Shown: piece after piece, positions 1 to 64,000 of the stretch
Layout of the letters: each line of letters opens with the position of its first letter
Position numbering within the stretch: position 1 is the stretch's first letter
Assembly (NCBI GenBank): GCA_026770705.1
Contig: JANJGN010000021.1
Span: 98,394,001 to 98,458,000, forward strand
Direction of reading: 5' to 3'
DNA from: Isurus oxyrinchus
Lineage: Eukaryota
DNA: 64,000 nucleotides
The notes under the pieces: generated by a model
What the model was told of the DNA's origin: nothing
What the model saw: the letters and a program-made list of their open reading frames with translations, nothing else
Database searches by the model: none
Made by a program: the position numbers and the translations under genes

Positions 1-1059
1 TTTATTGCTTGTGTTCTCTTTTGGTGTTATTCTTGCCTACTATGTTTTACTATGTTATGTTTTACAACATTAAAAAAGTCATTTTTTACTCGGATTGCTC
101 GGACACAAGGCACAAATATATGTTTCGACAAGTTGCAGCCACCTTTTAGTAATATGATTTCATTTACTAAATTCGCGATTATTTTAGCCTATACAAAATA
201 TGATGTAAGTATAATCTGCAATCATACAATCCTCCGCGATGCATAAATGTGAAAGTAAAACGGAGCGTGTAACACTGCAGGTGTAAGTTAGGGTTGGAGC
301 CTGTTTGGGTGACAATGTCCAGACAAGACGGCCACATGAGAAACAGCTACTATTATTTGAAATGTATATCCAAAGACTGCGAACACAAAAGGGCCTTAAG
401 AGGAAGAAATAGATGAAGCAGAAGACCACTGACCTGCACCAAAAATAAGATTCTGCTCAAAGATGTAGTGGCGAAATTTCGTTGAGGAATAATTTCGCCA
501 GGTGTACAAAGCAGAAAATTATTGGCAGCACATAAGACAAGTCACCAGAAAATATTTGACGATTTTCAGGAACTGCTGTTCCAGGCGCGGTTTCTGGTAG
601 CTTATCTGCCGTACATGTGCAGAGATTGGCGAGGGGAGCTGTGCTTCGTGCGAATATTGCAGTTAAAGGCCACTTGAATGGGGAAACAATCTGGAAAACC
701 TGTCAGTGCCTAAGTGTTAACTCATATACACCACATCTCCTTTTAGGTTCTTTATGATGTGGATAAGGCCTTGCCCTCAGCCTCTTTTGAGTCTTGTGGA
801 AGCAATGTTTCAGCAAAAAATATGCATCGTGCAGCAGGCAGCCAACATTGTGGGCTCCTCAGCGAAATCCTATCCCTAAGTCCTACAGGGCCTGTACAGG
901 TGTCTGACCTGTTACTGTCGCATTTTGCTCCATAATGAAACTGAAAATCGCATGGATCTCTTTAAACCGTCTTTTACAGGCCGTTGTTTTTTTGTCTGGA
1001 ACTCCACAGATCATCGGTGAAGCGGTTAACACTGATCTCCCTGAATCCGGATCTACATG

Positions 1060-1290
1060 TTTAGAATCAGAGAAAGTTATGGCCCAGAAAGAGACCATTC
1101 AGCCCATCGTCACTGCGAAGGCTGAAAAAAAACACTAGGCGCCAATTCTAATCCCACCTTCCAGCACCCGGTCTGTAGCCTTGCAGGTTACAGTGCTTCA
1201 GAGCAGATCCAGGTACTTTTTAAATGAGTTGAGGGTTTCTGCCTCAACCACCAATCCGCGCAGTGAATTACAGAAACCAAACACCTCTTT
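1060..1290 (-). mobile_element. CR1 LINE 3' end fragment
   Basis: Same sequence type as the CR1 3' ends at 50285 and 54615 (AGAAAGTTA..GCCATTCAGCCCATCG..CTAATCCCACCTTCC). Confidence 0.7.
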
Positions 1291-1379
1291 GGCTCTGGGA
1301 TATTTAAAGCACGTGGAGTTGCATCAATATGACGGAATTATGGCAGATTCCTGTACATAGCCAGTTTATGACATTATGT

Positions 1380-2880
1380 TGGGGAAGGCAGTGTGGTTGG
1401 CCTTCAAGTTCCCTCCGCAATGACCTGGCAAGCCACACATTTGTATCAAATAGGTGTGGAAATCATGATACAAGCAAGACTTGGCCAGCAACAGTCTGGT
1501 TTAGACATACTCGGCGAAATATACCCTTCATCCAATGCCTCACACCCCACTGACGTGAACCCCATGTATGTTTTGCCACACCAACAGGACTACCCTACAG
1601 GCATGACAGCACCATCGTCTGCAGTTGGCCTGGAATAGCTCTGGGAGTCCTCAAGATTGACTCCATATTCCATGAGGTTTTATGGAATCGTGTCAAACCT
1701 GGGCAAGGAAAGTTCCTGCTCGTTCCTGCTCTCCCACAGTTAATGAATGAGCACTCCTACATGTTGACCAAAATTTGAGAAAGGTACTGAGTTTGGCATG
1801 ACGTCGAATGTACAGCAACTGAGGACGTCAATTTTCAATGCTGTAAGTTGTTCAATATGGCCATTAATATAGAGAGAACCAGTCACCATGTTGGATAAAT
1901 CCTGAAGCGCAGAACTGACAGGCTGGGCCTAAAGCAGATGATAAGGGATCTAAAACGACAGGTAAATCTTATTGACCTCATTCACAGCAATCAAATGATG
2001 CGCTTGCCTCTGTCCATGACAACAGGGGTAGGTTCGCCCACCACACAGACCTTGTGGAAATGAAGTCCTGTCTTCAGGATGAGGACATATTCCATCGTGT
2101 AGAATGGCATCACCACTGTGCCAAATGGGATAGACTTATATCAGATCAAACAGATCGAAATTCGGCATCTATTCGCCGCATTAGGCAATCAGCAGCAGCA
2201 GAACTGGATTCAAGAACATACCCCGGTATAGCATGAAGAGAAAGCACCCATCCTGGTTAATGAGTAGCATGAAGGCAAATGGAAGGAACCGCTCCAAGTG
2301 TACTGAAAAATCATTTGCAAACCAGGTGATCCTGCAACACAGGGCTACATGCATGTGAAAGAGCGGAAACATCTTGCTCTAAATTGAGCCAAACAATCCC
2401 ACATCCAACTGTGAACGGTAGTGGAAAATTAAGTGACAGTCAGCGGGTGCTTCATTAACAGTCCCATCCTCAATGAAGCCCAGAAGTGAGTGCAAAAGAC
2501 AAAACTGAACACTTGCAACAATCCGCAGGCAGGTTTTGCAATTGGATTAGCCTCTTCCCAAGATCCCCGCCGAGGCAGAAAGCAATCTTCATCCAATTCA
2601 ATTCACCGCATCTGATAACAATGCATTTCTGACTTTGGATGTAACAAGGCAATGCCCACAACCAGCTGTAGTGCTGAAGAATTGTGTTCCAGCACTAACG
2701 ACACCTGTAGAGATGCTCTTCCAGTACATCTACAACACTTGGCACCTATGTGACAAAGTGGAACATTGCCTGGGAATGCCCTGCCCATAATAAAACAGGA
2801 CAAGTCCAACTATATCACCTTCAATGTCGCTAGGTCAAAATCCTGGAACTCTTATCCTAACAGTGCTGTGGGTGTACCCA
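1380..2880 (+). mobile_element. Degenerate, internally deleted CR1 LINE (endonuclease region joined to 3' tail)
   Basis: Decayed CR1 ORF2 sequence ends at CAGGACAAGTCCAAC and jumps to the tail GGTCAAAATCCTGGAACTC; colinear with 34335-35970. Confidence 0.65.
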
Positions 2881-3209
2881 GGGCCCGGGAGAGGGGATGC
2901 AAAAGGCATTATTCAACACGGCCATGCCTGTAGAAGGTGCAGGCTCATTATCCTGAAACTCGGGATACTCAGTGTCCAAAGCAGCCAATGCTCTGTGCAG
3001 GACATCTCGATTGTCAGCCTACTCACCTTATAATTGCTGTTGCTCTGAATAAGAGCAATCATCGGCTGACTAGCATGCGACAGTTCCCCCAATCGCTCCT
3101 CCCTTGTCTCATTTTATATCTCTTATGAGGGCTGTCCTGTCGAATCTTCACTTCAGACCCCAAGATAACGTAAAGAAATGCGCCGAGTGCCCCTACTCTA
3201 CCCACAGGA

Positions 3210-3792
3210 ATGTGAGTGAGATTATGGGAGTGGAAGATAGTGTGAGACTGAGAGAGAGTTTGAGAGTGAGAGTGCGTAAAAGTGAAAGTGTGAGAGTGAG
3301 AGAGGGTTTGAGAGTGAGAGTTGAGAGTGAGAGCTGTGAACTGTGAGAGAGCTGGGCGCGCGCGCACCAAACACACACAAACTTACACTTAGGCACACAC
3401 ACAGGCACATGCATACATACACACTCATACTTGCATACACCCACACAAACATACACAGATCCTGCTCGTTCCGGCAGCGCACATACATAAGCACAACACG
3501 CGCACGCACACAAACAAACACAGACGCACACATAAACACATACACACACACACACAAAAACACACAGACGCGCACATAAACACATAGACATAAACATACA
3601 CGCACGCACAAACACACAGGCGCACACAGAACAACATGCACACACATAAACATATGCACACAGACACAGAGGCTGCTTGTTGCGAGAGTACAAACACATA
3701 TACACACACACACACAAACACACACTGGCGCACACATAAACACACATACACAAACACACATAGAGACACAGAGGCTGCTTGTTACGAGACCG

Positions 3793-3823
<31 letters not shown>

Positions 3824-3825
3824 TC
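3210..3825. repeat. Compound (GAGT)n / (CA)n-rich simple repeat
   Basis: GA/GT-rich at 3210-3350, CA-rich at 3365-3825 with ACAGAGGCTGCTTGTT present twice; the ORFs here are CV/HT low-complexity artefacts. Confidence 0.95.
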
Positions 3826-4359
3826 TGTCCCTCCTCCTCCTCCCCTCCCTAAAACCCACCCACACTGGCTAAAAGACAATCTATTATTGACCCCAACTTT
3901 TATATGAATCCCACTGAGACCAGCTCCGAGTGTGCGTCCGCAGAGGCAAATGCAAGGTCAGTGTCAGATCAATCCAACCCTTAACTCGGCCTCGGTCCCC
4001 CTCCCCCTCCCCTGGCAATCAGAACTTGAATCTAAACTGTCTGTATCTCTCGCTCTGCTTCTTCATCAAAATGGCGAAAGGTTTATACTAGTTATTTCTC
4101 CGGCTTGCCACTTTTCATGGTCGTTTTCATTAACTACGTTTTTAAATTACCGATTTATTACTTTCGCATTGATCTTTTGCTCAATAATTTATATATGTTT
4201 TCTTCACACCGTAACTTTTTTTGGAAATTCATATTTGATATTGTGCCAGATCTCCGGCAGCTGCTGCTGGGTTTCTTGCTGAGTGGGAATGAGAGATTCA
4301 CGTGAAGTCTGATTGCTATTTGGTGGGCTGGAAGAAGCGTTTATTTTTTTGCTCCGACA

Positions 4360-4560
4360 GAAACGGGTGTTGGAAATGTTCAGCACGTCGGGGAGCATCT
4401 GTGCAGAGAGAAATAGAGGTCACACACTTTCTCAGAACTAGTTCCGATCATGGACCTGAAGCGTTGACTCTGTTTCTCTCTCCACAGAAGCTGCCTAGCC
4501 TGCTGAATATTCCTACCATTTTCGGTTTTATATTTCAGATTTCCAAGATCTGCAGTGCTT
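4360..4560. mobile_element. Palindromic mini-element made of Penelope-type 3' ends (MER6-like)
   Basis: Arms CAGCACGTCGGGGAGCATCTGTGCAGAGAG and CTCTCTCCACAGAAGCTGCCTAGCCTGCTG are imperfect reverse complements; same family as 35588-35816 and the termini at 40745 and 45170. Confidence 0.65.
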
Positions 4561-4581
4561 CCTATAATATGATCCAAATTG

Positions 4582-4920
4582 GGGAAGGCGGTGGCATAGT
4601 AGTGTGATCAGTAACTAGCATTCTGAAGACCCAGGGTAATGTTCTGGGATAAATGGCAGATGGTGAAATTTGAATTCAATAAAGATCTGGAATTATAAGT
4701 CTGATGACGACCGTGAAACCATTGTCGATTGCTGTAAAAACCCATCTAATTCACTAACGTACCTTTGGGGAAGGAAATCTGCCGCCTTTACCTGCTCTGG
4801 CCTCCATGCCCACAGCAATGTGGCTGACTCTTAAATTCCCTCTGAAGAGGGGCAATTAGGGCTAGGCAATAAATGCTGGCCTAGCCAGCAACGCCTACAC
4901 CTCATGAGCCAATTTTTAAA
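4582..4920 (+). mobile_element. tRNA-derived SINE with LINE-type tail (SacSINE1-like)
   Basis: GGTGGCATAGTAG A-box-like head, central GGAAGGAAATCTGCC..CACAGCAATGTGGCTGACTCTTAA, tail GGCAATAAATGCTGGCCTAGCCAG shared with LINE tails in the window. Confidence 0.7.
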
Positions 4921-5999
4921 AATGTAAGTGTGATTAGTTTCAACTTAAAATGAGAAAATATTCATCATCAATAAAAAGGTCACATTTTCGGTTAAAAAGC
5001 CCACTTGTGCGGGTAGAAATCGTACATTACTGCAGGCGAATTGGGTGGTGTTAATTTACTGGAAGGTATTGACATTTTAAAACTTGGAATTGAAACCAGG
5101 CGCCATGAGCCAAGCCAACATGTCACTACTAATTGAAGATATTTTCATTTATTTGTAGATAAATATGTTGGTTGCAATCCTTGTGAAGTTCAAGTCTTTT
5201 CGATGTTACTGCCGGGATATGGCATAAGGCCAGGTTCAAAGAAGCGGGGCTGGTTGCATAATTTGAACAATCAAGTTGTGTGTCATTGTCTGACAAAGCC
5301 ACAGTTACCAAATGTATCAGACTGAAATGTGAGCTTTCCATGGACTTTATTAATTGAGACAGAGGGTAAAAAGCCAATAAGTTTTGCTAAGCCTATATAA
5401 ACCAGTTCGGCCCCACTGTGACAATTGTCCCCAATTCTGGGCACCCGAAGGATTTGAGGGAAACGGCTAAATGGAGTGGTGGGAAGCCCAAGGGGCCCGG
5501 AAACCGGCAAAGCACCAAGGCCCATGATTTCTCTCTCTGGCCATGGATGTACCTACACCACATGGACTGCAGAGGTTCAAGAAGGCGGCTCACCACCACC
5601 ATCCAAGAACAATGACAGCTGGGCAATAAATGCTCACCTTGCCAGCGTCGCCCACATGCCATGTAACTGAATGTGGGTCTCCAATTCTCTGGAGAACTGG
5701 GAGAGGGACATAACGCCGATATCTCCCGTGACATTATGGCTAATTTTAAAAGCACCCTCACATACAACCAGGACTGCAGAAACACCATCGCCCATTTTGC
5801 ACTAATGCCCAAGAGCATTGCATTTCCGGGCCCATCTGCAGCCACGGAAAACACAGAAATAGCACCAGAACGCATCGTTGGAGTGTCAACTCTGTGCAAA
5901 CAAACCAGTCAGTTGCAATGCACTAAATCTTCTAGAATAACAATGTGATTTCTACCTGAAAAATTGCTGGAAGTTACTTTCAATATCTAAGGCTAGATT

Positions 6000-6220
6000 C
6001 AGTAATGGTGATCATGAACTTGGATTGTTGCCCAATTACCTGATTCACTTATGCCCCTTTGAGAGAGGAAATCCGTTGTCCTCACTCACTCGACGACACT
6101 CGGATCCACAGCAATGTGGCTGATTCTTAATGGCCCTCAGAGCCTACCAGGCCACACAGTTCAAGGGAAATTTGGGATGGGCTTTGCCAGAGACATCCAC
6201 ATCACAAGAAAGAATTTAAA
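6000..6220 (+). mobile_element. SINE fragment (same family as 4582-4920)
   Basis: GGAAATCC..CCACAGCAATGTGGCTGATTCTTAA..GGGAAATTTGGGATGG. Confidence 0.6.
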
Positions 6221-7459
6221 AACGAACGGGAAACCTCAACATGTAACTTCGAAGCGGGGTGTGTCAATGAGGCCACGAAGAGGGTACCCAGTGCACCCGA
6301 TCACAGGCGCATAGGATGGTAACCTTAAATCCTGATTTGAGCGGTCTTAACATGGAGTTGCCATAAGGGTAGAGACACTTAAACCGTAGTTTCAGGTTGG
6401 TCTCAGGTAATCTTAGGTTTGGTCTGAAAGGGAAATGGAAGAATACGGTGCAGTTGAAGAGATATTCACGTCCTAAAGTCCCTGGGCTCCCCGCAAATAT
6501 TGGGCGGGCTCCTGGTGAGGACAAGAGGGAGAGAAAGAGAGAGTTATTTAAGTAAACAATTGGCACTGGAAGAAAGAAGTCGTGGGTCACCTTTGCATTT
6601 TCAAGATAATCCTGGAGTACGAAGCAGATTTCATAGAGGAGAACATTGTGCTTGATGACGAATTAATCCCGCGCTAACCGGCCAAACAAGACTTGTACCA
6701 CGTATGTTTAAATCTAAGCCCCTTCTAATTCTGGAAGAGAAAATCAGGGGAATACAAAGGAAAAAGGATGAGGACCCGAAAGAGCAGTTGTTCCACGGGA
6801 GACAAGAGCATCAAAGATGATGATAAAATTGTAATTAAACAAACTGATAGTTGCAGATGCAACTGATAGTCGAACTCAAGATATTGAGCGGCGTTGAAGT
6901 GTTGGTTAAACCAATTTGTGGGAAGGTCTATTCCATGGGTGAAGATAGAAGGAAGAGGTGTAGAATGAAGAAGGATACTGAGACGGCGGCATTATACGAA
7001 GAAGTTATGAGAGATATTATTTCCTGTGATTGGGATGATAGGGGTGCAAAGGCCTTTCGAAATAGAAATGTTTAGCGGTGGCCTTGAATATGGGTAGTAG
7101 GGTTCCAATAGAAGCAGAGGGTGAAGAGCGGCAGGAGGGCAGCGAATTCAATGAATGAAGGGCAATGTGAGTTGAAATAAAACTTGAAATCAGAAAGGAT
7201 CCAAAGTTACTCGGTGCAGATGCTGAGGAGGGGGTGGCGGGGGCGGGGGGCGGTGGAGGTGGAGGGGCGGGTAGGGGTGGGGGTTGAAGCTGTGAGCATT
7301 CTAAATTATGAAGTAGGGTGTGTGCGGGTGTTAGAGAACGTGGACGTAAAAAGATAAGGGTGAACAAAATGAGCTGCTGAAAGATGCTGTGTCACATGAG
7401 TATGGAGAGAGATCAAGGTCAGATATTGTGAAGTTTGTACATAACAATCGAATATTCGA

Positions 7460-8330
7460 ACCTATCAGTCAGGAACAGGAGTAGGCCCTTCGGCCTCTCG
7501 ACCCTGCTCCGACATTGAATAAGGTCATGGCTGGTCTGATTCTGACCTCAACTCCACGTTCCGCCTATCCCCGATAAACCTTGTCTCCCTTGTTAGTCAG
7601 GAAACTATCTACAACCGCCGTAACAATAGTCATTGAAATTGCCTCCACCACTCTCTGGGGAAGAGAGTTCCAAGGATTCACGACCTCCTAAAAGAAAATC
7701 ATTAATTCCTCATTCTCTTTCTCCAGAGGAGGAATGCTCGTTCTATTTATTCTTTTCCATTTTAAACACCTGCAGAAACACTTATTTTCTGTTCTTATAC
7801 TTCTATCTAGCTTTCTTTCATACTCTAAATTCTCCCCACTTATTAATCATTTAGCAATTCTGTGCTTTACTTTATGTTCTGTCCAATCTTCTGAACTGCC
7901 ACTTATGTTTGTAGAATTAAATACTATTTTCTTTCAATTTGATACTATCTTTAATTGCCTTAGTTAGCCACGGAAGGAGCATCCTCCTCTTTGATGAGTT
8001 ATTTCTCTATGGAATGTATTTGTTTCTGAGTATTCTGAAATATGTCCTTAAATTTCCATCGCTGCATCTCTACTGAACTACCCGTTAATCTAATCTAATA
8101 GTTCACTTTGGCCACTTGTGTCTTCGTGCCCTCATTATTGCCCTTATCTCAGTTTAAAATATTAGCCTTAGATCCACTTGTCTCTCATTCAAACTAAATT
8201 GAATCATAATGATCTCTCGTAGCTAAGGACGACTTCACTATGAGGTTATGAATTAATCCTACCTCTGGTTGGTGCCAAAACGTGCTGCTCCAAGAAACTG
8301 TCCTGACAACATTCTAAAACCTCATCAACC
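7460..8330 (-). mobile_element. CR1 LINE fragments
   Basis: CR1 3' end AGGAACAGGAGTAGGCCCTTCGGCC, followed by decayed ORF2-like sequence. Confidence 0.55.
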
Positions 8331-8499
8331 AGGCTATATTTATCAATCATTTGTCTGCACCGGAGTGCTGCTTTGGGCTGTATTAAAATACTTGAGTTGG
8401 AGTTTGGTGAGAGAGAGGCTTTTAAGGATGTATTTATATTCGAATTCTAAATGATTTTTAATTTAGCATCTAACTAAAAGATGCTCTTTCGGTTGGGAG

Positions 8500-11400
8500 A
8501 AGGTGAGCTTTAGTCTAGCTTTAAAACTGAGGTTGTATCAGCTCTGCTTGCAGCTGCAGCTGGTGCATTAGTTAACTGGCTGAACCAGGTATTCAGAAGC
8601 TAGATTCAGGCAGCATAAAAGCAAGCCATCTACTGTGCTTTTGTCTGCTCTGGAGACCAGCTTTGGGCTGCGTTAGTGCCCTTCAGTTGGAGTCTGGTGA
8701 GAAAGTGAGTTCCGTGAAGAGGGAAGGAGGGATCCATTCATTTTCTACCATTCCTCCATAAAGAGAGTGGCAGCCTTGATAAGTAGGACCTGGTAAGTAT
8801 TTAACCTATCCTTAATATTCTCTGAACTAGAGGAAGTAAAATTAAAGGGAGTAATTTAAGATTAAGTCATGGCAGGACAGCTCAGCAAAGTGGAATGTTC
8901 CTCCTGTGCGATGTGGGATGTACAGGACTTTTCCACTGCCCAGGGCAACCATGTGTGCAGGAAGTAGCTCCAGCTGCAGTTACTTGAAATCGTGATTAGG
9001 AGCTGGAGCTGCTCTTGGACTCACTTTGGAGCACCCGCAAGGATGAGGTCTTCCTGGATATAACATACAGCGAGGTGGCCACACCACAAGTAAAGAGAGC
9101 ACAGGCAGAAAGTTTGGGTGACCTCCAGACAAAGTAAAGCACCAGGCAGGTTATGCAGGGGTCTGCTGGGTACATTTCCTTCTCCAAAAGGTTTTCCATT
9201 CTGGATACTGCTGGAGGAGATGGTTTCCCAAGGGAATGCAGCAAGAGTCAACTCCATCAGTGGCAACACAAGTGTCTCGGCTGCACGTGTGGGTGCAGCA
9301 GAGAGGGAGAGCATTGGCTGTTCAATCGTAGGGGGAGCAAATAGTAATTTCTGCGGCGCAGACGTGACACCAGGATTGTACTTGCCTCCCTGGTTCCAAG
9401 TTCAATGGTGTCACTGAGCAGGTGCAGCCCATTATGACGGAGTGGGTGTGAACAGCCACGAGTTGTGGTCCATGTTGGTACCAACGACATAGGTAAAATG
9501 AGGGATGATGTCCTGAAAGCAGAATATTGGGAGCTAGGAAATTAATTAAAAAGCAGGGCCTCAAAGGTAGTAATCTCAGGATAACTCCAAGTGCCACGTG
9601 CTCACGAGTTCAGGAATTGGTGAATAGATCAGGTGAATGTGCGGCTGGAGAGATGTTGTAAGATGGATAACTTTGGATTCCTGAGGCATTGGGACCAATT
9701 CTGGGGAGGGTGGGACCTGTACAAGCTGGGCAGCTTGCACCCCAGCAGAACCGGGACCAATATCCTCTTAGGGGCATTCCCTAGTACTGTGAGGTAGCGT
9801 TTGAAGTAGAATAGCACGGGATGGGAACCTGAGCGGGGAGACACAAGAGCGGGAAACTTTGATAGGAATGAAAAACAGAAAAGTAGAAAGCAAAAGTGGA
9901 AGGCAGAGGGAACAAGGACTATCAGCAAATTGGGGCTTATTACAAAAAAGATGTGTAAAAATGTTAAAAAGACAAGCTGACAGGCACGGTATCTGAAAGC
10001 ACGGAGCTTTCATTATACAGTAAATGAATTTAACAACACAAATAGGTGTTAAGAGGTAGGATATGATTGTGATTATGGAGACATGGTTGCAGGATGACCA
10101 AAACTGGGCACTGAATATCCAAGGGTACTCGATGTTGAGGACAGTTGTACAAAAACAAAATGGACGTCGCATGGCGTTGTTATTTAAGGATGAAATTAGT
10201 GCTATAGTGAGAGAGGATATTGGCTCAGAAAATCTAGAAAAAGAATTAGTCTGGGTGTAGCTAATAGGTAACAATGGATAGAAACATTAGTTGCCTATTG
10301 GCCTCCAAACAGTGGTAAAGTAGGGGATGGCATTAACGAGAAATTAGAGATGCATGTAACATGGATTCTACAGTAATCATGGGTGTCATCAATCTACATA
10401 TAGACTGGGCAAACAAAATTAGAAATAATACTGTGGTCGATGAAGCCCTGGAGTGTGTATGAGATTTCTTTTTAGGCCAGGAGGTCGAGGAACCTACCAG
10501 GGAACATGCTATCCTATATTTCTTATTGTGCAATGAGAAGGGTTTATCAATAATCTTGTGCGTGTCCTGGAGGGAACAGTGATCATAAAATTATACAATC
10601 CTTCATTCGGAAGGAAAGTGAAGTAGTATGATCTTTAACTAGGGTCCTAAATCTTTACAAAGGAAACTACAAAGGCATGAGGCATGAGTTGGCTAAGATA
10701 GATTGATGAACTTAATTAAAAGACATGCGGTGAATAAGCAATGGCTAATATTTAAGGAACAAACGTATGCGTTGCAAGAGTTATAGATTATTTTCTAGTG
10801 CAAAAGCAAAACATGAAAATTTGCCCAACCATGGCTTACAAAACAAATTAAGCTTAGTATTAGATCCAAAGAATATAAAGTTGGTTAAAAAAAAGTAACA
10901 AGCCTGATGATTGGCAGAAGTTTAGAATTCAGCATAAGAGGACCAAGAGATTGGTGAAGAGGGGGGGGAAATTGAGTATGAGGGTAAACCTGCAAGGAAC
11001 ATAAAAGCAAACTGTTACAGCTTCTATAAATATGTTTTTAAAAAAGCATAGTGAAGACAACTGTAGTTCCCTTACAATCCAAAGTGGGATAATTTATAAT
11101 AGAGACAAAGCAAATGGCAGAACAATTCAACAATTAATTTTGTTCTGTCTTCACAGAGGAAGACATAAATAGCTTCCCAGAAATACTAGGGAGCCAAGGG
11201 TCTCAAGAAGGGGGACTTGAAGGAAATTAGTATTATTAAAACGATAGTGCTGGAGAAATCAATAGAACTGAAAGCCAATAAATCCCCAGCGCCTGATAAT
11301 CTACATCACAGGGTGTTAAAGGAGGAAGCCACGGGAATAGTGGATGCATTGGTTGTCTTCTTCTAATGTTCTATAGATTCTGGAACTGTCCCGGCAGATT

Positions 11401-11820
11401 GGAGAGTGGCAAATGTAAACACACCATGTTAAAAAGACTGAAGAAGAAAACAGCAAATTGCAGACCGGTTAACCTAACCTCAGTAGTTGGCTAAATTATA
11501 TTATAAAGGATGTGATAACAGGATGCTTAGAAAATATCAACGGGATTCGACAAACTCGACATGGATTTATGAAAGGGAAATCATGTTTGACAAAGCTACT
11601 GGAGACTTTTAAGGACGTAACTAGCTGACTAGATAAGGGAGTGGATGTGGCGTATCTTCGATTTTCAGAAAACTTTTGATCAAGTCCCACATAGATGTTC
11701 GTGTGTAAAATTAAGGCAAAGGGGATTTGGGGTATTATATTGGGAGAGATTGAGAATTGGTTAGCAGACAGTAAAGAGAGAGTAGGAATAAATGGGCCTT
11801 TAGGTGACTAATGGGGTACT
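8500..11820 (+). mobile_element. Long decayed CR1 LINE: 5' UTR, ORF1 (Zn-finger + SGNH esterase), ORF2 (APE endonuclease + N-terminal RT)
   Basis: ATG at 8869 gives MAGQLSKVECSSCAMW; VVVHVGTNDI esterase motif ~9460-9490; ETWLQ endonuclease motif ~10078; GFMKGKSCLTKLLE RT motif ~11563; many stops and frameshifts. Confidence 0.85.
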
Positions 11821-12090
11821 GAAGCAGTCCATGTCCAAATGCAGCAAGACCTGGGCTCTGCCCAGGTTTGGGCTTACAAGTGACACATAACATTCACGCC
11901 ACACAAGTATCAGGCATTGGCCACCACCAACAAGAGAGAACCTAACTATTGCCCCATGTGCCTATACCACTTGGACTGCAGCGGTTTCAGAAGGCAGCTC
12001 ACAACCAACTTCTCAAGGGCAACGCGGAATAGGCAATAAATGCTGGCTGAGCCAGCGAAGCCCACATACCACAAATGAATAAAAAAGAAT
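11820..12090 (+). mobile_element. CR1 RT remnant and 3' tail of a second subfamily
   Basis: GCAGTCCATGTCCAAATGCAGCAAGACC matches 22773-22800; tail GGCAATAAATGCTGGC. Confidence 0.65.
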
Positions 12091-13269
12091 CTATTTTTGC
12101 TGTCAATTCATCTCGTTTGTTATGGATGCTACGTGCATTCAAACAAAGAGGCCTTCAATTCTTTATTTTTACCATTTTTGTAACCGATAGCCCTATCTGC
12201 TGGTGCACTTGGGCTTGTACACTCTGCCCCTTCTTGCCACGTTCTGATCATCATTTCCTTCATTTCCAGCTTGCTGTTTTGTATTATGCTCTCTATTTAA
12301 TTGATCATATCATCTCAAACTTGATCCCTCGCCTCCACTATTCAATTGCCCTGGTTAAATGACTCGCTGTAACATTGTCAGAGCGCGGTTCAGGTGAAGA
12401 GCATCCCAACGTTACAGTTCCCACTTTCCCCAATCCTGCTGCCCATGGCCCATGACTGGAAACCCATTTCACTCACATCAATATTTGAGCTGAGATTATA
12501 ACACTCTAATCTGATTTTTCCCCCGCCAAATTTGTTCCTGGGTCAGATTGTAATCCAAGGTTAGTGGAACCTTAAAGGTTCTGCTTTTTTATTTAGCCCC
12601 TAGCTGCTCATAGTGCCTCAGAACAATCCCTTCCCTCGTTCTACCCGTGTCCTTGGTCCCAATAAGATTGACATTTTGTTTATGGTTCATGACAGCAAGT
12701 TTGAAAGGGACCAGAACAGTGCCAAAGGGAACACAATTGGCAACATTAAGGGCTAACTTCAGGGCACGTCACGAAATTTCGCTAGTGGACAGTTTAGTTG
12801 AAAGGGGGCCGAAAGAGAAGGAGATGATCCCAAGAACATGACAACGTCGGAGGTGGCATAAAAGGAGAGAGGGGAGACACTATTGATATGAGTTCAAGGC
12901 TAGGTGCGGGTTGGGGCCACAGCGGACATTTGACCTGGTGTGACATGGAAATGGGAGAAGGTGGCTGAGATATTCTCGTCAAAAATAGTTCTGGGCGTCT
13001 CGCACTTATGTGAAATGCACAGGGTGGAGGCGTGAAAAAAGGAGCTGTTAAGCAGACCGTTGGCACGTGAAGAAAGAAGCAGTGGTTATCTTTGCATTCC
13101 AGGATGGTGCTGTAGCAGTCAGCAGATTCCACAGAAGAGACCATTGTGCCTGTTCAGAAAGCAACGCATTCTGTGTTCCAACTATATCTGGAGATCAATG
13201 GCAACATAAGCTTTGCACCAGATCTGTTTAGATCTGAGGCCTGTCTACTTCAGGGCGAGAGCATTGTGT

Positions 13270-13900
13270 TTTTTCATTCGTTCATGGAAAGTGGGCATCG
13301 CTGGCTAGTCCAGCATTTTTTATTCAGTCCCTAATTACCCTTGAGAAGGTGGTGCTGAGCCACCATCTTGAACCGCTGCAGTCCATGTGGTGTAGGTACA
13401 CACACAGTGCTGTTAGGGAGGGAGATCCAGGATTTTGACCCAGCAACAGTGAAGGAACGGCGGTATATTTCCAAGTCAGGATGGTGAGTGGCTTGAAGGG
13501 CATGTTGCGGATGGTGTTGTTCCCATGCATCTGCTGCCCTTGTCCTTCTGGGCTGTGGAGATCACGAGTTTCGAAGATCCTGTCGAAGGAGCCTTAGAAT
13601 GTTGCTGCGGTGCATCTGCTGCCTCTGTGCCTCGGTCGTGGAGTTAGTGGAAGTTGAAGGTGGTGGCTGAGGTGTCAATCAAGCAGGCTGCTTTGCCCTG
13701 AATGATATCAGAGTGTTGAATGTTCTTGGTGCTACACTCATCCAGGCAGGTATACAGCATTCCATCATACTCACTTGTGCGTTGTAGATAGTGGACAGGG
13801 GAGTGAAGGAATAAGTTACTCCCCGCCGAATTCCTAGGCTCTGCCCTTTTAACCATAGTGTTTATATGGCTGACCCAGTTAAGTTGCTGGTCAATTGCAA
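13270..13900 (-). mobile_element. CR1 3' portion
   Basis: Translation DQQLNWVSHIN..IQGKAACLI; tail CCCTAATTACCCTTGAGAAGGTGGTG. Confidence 0.8.
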
Positions 13901-14549
13901 ATGCCAGGAGCTTAACGTAAACCAAGGGAAACAATGAATGACGGCAAAGTGTAGGTCTTCAATAGGCGCAGCAGCATGCAGGTGAACGCTGGATTAAAGG
14001 CAAGATTTTGGACTGTTTAGAAATGTTGTGGTACCTGATTTGGAGGGTATTTTGTTCCAGAGATGAACACAGAAGGCGATAAGTGTGTGCGTGTGATGAG
14101 AGGCACACAGACATTAGCAGTGATGGCCTTATCTGTGATTGGTACAACCGGAATACAAACACCACGTGAGATGAAATTTGAGGGCGGTAGCCATGAATAT
14201 GGTAAGCCGAGTTCAAACACAGAGTATTGTGTTTCAATATCTTTCTGCACAGGGAGGATCCAGAAATAACCTGAGCAGACAGTCAAATGCCTCGTGTAAC
14301 GATCATAATAAAGCTCCAGGAAGAAAAGTTCGCCTTATAATTTTTCGCCAGTCCAGAATCCTCTGTTGCAGTGATAATAGTTCCAGCTATAATTGCTCGA
14401 TTGTATACAAAATTACTGTTTAAAAATTATGAACAAAACGGTGGCGTGAAGCAATGCACTGGCATTTTTCAATTTTCTTTCATTGAATCTGATATAGTAC
14501 ATGCCTGGAGACACAGCCGCCAATTGTGCAACACAATAACTGGAGTGGT

Positions 14550-16050
14550 GGGTTGGACAAGGAGAGATACACAAAGTGTTTCACTTGGAGGGACGGAAAT
14601 TTCTCAGAGGGTTATCGGCTTGAACGAGATTACAAGAAAGGGAAAGGGAGTGGAAAGGCAGCCGAAATGTGAGAACTTTAAAATGGAGGCACGAATGGTT
14701 GAGGAGTCAAAGGAGGTCAGCGAATGGCATGTGAACCAGACTTAGTCCGATTTCGGATATTGGAATCAGAGTTATGGATTCGGTGAAAATTCCAAAAGAT
14801 GGAATTTGGGGAGCCAGCCTGGAGAGCATTGAAATTATCAAATCTGAAAATAGGAAAATCATGTATGAGAATTGTATCAACTGAGGCAGGAAATGTTACG
14901 GAAGTGGGCATCGCCGGCCTTTACGATGGACAAGATATGAGGTTGGAAATTCCATTCATGTTCCAATATGACGCCATGGTTGCAAAGAGGCTGATGCAGC
15001 CTGAGGCATCGGCTAGGGTCATGGAATGGGTAACCAACAGCTAGAAGTTGTGGCAGGGTCAGAGATATTGGCTTCGGGATTGCCCAAAGTTTACATGCAC
15101 AAATTTCAAACTGTTCAAGATTTTAAAACAGACAATTATATTAATAATCTGATAACACAGAGGTTGTTGTCGTGGAAACAGGTGGTGCTGAAGAAGAAAT
15201 GGGTGTCCTCATTAAGAACAGAGAACAAAATGCCAAATGTTCCGAAGATGTCACAGAGGATCAAGCTGTAGATCTGAAACAGGAAAAGGGCAAGGATACC
15301 ACCTTGGTTCGGCTCCAGATTTTAAGGGCGGACGGGAGGGATAAAAATTAATTTCAGGAGATCCTCCGGCTGTAATTCGATAAGTGAATCTTTAACCTGT
15401 CGACAGCTCTCACTCAGCTGGGTGATGGGTGACAAGTGATATAGGAGAAGAGTATACTCAACCATGTCTTAGGCTGCGGACAGGTCGAGAAGGAAGAGGG
15501 GGCCTAGTGCACCAGGTTCCCAGACACATAACATGCCGTTCGTCACCGGAAGAGCTGGCTGGAGCATTCTGAACATGGAGTTGTGAGAAAGATGTGTGCG
15601 GATTTTAGAGGGGACAAGTTGATGCAGGACTTTGCACTTGAAGCAGAGGTTGGAGAGCGCAGCAGATGGAGAGGTGTTCAGGGCGGGATTTTCTGAGGGC
15701 CAGTAATGACAGTATTTTGCAAAGGAAAGGTGTAGTGCAGAGCAAATTCATGAATTAACAATGTCAGCAAGTACGAAGGCCCGGCGGAAAAGTCAGGCGG
15801 TTAACCGTTTAGGTTTGATAGAGCAAGATGTGCTTGAAGGACGAGGTAACTTGGGAGAAGGCATCAGGGGAGAGAGAGTTTCAAGTTAGGGCAGGATTTG
15901 GGGATTTAAAGAGCCCTTGGCTTGATGTGAAAAGGGAATGGAAGTATACGGTGGGGCAGGTGAAGAGACATTGGCCTCCCTGAGCTCCTTGCATTTTTTT
16001 GGAGGTCCAAATGACAAGGCCAGGAGAGGGAGAACTGTTTAAGCAGACGG
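14550..16050 (-). mobile_element. Old L2-like LINE remnant
   Basis: Purine-rich decayed sequence resembling 27040-27850 and 33700-33960; no intact motif recovered. Confidence 0.4.
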
Positions 16051-19000
16051 TTCGTCCTCGAGGAAAGAAGCCGCTGGTTATTTTTAATTTCTGGGCCGTC
16101 CTGGATTACGGACCCGATTTCACAGAGGCGACCACTGCGAACGGAAGTTTCGTGGATTCCAGTCATCCCTCTCCCTCTCTCTCTCTCTCTAGCAGCTCCT
16201 CGAAGCGAGGAGGACGCTTGTCAGGTGGTAAGAGCTTGCATGTGGAGTCTGTTTAGCGCCGGGCGGCTATCGCGCTGAAACTACCTCGTGGTTCCGGCTG
16301 ACCTGGAAACTCCTACCGCCTCCCACGTGTATATCGGATGGATTTACCGGCTGATATACAACCTGTGAGGCCACGTCCAGGAGCGGGACTGGAAAGCGAC
16401 GCTACCCAATGCGCCGCCTCCTCCGGTCACATCTATTGCTTAACGGCGAAACGAGATTTTCACCATTCGCGTTTAAAACTGGGCCCTTTTTACTCCTGGG
16501 ACAGAGGTGGTGGGAATACCAAGGAAAATCATGCTGACAAGTAAGATTAGTTGTTCTACGGGAGACAGGAGTATCAAACGTGATGATCATATTGTGATTG
16601 AGCCAATCAGTAGTTGCACAGCAAAGATTGGAGGGTACGGGGCATTTGCTCTTGCAATTGACAAGTAACTTAAAGTAATATAATTTCATGCAGCAAATTC
16701 ATAATACGACTACTTCAGTCTACACGAAATATCATATAAACATAAATTTGCATCGACATTATCGTAGCGGTAAAATGACACTTGCAGCACATGATGGCAA
16801 ATGACCCTTGTTGGAATGCAGATCACCAGATGAGGACACCACCTCAGACAGACCGCAATATTTGGAACACCGCGACCATAAAACGGTTTTCGAAAGGAAA
16901 ATGGAAGATGAATTGGAGGAACCAAGGGTAAGATCAGATTGTTTCTTCACTATTTGGAAAATAAAGTCGAGAGATGTACAAAACAGAAATGTCTTGTGAC
17001 AAATAATCACAGGATTGCTTGTGATTTTCGGGGAGCTGATGTTTCAGACGTTTTCACTGATACCTTCCATGTGCACAGGTTAGCAGTGGGAGCTCCGTGT
17101 GTTCAGTGCGGATACTGCGGTTTAGGGTCACTTGAATGGAGAAAGTTTTCAATACCTGTCAACGCATTCGTGTTATCTCATATATCCTTCTGGAAAAGAT
17201 ATTTATTTTGTGCTTACAGAAAACATTGGCATTGCTCTTACTCTTGCTTTCTTGTGGGTCTAAAAGGGGGAAAGTTTCTATTCATTTTTGCCGCGTGATA
17301 TTCACTGGTTGCAAATATTGCATTTGAGCAGCTCCGGCTCAGGAAGCATATGCACTGTGCAGCAGACTGTCACCTTTCAAGAGTCCCCACCAAAGCCTAT
17401 TCCAAAGTCGCACAGGACCTCTCCAGATATCTGACTCTTGGCTTTAACATGATGAGAGCAGGCCCCATAATGACACACAAAATGGCACCATCCAGTTAAG
17501 ATTTGATTCTGGGGGCAATTATTTTTACTGGAACTGCCGGAGGATCATTCAGCATCACCGATGTCGCTAACCCCGGCATCCAGGGTTTCAGGTGTACTGT
17601 CTCATTTGGCCTTGCGATATACAGAAGGCACACAGGCTGCATCAGTATGAAGGACATGTGGTAGAATCATGGACACAGCCAGTTTATGGGTCGCAGTTAA
17701 TAAAGGCAAGGTTGGCTTTAAATTCTTTCTGAAAGAGCCAAGGAATACATTGCGTTGTGGCAAACCATCGCAAAAACAGGAGGATGGAATAATGATAAGG
17801 CTTGCTGGAACTGGTCCCCATCAGAAATTCTCAGCCCAGGTAGGAAGTCTGTGCAGTACGCATCCAACCAATTTTCCTAAAGCCAGTGTACACTTGGACG
17901 CCTTAACCAATGGAAGAATTTGGATCTGATTCAGATGAAGGGCTGTTGGTATCTTTAGCCAATTTAACTCCTAAATTCCAAATTCAAGAATTAGATTAAT
18001 AATTTCTGTTGAGCTGGCCTACAAAATACGATCAGGCGAGAGACAGAGAGTCAAACAGGTATGGTGAAATAAAGAAGAAGTTAGCATTGGTTATTCCGCA
18101 AGGGCTGAGCCGACAGCAAATTTGAAGTCTTTCTCTTCTGTCTAAATTATCCACTACGGGTGATTACCTGGCCTTCAGAATAGTGTCGCCCTAAAAGTCC
18201 TGATACTGTTGCACCGATGATGTCTCGATTTTATACGTAATTCTGGGAGGTCTCGTGCCATATTTGTAAATGACTTGCTATTAACCCTTTCAATAGGCTA
18301 AAGGTTAGGTCATTAGATTCCTCCCATCTGCATGGCTCAAGTCATGTATCTAGCAACTTGAAAACAGGTGTTAATTCTTAGTAATCAAACAAAGCTGAAG
18401 ATAGAATTGACATTCTTTTTTAAAAGCTTTGAGCTGGTTGATGTTGTGACAAAGGGGTGCTATAAGCATCCTTAATCAATCAACCGCCTAACTCTTAAAA
18501 ATAGCACTTTCCCACAACACTGAAAGCCTTGAGTTGTCCCAAGCTGTTCCACAGCTGCGAATTGAAACAACCTGACTTTAACTGGTTAATTATCTCTCCT
18601 CTTAGCAGGCAAGAAATTAAACTAGTGTGTATCAAGTGTGCTTAATATGAAATCTCCAAATGTTAGTCCCAATCAATATGAAATCGTAAAAATAGCAGAA
18701 TGTCGAAATCTTACACCAGGAATGAACCACTGACCGGCCAGGCATCAATAGCTGCAAGCAATGGTAGTGCAATTCTGAGCATGAAACTAACCTTTATATA
18801 TGAGATCGTAGTTCCTAATCTGAAAACGTCTGAATAAAAATCTCTTTCTTGGATTGAAATGATCTGTAATGTAACAAATGCAAATTATCAAAATCAATAT
18901 AAATTTACTGTAAATATAACTATAATTAAAGTAAAATTCTCCTGTTCCAGTTTCTCATTACCACTGGGAAATGTGCATCACGACCTTCTATTCCCATTGA

Positions 19001-19156
19001 GCATTGGAGTAAAAACAGCTAATTAAATAATTTGTTCAAGTGGCTGTGAAAAGCGTCACTTATTGTCTGAGCAAAATGTCACGCTTGAGAATTCTCATAA
19101 GTATAAATTGTTCTAATGTCAACGTAACTCGACGGCGTACAGATAAAATCAAGGAA

Positions 19157-21990
19157 ATGGGACTATATATACTTTCTCAGATAGAGGCAATTTACTATCC
19201 TATCCTCGCAATTGTTGATATTTTTGGTAAATTATACCAATAATTCTTAGTCTGTCAGGGTATGGCTGCATTACTGCCCTTGCAGCCAGTCCAGCAATGT
19301 CATCTATTCAGGCACTATAGTTCAACTTAATTTCACTTCATAGTTTTCTTCCTTTACTTTGTTGTTACAGTGTCTACAGGTTGCATAACCATTGCGTATT
19401 TCACAAAGGAAAACATTCAATGTTTTTGAAGCATTTATGTTCCCAACACAGAGTTTTAAGTCATTATACAATACACGTCATGTACATCTTCGTGAATCTC
19501 GTTTACAAAGTTGAAACCAGGATGATTTGCAGTTGTCTCACATTTCAGTTAATGTAAATTGTCAATGTGCTATAAATCCCTTGCTTTCAACTTGTATCTA
19601 TGAATGAACTATATCATTCTTTTTTACCCCACACTAATCCCTTCTATTAGGTGCTCAGTTTATCTCCCCATTGAACCGTCTTAAATACCAGTTCTCAGTT
19701 TTTAACAGTCACTCTCTGGCTGCGATGTTTTAGATTGGGTTCTAACTGACATTCAGTCCTGTGTTTGATGTGAGGTGGATTATATCTCTCTTTCGAATTG
19801 TACAGCTCAGGTCAACATTTTCTGTCTCTCTGTTTAGAAATAGCATAATTTTGTGAACAGAATATAAGAGAATTGCAATTCAAATAGTTGACATGCGCTC
19901 ATCTTTAAACTACCAAAATAAGAAGAAATTCTGCAGATATTAGAGTTTCATTTAATTAAACTATTTGAGGAATGTAACAGGAGTGTACATTCAATGAAGG
20001 GATCTCGGCTCATTGCCCTGGTTTGTTGAGATTATTGAGTGTGCATTTCTGAATCTCCCATTCCTTGGTGGAATTCGCTGCTGCAGCATTAGAATTTCCC
20101 CACTGCTGTAATTAGAGGGACCACTCCTGCCACGATTCATTATATGAAAAATCGATTTCCGGCACCTTTCGTAAATGTTAAAAGATATATGAAAATATTT
20201 CATTTCGCAGAAAATTATTCATGCAACGAAGTCGATCATTTACGTTAAGGGAAAATGTGAAACAACGGCAAATCATTCTGTATTCAACATTGTATAAGAA
20301 ATCTCAGAAGATGTACACGATGTGTACTGTTTAATGAATTGAAACTTTTGTGTGGGGAACATAAAACAAGAGCAGGATTTTAAAACTGCGGAGCGTTCAG
20401 TTAGTCGATGCAACACGCAACAATGTATATTCTACCTGCTGTATTAGTGTTTTACAATGTTAGGACACCTGATTAATTGATTGATTCCTTGGCTCGTTGC
20501 TTCTGTGATTCCTATACTGAGTGAATCACTGGGGCAATTTTGACTACTCGCTCTGGTATAAGGAGAGACAAATGATCGACCACCTCTTCTACATTTCTTT
20601 CGATGTTAACTTCCCTTCAGTTCAATAGCAAGCAGAATCGTGGAAGAATGATCATGAACAGCTGATCCCATATCGCCGCTTCTCAACTCTCCCGATTATA
20701 TTTCCACTGAAGTCACTGGGGAGGTAAAATGTGCTGCCTCCTCAATTTTATCCGTTTACACTATTACACAAAGGCAAGATCTACCGCTGATCACCTCAAC
20801 TTACTCCATGTGTGTTCCCAATAATTGTAAGAAAAATTATCTAATTGTATATGCAGGACCGAGTTACCTGGAAATATTCACTTCAAAAAGCATCAAATAT
20901 TTACTTTTTCAGAAACATATTTTTGATATAAAGTGAAGTGGATGGGGTATGAAAGCGGCTGTTGATTCACCAACAGCGGGTTCATGCGAATCCTGAAACT
21001 AAATGAGCCCTATTGCAAGGAGCAAACAGGAACTGGGTTGAGCGACTGCACAAATGATTTCGTGTTAATTTCTATATAACATATTCTCAAACTGAGTTTT
21101 CCAGTGAGACGGGAGTAAGATTTTTTTCACTTATGCCCCTCAGAGGCAATCTATTGGCGATTGCGACTCTCGTGAAAAGTGCGGACTTTCTAAATGTATC
21201 ACTCGTTACATGGTGGCCATGGCAACGACATATCCATTGGTGATAATATTTGATGCATTATTGTATGAGATGAAAGAGATATTCATTTCTCATATACATT
21301 CTTAGATTACACTCCTGTCTGCCGCCTCAATTTAGCGCCGACTTTTGCAGTTATTGGTTGTTCTGTCTGGTTAACGGTCGCTTTCACCATTGATCGATTC
21401 ATCAATATTTGTTGCCAAAAATTGAGAGTCAGATATTGCACTGAAAGAACAGCGGCCATGGTTATAGCCACTGTCTTTGGAGTGAACTTTGTCGAAAACA
21501 TTCCAATTTACATTAAAAGCGAATCCCTGGAAATTATGAACAATACAGCACGGTTCTGCCGTTTAAAATCACGCTCCTCGAATTTACCTATATGGGTAGC
21601 ACGTTTCTTCATTGACATTACCTTAACATCATTGGCAACATTGTTGATGGTTGTCCTGCTCAATGCTCTGATCATCAGTCACATTATACGGGACAGTTGG
21701 GTGAGGAGGGGACTCCAGGGAATCAAAAATCGTGAGACTCCCAATGATCCAGAGATGGAGAACTGAAGAAATTCTATTATATTACTGCTGGCCGTTTCTG
21801 GCTGTTTTATGCTATTCTGGATGGTAACCTTTGTACATTTCATGTGTACACATTTTACACGTATTCCCTCAATGCTGACAGATTACAATGATCCTTTCGT
21901 CATCATGGAGCACGCTGACTATATGTTAGAGTATTTGAGCTCTTGTGCAAACACATTTATCTATACAGTGACTCAGGTTACATTCAGAGT
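19157..21990 (+). pseudogene. GPR139/GPR142-like class A GPCR pseudogene, copy 1 (exon 1 19157-19226, exon 2 from 21146)
   Basis: Exon 1 MGLYILSQIEAIYYPILAIVDIF ends at a phase-1 GTAAAT donor. Exon 2 has KCITRYMVAMA, SVWLTVAFTIDRF, CCQKLRVRYCT and LSSCANTFIY. Disabled by a 2-nt deletion at ~21170, a second frameshift, TGA at 21764-21766 and truncation by a CR1 at ~21990. Confidence 0.9.
19375..20441. mobile_element. Fossil DNA transposon / MITE with ~190-bp terminal inverted repeats in the GPCR intron
   Basis: 19435-19560 (ATGTTCCCAACACAGAG..TGTACATCTTC..GATGATTTGCAGTTGTCTCACATTTC) is the imperfect reverse complement of 20240-20365. Confidence 0.65.
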
Positions 21991-23288
21991 TCCGCAGCGC
22001 CTCAGATGCCAGTCTTTTGCCAGTTCGATTTGCTCGAAGTGATATCAAGAAACAACTGGATACTGCAAATGCTATGGGACCTGACAATATTTTGACAATA
22101 GTTCTGAAGGCTCGAGCTCCAGAACTTGCTGCACCCCTAGCCAAGCTGTTACAGTAATGCTAAAGGCTGGCACCTATCCAGCAAAGTGCAAATTTGCCCA
22201 GGTGTTTCCCGTACATAAATAGCAGGACAAATCCAACCCCGGCAATTACCGCCCCATCAGTCTACACTCGACCATCAGTAAAGTGAGGGAAGGGTCCATC
22301 ATAGGTGCTATCAAGTGGCATTTGCATAGCAATAACCTGCTCACTGACGTTCAGTTTGGGTTCCACCAGGTTTACTCAACCCCTGACGTATTCCAGCCTG
22401 GGTTCAAACATGTACAAAAGAGCTGAACTCCAGAGGTGAGGTGAGAGCGGCTGCCCTTGATATCAAGCTGCTTTTGACAGAGTGTGGCAGCGAAGAGTCC
22501 TAGCAAAAAAGGAGTCAATGGGAATCAGTTGGGGTGAACCTCCCCATTGGTTGGAGTCATGTCTAGCACAAAGGAAGATATTTATGGCTGTTGGAGGTCA
22601 GTCAGCTCAGCCCCAGGGTATCACTGCAAGAGTTCCTGCGGGTAGTGTCCTTGGCCCAACCAACTTCAACAGCTTCATCAATGCCCTTCGCTCCATCAAA
22701 AAGTCAGAAGTGGGGATGTTCGCTGATGATTGTACAATGTTCAGCACCATTCCCAACTCTTCAGATTCTGGAGCAGTCCATGTCCAAATGCAGCAAGACC
22801 TTTGGCTGACAAGTGACAAGTAACATTTGTGCCACACAAGTACCAGGCAATAACCATCTCCAAGAAGAGAGAATCTAACTATTGCTCCTTGATGCTCAAT
22901 GGCATTACCATCGCTGAATCCCCACTATCAACATCCTGGGCGTTACCATTGACCAGAAACTGAACTGGACTAGCCATATAAAAACTCTGGCTGCAAGAAC
23001 AGGTCAGAGGCTCGGAATCGTGCAACAAGTAACTCACCTCCTGACTCTCCAAAGTCTGAACAGCATGTACAAGGCAAAAGTCAAGAGTGTGATGGTATAC
23101 TCCCCACTTGCCTGGATGAGTGCAGCTCCAACAACACTCAAGAACGTCGAAACGATCCAGGACAAAGTAGCCCGCTTGATTTCCACCACATCCACAAACC
23201 GTCAAATCCCGCTCCCTCCACCAGCGTCGCACAGTGGCAGGAGTGTGTACCATCTATAAAATGCATTGCAGCAACTTACCAAGGTTCC
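21990..23288 (+). mobile_element. 5'-truncated CR1 LINE, RT region
   Basis: NYRPISLHS, VPAGSVLGP, MFADD, YKAKVKSVMVYSPLAW motifs, with stops. Confidence 0.9.
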
Positions 23289-23688
23289 TCCTCAATATTA
23301 TCCATTTACCTTATTACACAAGGTCAAGATCTACCCACTGATCACCTCAGCTTACTCAATGCTTGTAAGGAAAGTGAACTAATAGTATATGCAGGGCCGA
23401 GTTACCTGGGAACGTTCACTTCATGCGGCATCAACTATTTACTATTGTGGCACATATTATTGTTGAAAAATGAAGTGAACATGGTATGAAAGAGGCTATT
23501 GACTCACCTTGATCTGATTTTGTGCTACCGCCTGAAACCAGTTTCACCCCATTGCAAGAAGCAAAGGCAAGCTGAGATGAGAGGCTGCACAGATAATTTG
23601 GAGTTCATTTCTATACAGCACATTCTCAAACTGAGTTTTCCAGTGAGATGAATGTGAGAAATATTTTTTTATTTTATTTTCCTCATAG

Positions 23689-24766
23689 GTAACTTGTTAA
23701 CGATTGTGACCCTCTCTCGTGGAAAGTACAGTCTTTCTGAATGCATCACTCGTTACATGGTGGCCATGGCAACGGCAGACCTACTGATGATAATATTTGA
23801 TGTAATATTGTATGAGATTAATGACATTTATTTCTCATATACATTCTTAGATTACACTCTTGTCTGCCGACTCAATTTCACCCTGACTTTCGTAACCATT
23901 TATTATTCTGTCGAGCATATTTCTTACTAGCATACAAATCCTCAAGTCAGATCTCCCTCACTGCTAGTCCAGTTCACAGCTATCAAGCATCACTGTTGCA
24001 TGGTAAATTGTACAGATGTGTGTCTTCAGCCTATGCAGAGTACTGCTTTAAAAGTACTTGACCCCTGGGATACTATATCACAGATTGAGATATGTACAAT
24101 CATAGCTTTCACCTTTGATCGATTCCTTGCTATCTGTTGCTAGAAACTGAGAATCAAGTATTGCACTGAAAGAACAGCGGCCATAGTTATGGCTACTGTC
24201 TTTGGAGTGTTCTTTGTGGAAAACATTCCAAAATACTTTGCAATTGAACCTTTGGAAATTATTAACAATACAGAATGGTTCTGCCGTGTAAAATCAAGCT
24301 CCTCGGGTTTACCTATATGGGTGGCATATACCTTCTTTGACGTTACATTAACACCATTGGCACCTTTTTTGATTATTGTCCTGCTCAATGCTCTGACAAT
24401 TAGTCACATTGTACGGGCTAGCCGAGTGAGGAGGAGGCTCCAGGGAATCAAAAATGTTCAGACTCAAAATGATCGCGAAATGATGAACCGAAGAGAAACC
24501 ATTATATTATTTCTAGCAGTTTTATACTGCTCTGGACAATAACAACGGCGCATTTCATATGCACACACTTTATAGGAATTCCCTTATTGCTGACAGAGTA
24601 CAATGATCCTTTCGCCATCATGGAGCGCACTGGATATATGCTACAGCGTTTAAGCTCATGCACAAACACATTTATCTATGCAGTTGCTCAGGCGAAATTC
24701 AGAGAAGAATTGAAGAATCTCATTAAATATCCCTTGACTCATTGTTCAGTGCGTGATTTCATATAA
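23689..24766 (+). pseudogene. GPR139/GPR142-like GPCR pseudogene, copy 2 (exon 2 only)
   Basis: Acceptor CTCATAG then GNLLTIVTLSRG..YMVAMATADLL, AFTFDRFLAICC, LSSCTNTFIY..AKFREELK. Has a ~190-bp insertion at 23912-24103, TAG at 24141 and a frameshifting deletion near 24515. Confidence 0.9.
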
Positions 24767-27039
24767 TTGAAACTGAATGTTATGTAACCTCAGTGCAGAA
24801 ATTATGTACTATGCATCACAATCAACCCTGTAAATCCTTTAAAATTGGATTGCATTTTCTCTCCTTCCTTCTCTCTCCCCAAACCGCACCCCCGTTACCA
24901 TCCACTGACCACCGGCCTTCCCTCTCGTTCTCTATCTCAGAAAGCTATACTGAAGCAATATGCCACTCGAATAAACGCAGTTAAATGAGATGGCTGAAAT
25001 TTGTTTTCTGTAGGCTCGTAGTTTGGTCGAAAGCAAAACGACGGCCCGTGTTACAATTTGTGTGATTTTATTTTCCATTTTGTTTAATGGTTGTAGATTT
25101 TAAATTAGCGATCGTGTGAAACTGGAAATATTGGAACGTTGACTCTTCAGAATCCTATCCCAATGTGTATTTCCAATCGGCAGGACAACCGGGAGAGGGG
25201 CGTAATGGCGGCTGATCCGATATCACCATGGTAAACTTTAAAACTAAGGCAAAGCACAAGACGGGCTATCAAACCGCTTTCCTTGGCCAAGACCAATTTA
25301 TATCCTTTGAATCCATTAATACTTATATTGCATTTCCTTCCTTCTATCTCTCCCCAAACCGCACCCCCACCCCCGCTCCCCACCCTCTTCCGATTCCCTC
25401 TTCCTGCAGTCACAGAAAATCCCGAAATAGTATCTAAGCAGACAGTTGAAACACATCAATATTCCAGAAAATGAGTTTCCCAGTGTTGTTCCTTATGTAG
25501 ACACGCACCTCAGCTATTCTAAACAAACATTCGGCAGAACTAAAATGCAATAAGTGGCTGGTCAAATGCTGCTGTGTACCTGATGCAGGAGTAAGATCGG
25601 TGAGAACACTACTAAGAAATGGTTGATTTTCTTCATGCGAGACTGAGGAAACAAAAAGTGGGAATTTGGAACGACTCACCATGCAGCAATTATTCAGATA
25701 CACCAAACGTTAATTTTGTGCAACTCCCCGTTCGCACCACACACAACCCATCCATAAGAAGGCATTTTACAATTATACAACGGAGTATTTTGCTTTTCCA
25801 CAAGGTTTTCCGTCAAGATGTAGCTGGGGGATGTGCGCGGAGTGTTCACAGTTACTGCAGAATGAGAAGTGCCTGAACGCACTCTCTAATCTCCAAAATT
25901 ACTTTCAACCCAAGTCCTGAATAATGCAGCATCCAATACCTGAGCACATCTGTGCCTTGATTTGAATAAGTGGGTGAGAGTCTTTCCCATGGAGCAACTC
26001 ATTCTAATGGACTTTTGTTAGATTTCTATTGGGGACACTTTTAAATAAAAAACGATAAAACTAATGTTTATTTGAAAACAGCCGTGAGATAAGCCAGAAC
26101 ACAATGATGGCTCCTGGGTCATTATTTCGCACTATCAATTGCAACATATTTTCGGGATAATTCATTGTCTGTGCAATTATTTCGGTAGGAATGTTAAAAT
26201 ATTCTAAGCAGATTGCATTTGAATTTATGATAAGCAATGCCGCCTAAGAAACATTCGTAACAAGGCACTGGGAAGAAAATGTCGCTTTGCAATTGTTTGT
26301 CAGCCCAGGCTATCCTGTAGTCGTGATAATAGTTTCTGTTCCAATCGCTTTATTTTAATCTAATTGCCTTTTTTTAACAGATGTAAAAAAGTTGGGTTTA
26401 CGCCATGTGCTTGTCTTTTGCAATTTTTCTTCATCAAATATAATGTAAAACTGCAAGATCAGCCGTCATACATTACAAGTAAAAATAAAATATCAACATC
26501 CACGAAAACGCTGTCGACTAATTTTGCAATGTACGTTTCATTATGTCTGGGACCAAATATTACCATTTAGACCACGTTTTGGAGCCAAATTTTCTATTTT
26601 AGTTCTCTATTTTCCCAACTCCATCTAAATGCATTCCTTGCTTGATCCAATCCCCATCAAATTTTCCTTTTCACAGAACACAATTTCAAATGAATTATGC
26701 ACTGCTATTTCTTCAAGTTAAAAATCTATTCCAGTTCAAAAGTAAAGGAAACTCACAATTACAAGAAGACTTATCATTTATTCATATTTTCTTCTGATCC
26801 TAAATTACGCCCATGAGAACAAATACATCCATTTTTTCAACCTTTGAAAATCTGAAAATAACATTGCCCCCAGCCGCATTCCCTCTCAGAAATTTGAGCG
26901 AGCGGATTGACACAATTTTAGGCCCGGTACTCCAAGTAACTCATAATCCGCAGATTCCCCCTCTTCCAATATAGCCCCGCCTTGCGCATTATCGATGTTT
27001 TTTTCCGTAATCAGTCACAAGAACATGGTAAGGGAGCAC

Positions 27040-27850
27040 TATGAAACAAACATTGACACTGAGTCAGTGGACGAGATATTAGAATGAAGCATTGAAAGCT
27101 CGGACAGATGTGCAAATTAGTGGAGTGCCTTAAAGGAGAAGAGAGGGCTGGGGCTTTAGGAAATACATTCCGCAGTTTAGCGTCTCAAAGCCTGAAGCCA
27201 GGGCCGCCAATTTTCGAACAGAGGGGTGGGGAATGGGATGTGCTGCACGAGACTGGACATGGAGAAAGGCAGAGTTCTCTGAGCGTTACAGGGCTGAAGG
27301 AGCTTACCATGATCTGAAGGGCAGAGGCAACTGAACAGAACGGTGAGCGTTCAAAATTGAGTAACCGATGGATTAGGAGTCAGTGCACGCCAGCGAGCCC
27401 GGGAATTATGGCTTGACGAGACTAAGTGTTCGTTGGGATATAGGTACCAAAGTTCTGGATTGGCTCAAATTTAGGTACAGTGAAAGATGGTAAGCCAGCC
27501 AGGACAGGGTTTAATCAAAACGTGATTAAAGCTGCAGGTAATCAAAGCATTTATGACAATGCTTGCGGTTTATGGAATGTTACGGGAGTGAACATAGGTG
27601 ATCTTTCTGATAGACATGATATGTAGTTGGAAGTTCAGCTCAGGTTCAGATCAGACGCCGTGGTTGTGAACAAGCGGGTTCAGCCTGTGGCAAAGACCAG
27701 TGTGTTGTAATTGGAAGGTAGCGAATACAGTTTGTGGCAAGCTTCGAGAAATTGGTTTCAGGCATCCCAATGTATACATGGGGGAAATTCAACTCAATCA
27801 GGATTAAAAGTCAGACAACGAGTCTGACAACGCAGGCACTGTTGAAAAGA
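27040..27850 (-). mobile_element. L2-like LINE 3' remnant
   Basis: Decayed TTAAAGGAGAAGAGAGG..GGGGCTTTAGGAAATACATTCCGCAG pattern, also seen at 36790-36990. Confidence 0.5.
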
Positions 27851-27859
27851 GTGGGAAGT

Positions 27860-28323
27860 TGTTGCAGTTCACCTCTAAAAACCACCAGGAGACTCAGGTA
27901 CAGGCTACACTCGCTTATTAATTATTCAAGTGTGCGCAGAGAGAGACAGCCTTGGGCAGTCCAAAACTGTAGTCTAAAGTACAAGTGTTCAGGACTTATA
28001 TACACCTTTGATCAAGGACACATGTTCCAATCTGTCAATTTACAATCACATGCTTCTCCGGTTTCAGTTAGCTGTTTCCCTTGTGTACATACAGCAAGCA
28101 ATGTTCTCGTCCATTCAGGACCAACATTCCTTGCTGATTGTTCAGGAGGCTGGGCCTCATTGATTTCAACACCATTCCCTGGTCTTGTACTTTGTTCTAC
28201 TAGCTTATTTGTCTCATTCCTTATCCTGTCTCAAGCAAATCTGCCACTCTCCAGTTCTGCTTTTCTGCTTATACTTTGTTTTTATTAAAAGGTACTTCGA
28301 ACCAAAATCGTTAAACCTTTCTA
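27860..28323 (-). mobile_element. 3' LTR of endogenous retrovirus
   Basis: On the - strand it follows the polypurine tract AAAAAGGGGGG (28335-28325), contains TATATAA (~28002-27996) and ends in GCAACA at 27860; shares CCTGTACCTGAGTCTCCTG with the LTR at 59819-59837. Confidence 0.75.
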
Positions 28324-28440
28324 GCCCCCCTTTTTGGCCCTTGGCCTAACGCAAGGTAGCCAACACAGTGGTATTGCCCCTTTCCTTATGCTCCATTGAT
28401 ACTTATCAGGTATTGAGCTTAGGGTTATAAGGGTTTCGGC

Positions 28441-30000
28441 TTATACCATCTGTACAGGTTGGCCCTGCAATCCGAGCACTTGCCTCTCTCGTTTAGCCCC
28501 CGAATTCATGAAACCCCATTCTCTTTGCCCTCTCTTGTGTGTCCTCCTGGTGTAGTAAACCAAGTATGGTAAATGTAGAACCAATACCAACTGGGCGATC
28601 GCCAAAACATGGGAGTTGATCCTCATCACTGGGTGTACCTGTACATTTGAACCCCAATTCCAAAGGTCTTTCCACCAAGCGGTGGTGTCTATTTGCTGCA
28701 CGTCGTCCGTGTTTAACCCGTTGCTGCAGCGTATAATAGGTTTTTGTACCCGTTAGGCTCATCACGGATATCTGTAAGGTGTTCAGGTAACAGTGGAATT
28801 TCATAGGAAAACTGCTCAAATACTGTGTCAGGTTTTCTTTCATGCCTTCCTCTGCCTGCACGTTAACTTGTCCCTTTTGCAGTTCTACCTTCCCACCCTA
28901 GCAGGCATCTGTATGTATAGACACACCACAGGGCTGGTTATAGAACAAGGTCGATTGTTCCCATATTGGTATTCTGGTTGTGATGTATTAAGGCAATATC
29001 TCCCTGTACCCAGGTGTGCAACGTGAGTTGGTTCCACCGTAGCCCATATAGCTTGCGTTGTACCACTCGCTGTTGCATTAAACCCGCACTTCGCTTCTTC
29101 TGTTTCATATATCCGATGTGGACGCACCACAGAGGAGGCCTCTACTCTCTCTCTCTCTAATGTGGTGCTTACTATACTATTCTCTATTTCTACTGCATAT
29201 GGCGGTATAATATGATACCTCACATAATAATTACCCCTAATTACCCCAATATTCTCTACTCTATATGATGTCTGAGTGGGCGTTGATTCTGGTATAACTG
29301 GAATTGCCAAAACAATGTCGATTAACATATAATTATTCACATAACACTTAGCATCAATTCTATATATATGCGTTAGCCCCCTGAGCCAGCAAACAGTTAA
29401 ATCATGATTCTTACGTTGTGACAGGATAAACAAGTGCACATTCGTTATCCACAGGGGTAGTTGACCGCATCATCTGAGAGGTTTTTTCTTTACATTAAGC
29501 ATGGCTCCCTAGTACATTGGCCAAGCTCTGGGTTATGCGTGTCAGGTCTTGGTCAGTACTGAGTTGCCTGTCCTGGGTCCCTCGTCCATTCTCCAGAATT
29601 TTCTTAATTTGAGAACTTGGGATCCGGACTTTTTGGTCTACTGTTGCTAAATCAATCGAATTTATCACTGAAGTCCCTGCGTTAAATGCTGTGGTGACAT
29701 CATTAACCAGCCTACATTTCAGTCGACATTTTCCCTGAACAGGGGTTGTAGCCATGGGCCGCCCTCCACCGTTAGACGGCCTGTGTTGTCACTTGTTATA
29801 TCAGAGCTGCATGCCGTGCTCCGGTCTGACCCGAGCACTACTCAGGGAAGTCAACATCAGAGACGTTTAAGACGACGAGTAGCAGCTCGTGGTGAACATT
29901 ATCATACCGAGTTTTGTTCGCTTTTATCAGCACTAGCCTATTCTCTGGCCCAGGCCGCAGTGCTGGACAAAGGGAATCAGATAATTGTGGCCGTGGCGTT
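28441..30000 (-). pseudogene. env: Decayed retroviral env, class I fusion protein of F type (lokiretrovirus-like)
   Basis: Segments in order: PGPENRLVL..NVHHELLLVVLN; degenerate basic cleavage site RLKCR followed by LVNDVTTAFNAGTSVINSIDL and a heptad; IPVI..YRVENIG and a Cys-rich region; WWKDLWNWG; hydrophobic TM VLAIAQLVLVLHLPYLVYY; basic tail. Several stops and frameshifts. Confidence 0.75.
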
Positions 30001-30124
30001 TTGCTTCTACTTGTTAAATCAATTATCGCTGTTGTTGCAGCATAATTCCTACCGATTTAACTACAAGACCTCCAGCCCTCACTAGTTGGTCGCGATTAGT
30101 TCCGTAAAATAAGATCAGTTAATA

Positions 30125-30550
30125 CCATGCTTCAATTGCGACCAGTGCTTCCAGGTCCTTCCCTTTCATATCCACACAGGCGCAAGTATCGCTAATCATT
30201 ACCATCTCATTAAGTCCTACCGCCGGGTGCAAAACCTGTTTTTTCTAGCGTTATATTCAGCATTGCCTTAACCCTCACTTCAGGCATGTGCTAAGAGAGC
30301 CGGCCCCCTTACTCCTTTCCTGCTCCGCTATCTCCTGCTGCTGTCTCACCTTGGACCTCAATCAGTTAAGCTGTCTACACAACTCTTCAATGCACCTTCC
30401 TATCCTATCTTTCAATGACTCAGTACCTCACGTCCAGTGATGGTTCTCTCTGGGAGCCCCTTAACTCTGCCTGTCATCATGGTGTTAATCCTGTGGTCTT
30501 ATTTTTTGTAGCTTGCAGGCACATTAATATAATCAGTAATACATCTAATT
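30125..30550 (-). pseudogene. pol: Retroviral integrase C-terminal remnant
   Basis: - strand reads DVLLIILMCLQATKNKTTGLTP / MTGR (30545-30468) and WKHWSQLKH (30154-30128), typical late-core and C-terminal integrase motifs. Confidence 0.7.
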
Positions 30551-31494
30551 AGACATTTTCTAGCTTTCCCTTTTTCCCTGTATCCATCTTATGGTAAATT
30601 GTTGTTAAGTATTATTTTTCCTTACCCTTCAGATGCCTCAACTACAGATTCTTTATGCTTTGATCTTTAAGCTTTTTTGGTACTCCTTCTGACCATTGTT
30701 ATCCTAAGATTCTCTTGAAATCAATTTCTCTATTGCCTTGATCATTTCAAATGTTTCCTTACTTTTTAGGCCATATTAACCATTCCATATCCATGGGAAC
30801 CCTGTCTTCAGATGTTTGCTTATCTCCTCTTTTGTGCCTCCAATGTCTCAGGTGATGGCCAGATTATAAAGTTCAGTTCTCTGAAGAACAGCTTGTATAT
30901 TGTGTCCTCTTTATGTAACACTATCTCCTACCCTTAATCATTCCCCCATACCATTTTACACATGCAATAGCTACTATCTTATCTCATTCTGGTTATTTGG
31001 AGAGATTTTACAATCCAGTGAAGTATTCTCATAATATTTTTAAAACAGAAAGCAAGCATTTCTATTTGATTCCAGGCATTAACATGCTTTACTTCCGTAT
31101 CTTTTTCTCCTCGAACAATATTTTTTTTTCTCAAAAGTAAGCCACAAGATTCTTCATTTTAGAATTATGCCAGATTCATTAACTCTGCCAAAAATTGGAT
31201 TTCTGCCAAACTTTGTCAAGGTCTTGAGCTTAACTTTATATTTTGGGAACAACATACAAAAAGCTTGCAGCATTTGAATTAGTGTCAATTGTTGTCAAAT
31301 AAAAATTCCCTTTTGAGAACATTATCAGGAAACAAATCCCAAATTTTAAACTTTGCAAGAACTGTAATTTACACTCGCAAAATTAAAACTACCTCTTTCT
31401 CATGTATATAAATGTGTATCCAGACTTAAAGTCCCACATGTTTATCAACAGATATTCTTTATCTTCAATAGCATCCTAGTTATTCAAAAGTGTT

Positions 31495-31830
31495 TTTTTA
31501 TTCATTGGAGATAGGCATCGTTTCCTCGGCCAGCATTTATTCCCATTCCTAATTGCCCTTGTTGAGAGAGCATTTAAGAGTCAACCACATTGCTGTATGT
31601 GTGGAGTCACTTGTAGGCAAGGCCAGCAGCTGTTTTTCCCTAAAGCAAACCAGATTGTTTTTTACAACAATGGTCATAATTCAATGAAAACTTTCAACTC
31701 CAAATTTTCAATGAGGACAAATACCACCATTTGCTATGGTGGGGCTCAAACCCAGGCCTGCCAGAACATTACTCTCACTCTCTTGATTCTAGTCCAGCAA
31801 CAATACCATTATACCATCGCCTTGCTTAAT
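31495..31830 (-). mobile_element. SINE (same family as 4582-4920)
   Basis: GGCCAGCATTTATTCCCATTCCTAATTGCCC..TTAAGAGTCAACCACATTGCTGT..CCAGAACATTAC..TACCATTATACCATCGCC. Confidence 0.7.
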
Positions 31831-32759
31831 CCGAGCTACTAAATTATATATCATTTTTCACATCTCAACATAGTCCCAAATTCAAATAGCAGTACTATTG
31901 GGATGCACATTTTGTTTCATATTTAATTCATCCCTTCTTTAAAAAGAAACCCTTTTTTATCAATAGAAACCACCTAGGCCCTGTGTTTATGCCTTCTGGT
32001 TTTCCTAGAATCATTTTGAATTTCAGATTTTGTTTGCCTCAGAATGTTTAGAACACCAACATGCATGAACAAAAATTAACTCCTCAATCCCAATCAGCTT
32101 GGAAACTTGTGGAAAGAGTTACTCCCTGCTAGTCTGCATGGGGTGATGCAAAGGCTGGTTCATCTCAAACAAAGGGGAACACTGCTTTTTCTTTCCAATA
32201 TAGTGGAGCTGCGATTTTTGCCAGAAATCTCAACTCGAATCCTATACTCAGAACATTGGAATGTTTGACTATACTTATCCTTCAATCTACTATGAGGCTT
32301 TTGACTCTTAAGTACTGAACTCCACACACAAATGACAATTTAGGGAAGAAAACATATTAAAGCTTACATACACATTCATCCTTGCACACAAACACACACA
32401 TATATAAAGGTATCTGTGTGTCCATTCTTATATTCGATTTTTCTTAACAACTTAAACATTGTTCTCAGCCAGCGAACTTCTAACTAAAATCGCTTAACCC
32501 TTTCAGAAGTGAAGCAAAGCTGGCTGACCTCAGTTGAAATATAAAACTCCTGTCATATTTTCTGATGACTCCACTGAGAAACAACCTGTAGGTGAGAAAC
32601 AAGAAGGGAACAAGAAGAATTCCTTGGGGCCCCCAGAGGTAATAACATAGGGAAGGGATTAACTAATTGAAGGTGATCCTCTGCCCCTCACTTCGTAAAG
32701 AACAGTTGAACTCGGGGGTGGAAATTTCGCTCAGCTAGGCAAAGGAGGAGAAGTGTTGT

Positions 32760-33560
32760 CATAGAAGCACAGAATCACAGTGCAGAAGAGGACCTTCGGC
32801 CCATCGAGTTTGCACTGACACGTGAAAAACACCTGACCTACCTACCGAATCCCATTTACCAGCACTTGGCCCATAGCCTTGAATGTTATGACATGCCAAG
32901 TTCTCATCCAGGTACTTCTGAAAGTATGTGAGGCAACCCACATCCACCACCCTCCCAGGCATTCCAGACCATCACCATCCTCTGGGTAAAAAAGCTTTTC
33001 CTCAATCCCCACTGAACCCCCTGTCCCTCACCTTGAACTTATATCCCCTCGAGACTGACCCATCAACTAAGGGGAACAGCTGCTCCCTATCCACCCTGTC
33101 CGTGCCCCTCATAATCTTGTACACCTCGATCAGGTCGCCCCTCAGTCTTCTCTGCTCAAACGAAAGCAACCCAAATCTATCCAACCTTTCTTCATAACTT
33201 AAATGTTTCATTCCAGGCAACATCTGGTGAATCTCCTCTGCACCCCCTCCAATACAATCACATCCTTCCTATAATGTGGCGACCAGAACTGCACACAGTA
33301 CTCCAGCTTGACCTCACCAACGTTCTATACAACTCCAACATGACCTCCCTACTTTTGTAATTTATGCATTGATTGATAAAGGCAAGTGTCCCATATGCCC
33401 TTTTCACCACCCCACTAACATACCCCTCCGCCTTCAGAGATCAATGGACACTTTGTTCCGCAGAAGTTCTTAGTGTCATGCCATTCATTGAATACTTCCT
33501 TGTCAAATTACTTCTTCCAAAGTGTATCACCTCATACTTTTCAGGGTTGAATTCCATTCA
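32760..33560 (-). mobile_element. CR1 LINE 3' end
   Basis: [45 protein letters not shown]-terminal ORF2 motif. Confidence 0.92.
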
Positions 33561-34334
33561 GTCAGCAGTGTCATAGTCCACAGACAGGTCGACAAAGAAT
33601 ATGGATTGTGCACTATGGTCACACCAACGTTGGATATTGTTCATTACAGAAATGTGTCAAAGTTGAAATAATTTTTATGTAGAGAGTCATGGCAGGAGAT
33701 TTGAAAAAGACCAAGACAATACCAAAGGAGAAACAATTCTTAACAATACTAGCTAAATTGAGGGAACGGCAGGAAAGTTAAGTGGTGATCAGTTTAATAG
33801 AAAGGTGGGTCAAAAGAGGAGGAGGTCTCAAGAACAAAACAACATTTTAGATGGCATGAGATGGGAGAAGAGAACACGAACTGTACGAGTTCAAGTCTAG
33901 GGCAGAGGTTGGGACTTTGGAGGACATTTGACAGAATGAGATGTTTAAGCAAAGCGTTGGCACGGGAAGAAAGAGCAGGCATTACCTCTACATTCCAGAA
34001 TGGTGCTGCACTACCGAGCAGATTTCACAGAGAAGACCATTGTGCTTGTTCAGAAATGAAAGCTTTCTGCGTTCCAAACACATCAAGTGATTAGTGGCTC
34101 AATAGTGTTGCGCCAGTTATATTTAAATCTGGGCCTGGTCTACCTCCGAAAGAGAAATTTGTGGATATATCAGGGGGGGAAATGATGGCGAGAATGTACA
34201 GGTGGTTCTACGGCAGACCACAGACATCAGGAGTGAATGGAGGGTTGAAGGCAAGACTCTCGGCGGTTTGGAAGTTTGTGGTATGTGATTTGGAGGACAG
34301 TTTATTCCAAGGATGATGGCATGACAGCACCATA

Positions 34335-35970
34335 GTCTCCAGTTAGCCTGGAATAGCCCTGGAGTCCTCAAGATTGACTCCATATTCCATGAAGTTTCAT
34401 GGATTTGGGTTAAACATGGGCAAGGAAAGTTCCTGCTCGTTGTGACTATCCACACTCCCACAGCTGATGAAGGAGTATTCCTCCATGTTGACCAACATTT
34501 GAAAGAAGCGCTGAGGGTGGCATGGCACAGAATGTACAACAACTGAGGGCGTCAATTTTAAATGCCGTGAGTGGTTCAATAGGGTCATTTACTTAGAGGG
34601 AACCACTTATCATGGTGGACAAACCCTGAAGCGCAGAGCTGACAGGCTGGGCCTAAAGCAGGTGGTGAGGGAACTAAAACAAGAGGTTAGTCTCTTTGCC
34701 CTCATTCACAGCAATCAAATGATGCGCTTGCATCTGTCCATGACAACAGGGGTATGAGTGCCCATCACACTGACCTTGCAGAAATGAAGTCCCGTCTTCA
34801 CACTGAGGACACATTCCATCATGTAGCATGGCATTACCACTGTGCTAAATGGGATGGATTCATATCAGATCAAACAACTTGAAATTTGGCATCTATTAGC
34901 CGCATTAGGCAATCAGCAGCAGCAGAACTGGATTCAACAACAACCTCATGCCCAGGAAAGCATCAAGACAAAGAGCACATCCTAGTTAATGAGGAGCATG
35001 GAGGCGAATGGGAGGAACAGCTCTAAGTGTACCTAAAAATGATTTGCCAACAGGCGACCCTGCAACACAGGATGCAACTACATGTATGCGAAAGAGCGGA
35101 AACAACTTGCTCTAAATAGAGCCAAGCAATCCCACATCCAAATGTGAACGGCCATGGAAAATGAAGTAGCAGACAATGGGTGCTCCATGAACAGTCGGAG
35201 CTCAGAAGTGAGTGCAAAAGGCAAAACTGAATATTTGCAACAATTCTCAGACAGATTTTGTAATTGGATTGTCCTCTCCCTGAGATCCCCGCTGAGACAG
35301 AAAACAATCTTTATCCAATTCAATTCACTTCACCTGATAACAAGACATTTCTGACTGCATTTGATGTAGCAAGGCTCCAGGCCATGCCAGCATCCAGCTG
35401 TAGTGCTGAATAATTGTGTTCCAGCGCCAACTACACCTGTAGTCAAGCTCTTCCAGTAGAGCGACAGTACTTGGCATATACCTGACAAAGTGAAACATTG
35501 CCTGGGAATTCCCTGTCCATAATAAAACAGGACAAATCCAACGATATCACCTTCAATGTCGCTGGGTCAAAATCCTGGAACTCCCTACGATAAAAGCAAA
35601 ATACTGCGGATGCTGGGAATCTGAAACAGAAATAAAAAAAACTGAAAAAACTCAGCAGGTCTGACAGCATCTGCAGAGAGGAATGCAGTTAACATTTGGA
35701 GTCCCTATGACTCTTCATCAGAACTGAAGAGTCATACGGACTCGAAACATCAACTGTGTTCCTCTCCGCAGATGCTGTCAAACCAGCTGAGTTTTTCCAG
35801 CTATTTTTATTTTTTTCTGGAACTCCCTAACAGCACCGTGATGTACCTACAAAGCTGGGGCTGCAGCCGTTCAAGAAGCTAGCTCACCACTACCTTCTCA
35901 AGGGCAATTAGGGATGGATAATAAATGCTGGCCCAGCCAGTAATGCCCGAATCACCTGAATGAACAAACA
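34335..35970 (+). mobile_element. Degenerate, internally deleted CR1, paralogous to 1620-2880
   Basis: Colinear similarity (GGAGTCCTCAAGATTGACTCCATATTCCATGA; CGCATTAGGCAATCAGCAGCAGCAGAACTGGATTCAA) and the same deletion junction. Confidence 0.75.
35588..35816. mobile_element. Palindromic Penelope-end mini-element with 13-bp TSD
   Basis: Inverted arms AAAACTCAGCAGGTCTGACAGCATCTGC and GCAGATGCTGTCAAACCAGCTGAGTTTT; flanked by CTGGAACTCCCTA at 35575-35587 and 35817-35829. Confidence 0.85.
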
Positions 35971-35979
35971 AAAAGAATA

Positions 35980-36790
35980 CAGCTCCAAGTCAGAATGGTA
36001 AGTGACTTGTAGGGGAACTTGCAGGTGGTGATGTTCCCATGCAATGCTGCCTTCCTCCATCAATGTGCTAGATTCGCTGGTTTGAAACCTTGGCGAGTTC
36101 CTGCAGTGCAGTTTATAGATGATATGTACTGCTGCTACTATGCATCGGTGTTGGAGGGAGTGAATGTTTAACGTGGTGGTTAGGGTGCCAATCAAGCGGG
36201 TTCATTTGTCCTGGACAGTGTCAAGTTTCTTGTGTGTTGTTGAAGCTGCATTCATCCAGGCAAGTGGAGAGTGTTCCACCACATTCCTGACTTGTGCTTT
36301 GTAGATGGTTTGGGAGAAAGAGGGTGAGTTACTCACTGCATGATTCGCAGCCTTTGAGCTGTCCTCTATTTACTCATTCATGGGATGTGGGCATCACTGG
36401 CCAGGCCAGCATTTATTGCCTTTCCCTAATTGCCCCTGAGAAGTTGGTGGTGAGCCACCTTCTTGAACATCTACAGTCCATTTAGTGTAGTTACACCCAC
36501 AGTGCTGTAGCAGCAGTATTTATATGGTTGTTACAGTTTATTTCCTGATCAGTGGGAACCCCCAGGATGTTGATTGTGGGGCATTCAGATATGGTAATGC
36601 AACTGAATGTCAAGGGGAAATGGTTAGACTCTCTCTTGTTCAATTTGGTCATTGTCTTGCAGGCCACTATCTTGTATTGTGTGGCACGAATGTTACATGC
36701 TACTTAGCAGCTCAAAGCTGAATCTTACTGCATCTGGGCATGGACTGCTTCAGTATCGAAATAGTTGTGGATATTATGGAACATAAGGAT
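35980..36790 (-). mobile_element. Nested CR1 3' fragments
   Basis: IHSLQHRCIVAAVHIIYKLHCRNSPR translation; inserted LINE/SINE tail at 36370-36510. Confidence 0.7.
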
Positions 36791-37339
36791 GTATTAAGGA
36801 AGATGACAAAAATACTGGTCAGAGAGGTAGGTTTTAAGCAGTGTCTTCATGGAGGAAAGTAAGTTACAGAGGCGAAGAGGTGCTGCTGGTGTGTGTTTGA
36901 GGTTGGGAGCGGGTGGAGTGGGTGGTGCATTCCAGAGCTCAGTTCATAGACAACTGAAGTCATGGACTTCAATGGTTTAGTGATTAAGTTAATGAAGGAA
37001 AAACTTGCTCATGAGCAGCCGATCCACCACCAGCCATTTGAAGTGACCACGGAATTTGGAAGCCCATATCTCCTACATATGTATCATTCATGATAAAGGA
37101 AACAGAACAAATCGTGTGGTCAGCAGGGAAGCAGAGGTGAATGCCGTTGGCTGCAGCACGGATCCATCCACGGGGAGAGTTGGGGAGGTGTAGTTATGGC
37201 AAAGCCATGTCTCCTTTAAAATCATCGGCTGAAGACACCCTCCTTTGAGGTCTGCCTTCAACTTAATGACAGGTCAGTATTTTAATGAGTTTTTAATTAT
37301 TTCAATTGCTTAAAGTAATCTACTTTTGATTGTCACTAC

Positions 37340-38160
37340 CACGCCAGTACACCACCCTCCCACACCCCTGTACACTATCCACCCAGATCCCGCACCACCC
37401 ACACCAGCCTCAGTACACCACCCACCCCCACACTGCACCACCTAGCCCCACCCCTGTACACTATCCCCCCACCCCCGCACCACTCACACCATCTCAGTAC
37501 AATTTCCACCCCCACCCCATTGCATCCGCTACCCCATCCCATACGAGCCATCCCCATTCCAGTACAGCAACCACCCCCACCCCACACCACCCACCCCCAC
37601 CCTAGTACACCAACCACCCCCACGCCACACCACATGCCCCCAGCTCACAACACCTGCCCCAAGCGCAATGAACAACCCACCCCAGTACACCACCCACCCC
37701 CACCCTACACCACCCACCCCCACCCCTCAGCATCCAGCCCAACCCTAGTACTCCATCCACACACATCCCACACCACTCACCCCCAGCCCACAACACCCAC
37801 CCCAAGCGCAGTGCCCCCACCCACCCCCACTCCAGTACACCACCCAACCTTCCCCCACACTACCCACCCACCCCCACACCACTCACCCCAACGCCAATAC
37901 ACCACCCACCCCTCATCCTACACCACCCACCCCCACCCCACACTAGTCACCCCCACCCCAGTACACCACCCACACCATCCACCCCACCCCAGTACACCAT
38001 CCACCCCCATCCCACACCAGTCACCCCCACCCCAATACATCACCCACACCACCCACCCCCACCCCCCCACACCACCCACCTCCACCCCAGTACACCATTC
38101 CCCTCCCTGCAACACCCTCAGGACCCTCCCCACCCCCCCCCCCCCCCCCCCCCCACCCCC
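37340..38160. repeat. C/A-rich degenerate minisatellite (CCCCAGTACACCACCCACC-type unit)
   Basis: Recurrent CAGTACACCACCC motif among C runs; poly-C at 38133-38154. Confidence 0.9.
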
Positions 38161-38182
38161 ACAATATCGAATCTATCCCCAC

Positions 38183-38282
38183 TGTGTGTTTGTACATGTG
38201 TTTGGTGTGCGTATGTGTGTGTGTGTGCTTTTCTGTGTGTGTGTGTTTTCTGGTGTCTCGTCTGTGTGCGTGTCTGTGCGTA
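38183..38282. repeat. (GT)n-rich microsatellite
   Basis: Direct inspection. Confidence 0.9.
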
Positions 38283-40743
38283 ATGCCGTGATTAATCCCG
38301 TATGAACTGACCTGGGGGTGCTGCAATAGGTGCGTGAAGATTCGGTAAAGATTCTGTTATTCTGAGGAATGGGAAGTTCCGCGCAAGAGGACCTTGTTAC
38401 TGACGAAGAAGAACGCGTGAAAACTCTAACACATACTGCCTGTTTTCAACATGCGTTCAATGTTAACGGTCAAGAGGTGATCACGAAATGGAAATGTCAT
38501 TAAAAACCGGAATAGCTGTGCCAAAAAACACAAGTCGGTGCTTTAATGCTTAGAAAGATGAAGACCAGTGCAGGATTATGCTCTGCATTATTCTGTGATG
38601 TGGCCGTTTTGCGGACGGGAAATAGCAACCGCGATGCCCAACTCCCAGAAGGATCGCGGCAGTTAATTTAGATATTTCCAAAAAAATCTTTCAAAATAGC
38701 AACGCGACATTACGGCTGTTTTCACTGTGAGGTTTGCATCATCAGTGGGATTATATGTATTCCCTAACCACTACTATACCAAGAACAGGTGGGTAATATG
38801 CTAATTCTAGTAGGCTGTAATTAATGTCAATGACTATGTAACTTAATTATCTCACGAAATTTTTCTTAGATATATAGGAGGGCTCGATCTGAACACAGCT
38901 CGGCTGTGTGTTGTCACCTCCAATCAGCTTCGTCTCTGTTCAGGGGGAAATGGGCCGTTCGATGCTTGTGAAGATAGAAGAAATTTACTATCCTTTCCTT
39001 GCACTGCTTGGTGTTCCTGATAAATTAGTATTCTCAGTAATTATTTATTTTTGCCAGTGTTTTGCTGTACTAGTGTTCTGTGCCTATGTAATAATGGCAT
39101 CATATCAATCTGTCTATGTTTTAAATTTAATGGAATCTGATATGTGCAAAACGTTATCAATTCCTGCATCTTAATAAATTACATTTGTACAGAGTACAGT
39201 TACTCCGAACTTTCAAAGTTATCATTCTGACTGAATTTAGTCCCTTGCCATTTTGTACAGGATGATGTTCTTACTGTTAAGTTGGAGACGAGGGGATCAA
39301 GACTTCTGCAACTTCTTCAGTAAATTTGGCTGCAGCATTGCAAGTGTCGAAAAATCATTAAAGTAGTGAGGCAGGTTACCACCAATTACTAAAGGCTTTT
39401 GTAGTAATTGCAAGGTACTCTGTTTAACGGAACACAAATCGGATGCATAGAGCTGTCAAGCTGTGGTGCGTGTTAACACTTGCAGTATGTGTCGGTGCCC
39501 TATAATTGAGTGTAAAATAGTTTAACATTATATTAGGCCAGTACATCTTGTTGGACATTTATTGGCGTCAAGCACCAGAACGGCAAACCTCCTCGCTGTT
39601 TAACTGCATTGGCTTAAAGGAGAGCATTGCATTTTACGTTGTGATTAATGTTGTTACGCAATTATATGTTAAAGTAAAAACATGAAGAGTTTTTTTTACG
39701 AATTAACGAAGAAATCTGAAAAAGAACTGCGGTGCATGTTGCATATTTTGGATTTTAAGGAAGTGTTTGACCACGTGCCACATAAAAGGCTGGTTTACAC
39801 AATTTGGGCCCATGGAAATAGAAGGGTGAGTATCCAATTGGATTAAAAAAAGAGAATTGGCTTAAGGATAGAACACAGTGGGACGTGGTAGCTGATTGTT
39901 TTTCGGACTTGAGGATGGTAGACAATAAAGTGGCAGGCATTTAAGGGAATCTCTCAGAATACATGGAGTAGGTACATCCCAATGAGAAAGAAAAATTCCA
40001 AGGGGCCAACCCACCATCCGTGGTTAATTTTTTAAAAGTTAAAAAATAGTATCAAATTTAAGAAAAAAATATATAATTCCTCAAAGATCGGTGGCAAGTC
40101 AGAAGATTTACAGGATATAAAAAACAGCAAAGAGCGACTAAAAGATTCATCTGGAGGGAAAGTTATTGGACAAAAGAAAGCTAGCTATAAATATAAAGCC
40201 AGATTGTAAGAGTTTCTATAGATATTTTGAAAAGGGAAGAACTAATAAAGTGAGCGCTGGTCCTATAGCAAGTGAGTCTGGGGAATTAATAATGGAAAAT
40301 AACGATAATAATCCCAGGAATAGCTGTAAATCAGGAAATGGAAAGGAAGGAGGAACTCAAGAATATTACAATTACGAGGGAAGTGGTACTGAACAATTTG
40401 TTGGACCTACAGGGTGACAAGTCCCCGGGTCATGATGGACTCCCCATAGGGTCTTAAAAGAACAGGCTAGTGAGATAGTTGATGCGTTGGTTTTAATTTT
40501 TCCAAAGTTCCAGAGATTCGGGGAAGTCTCCACTAATTGGATAATAGCCAATATAACTCCTTTCTCCAAAAAGGGAGGGAGACAAATAGCAGGAAACTAC
40601 AGGCCAGTTGGCTTAACATCTGCCATAGGGAAAATGTTAGAGACAATAATTAATGGCGTTTATAGCAGGGCACTTAGAAAAACTCAAGGCAATCAGGCAT
40701 GGTTAATATGATTTTTGGTGAGGGAAATCATGTTTAACCAATT

Positions 40744-43480
40744 CAAAAACGGAAATACCTGGAAAAACTCAGCAGGTCTGGCAGCATCGGCGGAGAAGAG
40801 CAACGTTGACGTTTTGAGTGCTCATGACGCTTCAACAGAACTAAGCAGAAATAGGAAAGGGGTGAAATATAAGCTGGTTTAACGGGGTGGGGGGAGAAGG
40901 GGATGGAGGGTTGTTTGGACAAACAAACAGTGATAGGAGGAGATAACCAAAGGATGTCACAGATAAAAGAACAAATAGGTATTGAAAGTGGTGATATTAT
41001 CTAAAAGAATGTGCTAATTAAGAATGGAGAGCAGGACAAACAAGGTAGCTCTATTGGGTTGGGGTGAAATAAACGATGTGTGGAAAACATTTAAAAATAA
41101 TGGAAATAGGTGGGAAGAGAAAAATCTATATAAATCATTGGAAAAAAACAAAAGGGGGGGAAGAAACGGAAAGGGGGTGGGGATGGAGGAGGACAGTTCA
41201 AAATCTAAAGTTGTTGAACTCAGTATTCAGTCTGGAAGGCTGTAAAGTGCCCAGTCAGAAGATGAGGTGCTGTTCCTGCAGTTTGCATTGAGCTTCACTG
41301 GAACAATGCAGCAAGCCAAGGACAGACACGTAGGCAAGAGAGCAAGGTGGAGTGTTAAAATGGGAAGCGAAAGGGAGGTCTGGGTAATGCTTGTGGACAG
41401 ACCAATGGTGTTCTGCAAAGCAGTCACCCAGTCTGCGTTTGGTCTCTCCAATGTACAGGAAACCGCATTGGGAGCAACGAATGCAGTAGACTAAGTTGGG
41501 GGAAATTCAAGTGAAATGCTGCTTCACTTGAAAGGAGTGGTTGGGCCCCTTGGACGGTGAGGAGAGAGGATGTGAAAGGGCAGGTGTTGCATATTTTTGC
41601 GTTTGCATAGGGAGGTGCCGTAGGTGGGGGTTGAGGAGTAGGGGGTGATGGAGGAATGGACCAGGGTGTTACAGAGGGAACAATCCCTACAGAATGCCCA
41701 CCCGGGGGGGGGGGGGGGGCGGTGAAGAGAAGATGGGTTTGGTGGTGGCATCATGCTGGAGTTGGCGGAAATGGCGGAGGATGATCCTTTGAATGCGGAG
41801 GCTGGTGGGGTGATAATGAGAGGACAAGGGGGCCCTATCATGTTTCTGGGAGGGAGGAGAATGCGTGAGGGCAGATGCGCGGGAGATGGGCCGGATACAG
41901 TTGAGGGCCCTGTCAATGACCATGAGTGGAAAACCTCAATTAAGGAAGAAGGAGGATATGTTAGAGGAACTGTTTTTGAAGGTAGCATCATCAGAACAGA
42001 TACAATGGAGGCAAAGGAACTGAGAGAATGGGATGGAGTCCTTAAAGGAAACGGGGTGTGAGGAGCTGTAGTTGAGGAATCTGTGGGAGTCGGTAGGTTT
42101 GTAATGGATATTAGTGGACAGTCTATCACCAGAAATTGAGACAGTGAGGTCAAGGAAGGGAAGGGAAGTGTCAGAGATGGACAATGTGAAAATGATGGCG
42201 GGGTGGAGATTGGAAGCAAAATTAATAAATTTTTCCAGGTCCCGATGAGAGCATCAAGCAGCACCAAAGTAATCATCGATGTACCGGAGAAAGAGTTGTG
42301 GAAGGGAGCCAGAGTAGGACTGGAACAAGCAATGTTCCACATACCCCATAAAGAGACAGGCCTAGCTGGGGCCCATGCAGGTACCCATAGCCATATCTTT
42401 TATTTGGAGGAAGTGAGAGGAGTTAAAGGAGAAATTGTTCAGTGCGAGAACAAGTTCAGCCAGGCAGAGGAGAGTAGTGGTGAATGGGGATTGTTCACGC
42501 CTCTGTTCAAGGAAGTAGTTGAGAACCCTCAGACCATCCTGGGGGCGAGGGGGGGGGCGGGGTTTGGTGGTGGGATGGAGGTGTAGAGGGATTGGACATC
42601 CATGGTGAAGAGGAAGCAGTTGAGGCCAGGGAACTGGAAATTGTTGATATGACGTAAGGTGTCAGAGGAATCATGGATGTCGGTGGGAAGGAAATGGACA
42701 AGGGGAGAGAGAAGGGAGTCAAGATAGTGAGAAATGAGTTCCATGGGGCAGGAACAGGCTGACATGATCAGTCTGCCGGGACAGTCCTGTTTGTCGATTT
42801 TGGGTAGAAGGTAGATGTGGGCCATGCGAGGTTGGGCATCTATCAGGTTGGAAGCTGTGGAAGGAAGATCTCCAGAGGAGATGAGGTCAGTGACAGTCCT
42901 GGAAACAATAGCTTGATGTTCAGTGGTGGGGTCATGGTCCAGGGAGAGGTAGGAGGAAGTGTCTGCGAGTTGAAGCTCAGCCTCTGTGAGATAGAGGTCA
43001 GTGCGCCAGACAACAACAGCACCACCCTTGTCAGCGGATTTGATGACAAAGTTAGGGTTGGACCTGCGAGAACAGAGTGCTGTAAGTTCAGAAAGAGACA
43101 GGTTAAAATGGGTGAGAGCAGCAGAGAAATTGAGACACCTAATGTCACGCTGACAGTTCTCAATGAAAAGATCAAAAGAAGGTTAGAATCCAGAGGGAAT
43201 GGTCCAGGTGGAGGGAGAATATTGGATGTGGGTAAAAAGTAGCCATTGAATGGGGAGAGGACTCCTGCCCAAAGAAGTGAGCATGGAGATGAAGGCAGCA
43301 GAAGAAAAGTTCACCATCATGCTGAGCCCAAAATTCATTGAGATGATGGCGTAAGGCTATGAAACTAAGTTCTTTGCTGAGCACTGAATGTTCAGCATCA
43401 GAGAGGGGAAGGTCAGGGGGTATAGTGAGTACACATCCAGGGCTGGGATTGGAAGATGGGGTGGGGATGGAGGGACAGGC
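40744..43480 (-). mobile_element. Penelope-like element (RT + GIY-YIG), left arm
   Basis: YLLPKIDK..PGRLIMSACSCP, FTMDVQSLYTSIP, FLDLTVSISGDRLSTNIHYKPTDSH and IPFSQFLCLHCICS motifs; frameshifted. Confidence 0.88.
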
Positions 43481-43489
43481 AGGAGTGGA

Positions 43490-45221
43490 GGGTCCTCTCA
43501 CTTTCTCCAAATAAAAGGTGTGGTTATGGGTACCCACATGGGCCCAGCTATGCCTGTCTCTTTATTGGGTATGTGGAACATTCCTTGTTCCAGTCCTACT
43601 CGGCCCCCTACAACAACTCTTTCTCTGGTGCATCAATGATTACTTTGATGCTGCTTCATGCTCTCGTCGGGACCTGGAAAAATATATTAATTTTGTTTTC
43701 AATCTCCACCCCTCCATCATTTTCACATGGTCCATCTCTGACACTTCCCTTCTCTTCCTTGACTTCTGGGTCTCAATTTCTGGTGATAGACTGTCCACCA
43801 ATATCCATTACAAGCCTACCGACTCCCACAGCTACCTTGACTACAGCTCTTCAACCCCCGCTTCCTGTAAGGACTCCATCCCATCCTTTTATTTGGAGGA
43901 AGTGAGATAAGTTAAAGGAAAAACTGTTCAGTGAGAGAACAATTTTTTCCCCCACAGTGGTTTACAGGGCCTTCAACAGTGTCCTGACCCATCTCCTGCA
44001 CCTCTACCCTCACCCCTTCCCCTCCCTGCCAGAACCACGATAGGGTCCAACTTGTATTCACTTTTCACCCCACCAGCCTCCACATTCAAAGGATCATCCT
44101 CCCCCATTTCCACCCATTCTAGCATGATGCTACCACCAAACACATCTTTCCCGCAAACCCCTGTCAGCGTTGTGTAGGGACTGTTCCCTCTGTGACACCT
44201 TGGCCCACTCCTCCATCACCCCCAACTCCTCATCCCCCCTCTCATGGCACCTTCCCATGCAAACACAGAAGGATGCAACATCCTGTCCGCCCTTTCACAT
44301 CCTCCCTCCTCACCGTCCTAGGGCCCCAAACAATCCTTTCAGTGAAGCAGCGATTCACTTGCATTCCTCCTCAACTTAGGTCTACTGCATTCATGCTCCG
44401 CAATGCCATTCCTCTATACAGGGAGAGACCTAAACGCAGAGCTGGGTGACGCACTTGCAGAACACCATTGGTCTGTCTCGCACAGCATTACCCTGAGCCT
44501 TCCTTGTCACTTGCCACTTAAACATTCCATCCCTGCTCTCTTGCCTACATGTCCTTCCTTGGGTTGCTGCATTGTCTCCAGTGAAGCCCAACACAAACTG
44601 GAGGAACAGCACCTCATCTTCCAACTAGGCACTTTACAGCCTTCCAGACTGAATATTGAGTTCAACAGCTTTAGATTTTGAACTCCCTCCTCCATCCCCA
44701 CCCCCTTTTTCATTTCTTCACCCCCTTTTGTTTTTTTCCAATGATTATATAGATTTTTCTTTTCCCACCTATTTCCATTATTTTTAAATGTATTCCACCC
44801 ATCGTTTATTTCACCCCACCCTCACTAGAGCTACCTTGCTTGCCCTGCTCTCCATTCTTAATTAGCACATTCTTTTAGATAATATCACCACCTTCAACAC
44901 CTCTTTGTTCTTTTATCTGTGACATATTTTGTTTATCTCCTCCTATCACTGCTTACTTATCCCAACAACACCGCCCCCCCCCCCGCCTCCCCACCCACTT
45001 CTTCCACCCCCACCACCACTCACCCCCCCCCCCCCACCTTAAACCAGCTTATTTTTCACCCCTTTTCCATTTCTGCTTAGTTCTGTTGAAGGGTCATGAG
45101 GACTTGAAACATCAACTTTGTTCTTCTCCACCAATGCTGCCAGACCTGCTGAGTTTTTCCAGGTATTTCTGGGGAGTTTTTTTGGATTTCCAGCATCTGC
45201 ACTTTTTTTGTTTTTATCTCT
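43490..45221 (+). mobile_element. Penelope-like element, right arm (inverted copy)
   Basis: FLQIKGVVMGTHMGP, STNIHYKPTDSHSYLDY, LYTG..LGDALAEH..EEQHLIFQLGTLQPSRLNIEF; 3' UTR is the reverse complement of 40745-41230. Confidence 0.88.
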
Positions 45222-46499
45222 ATGTTTGACCAATTTATTGAAGTTCTTTTAAGGAATATCATGTGCAGTGAATAAAGGGGCACCAGTGGATGTACTGTAT
45301 TTAGACTTTCAGAAGGCTTTTGATAAAGTACCACATCAAAGATTATTGTGGAAAGTAAAAGCTCATGGTGCAGTGGGGTAACATATTAGCATGGATAGGA
45401 GATTGGCTAGCCAACAGGAAACAAAGTGTCAGTATAAATGGGTCATTGTCTGGTTGGCAAGATGTAAGGAGTGTTCTGCCACAGGGATCAGCGCTGGGGC
45501 CTCAACTTTTTACAATTTATATAACTGACTTAGATGAAGGGGCCGAAGGTATGGTTGCTAAATGTGTTAATAACACAACGATGGGTAGGAAAGTAAGCTG
45601 TGAAGAGGAAATAAGGAGGCTACTAAGTGATATAAATAAGTTAAGTGAGTGGGCAAAGCTCTGGCAAATTGAATGTAATGTGGGGAAAATGTGAAATTGT
45701 CCATTCTGGCAAGAATAAAAAAGAGGGGCATTATATAAATGGTGAGAGATTGCAGAGCTCTGAGATGCAGAGGGATCTGGATGTCCTAGAGCATGAATCA
45801 CATAAGGTTAGCATGCAGGTGCAGTAAGTAATTAGGAAAGCTAACAGAATGTCATTATTTGTTGCGAGGGGAATTAAATACAAAAGTGGGGAGGTTATGC
45901 TTCAATTACACATGGCATTGGTGAGACCATATCTGGATTATTGTGTACAGTATTGTTCTCCTTCTTGAAGTAAGGGTGTAAATGCATTGGAAGCAATTCA
46001 GAGAAGGCTTACTGGACTTGCAATGGGTGAGTTCCATCATGAGGAAATGTTGGACAGTGTAGGCTTGTATCCGCTGGAGTTTAGAAGAGTAAGAGGTGAC
46101 TTGATTGCGCCATCCAAGATACTGAGTGGTGTTGACTGGGTGGATGTGGGGAGGATGTTTCCCCTTGTGCAAGAATCTAGAACTGGGGGTCACTTTATAA
46201 AAATAAGGGGTGGCTAATTTAAGACAGAGATGAGGAGACCTTTTTCTCTCAAAGGTTAATGAATCTTTAGAACTCTCTTCCAGAAAAGGTGGTAGATGCA
46301 GAGCCTCTGAATATTTCTAAGGCAGAGGTACATAGATTCTTGATAAGCAAGGCAGTGAAAGGTTATCGGGGCTAGGCGGGAATGTGGGGTTGAGGTTACA
46401 ATCAGATCAGCCACGATCCTATTGAATGGTGGAGATAGCTTGAGGGGCCGAGAGGCCTACTCCTGCCCCTAATTTGTATTTTTCTGTGCTTACATCTTT

Positions 46500-47130
46500 G
46501 TGAGAGGCATTGAATAGAAAAGGAGGGGAGTTAAGTTGACCATGGGAATTAAGTTTATAAAACAACATGGGTACTGCATCCAGTTCTAGTCACAACACTT
46601 ATGGAAAGATGTTGAAACCCTTGAGAGGGTGGAGACGAAATTTACCAGAATGGTTCACGGGGTGGCAAGGAGGGAAGGGGGAGTGTTAGTTACAAGGTTA
46701 GGCTGAACAGGCTGGGGTTGTTCTCGTTGGAGTAAAGGGGATTGAAGGGAGATGTGATGGAGCTGTACAAGATTAAGACAGAGTTAGATAAGGTAGGCCA
46801 GAAAAAGACTGTTCCCATTCACTGCTGGTATAAAGACAATGGGACAGGGCTTTACAGTTCTGAGTAGGAGATGCAGGGTGGATGTCAGGAAGAACTTATT
46901 TGGTGTGTAACGAGTGGCAATGACCTGGAACTCGCTGCCCATAAGAGTGGTGGAAGTGGAAACAATCAATGATTCCAAAAGTAAATTGGCTGGACAATTG
47001 AAGGGAATAATCTTGCAGGTTTAGGAGGATTGAGCAACAGCAGGACTGACTGGATTGCTCTGCAGGGTACCAACATGGACTTCGTGGTCTGAATGACCTT
47101 CTTCAGTGCTAAAAATAACTCCCTGACTCT
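46500..47130 (+). mobile_element. Older CR1 3' end
   Basis: TTGAGAGGGTGGAGACGAAATTTACCAGAATG..TGGAACTCGCTGCC..tail. Confidence 0.7.
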
Positions 47131-49408
47131 GAGAATGTGTAGGTTTATTGTGATAACGTGTAAACAAAGTGCTAATTATGTAAGGATGCTGCAATAAAAT
47201 CTGCGCACTCTGATTTGTGTCTAAAGTTGGCTAAACAACTAAATGGTAGATAAAGTACCTAAACTTCAATTAATTTTATTTGATGAGACTCAGACAATAA
47301 ATGCTGCTCCATGAATTGCTAAATGCTCACGTGTCCTCAGAATTTGCCTATTTGCCTGGACAGAGAGTGAATGAATTGAGTGAAGAAAAAAATCCACCCT
47401 AATTATTGCAGAGTTTATTTTGTGCAAATTATTTTTTAAGCCTGTGTTTCTCATTTCTTTCACTACTCCCTCACTTGCAGCAGCCAATGTGGTGACCATT
47501 GTGATCCTCTCCCGCGGAAACTGTGGCGTCTCCAAATGCATCACTATCTACCTGATGTCCATGGCAGCGGCGCATCTACTGGTCCTGATAGTTGATGTGA
47601 TTCTTTATGAAATGAATGAAATTTATTTCCCAAATTCCTTCCTGGACTACATTCCTGTCTGCAGTCTGAATTTCTTTTTAATTTTTGCTTCAATTGAATG
47701 TTCCGTCTGGTTCACTGTAGCATTCAACATTGATCGATTTGTTGTCATTTGTTGCCAAAAAATACAAACACAATATTGCACTGAAAAAACTGCAGCAGTG
47801 GTTGTAGCGACAATATAGGGACTGGGCATCCTGGAAAACATCCCAATTTACATTTAAACCTCGAATAACAATTGACAACATATCACGGTTCTGCAATGTA
47901 AAATTAAGCCTCTACATTGTACCTAAATGGGTTACATTCTTATGGGTTGACATAGCTTTCATGCTTTTGCCCCCTTTCTCTTGATCCTGACATTGAATGG
48001 CCTGACCATCAGGCACATTTTACTATCAAGCAGGATTAGAAGAGGTCTCCGAAATAGTGGCTGAGACCAAGAAATAGAAAATCGAAGAAAATCTATCGTT
48101 TTACTGCTGGCCATATCTGGGAGCTTAATACTGTTATGGCTGGTAACTTTTGTTCATTATATATGTGTACAGGTTATGGATATTCAATACCTGCACACAG
48201 ATTACAACAATCCTTTCACTATTATGGAACAAACTGGATATATGCTGCAGCATTTGAGTTCCTGCACAAATACCATTATTTTTGCAATATCCCAGAGTAA
48301 ATTCAGAGACGAGTTGAAGAATTTGTTTAAATATCCAATGACTCTAATTACCAAGTTAGTGAAATCATGTAAAGCCCTGAGTGTAATAATGACTGACCAC
48401 AAAACTTGAGACTCCTTTCCATTTTTACTGTGCAAAATAGACAAGACTACACCAGACATGTTACACGCTCCACACAATTCTCTATTCCATGAAGGTCAGG
48501 CGTAATAAGCGGCCGGTCTGCTATCCCTGCTCAGGTGGACCATCCCTCTCTGGAAGAGGCGAAGTCAGTGGACCGTATGTTTGCAGTTATGTCCCACTTC
48601 GATGTTTAACCTGCTCTCGAAAATATTCCCCACATCCATTTGTAGCTTGCAGTTACTTTAACTTTCCACTCGACATTCTGGAGATGTAGTTCACTTGCCG
48701 CTGGTGCCTCAAACACGCTTTGCAGATTAGTCAGAGGTTATGGAAAGCGTCTCATTCTAATTCCCACTGCAGTTAAAGGGTTAACAGCAGAGGGGTTACA
48801 TTGGCGTCGCTCCCCTTCACTTAGGGAGAGAGAGAAGCAGACTCGGGATTGCGGATTCGGCTAGTGAACCGGAGTATGTGAAAAGGATCATGCTCGACTG
48901 GGCGTCCAGTGATTGAATATTTCCGTGTCCACTGCTTCAAAGCACAAGTGGAGACTTTTACCTGAGGCCAATGTTCAAGCTTCTGCTAATTAAGAACGTA
49001 TAGATGTTCACAAAAGATATTTTAATTGCCAGAAATGCATTTATTCCGCACTATCGTTATATATGTAGCGGTAGCTTATAGGTCAGACTTGGCAATGTTA
49101 AGCAAAGGAATAATCGTTTAATAAATTGAAGCAGAAAACATGTGTAAAATATTTATGCAATTACATTAGATTTCGTCGCAGAGCAATTGATTCACAGACT
49201 ACTTTCAGTGTGTTCTTGGTTCCTATTCAAGTCTGGCGTTTGACCCTCGCAGGTACTGGTTAAACAATGTTGTAATCTAGGGAGCGAAAAATAAGTGTTA
49301 GATAATCCAGAGTTGAAGTGCAGAGCAGTGTAGTGAATGAAGTCACTTTGCCTAAATCAGCAGCCCGCCCACCATTCTTAAAAAAAAATAATTAACAGGC
49401 AATTGAGC

Positions 49409-49528
49409 TTGTTAACAAACCGAAGCGAACACAAAGGTCATTCGGACTCGAAACGTTGACTGTTCTCCTCTCCGTAGATGCTGCCAGACCTGCTGGGTTT
49501 TTCCAGGTATTTTTGTTTTTGTTAACAA
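49409..49528 (+). mobile_element. Penelope-type 3' end fragment with TTGTTAACAA direct repeats
   Basis: GGTCATTCGGACTCGAAACGTTGAC..GATGCTGCCAGACCTGCTG flanked by TTGTTAACAA on both sides. Confidence 0.7.
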
Positions 49529-49579
49529 GCCAATTGACCGAAGAATAAGCTGCCCGCAGCATGATAATGGTTGGCCTTG

Positions 49580-49755
49580 GCCTAATTAGCCAAGTGGTTA
49601 TGGTACTGGGTTTGTAACCCCAAGATCGAGAGTTCAAATCTCACAATGGCAAACTATGAAACAATGTAACTTCATCTGAAACAGATGGAAATGTGTTTGT
49701 ACTCGAAAGAAATCAAGAGTTCAAATCTCACAGTAGCAAACTATGAAACAATGAT
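49580..49755 (+). mobile_element. tRNA-derived SINE head with duplicated B-box segment
   Basis: A box TAGCCAAGTGG, anticodon-like TTTGTAA loop, B box GAGTTCAAATC; GAGTTCAAATCTCACA..GCAAACTATGAAACAATG repeated at 49717-49753; no acceptor stem. Confidence 0.6.
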
Positions 49756-50284
49756 ATGGTTGGCTGGATAGACAACTGAAATTCAGAAGGCCTTTTTTTA
49801 AATAACAATTGAAATACTGGAAGGAAAGGAAAGCACATCATTCAGGGCACCACTCCACCTGATCCCTTCGCTGCCTTCCTCAGATCCCCGATCGCTACCC
49901 GCCCTGGAAACCAGGGATATACCTCAATCTGGCTCCACCTTGGATCCATTATTCTTCTTCCAGAGACCTACTTGCAGTCCCAGCAGCGCCCACTAATGAG
50001 CTCTAGCGCTGCTGCAACTGCTAGAGCTGCCAGCCAATCAGAATGGGTAGGAGTCCCTCTGCTCGTTCACTTCGGTCGGTTTGAGACCGGCTTTTGCAAC
50101 GCGGGGTAGGGGTGCGTGCATTAGCCCCTCCAAACCAACTCCCCCAGTAAAATTCAGCCCATCGAAGCTATCTCAGGGGGCAGATTCTGCAGCAGTGCTG
50201 ATTGACGTGAGCACAGGTATGAGACAGGTCTGCGCTAGCATAGCTCAGGTGATTTCCACCCCTCCGCTCTGAGCCATGGAATAA

Positions 50285-52365
50285 TAGAACCATACAACCA
50301 TAGAAAAGTTACAGCACAGAAGGGGGCCATTCGGCCCATCTTGTCCATGCGAGCCCGAGGACACCAGGTGCTCTTTCTAATCCCACCTTCCTGCACCCAA
50401 CCCACAGCTCTGCATCTTACAGCACTGTAGGTGCAGATACAGGTACTTTTTAAACGAGTTTAAAGTTTCTGCCTCTTCCACCAACTTGGGCAGCGAATTC
50501 CAGACACCCACTACCCTCTGTGTAAAAAAGTTCTTCCTCATGAACCCCTACACCTTCTGCTACTTATCTTGAATCTATGTCCCCTGGTTCTAGAATTCTC
50601 CACCAAGGGAAACAATTTTATCCTGTCCACTCGATCTATTCCCCTCATAACTTTGTACACCTCAATCAAGTCACCTCTCAGCCTTCTTTGTTCTAAGGAA
50701 AATAACCCCAACCTATCCAATCTCTCCTCGTAGCTACACTTTTCTAACCCTGGCAACATTCTTGTAAACCTCCTCTGCACTCTCTCCTGAGCTAGTACTT
50801 CCTTCCTGTAACGTGGTGACCAGAACTGCACACAATATTCCAGCTGTGGCCTCACCAGTCTTTTATACAATTCCAACATTATATCCTTACTTTTATACTC
50901 TACACCACTGCCAATGAAGGAGAGCATTCCATATGCCTTCTTTACAACCTTGTCTACTTGAACTGCTGCCTTCAGGGACCTGTGTACTTGTACTCCAAGA
51001 TCTCTCACTTCACCTCTTCAACCCTGTAAGTATATTCCCATTTATTATGTAATCGCTGTATCTGTTTGACCTCCCTAAATGTATGACCTCACATTTCTCT
51101 ATGTTAAAATCCACCTGCCACTTTACCGCCCAGTCCACCAACCCATCTTTTTCATTTTGGAGATTATGGCTCTCCTCTACACTATCCACTACTCGGCTAA
51201 TCTTTGTGTTATTTGCAAAATTCCCAATCGTGCCCCCCACGTTCACATCCAAATCACTAATATATAACACAAAAAGCGGGCCCAACACCGAGCCCTGAAG
51301 AACACCACATGAGACAACTTTCCATTCGCAAAGGCATCCATCAACCATTACCCTTTGTTTCCTGATACAAAGCCAACTTTTTATCCAAGTTGTCACATTA
51401 CCCAGAATCCCATGGGCTTTTACTTTCCTGATCAATCTGCCATGTGGGACCTTGTCAAATGCATTGCTAAAATCCATGTACACAACATCCACTGCAATAC
51501 CTTCATCAACCCTTCTTGTCACTTCCTCAAAGAATTCAATCAAATTTGTGAGGCAAGACTTTCCTTTAACAAAACTAAGCTGACCATCCCTGACTAGTCC
51601 ATGCCTTTCCACATGACAGTTAATCCTATCTCTCAGGATTGATTCTACTAATTTGCTCACCACCGATGTAAGACTAACTGGCCTATAACTGTTTGGCATT
51701 TCCTTTGATCCCTTTTTAAACAATGGAACTATGTTTGCATTTCTCCAGTCCTCCGGTACCTCCTCTGTATCTAGTGAAGATTGGAAAATCATCCTCAGAG
51801 CATCTGCTATCTCCTCCCTAACTTCCTTCAGCAGCCTTGGAAACAATCCATCTGGGTCTGGTGACTTATCCACTTAAGGACTTCAGCCCTTCAAGTACTT
51901 CCTCTCTCTCTATGACTATCCCATCCAATATCTCATAGTGTTCCTCCTGGACTACTATATCTACATCCTCCATTTCTTTTGTAAACATGGAGACAAAATA
52001 TTCATTCAAAACCCTTCCCACAGCCTCTGCATCTACACACAAGTTTCCATCTTCATCACTGATAGGTCCCACTTTTTCCTTAACTAACCTTTTAGCATTA
52101 ATGTATTGGTAAAACATCTTTAGTTTATCTTTAACTTTACTTGCTAATCTTGTTTCATGCCCTCTCCTTGGTTTCCTTATTTCCTTTTCTACTTCGTCCC
52201 CGCACTTCATATATTCGTCTAGGCTATCTGCAGTGCTTAGTTCGTTGTGCCTACCGGACGCTTTCTTTTTCTGTTTGATCTTCCCCTGTATTCCTCTAGA
52301 CAACCAGGGAGGTCTAGATTTGGCAGTACCACTCTTATTTTTGTAGGGGACATGTCTACTTTGTA
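50285..52365 (-). mobile_element. 5'-truncated CR1 LINE (RT to 3' UTR)
   Basis: ORFs 52303-51866, 51873-51010 and 51008-50538 give SYRPVSLTSVVSK, YMDFSNAFDKVPH and QGSVLGP; the catalytic motif has decayed to FANN. Confidence 0.95.
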
Positions 52366-52639
52366 CAATGGAACAGATGTTCGCAGCTTTCGCCCAGATT
52401 TAACAAGGAGGCCGTAGCGTCCCGCTGGTGTTGTCAGTTTTATCGCTCTGTTAACATCCTGTTCCACTGGCCATGCTTCCGGACACAACAGCTTGCACTC
52501 AACCCGATTTTCAATTCATTGTCGCCAGCTTTGCAGCCGTTTTGCTACTGCCTGATTTGTTGTCGTGTCAGTATCACCCACTTAAGTTGCCAAGTCCCTT
52601 TCGCCAACTTGGCTGCTCGTTTGGTTCTTGCCTGATTAA

Positions 52640-54405
52640 GTGGTAGGCCCATTAAGGTCCATAGTGGTAATTTGTTTGTGGAGCCAGAAGACATAGGTAG
52701 GGTTCTAAATGAATACTTTGTGTCGGTGTTCACAAGTGAGAGGGATGACGTGGGTATGGAAATCAGGCAGAAGGACTGTGATATAATTAAATAAATTAGC
52801 ATTGATAGGAGGTTCTAAATAGTCCAGCAGGCTTAAAACTAGATAAAACTAGATAAATCTCCAGGCCTGGATGAAATGTATCCCAAACTGATGAGTGAGG
52901 CAAGGGAGGAGATAGCAGGGGTGTTGGCAATAATTTTCAATACCTCTCTGGTCACGGGAGAGGTGCCAGATGACTGGAGGACAGCCAATGTGGTACCATT
53001 ATTCAAGAAGGGAGGAAGAGATAAACCAGGGAACTACAAGCCAGTCAGTCTAACCTCAGTGGTGGAGAAACTATTGGAAGCAATTCTGAGGGACAGAATT
53101 AATCTACACTTGGAGAGGCAGGGATTAATCAAGGACAGTCAGTATGGTTTTGTTAGGGGGAGGTTATGTCTGACCAATTTGATTGAATTTTTCAAAGAGG
53201 TGACCAGGTGTGTAGATGAGGAAAATGTATTTGACAAAGTCTTATTGGACTTCAGCAAGACTTTTGATAAGATCCCACATGGGAGACTGATAATGAAGGT
53301 AAGAGCCCACAGGCTCCAAGGCAATTTGGCAAATTGGATCCAGAATTGGCTGAGTGGCAGGAAACAGAGGGTGATGGTCGAGGGGTGTTTTTGTGACTGG
53401 ATGCCTGTGTCTAGTGTCACAGGGATTGGTGTTGGGTCCCTTGCTCTTTGTGGTATATATATAAACGATTTAGACTTGAATGGAGGAGGGTTGATCAGTA
53501 AGTTAATGGATGACATGAAAATTGGTGGGGTGATAAATAGTGAGGAAGATAACCTTAGATTACAGGAGGATATATATGGGCTGGACAGATGGGCTGATCA
53601 GTGGCAAATGGAAGTTAATCTGGATAAGTGTGAGGCGATGCACTTGGGCTGGATAAACAAGGCATGGGAATACATGATGAATGGTAGGACCCTGGGAAGT
53701 ACCAAGCATCAGAGGGACATTGGTGTGCATGTCCACTGGTCCCTTAAGGTAGCAGGACAGGTAAATAAGGTGGCTAAGAAGGCATATGGAATACTTGCCT
53801 TTATTACCGAAGCATATAAGAGCAGGGAGCTGGAACTGTATAAATGCTGATTAGGCCACAGCTTGAGTATTGTGTGCAGTTCTGGAATCCACATTATAGG
53901 AAGGATGTGATTGCACTAGAGAGAGTGCAGTGGAGATTTAGCCGGATGTTGCCTGGCTGGAGAGTTTTAGTTATGAGGAGAGATTGGATAGACTGGGGTT
54001 ATTTTTTCTGGAGCAGAGGAGATTGAGGGGGGGACATGATTGAGGTGTATAAAATTATGAGGGGCATAGATAGGGTAGGCAGGAAGGAACATTTCCCCTT
54101 GGTGGAGGGATCAATAGCCAGGGGGCATAGATTTAAGGTAAAGGCAGGAGGTTTAGAGGGGATGTGAGGAAGAATTTTTTCACCCAGAGGGCGGTGGGAA
54201 TCTGGAATTCACTGCCTGAAAGGGTGGTAGAGGCAGAAATACTCAAAACATTTCAGGAGTATTTGGATGTGCACCTGCAATGCCATACAATGCTATGGGC
54301 CTAGTGCTGGAAAATGGGAGTAGAATAGTTAGGTATTTGTTTGACCGGCACAGACTCGATGGGCCAAAGGGCCTTTTTCTGCACTGTCGACTTCTATGTC
54401 TCTAT
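52640..54405 (+). mobile_element. 5'-truncated CR1 LINE (RT to 3' UTR)
   Basis: ORF 52876-53850 has NYKPVSLTSVVEK, LDFSKTFDKIPH and KLMDD; frameshifted C-terminus [11 protein letters not shown]. Confidence 0.95.
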
Positions 54406-54614
54406 GTATTGACCCCATCTGTTCTCATGTTCCTGCAACTCTTTTTCCCTTCATCATTTGACCAATCTAATCATAAATGTTGGCTTAAAGCCTCCCTCAA
54501 ATTCTATCACTCCTTAGCTCTGTCTAAATATCTTACATTTAACCTAGTATGGATGATCCTCGTTATTGAGATAACAGCTACTTAAGATAGTGTGCTCCAA
54601 TACATCCTTGGACT

Positions 54615-54880
54615 CACAGACATTTGCAGCACAGAAGGAGGCCCTTCAGCCCATCGTGTCTGTGCCAGTCAACAAGATCTGACTACATCCTATATTCCAG
54701 CGCTTGGCCCTTAGCCCTGGAGACTATGGCAATGCCAGTGAATCTCTAAATACTTCTTAATTGTTACGATTTTCTGACTCAACCACCCTGTCAGGCAGTG
54801 AATTTCTCTTCAACTCCCCTCTTATCCTTCTACCTCTTACCTGAAATCTATGCCCCCTGGTTTTGACCCCTCTACGAATG
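54615..54880 (-). mobile_element. CR1 3' end
   Basis: CAGCACAGAAGGAGGCCCTTCAGCCCATCG..AATCTATGCCCCCTGGTT. Confidence 0.7.
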
Positions 54881-55222
54881 AGGTAGCATCTGAGTGAATG
54901 TGGCCTGTAGCTTTTTTAAAGCTCAATGACCCACAATGGTGGGAATCTCAGCACTGCATGCAGCACACTCACTGAGGTTGCATTAAACCTATGTGCAGGC
55001 TTCTCATTACGTCTTGCCTTTTATATTCTATACTTCTTTTGACAAAACCCAGCATTCAATTAGGAAATGTTTCCTCAATAAAAGTTGAAACTCTTACGCA
55101 AGCAAAGCCATGGACCTTGCCATAACTGATGTCAAAAAAGCAAATATAATCATGGGCAGGGGTGAGAAAAGATTTTTGGCAAAGCTGCTGTGCAATAACA
55201 AAAAAAAATGCCCTTGCCTTAC

Positions 55223-55327
55223 CTTTTCGCCTTCTCCACTTTACATACAACAGAATAATGATTGCCAGTAACACCAGTACACCAGTGACAATCAGCCCCA
55301 CATGTTTGCCTTCCTTCATTTTTCCTT
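55223..55327 (-). CDS. MHC class I-like heavy chain, connecting peptide/transmembrane exon
   Basis: TTTCAG acceptor, GTAAG donor, 105 nt, phase 1-1: (E)GKMKEGKHVGLIVTGVLVLLAIIILLYVKWRRRK. Confidence 0.85.
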
Positions 55328-57300
55328 CTGAAACATGTTAGAAAGACGTTTTAATATAATTTTATATATGAATAGACTATATATATATATGGATACCTAT
55401 GACACAGCTCATGTAATAAGAGAATATGGAGTTTAATATGAATTGTGCCCAAACCAAAGATTGCATTATATTAGATTTAGACAGAAGGAGGAGGAGGAAG
55501 AGTAAGGGTGAGGATATGTGAGGAGGGAAAGTGAGAGAGGAGGGGAAGGAAGGGGCCGGCAAAAGGAAAAGCAAGTCAGAGAGGGAGTGGACAGGGCAGG
55601 AAGGAGCGGGAGCAGATGGCTGGCAAGGAGTGAGATAGGGGAGGTAAGAGTCGTTTGGCCAGAAAAGGTTCCTCAATTCCAGGATGGGATCATATCAGCC
55701 TAAACCCATTCATGGCTTTGCTCAGTGGGCGGGGGCACACAGCCTGAAATGTTCATGGCGGGAGGGAAGGCAAAAGACGAGTTACTCTGCTTTGTGGTTC
55801 CAGGATATAGTGGGGTGAGGGGAAGAGGGAGAGGCGCAGAAGCTGCTCAGTTTTGTTTTTGCAGTGGAAATCCCTGATTACTGCTCAGTGTATAAGGGAA
55901 GCCCTGAATAGATAATGATCATGGTTGTGCGGCAGGGAGGCGAGGCCGGTTGTCCTGTTCCCTTTGGGAAAAATGGATCAGTGATGGGATTTAGAGGCCT
56001 AAGTTTCTACGTGGTTTGTGGTGGACAGTTATGGGAGGATCTGAGGGATGGGAACAAGGGCCAAGGTCAGTGGTAGGACTGTTCACTTGGATGGGGAGGG
56101 TGTGGGGGAGGGCTGGGGCTCAGTGGGGAACAAAGAGCAGTGGCCAAAACACTCCTTCATGAGGGGTCTGGTCCCAAGGTATAGTATCTGCTACATGAGG
56201 AAACAAGGCAAAAGGGTGAACAGTGGTGGGTGGGAGTGGAGGGTAATTCCCTGAAAGTTTCCTCATGGTCAAAAGCAATGGTCCTAGTGAATGTGGGAAA
56301 ACTGGGATATTGATCGAGCTCCTGGTGAACATAGGCTTGGTCAGGGACAAGAGAGTTTGGCTTATTGACTGCTAAGTGGGGCAAAAATAATGGTCCTGGT
56401 GAATGAGAGGAAGGAAAAAGACAATGACCCTGGTGAATGGGGGCAGTGAAGAGGCTGTAAATGTGGCTCGTGGTGGTGGTGTGGGGGGGGGTGGGTGGAT
56501 AAATGCAATTTGCCACAGATATGAATGCGTTGCTGGAAGGTCCATGGAAAAAGATTCTGGTCACGGTGCCTATTAAGGGAGGGGCAAAGCTTGCAGAGCC
56601 CGTTATTGCTTGCTTATTGGCTGTGGGGGAGGGGGCAGAAGGGAGGTGTAAGAAGCCCTTATCTGTGGGTCTGGTGAGAGTAGCAATGTGAGGGGGCAAT
56701 TTAATAGTTGATGTCTAGTATGCCAGCTCCCATGTCTGAGGGATAGAGCTTCTTTAACCACTGTCGCAGGTCTCTGTGTTGGAACTTTTGGGGTTGGGGC
56801 TCAAGGTGTAACGTTCCTTGCCCTAAAAATGTGAAATACACAATTATCTACATGAAATTTGCATTTCATTCAAATAGTTTAAACTTAGCTGCTTTTACCT
56901 ATACTGCTCCACACTGACATGCAGTGGCCAGAGCCAGTAACTGCATACAGACTCCTTCTGTGAAGACTGTACTAACGCCACTATCCAGCAAGGGTCGCCT
57001 TATGCTGTGGTGTTAAATTAGGTGGTACTCTTATCATGTTCACTTCCGTCACAATGACGCTGTGTTCACAACTGCGTGCAGCAGTTTTGAAATCTTCGCT
57101 CACCTTTTTCAAGGTAGGCAGATAGAGAAATATAGAGAGACAGATGGAAATATGATTAGATGAAAGTGTGTATGTGCAGATAATAACGCAGATGCGCAAT
57201 GAGCCGGTACCTTCACCTCCGATTGCTTAACTAGAGTGATTAGTGTGAAACGACTGGGGCCGGCACGCGTTGGACGACAGCACCAGAAAATTGATCTTAC

Positions 57301-57567
57301 CCCAGGAGACAGTCTTCCCACCCGGCAAGCTGCTGTGCTCAATATGGCAGGAATACTGTTTCCCGTCATACGGGTCAAATTGAAGGGTTTTCGTTAGTTG
57401 ATACGTCCCATCATCATTGGGCAGTAAGCCGGTCGAGTTGGTCTCGGGGACACGTTCTCCGTTCTTCAGCCAGGTCACACGGATGGCCTGCGGGTAAAAT
57501 CCACGCACAATGCACTGTAGAAAGCAATTATGCCCATCTCTGGCAATGATTGACACCTCGGGAGGAA
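57301..57567 (-). CDS. MHC class I-like heavy chain, alpha3 (Ig C1-set) exon
   Basis: CAG/GTAAG bounded, 267 nt, phase 1-1: VPPEVSII..LQCIVRGFYPQAIRVTWLKNG..LPNDDGTYQL..YSCHIEHSSL..VSW. Confidence 0.95.
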
Positions 57568-57867
57568 CTGGACGATAGAATGAAAATTATTCTCAACTTC
57601 AACGTAAATCGGACTTTTCATTATGAAATCAAGTGGGGGGGGGCGGTAATTGGCGGGGTGGGGGGGGGGGGCAGACTCGATGGGCCGAAGGGCCTCTTCT
57701 GCACATGTGTGATTCTGTGAATTGTAGCCTTTGCTGCTAATGTAAAATAGGCAATATCGAACCAGCCCCGCCTGTTAACGAGTGTGCCCAACAGAAAAGG
57801 ATCTAATATCACTTACTGTACACTAACGGCGAGCTTTAAGATTACCCCTGGGCTGTTCTGAACTTAC

Positions 57868-58143
57868 CTTCTCTGGTTAGGGATGTATTCCCAACTGAAT
57901 AGTATGTCCACCAAAGTTCCACGCAGTCCTTCTCTAACAGGCTCTTGAAATACTTGTTCATTTTTTTTTCTTTATTCCACTTGACCTCTAATTCCTGAGC
58001 TGCTGGAATATGTGCAGTCCAAACCAACGTGTTTTTATCAAAACTGAATGCGTACCTCCCATCAAGAGCAAACTTCAAAATCCCTCCACTCGGCTTTGTA
58101 TCAGTCAGCTCACAGCCAAACAGTCCTTGTACGTAATGGATAC
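57868..58143 (-). CDS. MHC class I-like heavy chain, alpha2 exon
   Basis: TTTTGCAG/GTAAG bounded, 276 nt, phase 1-1: GIHYVQGLFGCELTDTKPSGGILKFALDGRYAFSFDKNTLVWTAHIPAAQELEVKWNKEKKMNKYFKSLLEKDCVELWWTYYSVGNTSLTRE; both disulphide cysteines present. Confidence 0.95.
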
Positions 58144-58990
58144 CTGCAAAATTAATTCAATCGATGAATGCTTAAAAACATATCGCATCTGTTCTCACCT
58201 AATCTGAGAATTTCACTTATTTTCTCGTCACTTCATACCCAGTCATTTTTTTCTTTACAAGTGAGTTCAGTATAGAAAACAAGTATCATTACTTGGGGAT
58301 GTAGAACAGTCGGCACCAAATTTAAGCCCAGAACTGTGAGCTCCAATCTTTTCCTTTTCTCCGCCGGTGGTCGTTTCCTTAAACAATTTCCTTGTCGTGA
58401 TTTATTCAGTTCGATTTTAAGTAATTCTGTAATAGCTGCATCAGTAAAATTGCAAATTATGATGGAAAAAATCCTAATTTCTACCGTTGTTCTGTGTGTC
58501 CCTTATTAACAACACAGCAGCCACGGAAGGGAAGCATTCATTGGCGAGACTGTCAAAGATCGACGTAACTTCCAAAACCTCTCACAATCTCCACGCACCT
58601 TGTCTATGTCTGTAAATATGTGCTACTTTTCGAGTCTGTCTTCATAAATATAAAAACTCATTCTTGTGAATCTCTCTTCTATGGGATTAATATCCTTGCT
58701 GTCGTAGGTACTCAAAACCGCATGCATACAAACTCTGTCCTAGCCATTGTCTTCTTTAGGCCACCGTCATATGCAATAAATACCCTTAGGCCAATTATCG
58801 ATTGAGGGGTAAAGCAGCACTTTGTTGCACGGGTGCCACTTGAAATTGGTATTTCGTTTGATGTCAGAACTTAAAATATATCCTGGGAGTTAAGTTTCAA
58901 TTTAGCTGGGCTACCAAACGACTGGTAGCGGGAAATCCGTCAGTTATACTCCCAGGTCCATCATAGCTTGAAGTGAATTCAAATGGAACG

Positions 58991-59865
58991 TGTAAGAGTT
59001 AATCAGGGACTTCTATTAGTAAAACAAAAGTCAGCAGAATTTTCCAGGTGAACCATGTACACCTTGGGGCAATATTAGCAGAACTCTCCAGAAAGAACTT
59101 TAAGGTCACAAGGGATTAACTGGTTAGGAGACATAAAGGGGGATGAGGGTAAACAGATAAAGACAAACAGTGCCAGGGATGGAGCCAGGCTCGAATGAGA
59201 TAAAGTGGCCTTGCTTGGTAAGGAAAAGATGCGTATGTGGGACTGAGAATCACAGAATCTCACAGTGCAGAAGATGCCCTTCGGCCCATCGAGTCTGCAC
59301 TGATATGTGATAAACATCTGACCTACCTACCTAATCCCATTTACCGGCACTTGGCCCATAGTCTTGAATGTTATTACGTGCCAAGTGCTCACCCAGGTAC
59401 TTTTTAAAGGATGTGAGGCAACCCACCTCCACTACCCTCCCAGGCAGCGCATTCCAGACCATCACCACCCTCTGGGTAAAAACGTTTTTCCTCACATCCC
59501 CCCCTAAACCTCCTGCCCCTCACCTTGAACCTGTGTCCCCTCGTGACTGACCCTTCAGCTAAGGGGAACAGCTGCTCCCTATCCACCTTGTCCATGCCCC
59601 TGATAATCTTGTACACCTCGATCAGGTTGCCCCTTAGTCTTCTCTGCTCCAACATCTGCTTATTATGCAATTATGTACTCACAAAATTAGAATTCGAAAA
59701 TAACACAATATCCAAGTGACTATATAAAAAAGATGGTTTTGCTGTAATTGGTGGAGTTCTGTTTTAGCCAGTCTAAGACAGACATTCCATGAGTTTGCTT
59801 GAATAAAACAATCATTAACCTGTACCTGAGTCTCCTGTGGTCGATTCTGAGAAAACACCACAACA
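58991..59865 (+). mobile_element. 5' LTR of a second, related ERV (interrupted by a CR1)
   Basis: Begins TGTAAG, TATATAA at 59721, AATAAA at 59802, ends CAACA at 59865; shares CCTGTACCTGAGTCTCCTG with the LTR at 27860-28323. The 5' boundary is tentative. Confidence 0.7.
59246..59652 (-). mobile_element. CR1 3' end inserted in the LTR
   Basis: LEQRRLRGNLIEVYKII..GHRFKV; close to 32760-33160. Confidence 0.9.
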
Positions 59866-59868
59866 ACC

Positions 59869-59886
59869 TGGCATAGTTGGCAGGAT
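59869..59886 (+). promoter_or_regulatory. Primer-binding site, tRNA-Ser
   Basis: TGGCATAGTTGGCAGGAT against TGGCGTAGTCGGCAGGAT (complement of the vertebrate tRNA-Ser 3' end); both mismatches are CpG transitions; 3 nt after the LTR end. Confidence 0.8.
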
Positions 59887-60065
59887 ACTCGCCTCAAACT
59901 ATCAGAGCGACGCTGCATAACGGGTGAGTAATGTTTGTTTACAACTTACAGTTAGTGCATTAAGCCAAGCCGAGGACGGTCCAGTCGAGCATCAAAGAAT
60001 CTAAAGAGGAACTCAGTACAAGAAGCACTGAGAGAAGAGAGATTACTAGCGTAGGGGCAAATCAA

Positions 60066-63000
60066 GTGCTAGTGGTATCCACGCAGGGGCCATGGCCGAA
60101 TCTGCTCAGGGGCTGTAGCCAAATCCGTGCTGGTGGTATCCGTGCAGGGGCAATAGCCAAATCCATGCAGAGGCCGTAGCCAAATCCGCGCTGGTGGTAT
60201 TCACGCAGGGACCATAGCCAAATCCATGCAGAGGCCGTAGCCAAATCCGCGCAGGTGGTATCCACGCAGGGGCCATAGACAAATCCCCGCTGGTGGCATC
60301 CACACAGGCTCAAAGACAAATATGTGCTGGTGGTATCCACGCAGGGGCCATAGCTAAATCCGCACAGGGGCCGTAGCTAAATCCATTCTGGTGGTATCCG
60401 CGCAGGGGCTATAGTCAAATCCGCATAGCAGCCGTAGCCAAATCCACACTGGTGGTATCCACGCAGGGGGCATGGCCAAATCCATGCAGGTGGTATCTAC
60501 GCAGGGGCCGTAGCTAAATCTGCACAAGTAGTATCCGCGCAGCAGCCGTAGCCAAATCCACGCTGCTGGTATCCGCGCAGGGGCCATAGCCAAATCTGTG
60601 CTGGTTGTATCTGTGCAGGGGCCATAGCCAAATCTGTGCTGGTGGTATCTGCGCAGGGGCCATAGCCAAATCCGCGCTAGTGGTATCCACACAGGGGCCA
60701 TGGCCAAATCCGCGCTAGTGGTATCCACACAAGGTCCATAGCTAAAATCCGTGCTGGTGGTATCCACACAGGGGCCATAGCCAAATCCAGGCATGGGCCG
60801 TAGCCAAATCCACGCTGGTAGTATCCACACAGGGGCCATAGCCAAATCCATGCATGGGCCGTAGCCAAATCCACGCTGGTGGTATCCACACAGGGGCCAT
60901 AGCCAAATCCGCGCAGGGGCCATAGCCAAATCCGTGCTGGTGGTATCCACGCAGGAGCCATAGTCAAATCCGTGCTGGTGGTATCCGCACAGGGGCCATA
61001 GTCAAATCCACACTGGTGGTACCCACGCAGGGGCCATGACCAAATCCGCACGGGTGGTATCCACACAGGGTCCATAGCTAAATCCATGCTGTGGTATCCA
61101 CACAAGGGCCATAGTCAAATCCATGCTGGTGGTATCCGCGCAGGGGGCATGGCCAAATCCGTGCTGGTGGTATCCACACAGGGGCTGTAGCTAAATCCAT
61201 GCTGGTGGTATCCACACAGGGTCCACAGCCAAATCCACACTGGTGGTATCCGCGCAGGGGGCATGGCCAAATCCACGCTGGTGGTATCCACACAGGGGCC
61301 ATAATCAAATCCGTGTTGGTGGTATCCGCACAGGGTCCATAGCCAAATCCACACTGGTGGTATCCGCGCAGGAGGCATGGCCAAATCCGTGCTGGTGGTA
61401 TTCGCACAGGGTCCATAGCCAAATCCACACTGGTGGTATCCGCGCAGGGGGCATGGCCAAATCCGTGCTGGTGGTATCTGCACAGGGGCTGTAGCTAAAT
61501 CCGCGCCAGTAGTATCCGCGCAGGGGCTATAGCCAAATCCGCGCAGCAGCCATAGCCAAATCCACACTGGTGGTATCCACGCAGGGGGCATAGCCAAATC
61601 CGTGCAGGTGGTATCCACGCAGGGGCCATAGCCAAATCCATGCTGCTGGGATCCGCGCAGGGGCCATAGCCACCACGCAGGGGGCATAGCCAAATCCGTG
61701 CAGGTGGTATCCACGCAGGGGCCATAGCCAAATCCGTGCAGGTGGTATCCACGCAGGGGGCATAGCCAAATCCGTGCAGGTGGTATCCACGCAGGGGCCA
61801 TAGCCAAATCCATGAAGGTGGTATCCACGCAGGGGGCATAGCCAAATCCGCGCTAGTGATATCCACACATGGTCTGTAGCTAAAATCTGTGCTGGTGGTA
61901 TTCACGCAGGGGCCATAGCCAAATCTGCACTGGTGGTATCCACGCAGGGGCCGTAGCTAAATCCATGCTGGTGGTATCCGCACAGAAGCCATAGTTAAAT
62001 CCGTGCTGGTGGTATTCACGCAGGGGCCATAGCCAAATCTGCACTGGTGGTATCCACGCAGGGGCCGTAGCTAAATCCACGCTGGTGGTATCCACACAGG
62101 GGCCATAGCTAAATCCGTGCTGGTGGTAACCGCACAGGGGCCGTAGCTAAATTTACGCTGGTGGTATCCACACAGGGGCCATAGCCAAATCTGTGCCGGT
62201 GCTATCTGCACAGGAGCCATAGCCAAATCCTCACGGGTGGTATCTGCGCAGGGGCCATAGCCAAATCCGCGAAGGTGGTATCCACGCAGGGGCCATAGCC
62301 AAATCCACGCTGGTGGTATCCACGCAGGAGCCATAGCCAAATCCGCACGGGTGGTATCTGCGCAGGGGCCATAGCCAAATCCACGAGGGTGGTATCCACG
62401 CAGGGGCCATAGCCAAATCCGCAAGTGTGGTATCTGCGCAGAGGCCATAGCCAAATCTGTGCGGGTGGTATCCACACAGGGACCATGGCCAAATCCGTGC
62501 TGGTGGTATCCACACAGAGGCCATAGACAAATCCGTGCGGGTGGTATCTGCGCAGGGGCCATAGCCAAATCCACGCTGGTGGTATTCACACAGGGTCCAT
62601 AGCTAAATCCATGCTGTGGTATCCACACAAGGGCCATAGTCAAATCCATGCTGGTGGTATCCGCGCAGGGGGCATGGCCAAATCCGTGCTGGTGGTATCC
62701 ACACAGGGGCTGTAGCTAAATCCATGCTGGTGGTATCCACACAGGGGACATAGCCAAATCCGCGCAGGGGCCATAGCCAAATCCGTGCTGGTGGTATCCA
62801 CGCAGGAGCCATAGTCAAATCCGTGCTGGTGGTATCCGCACAGGGGCCATAGTCAAATCCACACTGGTGGTACCCACGCAGGGGCCATGACCAAATCCGC
62901 ACGGGTGGTATCCACACAGGGTCCATAGCTAAATCCATGCTGTGGTATCCACACAAGGGCCATAGTCAAATCCATGCTGGTGGTATCCGCGCAGGGGGCA

Positions 63001-64000
63001 TGGCCAAATCCGTGCTGGTGGTATCCACACAGGGGCTGTAGCTAAATCCATGCTGGTGGTATCCACACAGGGTCCACAGCCAAATCCACACTGGTGGTAT
63101 CCGCGCAGGGGGCATGGCCAAATCCACGCTGGTGGTATCCACACAGGGGCCATAATCAAATCCGTGTTGGTGGTATCCGCACAGGGTCCATAGCCAAATC
63201 CACACTGGTGGTATCCGCGCAGGAGGCATGGCCAAATCCGTGCTGGTGGTATTCGCACAGGGTCCATAGCCAAATCCACACTGGTGGTATCCGCGCAGGG
63301 GGCATGGCCAAATCCGTGCTGGTGGTATCTGCACAGGGGCTGTAGCTAAATCCGCGCCAGTAGTATCCGCGCAGGGGCTATAGCCAAATCCGCGCAGCAG
63401 CCATAGCCAAATCCACACTGGTGGTATCCACGCAGGGGGCATAGCCAAATCCGTGCAGGTGGTATCCACGCAGGGGCCATAGCCAAATCCATGCTGCTGG
63501 GATCCGCGCAGGGGCCATAGCCACCACGCAGGGGGCATAGCCAAATCCGTGCAGGTGGTATCCACGCAGGGGCCATAGCCAAATCCGTGCAGGTGGTATC
63601 CACGCAGGGGGCATAGCCAAATCCGTGCAGGTGGTATCCACGCAGGGGCCATAGCCAAATCCATGAAGGTGGTATCCACGCAGGGGGCATAGCCAAATCC
63701 GCGCTAGTGATATCCACACATGGTCTGTAGCTAAAATCTGTGCTGGTGGTATTCACGCAGGGGCCATAGCCAAATCTGCACTGGTGGTATCCACGCAGGG
63801 GCCGTAGCTAAATCCATGCTGGTGGTATCCGCACAGAAGCCATAGTTAAATCCGTGCTGGTGGTATTCACGCAGGGGCCATAGCCAAATCTGCACTGGTG
63901 GTATCCACGCAGGGGCCGTAGCTAAATCCACGCTGGTGGTATCCACACAGGGGCCATAGCTAAATCCGTGCTGGTGGTAACCGCACAGGGGCCGTAGCTA
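60066..64000. repeat. 38-bp minisatellite with 1851-bp higher-order duplication (runs off window end)
   Basis: Consensus GGGGCCATAGCCAAATCCGTGCTGGTGGTATCCACGCA; ~60900-62149 recurs at ~62751-64000 (identical ORF translations offset by 1851). Confidence 0.97.

Follow-up and report, generated by a model that had tools for sequence, protein, structure and literature searches.

A decayed gag- and RT-less endogenous retrovirus subfamily in the shark Isurus oxyrinchus, whose full-length relatives combine canonical polymerases with a predicted F-type envelope

The lokiretroviruses are defined in the available text of PMC7947760 by the position of their RT, which is sister to, and outside of, that of the canonical retroviruses, and their Env is described there as resembling the F proteins of Mononegavirales, with a signal peptide, an RXKR site, a fusion peptide, a coiled coil and a TM segment. 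An smc gene is an optional component of lokiretroviruses. Of the canonical retroviruses, the foamy viruses have an F-like Env according to the accessible portion of PMC11468914, and further cases of F-like Env in the family Retroviridae are expected by the authors of PMC12583693, in the part of that paper available to us. A precedent for cartilaginous fish as hosts is provided by CmiERV lineage I, an ERV lineage of the elephant shark that clusters with SnRV (PMC4422223, available sections). The accessible portions of PMC4422223, PMC4977317 and PMC12193657 contain no description of the fold of the SnRV or CmiERV Env. Further, no description of an F-type Env paired with a canonical Pol was found in the literature searched (subscription journals lay outside its scope), and the pairing is not described in those parts of PMC4977317, PMC11521997, PMC13709493, PMC2717909, PMC12193657 and bioRxiv 10.1101/2023.10.26.564294 that were accessible.

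The element described here lies on the minus strand of the window, i.e. the whole 64,000-nucleotide stretch of Isurus oxyrinchus DNA that was analysed. The initial annotation had placed an endogenous retrovirus at 27860..30900, with integrase remnants, env, a polypurine tract and an LTR following one another on the minus strand. Translation and tblastn searches with the ORFs of relatives recover all of these parts in that order, and the LTR does end at 27860; however, the element reaches 32505, with ACTTC flanking both of its ends. Its features are as follows.

32505 to 27860, minus strand: whole element, bounded by 5-bp target-site duplications
32506..32510, minus strand: 5' target-site duplication ACTTC, identical to 27855-27859
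32456..32505, minus strand: 5' LTR stub, where likeness to the sister-copy LTR starts
30546..32455, minus strand: AT-rich internal segment (64% A+T) that replaces gag-pol
31492..31835, strand not given: later insertion of ~345 nt, with alignment breakpoints at 31836/31491
30085..30545, minus strand: frameshifted C-terminal remnant of integrase (tblastn E 1e-13 against the integrase tail of relative L026)
28531..30002, minus strand: broken env of predicted F type (stalk, F2, F1, TM), in several frames
29711..29725, minus strand: decayed furin-type cleavage site, counterpart of RDKR at residue 281 of the natural relative
29498..29710, minus strand: fusion-peptide region (29710-29648) and first heptad helix, from tblastn and the relative's model
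28654..28677, minus strand: Trp-rich membrane-proximal motif, from minus-strand translation
28552..28608, minus strand: transmembrane segment, from translation and the relative's model
28325..28335, minus strand: polypurine tract, followed by the 3' LTR
27860..28323, minus strand: 3' LTR of ~460 nt, multi-copy, with other copies 77-81% identical
27855..27859, minus strand: 3' target-site duplication ACTTC, identical to 32506..32510

At the 5' end, positions 32506-32476 are 93.5% identical over 31 nt to the LTR start of two sister copies (L012 and L015), and the alignment to a third (L013) resumes at 32456, corresponding to position 1700 of that copy; the remainder of the 5' LTR, the PBS, the leader and the gag stub (~1.1 kb) are gone from the window copy. 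The region of the polypurine tract shows 78-88% identity in the full-length relatives. Protein homology was looked for in the internal segment and none was found. The ~345-nt insertion within it, which we take to be SINE-like, is missing in all five sister copies, and a part of it is repeated elsewhere within the 64-kb window. Searches of the window element for homology to gag-capsid, PR, RT and RNase H were likewise negative, and Pfam gave no significant match for four window fragments. A hydrophobic stretch near 30530 was considered as a signal peptide and rejected, as tblastn with the relatives' ORFs assigned it to integrase.

The window element is a dead copy of an old, multi-copy ERV subfamily that lacks gag and RT. 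Searches of the 4.98-Gb genome with its LTR, with its env DNA and with its internal segment each matched many loci at ~69-86% identity; as 40 candidates were scored per search, the counts are lower bounds. Five sister copies with two LTRs (L011-L015) have LTR pairs that differ by K2P 0.137-0.178; homology to gag-capsid, protease, RT or RNase H was found in none of the five, and a short N-terminal stub of gag is retained in two. Their PBS is complementary to the 3' end of tRNA-Ser genes, and four of the five PBS-pattern loci that were scanned were called tRNA-Ser. The age of the subfamily would be ~30-40 My at 2.2e-9 per site per year, the rate used in the available text of PMC7947760, and tenfold older at a tenfold lower rate, such as is assumed for sharks in the accessible part of PMC4422223. 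Parts of the AT-rich segment resemble, at 74-78% identity, the interior of a defective family of younger age (L019, L022), which has different LTRs and LTR pairs that are 95-97% identical. Because this identity exceeds that between the env sequences of the two families (61-67%), the comparison suggests recombination between defective lineages. The RNA of the subfamily would have retained the signals needed in cis (viz. LTR, PBS, leader and polypurine tract) and, since the RT-less architecture is common to many loci, it was presumably packaged, reverse-transcribed and integrated in trans by helper proviruses.

The env of the window element matches residues 195-721 of the Env of a relative, to which its three main HSPs are 51-54% identical; it is interrupted by several stops and frameshifts, ~100 nt are absent near 29497/29457, and it has neither a signal peptide nor an N-terminal head. 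The motifs that had been read from the sequence at the outset (cleavage site, fusion peptide, heptad, Trp-rich motif and TM) could all be located, at 29725-28552. The cleavage site does stand near the N-terminus, as had been noticed. However, this position is a trait of the subfamily, since in a full-length relative the site is at residue 281, and it is most likely a derived state due to the loss of the signal peptide and head domain. Between the end of integrase and the first position of F2 there are 209-245 nt in 16 of the 17 measurable subfamily copies (26 were examined), the exception being L014, which has a local duplication, as against 668-771 nt in all four measurable full-length relatives. 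A clear signal peptide is absent at the short-env junction in five of five copies, where the best 11 residues have a hydropathy of 1.2-1.9, compared with 2.0-3.3 in four full-length relatives. Global DNA alignment gave no fixed position for the deletion junction. The most widespread stop in env is found in 10 of 26 copies, no stop is common to the majority and, in each of the 18 env intervals, frame 0 is the most frequent state; therefore the progenitor had an open short env frame. In 10 of 22 copies a +1 shift is shared at codons 205-225. Further, the pattern of differences by codon position among the copies is the same in env (0.185/0.166/0.215) as in the dead integrase tail (0.169/0.149/0.224), hence no selection specific to env is apparent within the subfamily, and the headless env, which lacks a clear signal peptide, was probably carried as a passenger.

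Information regarding the source of this subfamily comes from its full-length relatives. In a protein search with the longest ORF of the window, all 150 candidates scored were matched, and several of the env-matching loci also hold an RT at the expected distance. In L016, L024-L026, L028 and L030, gag and protease are followed by RT, tether, RNase H, integrase and env; the Pfam domains found in the relatives are two zf-CCHC, protease, RVT_1, RT_RNaseH_2, RNase_H and rve, and the Gag of L025 has two zinc knuckles. L016 carries a natural env ORF of 724 aa, in which a signal peptide and a ~170-residue head precede a Pro/Thr stalk, F2, RDKR at 281, the fusion peptide, heptads, a Cys-rich beta region, the Trp-rich motif, a TM and a short tail that terminates ~13 residues past the TM. 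Among named sequences, those nearest to Env and Pol come from sharks, a skate and frogs. A full HMMER scan recovered 42 relatives, and the word-index protein searches with the window fragment and with alignment A1, which gave no matches, are thus seen to be insensitive; a search for viral contigs with RT gave none. The env DNA of the relatives that supply the RT placement is 63-68% identical to that of the window element and, because of this and since the family recombines, the direct parent is not among the loci sampled.

The natural 724-aa Env of the relative L016 is predicted to have the F2-F1 fold of the pneumovirus and paramyxovirus F proteins. The model was built from an alignment of 34 sequences and has a mean pLDDT of 61.6, with residues 10-196 under 50, and it shows helices at 281-327 and 337-398. 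In a Foldseek search of the PDB it matched post-fusion RSV F (E 3.4e-11) and hPIV3 F (E 2.2e-10), and all 40 of the matches listed were pneumovirus or paramyxovirus F proteins, although the TM-scores are ~0.3 of the query. The best 12 matches with VIA-align (Z 7.9-11.5) all belong to F proteins or foamy Env, the highest being NDV F (Z 11.5, rmsd 16.4, 372 aligned), and the top match in the Atlas carries Fusion_gly on 21% of its members. The structural likeness to these F proteins is the best of all and extends over residues 210-670, at 8-14% sequence identity; unlike them, the shark Env is encoded by a retrovirus and has an extra N-terminal head. Sequence searches of the PDB with the Env and with its profile found nothing under E 0.2, and GP41 was matched by just one of the 34 aligned members (E 0.041). 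When folded alone, the head had a pLDDT of 32.6 and gave no usable match in the Atlas; the only Ig-like hints for it are a V-set match in P0029 (E 0.045) and the UniRef name of P0006. The initial reading that the Env is not of the gamma type agrees with these results, as the natural 724-aa ORF contains neither CX6CC nor the LQNR of the immunosuppressive domain. By analogy with the established biology of F-type class I fusogens, furin would cleave the Env of the parent virus at RxKR to yield F2 and F1, its fusion peptide would enter the target membrane and its heptads would refold into a helical bundle, like those of RSV F, with the ~170-residue N-terminal head probably serving as a putative receptor binder.

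To place the polymerase, a tree was constructed from 31 rows that included the RTs of the env-linked relatives and was rooted on three Gypsy RTs from the same genome. L016 and L026 were dropped due to short or frameshifted HSPs and the Gypsy rows L084 and L085 due to frameshifts, 15 of 20 Gypsy loci having a short HSP or none; a second tree was made without 10 near-duplicate rows. The single loki-type row in the tree, P0056, is a database protein with the loki RT signature, assigned by the likeness of its motifs to the loki rows in the supplement of PMC7947760, and it stands as the sister of all 27 remaining rows (99/97). Grouped at 98/94, the env-linked RTs nest inside the canonical retroviruses, adjoining a horn-shark protein, and forcing the wider shark group together with P0056 costs 16.6 lnL (p-AU 0.011, for a group picked after the trees had been viewed). 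The association with env-less Gypsy elements, which would have contradicted the initial annotation, is not seen, as these RTs lie away from the three Gypsy root rows and the relatives have a dual RNase H. The RT motif is LPQG, versus CPFG/TPFG in the loki rows examined. RNase H scores 27-31 bits against the loki-motif proteins versus 45-88 for the five best rows, and the loki-motif proteins are among the worst matches of 13 proteins by BLAST scores, which involve no tree. Integrase, which in lokiretroviruses is close to CGIN1, is not discriminating, with 165 bits to the loki-motif protein P0081, 163 to the NYNRIN-like P0053, 219 to P0050 and 106-112 to the class-I-type rows P0060 and P0061.

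Within the canonical retroviruses, the best hand count over 131 RT columns against the supplement rows is with SnRV (62), followed at a small margin by Loki-Bsp (~54) and WDSV (~52), and the RNase H motifs of SnRV are alike by eye; the RTs of P0053 and P0063 appear by eye at least as SnRV-like as the env-linked RTs. Both SnRV and the shark relative have a Gag with zinc knuckles, one in the case of SnRV and two in the shark, according to the SnRV sources as far as accessible, and SnRV has accessory ORFs as well as a long Env tail (PMC12193657, available text), whereas the tail of the shark relative is short. Because the tree has no named SnRV row (nor one for foamy virus or WDSV) and the branching order at the base of the canonical clade is not recovered in it, "SnRV-related" should be understood as a loose label, which we consider somewhat more apt than not, and the exclusion from loki is the firmer of the two statements. 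Based on these results, it is very probable that the source lineage consists of deep-branching canonical retroviruses that are loosely related to SnRV and are not lokiretroviruses, that its Env is of the predicted F type, and that the gag- and RT-less subfamily was likely spread by its helpers.

Other interpretations of these observations need to be considered. The short headless Env could itself be a working, loki-like fusogen consisting of F only, belonging to an autonomous parent that was not found and of which the subfamily is a deletion derivative. The near-uniformity of the short form and the F2-to-TM frame open in the progenitor are consistent with this, as is the published loki Env, which passes from the signal peptide straight into F2. 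However, the weak hydropathy at all five junctions, the selection on env that is no greater than that on the dead integrase tail and the +1 shift common to nearly half of the copies examined for it speak against a working protein, and among the loci fetched there was no autonomous element with a short env. We therefore regard this interpretation as improbable.

It is also conceivable that the parent belonged with the epsilon-like (class I) or the foamy-like viruses, which likewise have an F-like Env. The BFVD matches listed for the Env model are to the Env of WEHV1 (E 1.6e-9), WDSV (2.9e-8) and feline foamy virus (5.3e-6), foamy virus is also the best PDB match of the RT (137 bits, followed by MLV with 115, HIV-2 with 79 and Ty3 with 76) and RNase H scores well with class-I-type rows. 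The core of foamy Env 8rm0 matches as F-like (Z 8.4, rmsd 6.0, 269 aligned). However, in the accessible description foamy Env has two membrane-spanning segments, whereas the shark Env is shorter, with one C-terminal TM and a short signal peptide. The target-site duplication of the window element is 5 bp long, in contrast to the 4 bp of class I retroviruses. Further, the env-linked RT clade does not join the class-I rows, which were recognized by class-I motifs and include no named WDSV or WEHV, and the relatives' Gag has two zf-CCHC knuckles, while the available text of PMC2717909 describes spumaviruses as having none. A parent of this kind thus appears slightly less probable still.

The initial annotation had proposed a loki-like ERV of a shark, and of this the ERV and the predicted F2-F1 fold of its Env are retained, whereas membership in the lokiretroviruses is not, as the RT lies inside the canonical retroviruses. 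The natural relative ORF has all of the Env features listed above for loki, and its motif order is that of loki Env; by eye the two are colinear in a PGP segment before F2, the cleavage site, the helix end and the cysteine series, as far as the loki Env is presented in the source. However, the shark full-length Env inserts the ~170-residue head where loki Env has its signal peptide directly before F2 (PMC7947760, accessible part), and none of the 42 HMMER matches was recognised as a loki Env. The dual RNase H (tether and RH) of loki is also present in the shark relatives, but it is not discriminating because it is common to all retroviruses, while the RNase H proper, judged by BLAST scores and by motifs examined by eye, is not of the loki/foamy group; both it and the RT are of the canonical type, unlike those of loki. 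Likewise, the F fold should not be interpreted as diagnostic of loki, because foamy Env also has it and models of walleye epsilonretrovirus Env match. A search of the shark genome with the P0056 loki-motif Pol gave, in a stricter first look, 44 matches, all just 28-36% identical, and Wang and Han found loki in none of three chondrichthyan genomes (PMC7947760, available text). Thus, despite the F fold, the motif order, the dual RNase H and the integrase similarity, it is highly unlikely that this element is a true lokiretrovirus, which would be the first in cartilaginous fish. The RT motif and the RNase H scores speak against this interpretation, and the RT tree with its AU test largely refutes it.

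A separate observation concerns the env of L016, which lies outside the window. This env is unbroken, although the LTRs of the locus are K2P 0.167 apart and many frame changes disrupt its pol. When decay by substitution only was simulated, 1 of 1000 runs still had an open frame at 0.083 per site, as did 25 of 1000 at 0.04 per site. Crude three-taxon arithmetic with L016, L024 and L030 gave dN ~0.016 and dS ~0.19 for the L016 branch, and dN 0.076 and dS 0.10 for the L030 branch. In a second organism, in which apparently the same locus is present, flank included, pieces of this env differ at 6/656 and 10/756 nt, compared with 14/388 in the adjacent integrase, 3.7-4.8% in pol and 2.8% in the flank; the env figure is biased low because it is based on the longest pieces, a 96% filter and about a third of the gene. 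The matches listed for these pieces contain no indel, and six of the nine differences at single-copy depth are synonymous. Contigs that were guessed to derive from RNA contain only short pieces of the intact env. From these sequence comparisons, the L016 env is apparently under purifying selection and may represent a candidate env co-opted by the host; no earlier description of it was found by sequence and word searches.

In regard to the origin of retroviral Env, Wang and Han favour separate origins for the loki and canonical Env proteins, because no similarity between them was observed (PMC9040795, available portion). The occurrence of loki-like motifs and a predicted F fold on a canonical Pol, taken together with the foamy and epsilon Env, points to either a shared F-type ancestor or an exchange of env, and the question of Env origin thereby becomes testable by one alignment and tree. 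The copy in the window is no more than a fossil. We tentatively put forward, as a possibility that falls short of being probable, that the Env of this canonical lineage, which occurs in sharks, skates and frogs, and the loki Env are truly homologous, and that sharks have domesticated one env copy, outside the window, so that it is now a conserved gene of the host. If this is confirmed, the unbroken L016 env would be a co-opted F-type env in a cartilaginous fish and an F-type counterpart of the syncytin-like or antiviral env genes. If the homology is true, contrary to the separate origins favoured by Wang and Han, the F-type Env would be either ancestral to all retroviruses or swapped across the divide between the lokiretroviruses and the canonical retroviruses.

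Several features of the window lie apart from the dead ERV copy, and these are as follows.

Window 40744-45169: long inverted repeat
Window 60005-64000: array of tandem repeats with high GC content, periods of 38 and 61 nt
Window 21167-24766 and 47509-48308: membrane-protein-like ORF remnant, three related copies

The arms of the inverted repeat are 84-90% complementary and are separated by a central gap of about 1.2 kb. The ORF remnants look GPCR-like.

The ERV copy itself has an AT-rich segment in common with a younger defective family (L019 and L022), and a 3.4-kb element of the same genome also bears an env.

Window 30328-32165, L019:4445-5905 and L022:4229-5645: AT-rich non-coding segment
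L018:1103-4529: two-LTR element, 3.4 kb

The AT-rich segment is 74-78% identical between the two defective families (that of the window copy and that of L019 and L022), which differ in their LTRs and PBS types, and it is possibly a swapped cis element. In the L018 element, the env F2 nearly abuts the preceding gag stub, and this element is a further headless derivative. Additional ERV lineages with the LPQG-type RT motif are present in this genome (L031-L040 and L046-L051), forming at least two separate clades in the RT tree. In the frog Mantella aurantiaca, the P0039 cluster comprises 16 members from many loci, mostly full-length 677-aa Env homologues, which suggests recent activity in this species.

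Outside the window, a full-length relative carries an unbroken env.

L016:1752-3923 (G000:C40), - strand: F-type env, 724 aa, unbroken

In the provirus surrounding this open env, pol is decayed and the LTRs are 17% apart. Further, dN is low on the branch of this env, and in a second organism it is conserved above the level of the adjacent DNA. The L016 env is thus a candidate host-co-opted env.

Follow-up and report, generated by a model that had tools for sequence, protein, structure and literature searches.

Organization of the gene

The DNA stretch analyzed here, C21:98394001-98458000 of the 5.0-Gb Isurus oxyrinchus genome (64,000 nt, hereafter the window), carries exons of an MHC class I gene on the minus strand. 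The six exons of this gene, once joined, encode a class I protein of 332 amino acids with one stop (Table 1). The original prediction had placed three in-frame exons with canonical splice sites and no stops at 55223..58143, and these limits proved to be exact exon ends. The three exons, coding for alpha2, alpha3, and the transmembrane segment, are each preceded by AG and followed by GT, are in phase 1 with lengths divisible by three and free of stops, and constitute half of the six-exon gene. Three more coding exons were added to them: the leader, 39 kb upstream, the alpha1 exon, 20 kb upstream (the gap between alpha1 and alpha2 spans 19.4 kb, and the leader is found 19.2 kb further), and the last exon, located inside the window 5.9 kb downstream of the transmembrane exon.

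Table 1. Exons of the class I gene and class I-related loci on the same contig; numbers without prefix are window positions.
Feature	Position	Strand	Remarks
Exon 1, leader	C21:98491120-98491048	minus	73 coding nt; beyond window end
Exon 2, alpha1	C21:98471800-98471540 (L044:3800-3540)	minus	261 nt; beyond window end; Y7, Y59 kept; K84; Cys at 31
Intron 2, part in the window	58144..64000	minus	whole intron 19,396 nt
Exon 3, alpha2	58143-57868	minus	276 nt; joint 57567/57868 in contigs of runs X1, X7; C101-C164, K146, W147, Y171 kept; Y123A, T143L, Y159L, D122Y, Q115K
Exon 4, alpha3 C1-set domain	57567-57301	minus	267 nt; non-conserved extra Cys; joints in X1, X7
Exon 5, connecting peptide, transmembrane helix, basic stop-transfer stretch	55327-55223	minus	105 nt
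Exon 6, coding part	49276-49260	minus	17 nt; joint 49276/55223 in X1, X7; tail end D-Y-N-I-V-stop, a YxxPhi tyrosine motif
3' UTR after exon 6, poly(A)-type hexamers	49122, 49045, 49026	minus	
UAA-like gene	C21:66.13 Mb		label by eye against the available part of Supplemental File 10 (PMC10751288)
Class II	C21:79.6-80.9 Mb		
Beta2-microglobulin	C21:80.18 Mb		
UGA	C21:98.44-98.49 Mb	minus	
Sister class I gene	C21:98556701-98541000 (L051-L052)	minus	about 50 kb upstream of the UGA leader
UFA	C21:98.91 Mb (alpha3; L087)		matches 8GM8 at 1.4e-32
UDA	C21:98.93 Mb		groups with QGX07421; alpha1 reads as 'Gici_UDA' in the available part of the supplement
Multicopy family	C21:98.97-99.33 Mb		
UBA-like genes	C21:99.6-100.3 Mb		

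To locate the alpha1 exon, a profile built from nine alpha1 exons of this genome was searched against the window and the next 200 kb; two alpha1 exons matched, and the nearer one is that of Table 1. No alpha1 exon was found inside the window at 58.2-60.1 kb. An alpha1-like stretch noticed by eye at about 58.6-58.8 kb was discarded because it contains stops and has no profile match, and a receptor-looking open frame at 58276-58509 on the plus strand gave no match to a GPR139-like query. The part of the alpha1-alpha2 intron at 60060-64000 consists of GC-rich tandem repeats of 38 bp, 23/61-bp variants included, with a higher-order period of 1851 bases; the long open frames within it are by-products of the repeat.

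Contigs from public runs join the alpha2, alpha3, transmembrane, and last exons at exactly the predicted sites in two of four runs (X1 and X7); the contigs of X2 and X3 do not cover these exons. At the loose ends of contigs, alpha1 continues into alpha2 in three of four runs (X1, X7, and X9) and into the leader in two of four (X7 and X9), and none of alpha1 is contained in X14. The library type of the runs is not on record, and X1 is flagged as 'probably DNA'. Because the joints skip GT-AG introns, three of them at the predicted sites in the X1 contig, and because alpha2 and C1-set searches found no intronless copy in the genome, the contigs are read as cDNA. A transcript with leader and alpha1 had been looked for as the mark of a complete gene, and the spliced contigs contain both. 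The gene is intact and spliced. The X1 contig equals the genome in alpha1, alpha3, the transmembrane region, and the tail, and X7 and X9, which carry another species label and stem from two studies, have seven alpha1 differences in common; with regard to polymorphism, these contigs represent few individuals and drop rare variants. In the 3' UTR, roughly 95 bases past the stop codon, X1 has a joint with GT-AG ends (48982-49165) that removes 182 bases and takes out all three poly(A)-type hexamers, which X7 retains. This joint is possibly an alternative 3' UTR splice.

Identity of the gene

The first PDB match of both alpha1 (1.7e-38) and alpha2 (4.9e-38) was chain 9CH4_A, leading the next chains (9.1e-11 and 4.7e-14, respectively) by more than 20 orders of magnitude; alpha2 matched PF00129 at 8.5e-11. 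The entry, released 2026-03-18, is titled 'Crystal structure of shark nonclassical MHC CLASS I, UGA', and three beta2-microglobulin chains (including 9ch4_B) are present in the crystal. Compared by eye, its heavy chain reads as 'Gcirratum_UGA' in the available part of Supplemental File 10 (PMC10751288). Modeling used the basking shark ortholog P0001, which is 295/332 (89%) identical to the I. oxyrinchus protein; the model (pLDDT 85.7) superimposed on 9CH4 with a Z score of 29.5 and an rmsd of 1.6 over 267 residues, the next match having a Z score of 26.8; another P0001 model, from an alignment of five sequences, was poor (pLDDT 60).

A profile search returned 57 matches, comprising 17 shark and ray proteins with E <= 1.6e-127 and 53-100% identity to the basking shark protein, a fused model as the 18th, and a second group at about 40% identity. 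The 17 UGA proteins come from sharks, skates, sawfish, and stingrays, and no chimaera UGA protein was returned by this search. In the alpha2 tree (57 rows, 92 columns), the I. oxyrinchus protein falls into a clade of 17 shark and ray rows with support of 100/99, and the ectodomain tree (49 rows, 270 columns, quick method) likewise has a clade of 17 rows with support of 100. The I. oxyrinchus protein sits next to white shark XP_041069644, which is identical at 320/332 residues. The UGA clade holds P0098 and not the named nurse shark row itself; P0098 shares a 90% cluster with skate P0013, whose alpha1 is, by eye, 'Lerinacea_UGA' of the available supplement bar one residue. The lineage, which the original prediction held could not be assigned by eye, is now assigned by 9CH4 and the trees: the gene is almost certainly the ortholog of nurse shark UGA, a non-classical MHC class I gene, and is the copy of a known gene in a further species.

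UGA is single-copy in this genome among the class I exons found. Just one of 22 own-genome alpha2 exons, the UGA locus, lies inside the UGA clade of the alpha2 tree, the 22 being drawn from the genome matches with one match left out. Likewise, a single near-identical match was obtained among 12 alpha2 genome matches (next 42%) and among 61 C1-set genome matches (next 52% or less), a count that is a lower bound since the genome searches score best candidates only. Database proteins of UGA type number 10 in the skate Rhinoraja and three each in sawfish and sawshark, and those of the sister-gene type number 11 in Heptranchias, in contrast to the 'single or low copy' stated in the available part of the review PMC12562908.

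With just two ectodomain exons, the window by itself could be mistaken for a fragment of a gene or for a W-category beta chain, and a W-category chain was considered for this reason. According to the available part of PMC10751288, W-category molecules have two ectodomains, and in elasmobranchs their alpha and beta chains are encoded by gene pairs that lie outside the MHC. The W-category beta chain was rejected because three ectodomain exons are spliced together here, within the MHC, and the upstream alpha1 and leader exons spliced onto alpha2 speak equally against a fragment. Clustering with UAA was also looked for, and both the alpha2 and the ectodomain tree separate UGA from the UAA-like gene at C21:66.13 Mb. 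It is therefore practically inconceivable that the gene is a fragment, a W-category chain, or an allele of classical UAA.

Genomic neighborhood

Within the MHC, UGA belongs to the class Ib cluster, with UFA and UDA close by. The layout of C21 fits that given in the available part of PMC10751288, where the class Ib cluster is named with UDA, UEA, and UFA. The labels UAA-like, UBA-like, and UEA of the neighbors were assigned by eye or by position. The available main text of PMC10751288 names UFA, and UGA was seen only among its query files; no primary UGA paper was found in the literature searched, which omits most subscription journals. A genome search with PF16497 gave one weak match elsewhere and nothing at the UGA locus.

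The sister gene upstream of UGA has a leader, an alpha1-alpha3 part of 269 aa free of stops, and an exon for the transmembrane segment, and it is about 40% identical to UGA. It forms its own clade of nine shark and ray rows in the trees. Its orthologs have F7, H59, and F93, a groove hydropathy of 0.96-1.37 (five rows), and no tyrosine motif in the tail, and the best PDB match of one of them, P0022, was UGA. No match by eye was seen between the sister gene and the named rows in the available part of Supplemental File 10 (PMC10751288).

Just downstream of UGA, on the plus strand, the window contains three broken copies of a GPR139-like receptor with stops and frameshifts (21171-21988, 23697-24739, and 47384-48409). 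The X7 contig of UGA extends past position 48900 by 517 bases, a length that would bring it, on the opposite strand, to where the third copy ends, and the little skate database model P0018 is UGA fused with a GPR139-like receptor.

On C16, a chromosome-sized contig other than that of the MHC, a class I gene belonging to the multicopy (UEA/UCA-type) family was observed near a zinc-finger gene (C16:53762651-53775200, plus strand; L096-L097). It has a leader-like exon and open alpha1, alpha2, and alpha3 exons, whereas the available part of PMC10751288 reports no class Ib gene outside the MHC in the elasmobranchs surveyed. Several C1-set exons were also found at C102:240000-451000, and one of these, L089, resembles the row 'UHA' in the available supplement by eye and may possibly encode a W-category chain.

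The antigen-binding groove

Residues were numbered as in HLA-A2 by eye from the HLA-A2/shark alignment in the available part of Supplemental File 10 (PMC10751288). We compared 18 UGA rows, namely the I. oxyrinchus protein and 17 chosen database proteins, about one per species, with isoforms and extra copies excluded. The original prediction had read nine residues as kept (H93, Q96, C101, D119, W133, K146, W147, C164, and Y171) and four as replaced (Y123 by A, T143 by L, Y159 by L, and D122 by Y), and the alignment bears out all of them. Among the nine residues that we take to be the conserved anchors of the peptide ends, five are identical (Y7, Y59, K146, W147, and Y171), position 84 is conservatively a lysine, and three are lost (positions 123, 143, and 159). 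T143 and Y159 are lost in 18/18 UGA rows, and the five identical residues are kept in most rows. Six of the nine anchors thus remain usable, namely the five identical residues and the basic residue at 84. These are more than a pure lipid binder needs, which counts against lipid as the ligand.

Over the 39 positions that presumably line the groove, the mean hydropathy is 0.71 in the I. oxyrinchus protein and 0.37-1.11 across the 18 UGA rows. The corresponding values are 0.26 and 0.20 for the UAA-like and UBA-like genes of the same genome, -0.52 for UDA, -0.04 and -0.14 for carp class I, and 0.11 for a sixth non-UGA class I row, so that the two lowest UGA rows (0.37) stand only slightly above the UAA-like gene. 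The UGA groove is hydrophobic, with a lining greasier than in peptide binders. The lining is identical to that of white shark at 39/39 positions and to that of basking shark at 38/39. Classical class I genes are not known to show such identical groove linings. Conservation of the groove relative to the rest of alpha1-alpha2 was 0.82 versus 0.76, which is not significant (permutation p 0.08).

The coexistence of peptide-end anchors and a greasy floor raises the possibility that UGA presents lipopeptides or short amphipathic ligands, with the end pockets holding a short peptide and the floor an acyl chain, like chicken YF1. The five anchors kept in most rows are in line with such ligands, and the best non-self fold matches of the P0001 model include YF1 structures (Z 25.4-26.0), some with N-myristoylated/N-palmitoylated ligands. 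However, among the best 50 fold matches YF1 ties with the ordinary, peptide-binding chicken BF2 at Z of about 26, and the fold match therefore does not discriminate. The loss of Y159 and T143 throughout the UGA rows and the lipids reported as comparable to those of CD1d in the available part of PMC12562908 also weigh against lipopeptides, which we consider improbable as the ligands of UGA. The same 50 matches included no CD1 chain. In a wide fold search, chicken CD1-1 scored 24.2, tied with ZAG, H-2Kd, and HFE, and human CD1d scored lower at 21.9. As modeled, the backbone resembles CD1 no more closely than it does BF2, YF1, ZAG, or HFE.

Y122 and K115 are fixed in 18/18 UGA rows (D122Y and Q115K) and are also found in 9CH4; as that crystal contains beta2-microglobulin, these residues do not prevent pairing. 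Their fixation would suit a class I-fold carrier or receptor without a T-cell role, comparable to FcRn, HFE, ZAG, or EPCR, in which the lipid would be structural or cargo and the tail would serve uptake or transcytosis. A single-copy gene conserved in sharks and rays with little sign of polymorphism, and the lack of T-cell data on UGA in the available literature, would agree with this role. Yet UGA has remained a neighbor of UFA and UDA in the class Ib cluster of the MHC, and its likeness to FcRn and HFE is no more than that of the general fold, so that such a carrier appears distinctly improbable.

The N-glycosylation sequons NTS and NST foreseen for the gene are present, and alpha1 adds two more (NMS and NQT). 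The aromatic-rich helix end LWWTYY is likewise present in I. oxyrinchus but only in part a trait of the lineage: its second W occurs in 6/18 rows, and nurse shark has neither W. The extra alpha3 cysteine (HNCFLQC) is also where it was predicted, and it is shared by the white, basking, and whale sharks as well as by 9CH4 of the nurse shark. The disulfide-linked dimer that had been suggested on the basis of this residue is not supported, as the column contains W in 11/18, C in 4/18, and S in 3/18 UGA rows. Because the codons for W, C, and S are one base apart, drift could account for this variation, and because the cysteine lies four residues before the canonical one on the same strand, it would point inward by strand alternation. 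A second spare cysteine, not noted before, at alpha1 position 31 is kept in 16/18 rows, and a free-cysteine trait of the lineage, if any, would be this Cys31 and not the alpha3 residue. A dimer linked through the alpha3 cysteine is accordingly very unlikely.

The cytoplasmic tail

A YxxPhi motif is found in the tail of 14/18 UGA rows and in 0/5 sister-gene tails, where the single pattern match in a sister row falls in alpha3. It reads YNxV/I or YSVV in sharks, ending in Val at the extreme C-terminus, and YQNI, YENI, YQTI, or YESI in rays. Of the four UGA rows without the motif, three are database models whose C-termini differ and one has YSLT. Both the terminal Val of the shark motif and the rows lacking it count against CD1-like traffic. 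In CD1b, c, and d, YXXZ tail motifs serve endosomal traffic, as stated in the available part of PMC11481681.

Proposed function of UGA

We propose that UGA is a CD1-like class Ib chain that pairs with beta2-microglobulin, carries lipid, and cycles through endosomes, a reading to which we assign a probability of roughly 0.68. The UGA heavy chain would fold with beta2-microglobulin, as in the crystal of the nurse shark ortholog, and a lipid would fill the hydrophobic groove before the complex arrives at the surface. The tyrosine motif of the tail may then mediate uptake into endosomes, where lipids could be exchanged, and UGA-lipid complexes might be displayed to innate-like T cells. Taken as a whole, the mechanism from pairing through lipid loading and endosomal passage to T-cell display is reasonably probable. 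The available part of a 2025 review (PMC12562908, section 2.1) reports, from crystal and mass spectrometry data given as a personal communication, that UFA and UGA bind lipids, which are described as comparable to those of CD1d. The ligand of UGA is likely lipid rather than peptide, lipid binding itself being reported second-hand for UFA and UGA. This agrees with the original prediction of a class Ib molecule, possibly with a non-peptide ligand, as do the UGA orthology and the hydrophobic groove.

It would be a bolder and rather unlikely proposal that UGA is an ancient true relative of CD1 caught halfway, combining most class I peptide-end residues with a floor of the lipid type and, encoded by a small exon of its own, a CD1-type sorting tail, and that together with UFA and the still greasier, motif-less sister gene it constitutes a compartment-split set of lipid or lipopeptide presenters like mammalian CD1a-d. 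The UGA lineage bears on whether the presentation of lipids goes back as far as that of peptides, a question on which we found little in print. The named UGA lineage and its deposited structure were already known, and the present analysis adds one more shark species. Usable but incremental additions are the six-exon plan, the conserved tyrosine tail, the old motif-less sister gene, and the cysteine conservation.

Comparison with known class I molecules

Across alpha1-alpha3, the closest known molecule, nurse shark UGA (9CH4), is about 70% identical (71-72% in the case of the basking shark ortholog) and, counted by eye, identical at 59/86 residues of alpha1. Both proteins have Y122, K115, L159, L167, C31, the alpha3 cysteine, and the fold in common, and both genes are MHC-linked and low copy. 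They differ in that the I. oxyrinchus protein lacks Cys63 of the nurse shark alpha1 helix, has WW instead of LK at residues 168-169, and has A/L instead of I/F at residues 123/143; it is a lamniform-type sequence.

UAA (6LUP) and UDA share with UGA the class I exon plan, the fold, the chromosome, and probably beta2-microglobulin as a partner. However, UAA is 32% identical to UGA, which is without T143 and Y159, whereas in UDA both residues are retained and the groove is polar. UFA (8GM8) is named together with UGA as CD1-like and low copy in the available part of PMC12562908, and it is placed in the UDA/UEA class Ib cluster in that of PMC10751288, where orthology of UFA to CD1 is called hard to assess. 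It is a separate gene in this genome, and 8GM8 has 28% identity and a Z score of 21.1 to the P0001 model. With CD1 (human CD1b/c/d and chicken CD1-1), UGA has in common a hydrophobic groove lining, a short tail with YXXZ, reported lipid ligands, and probably, as in the 9CH4 crystal, beta2-microglobulin as a partner. In contrast to CD1, to which it is 22-26% identical, UGA retains five of the class I peptide anchors as well as a basic residue at 84.
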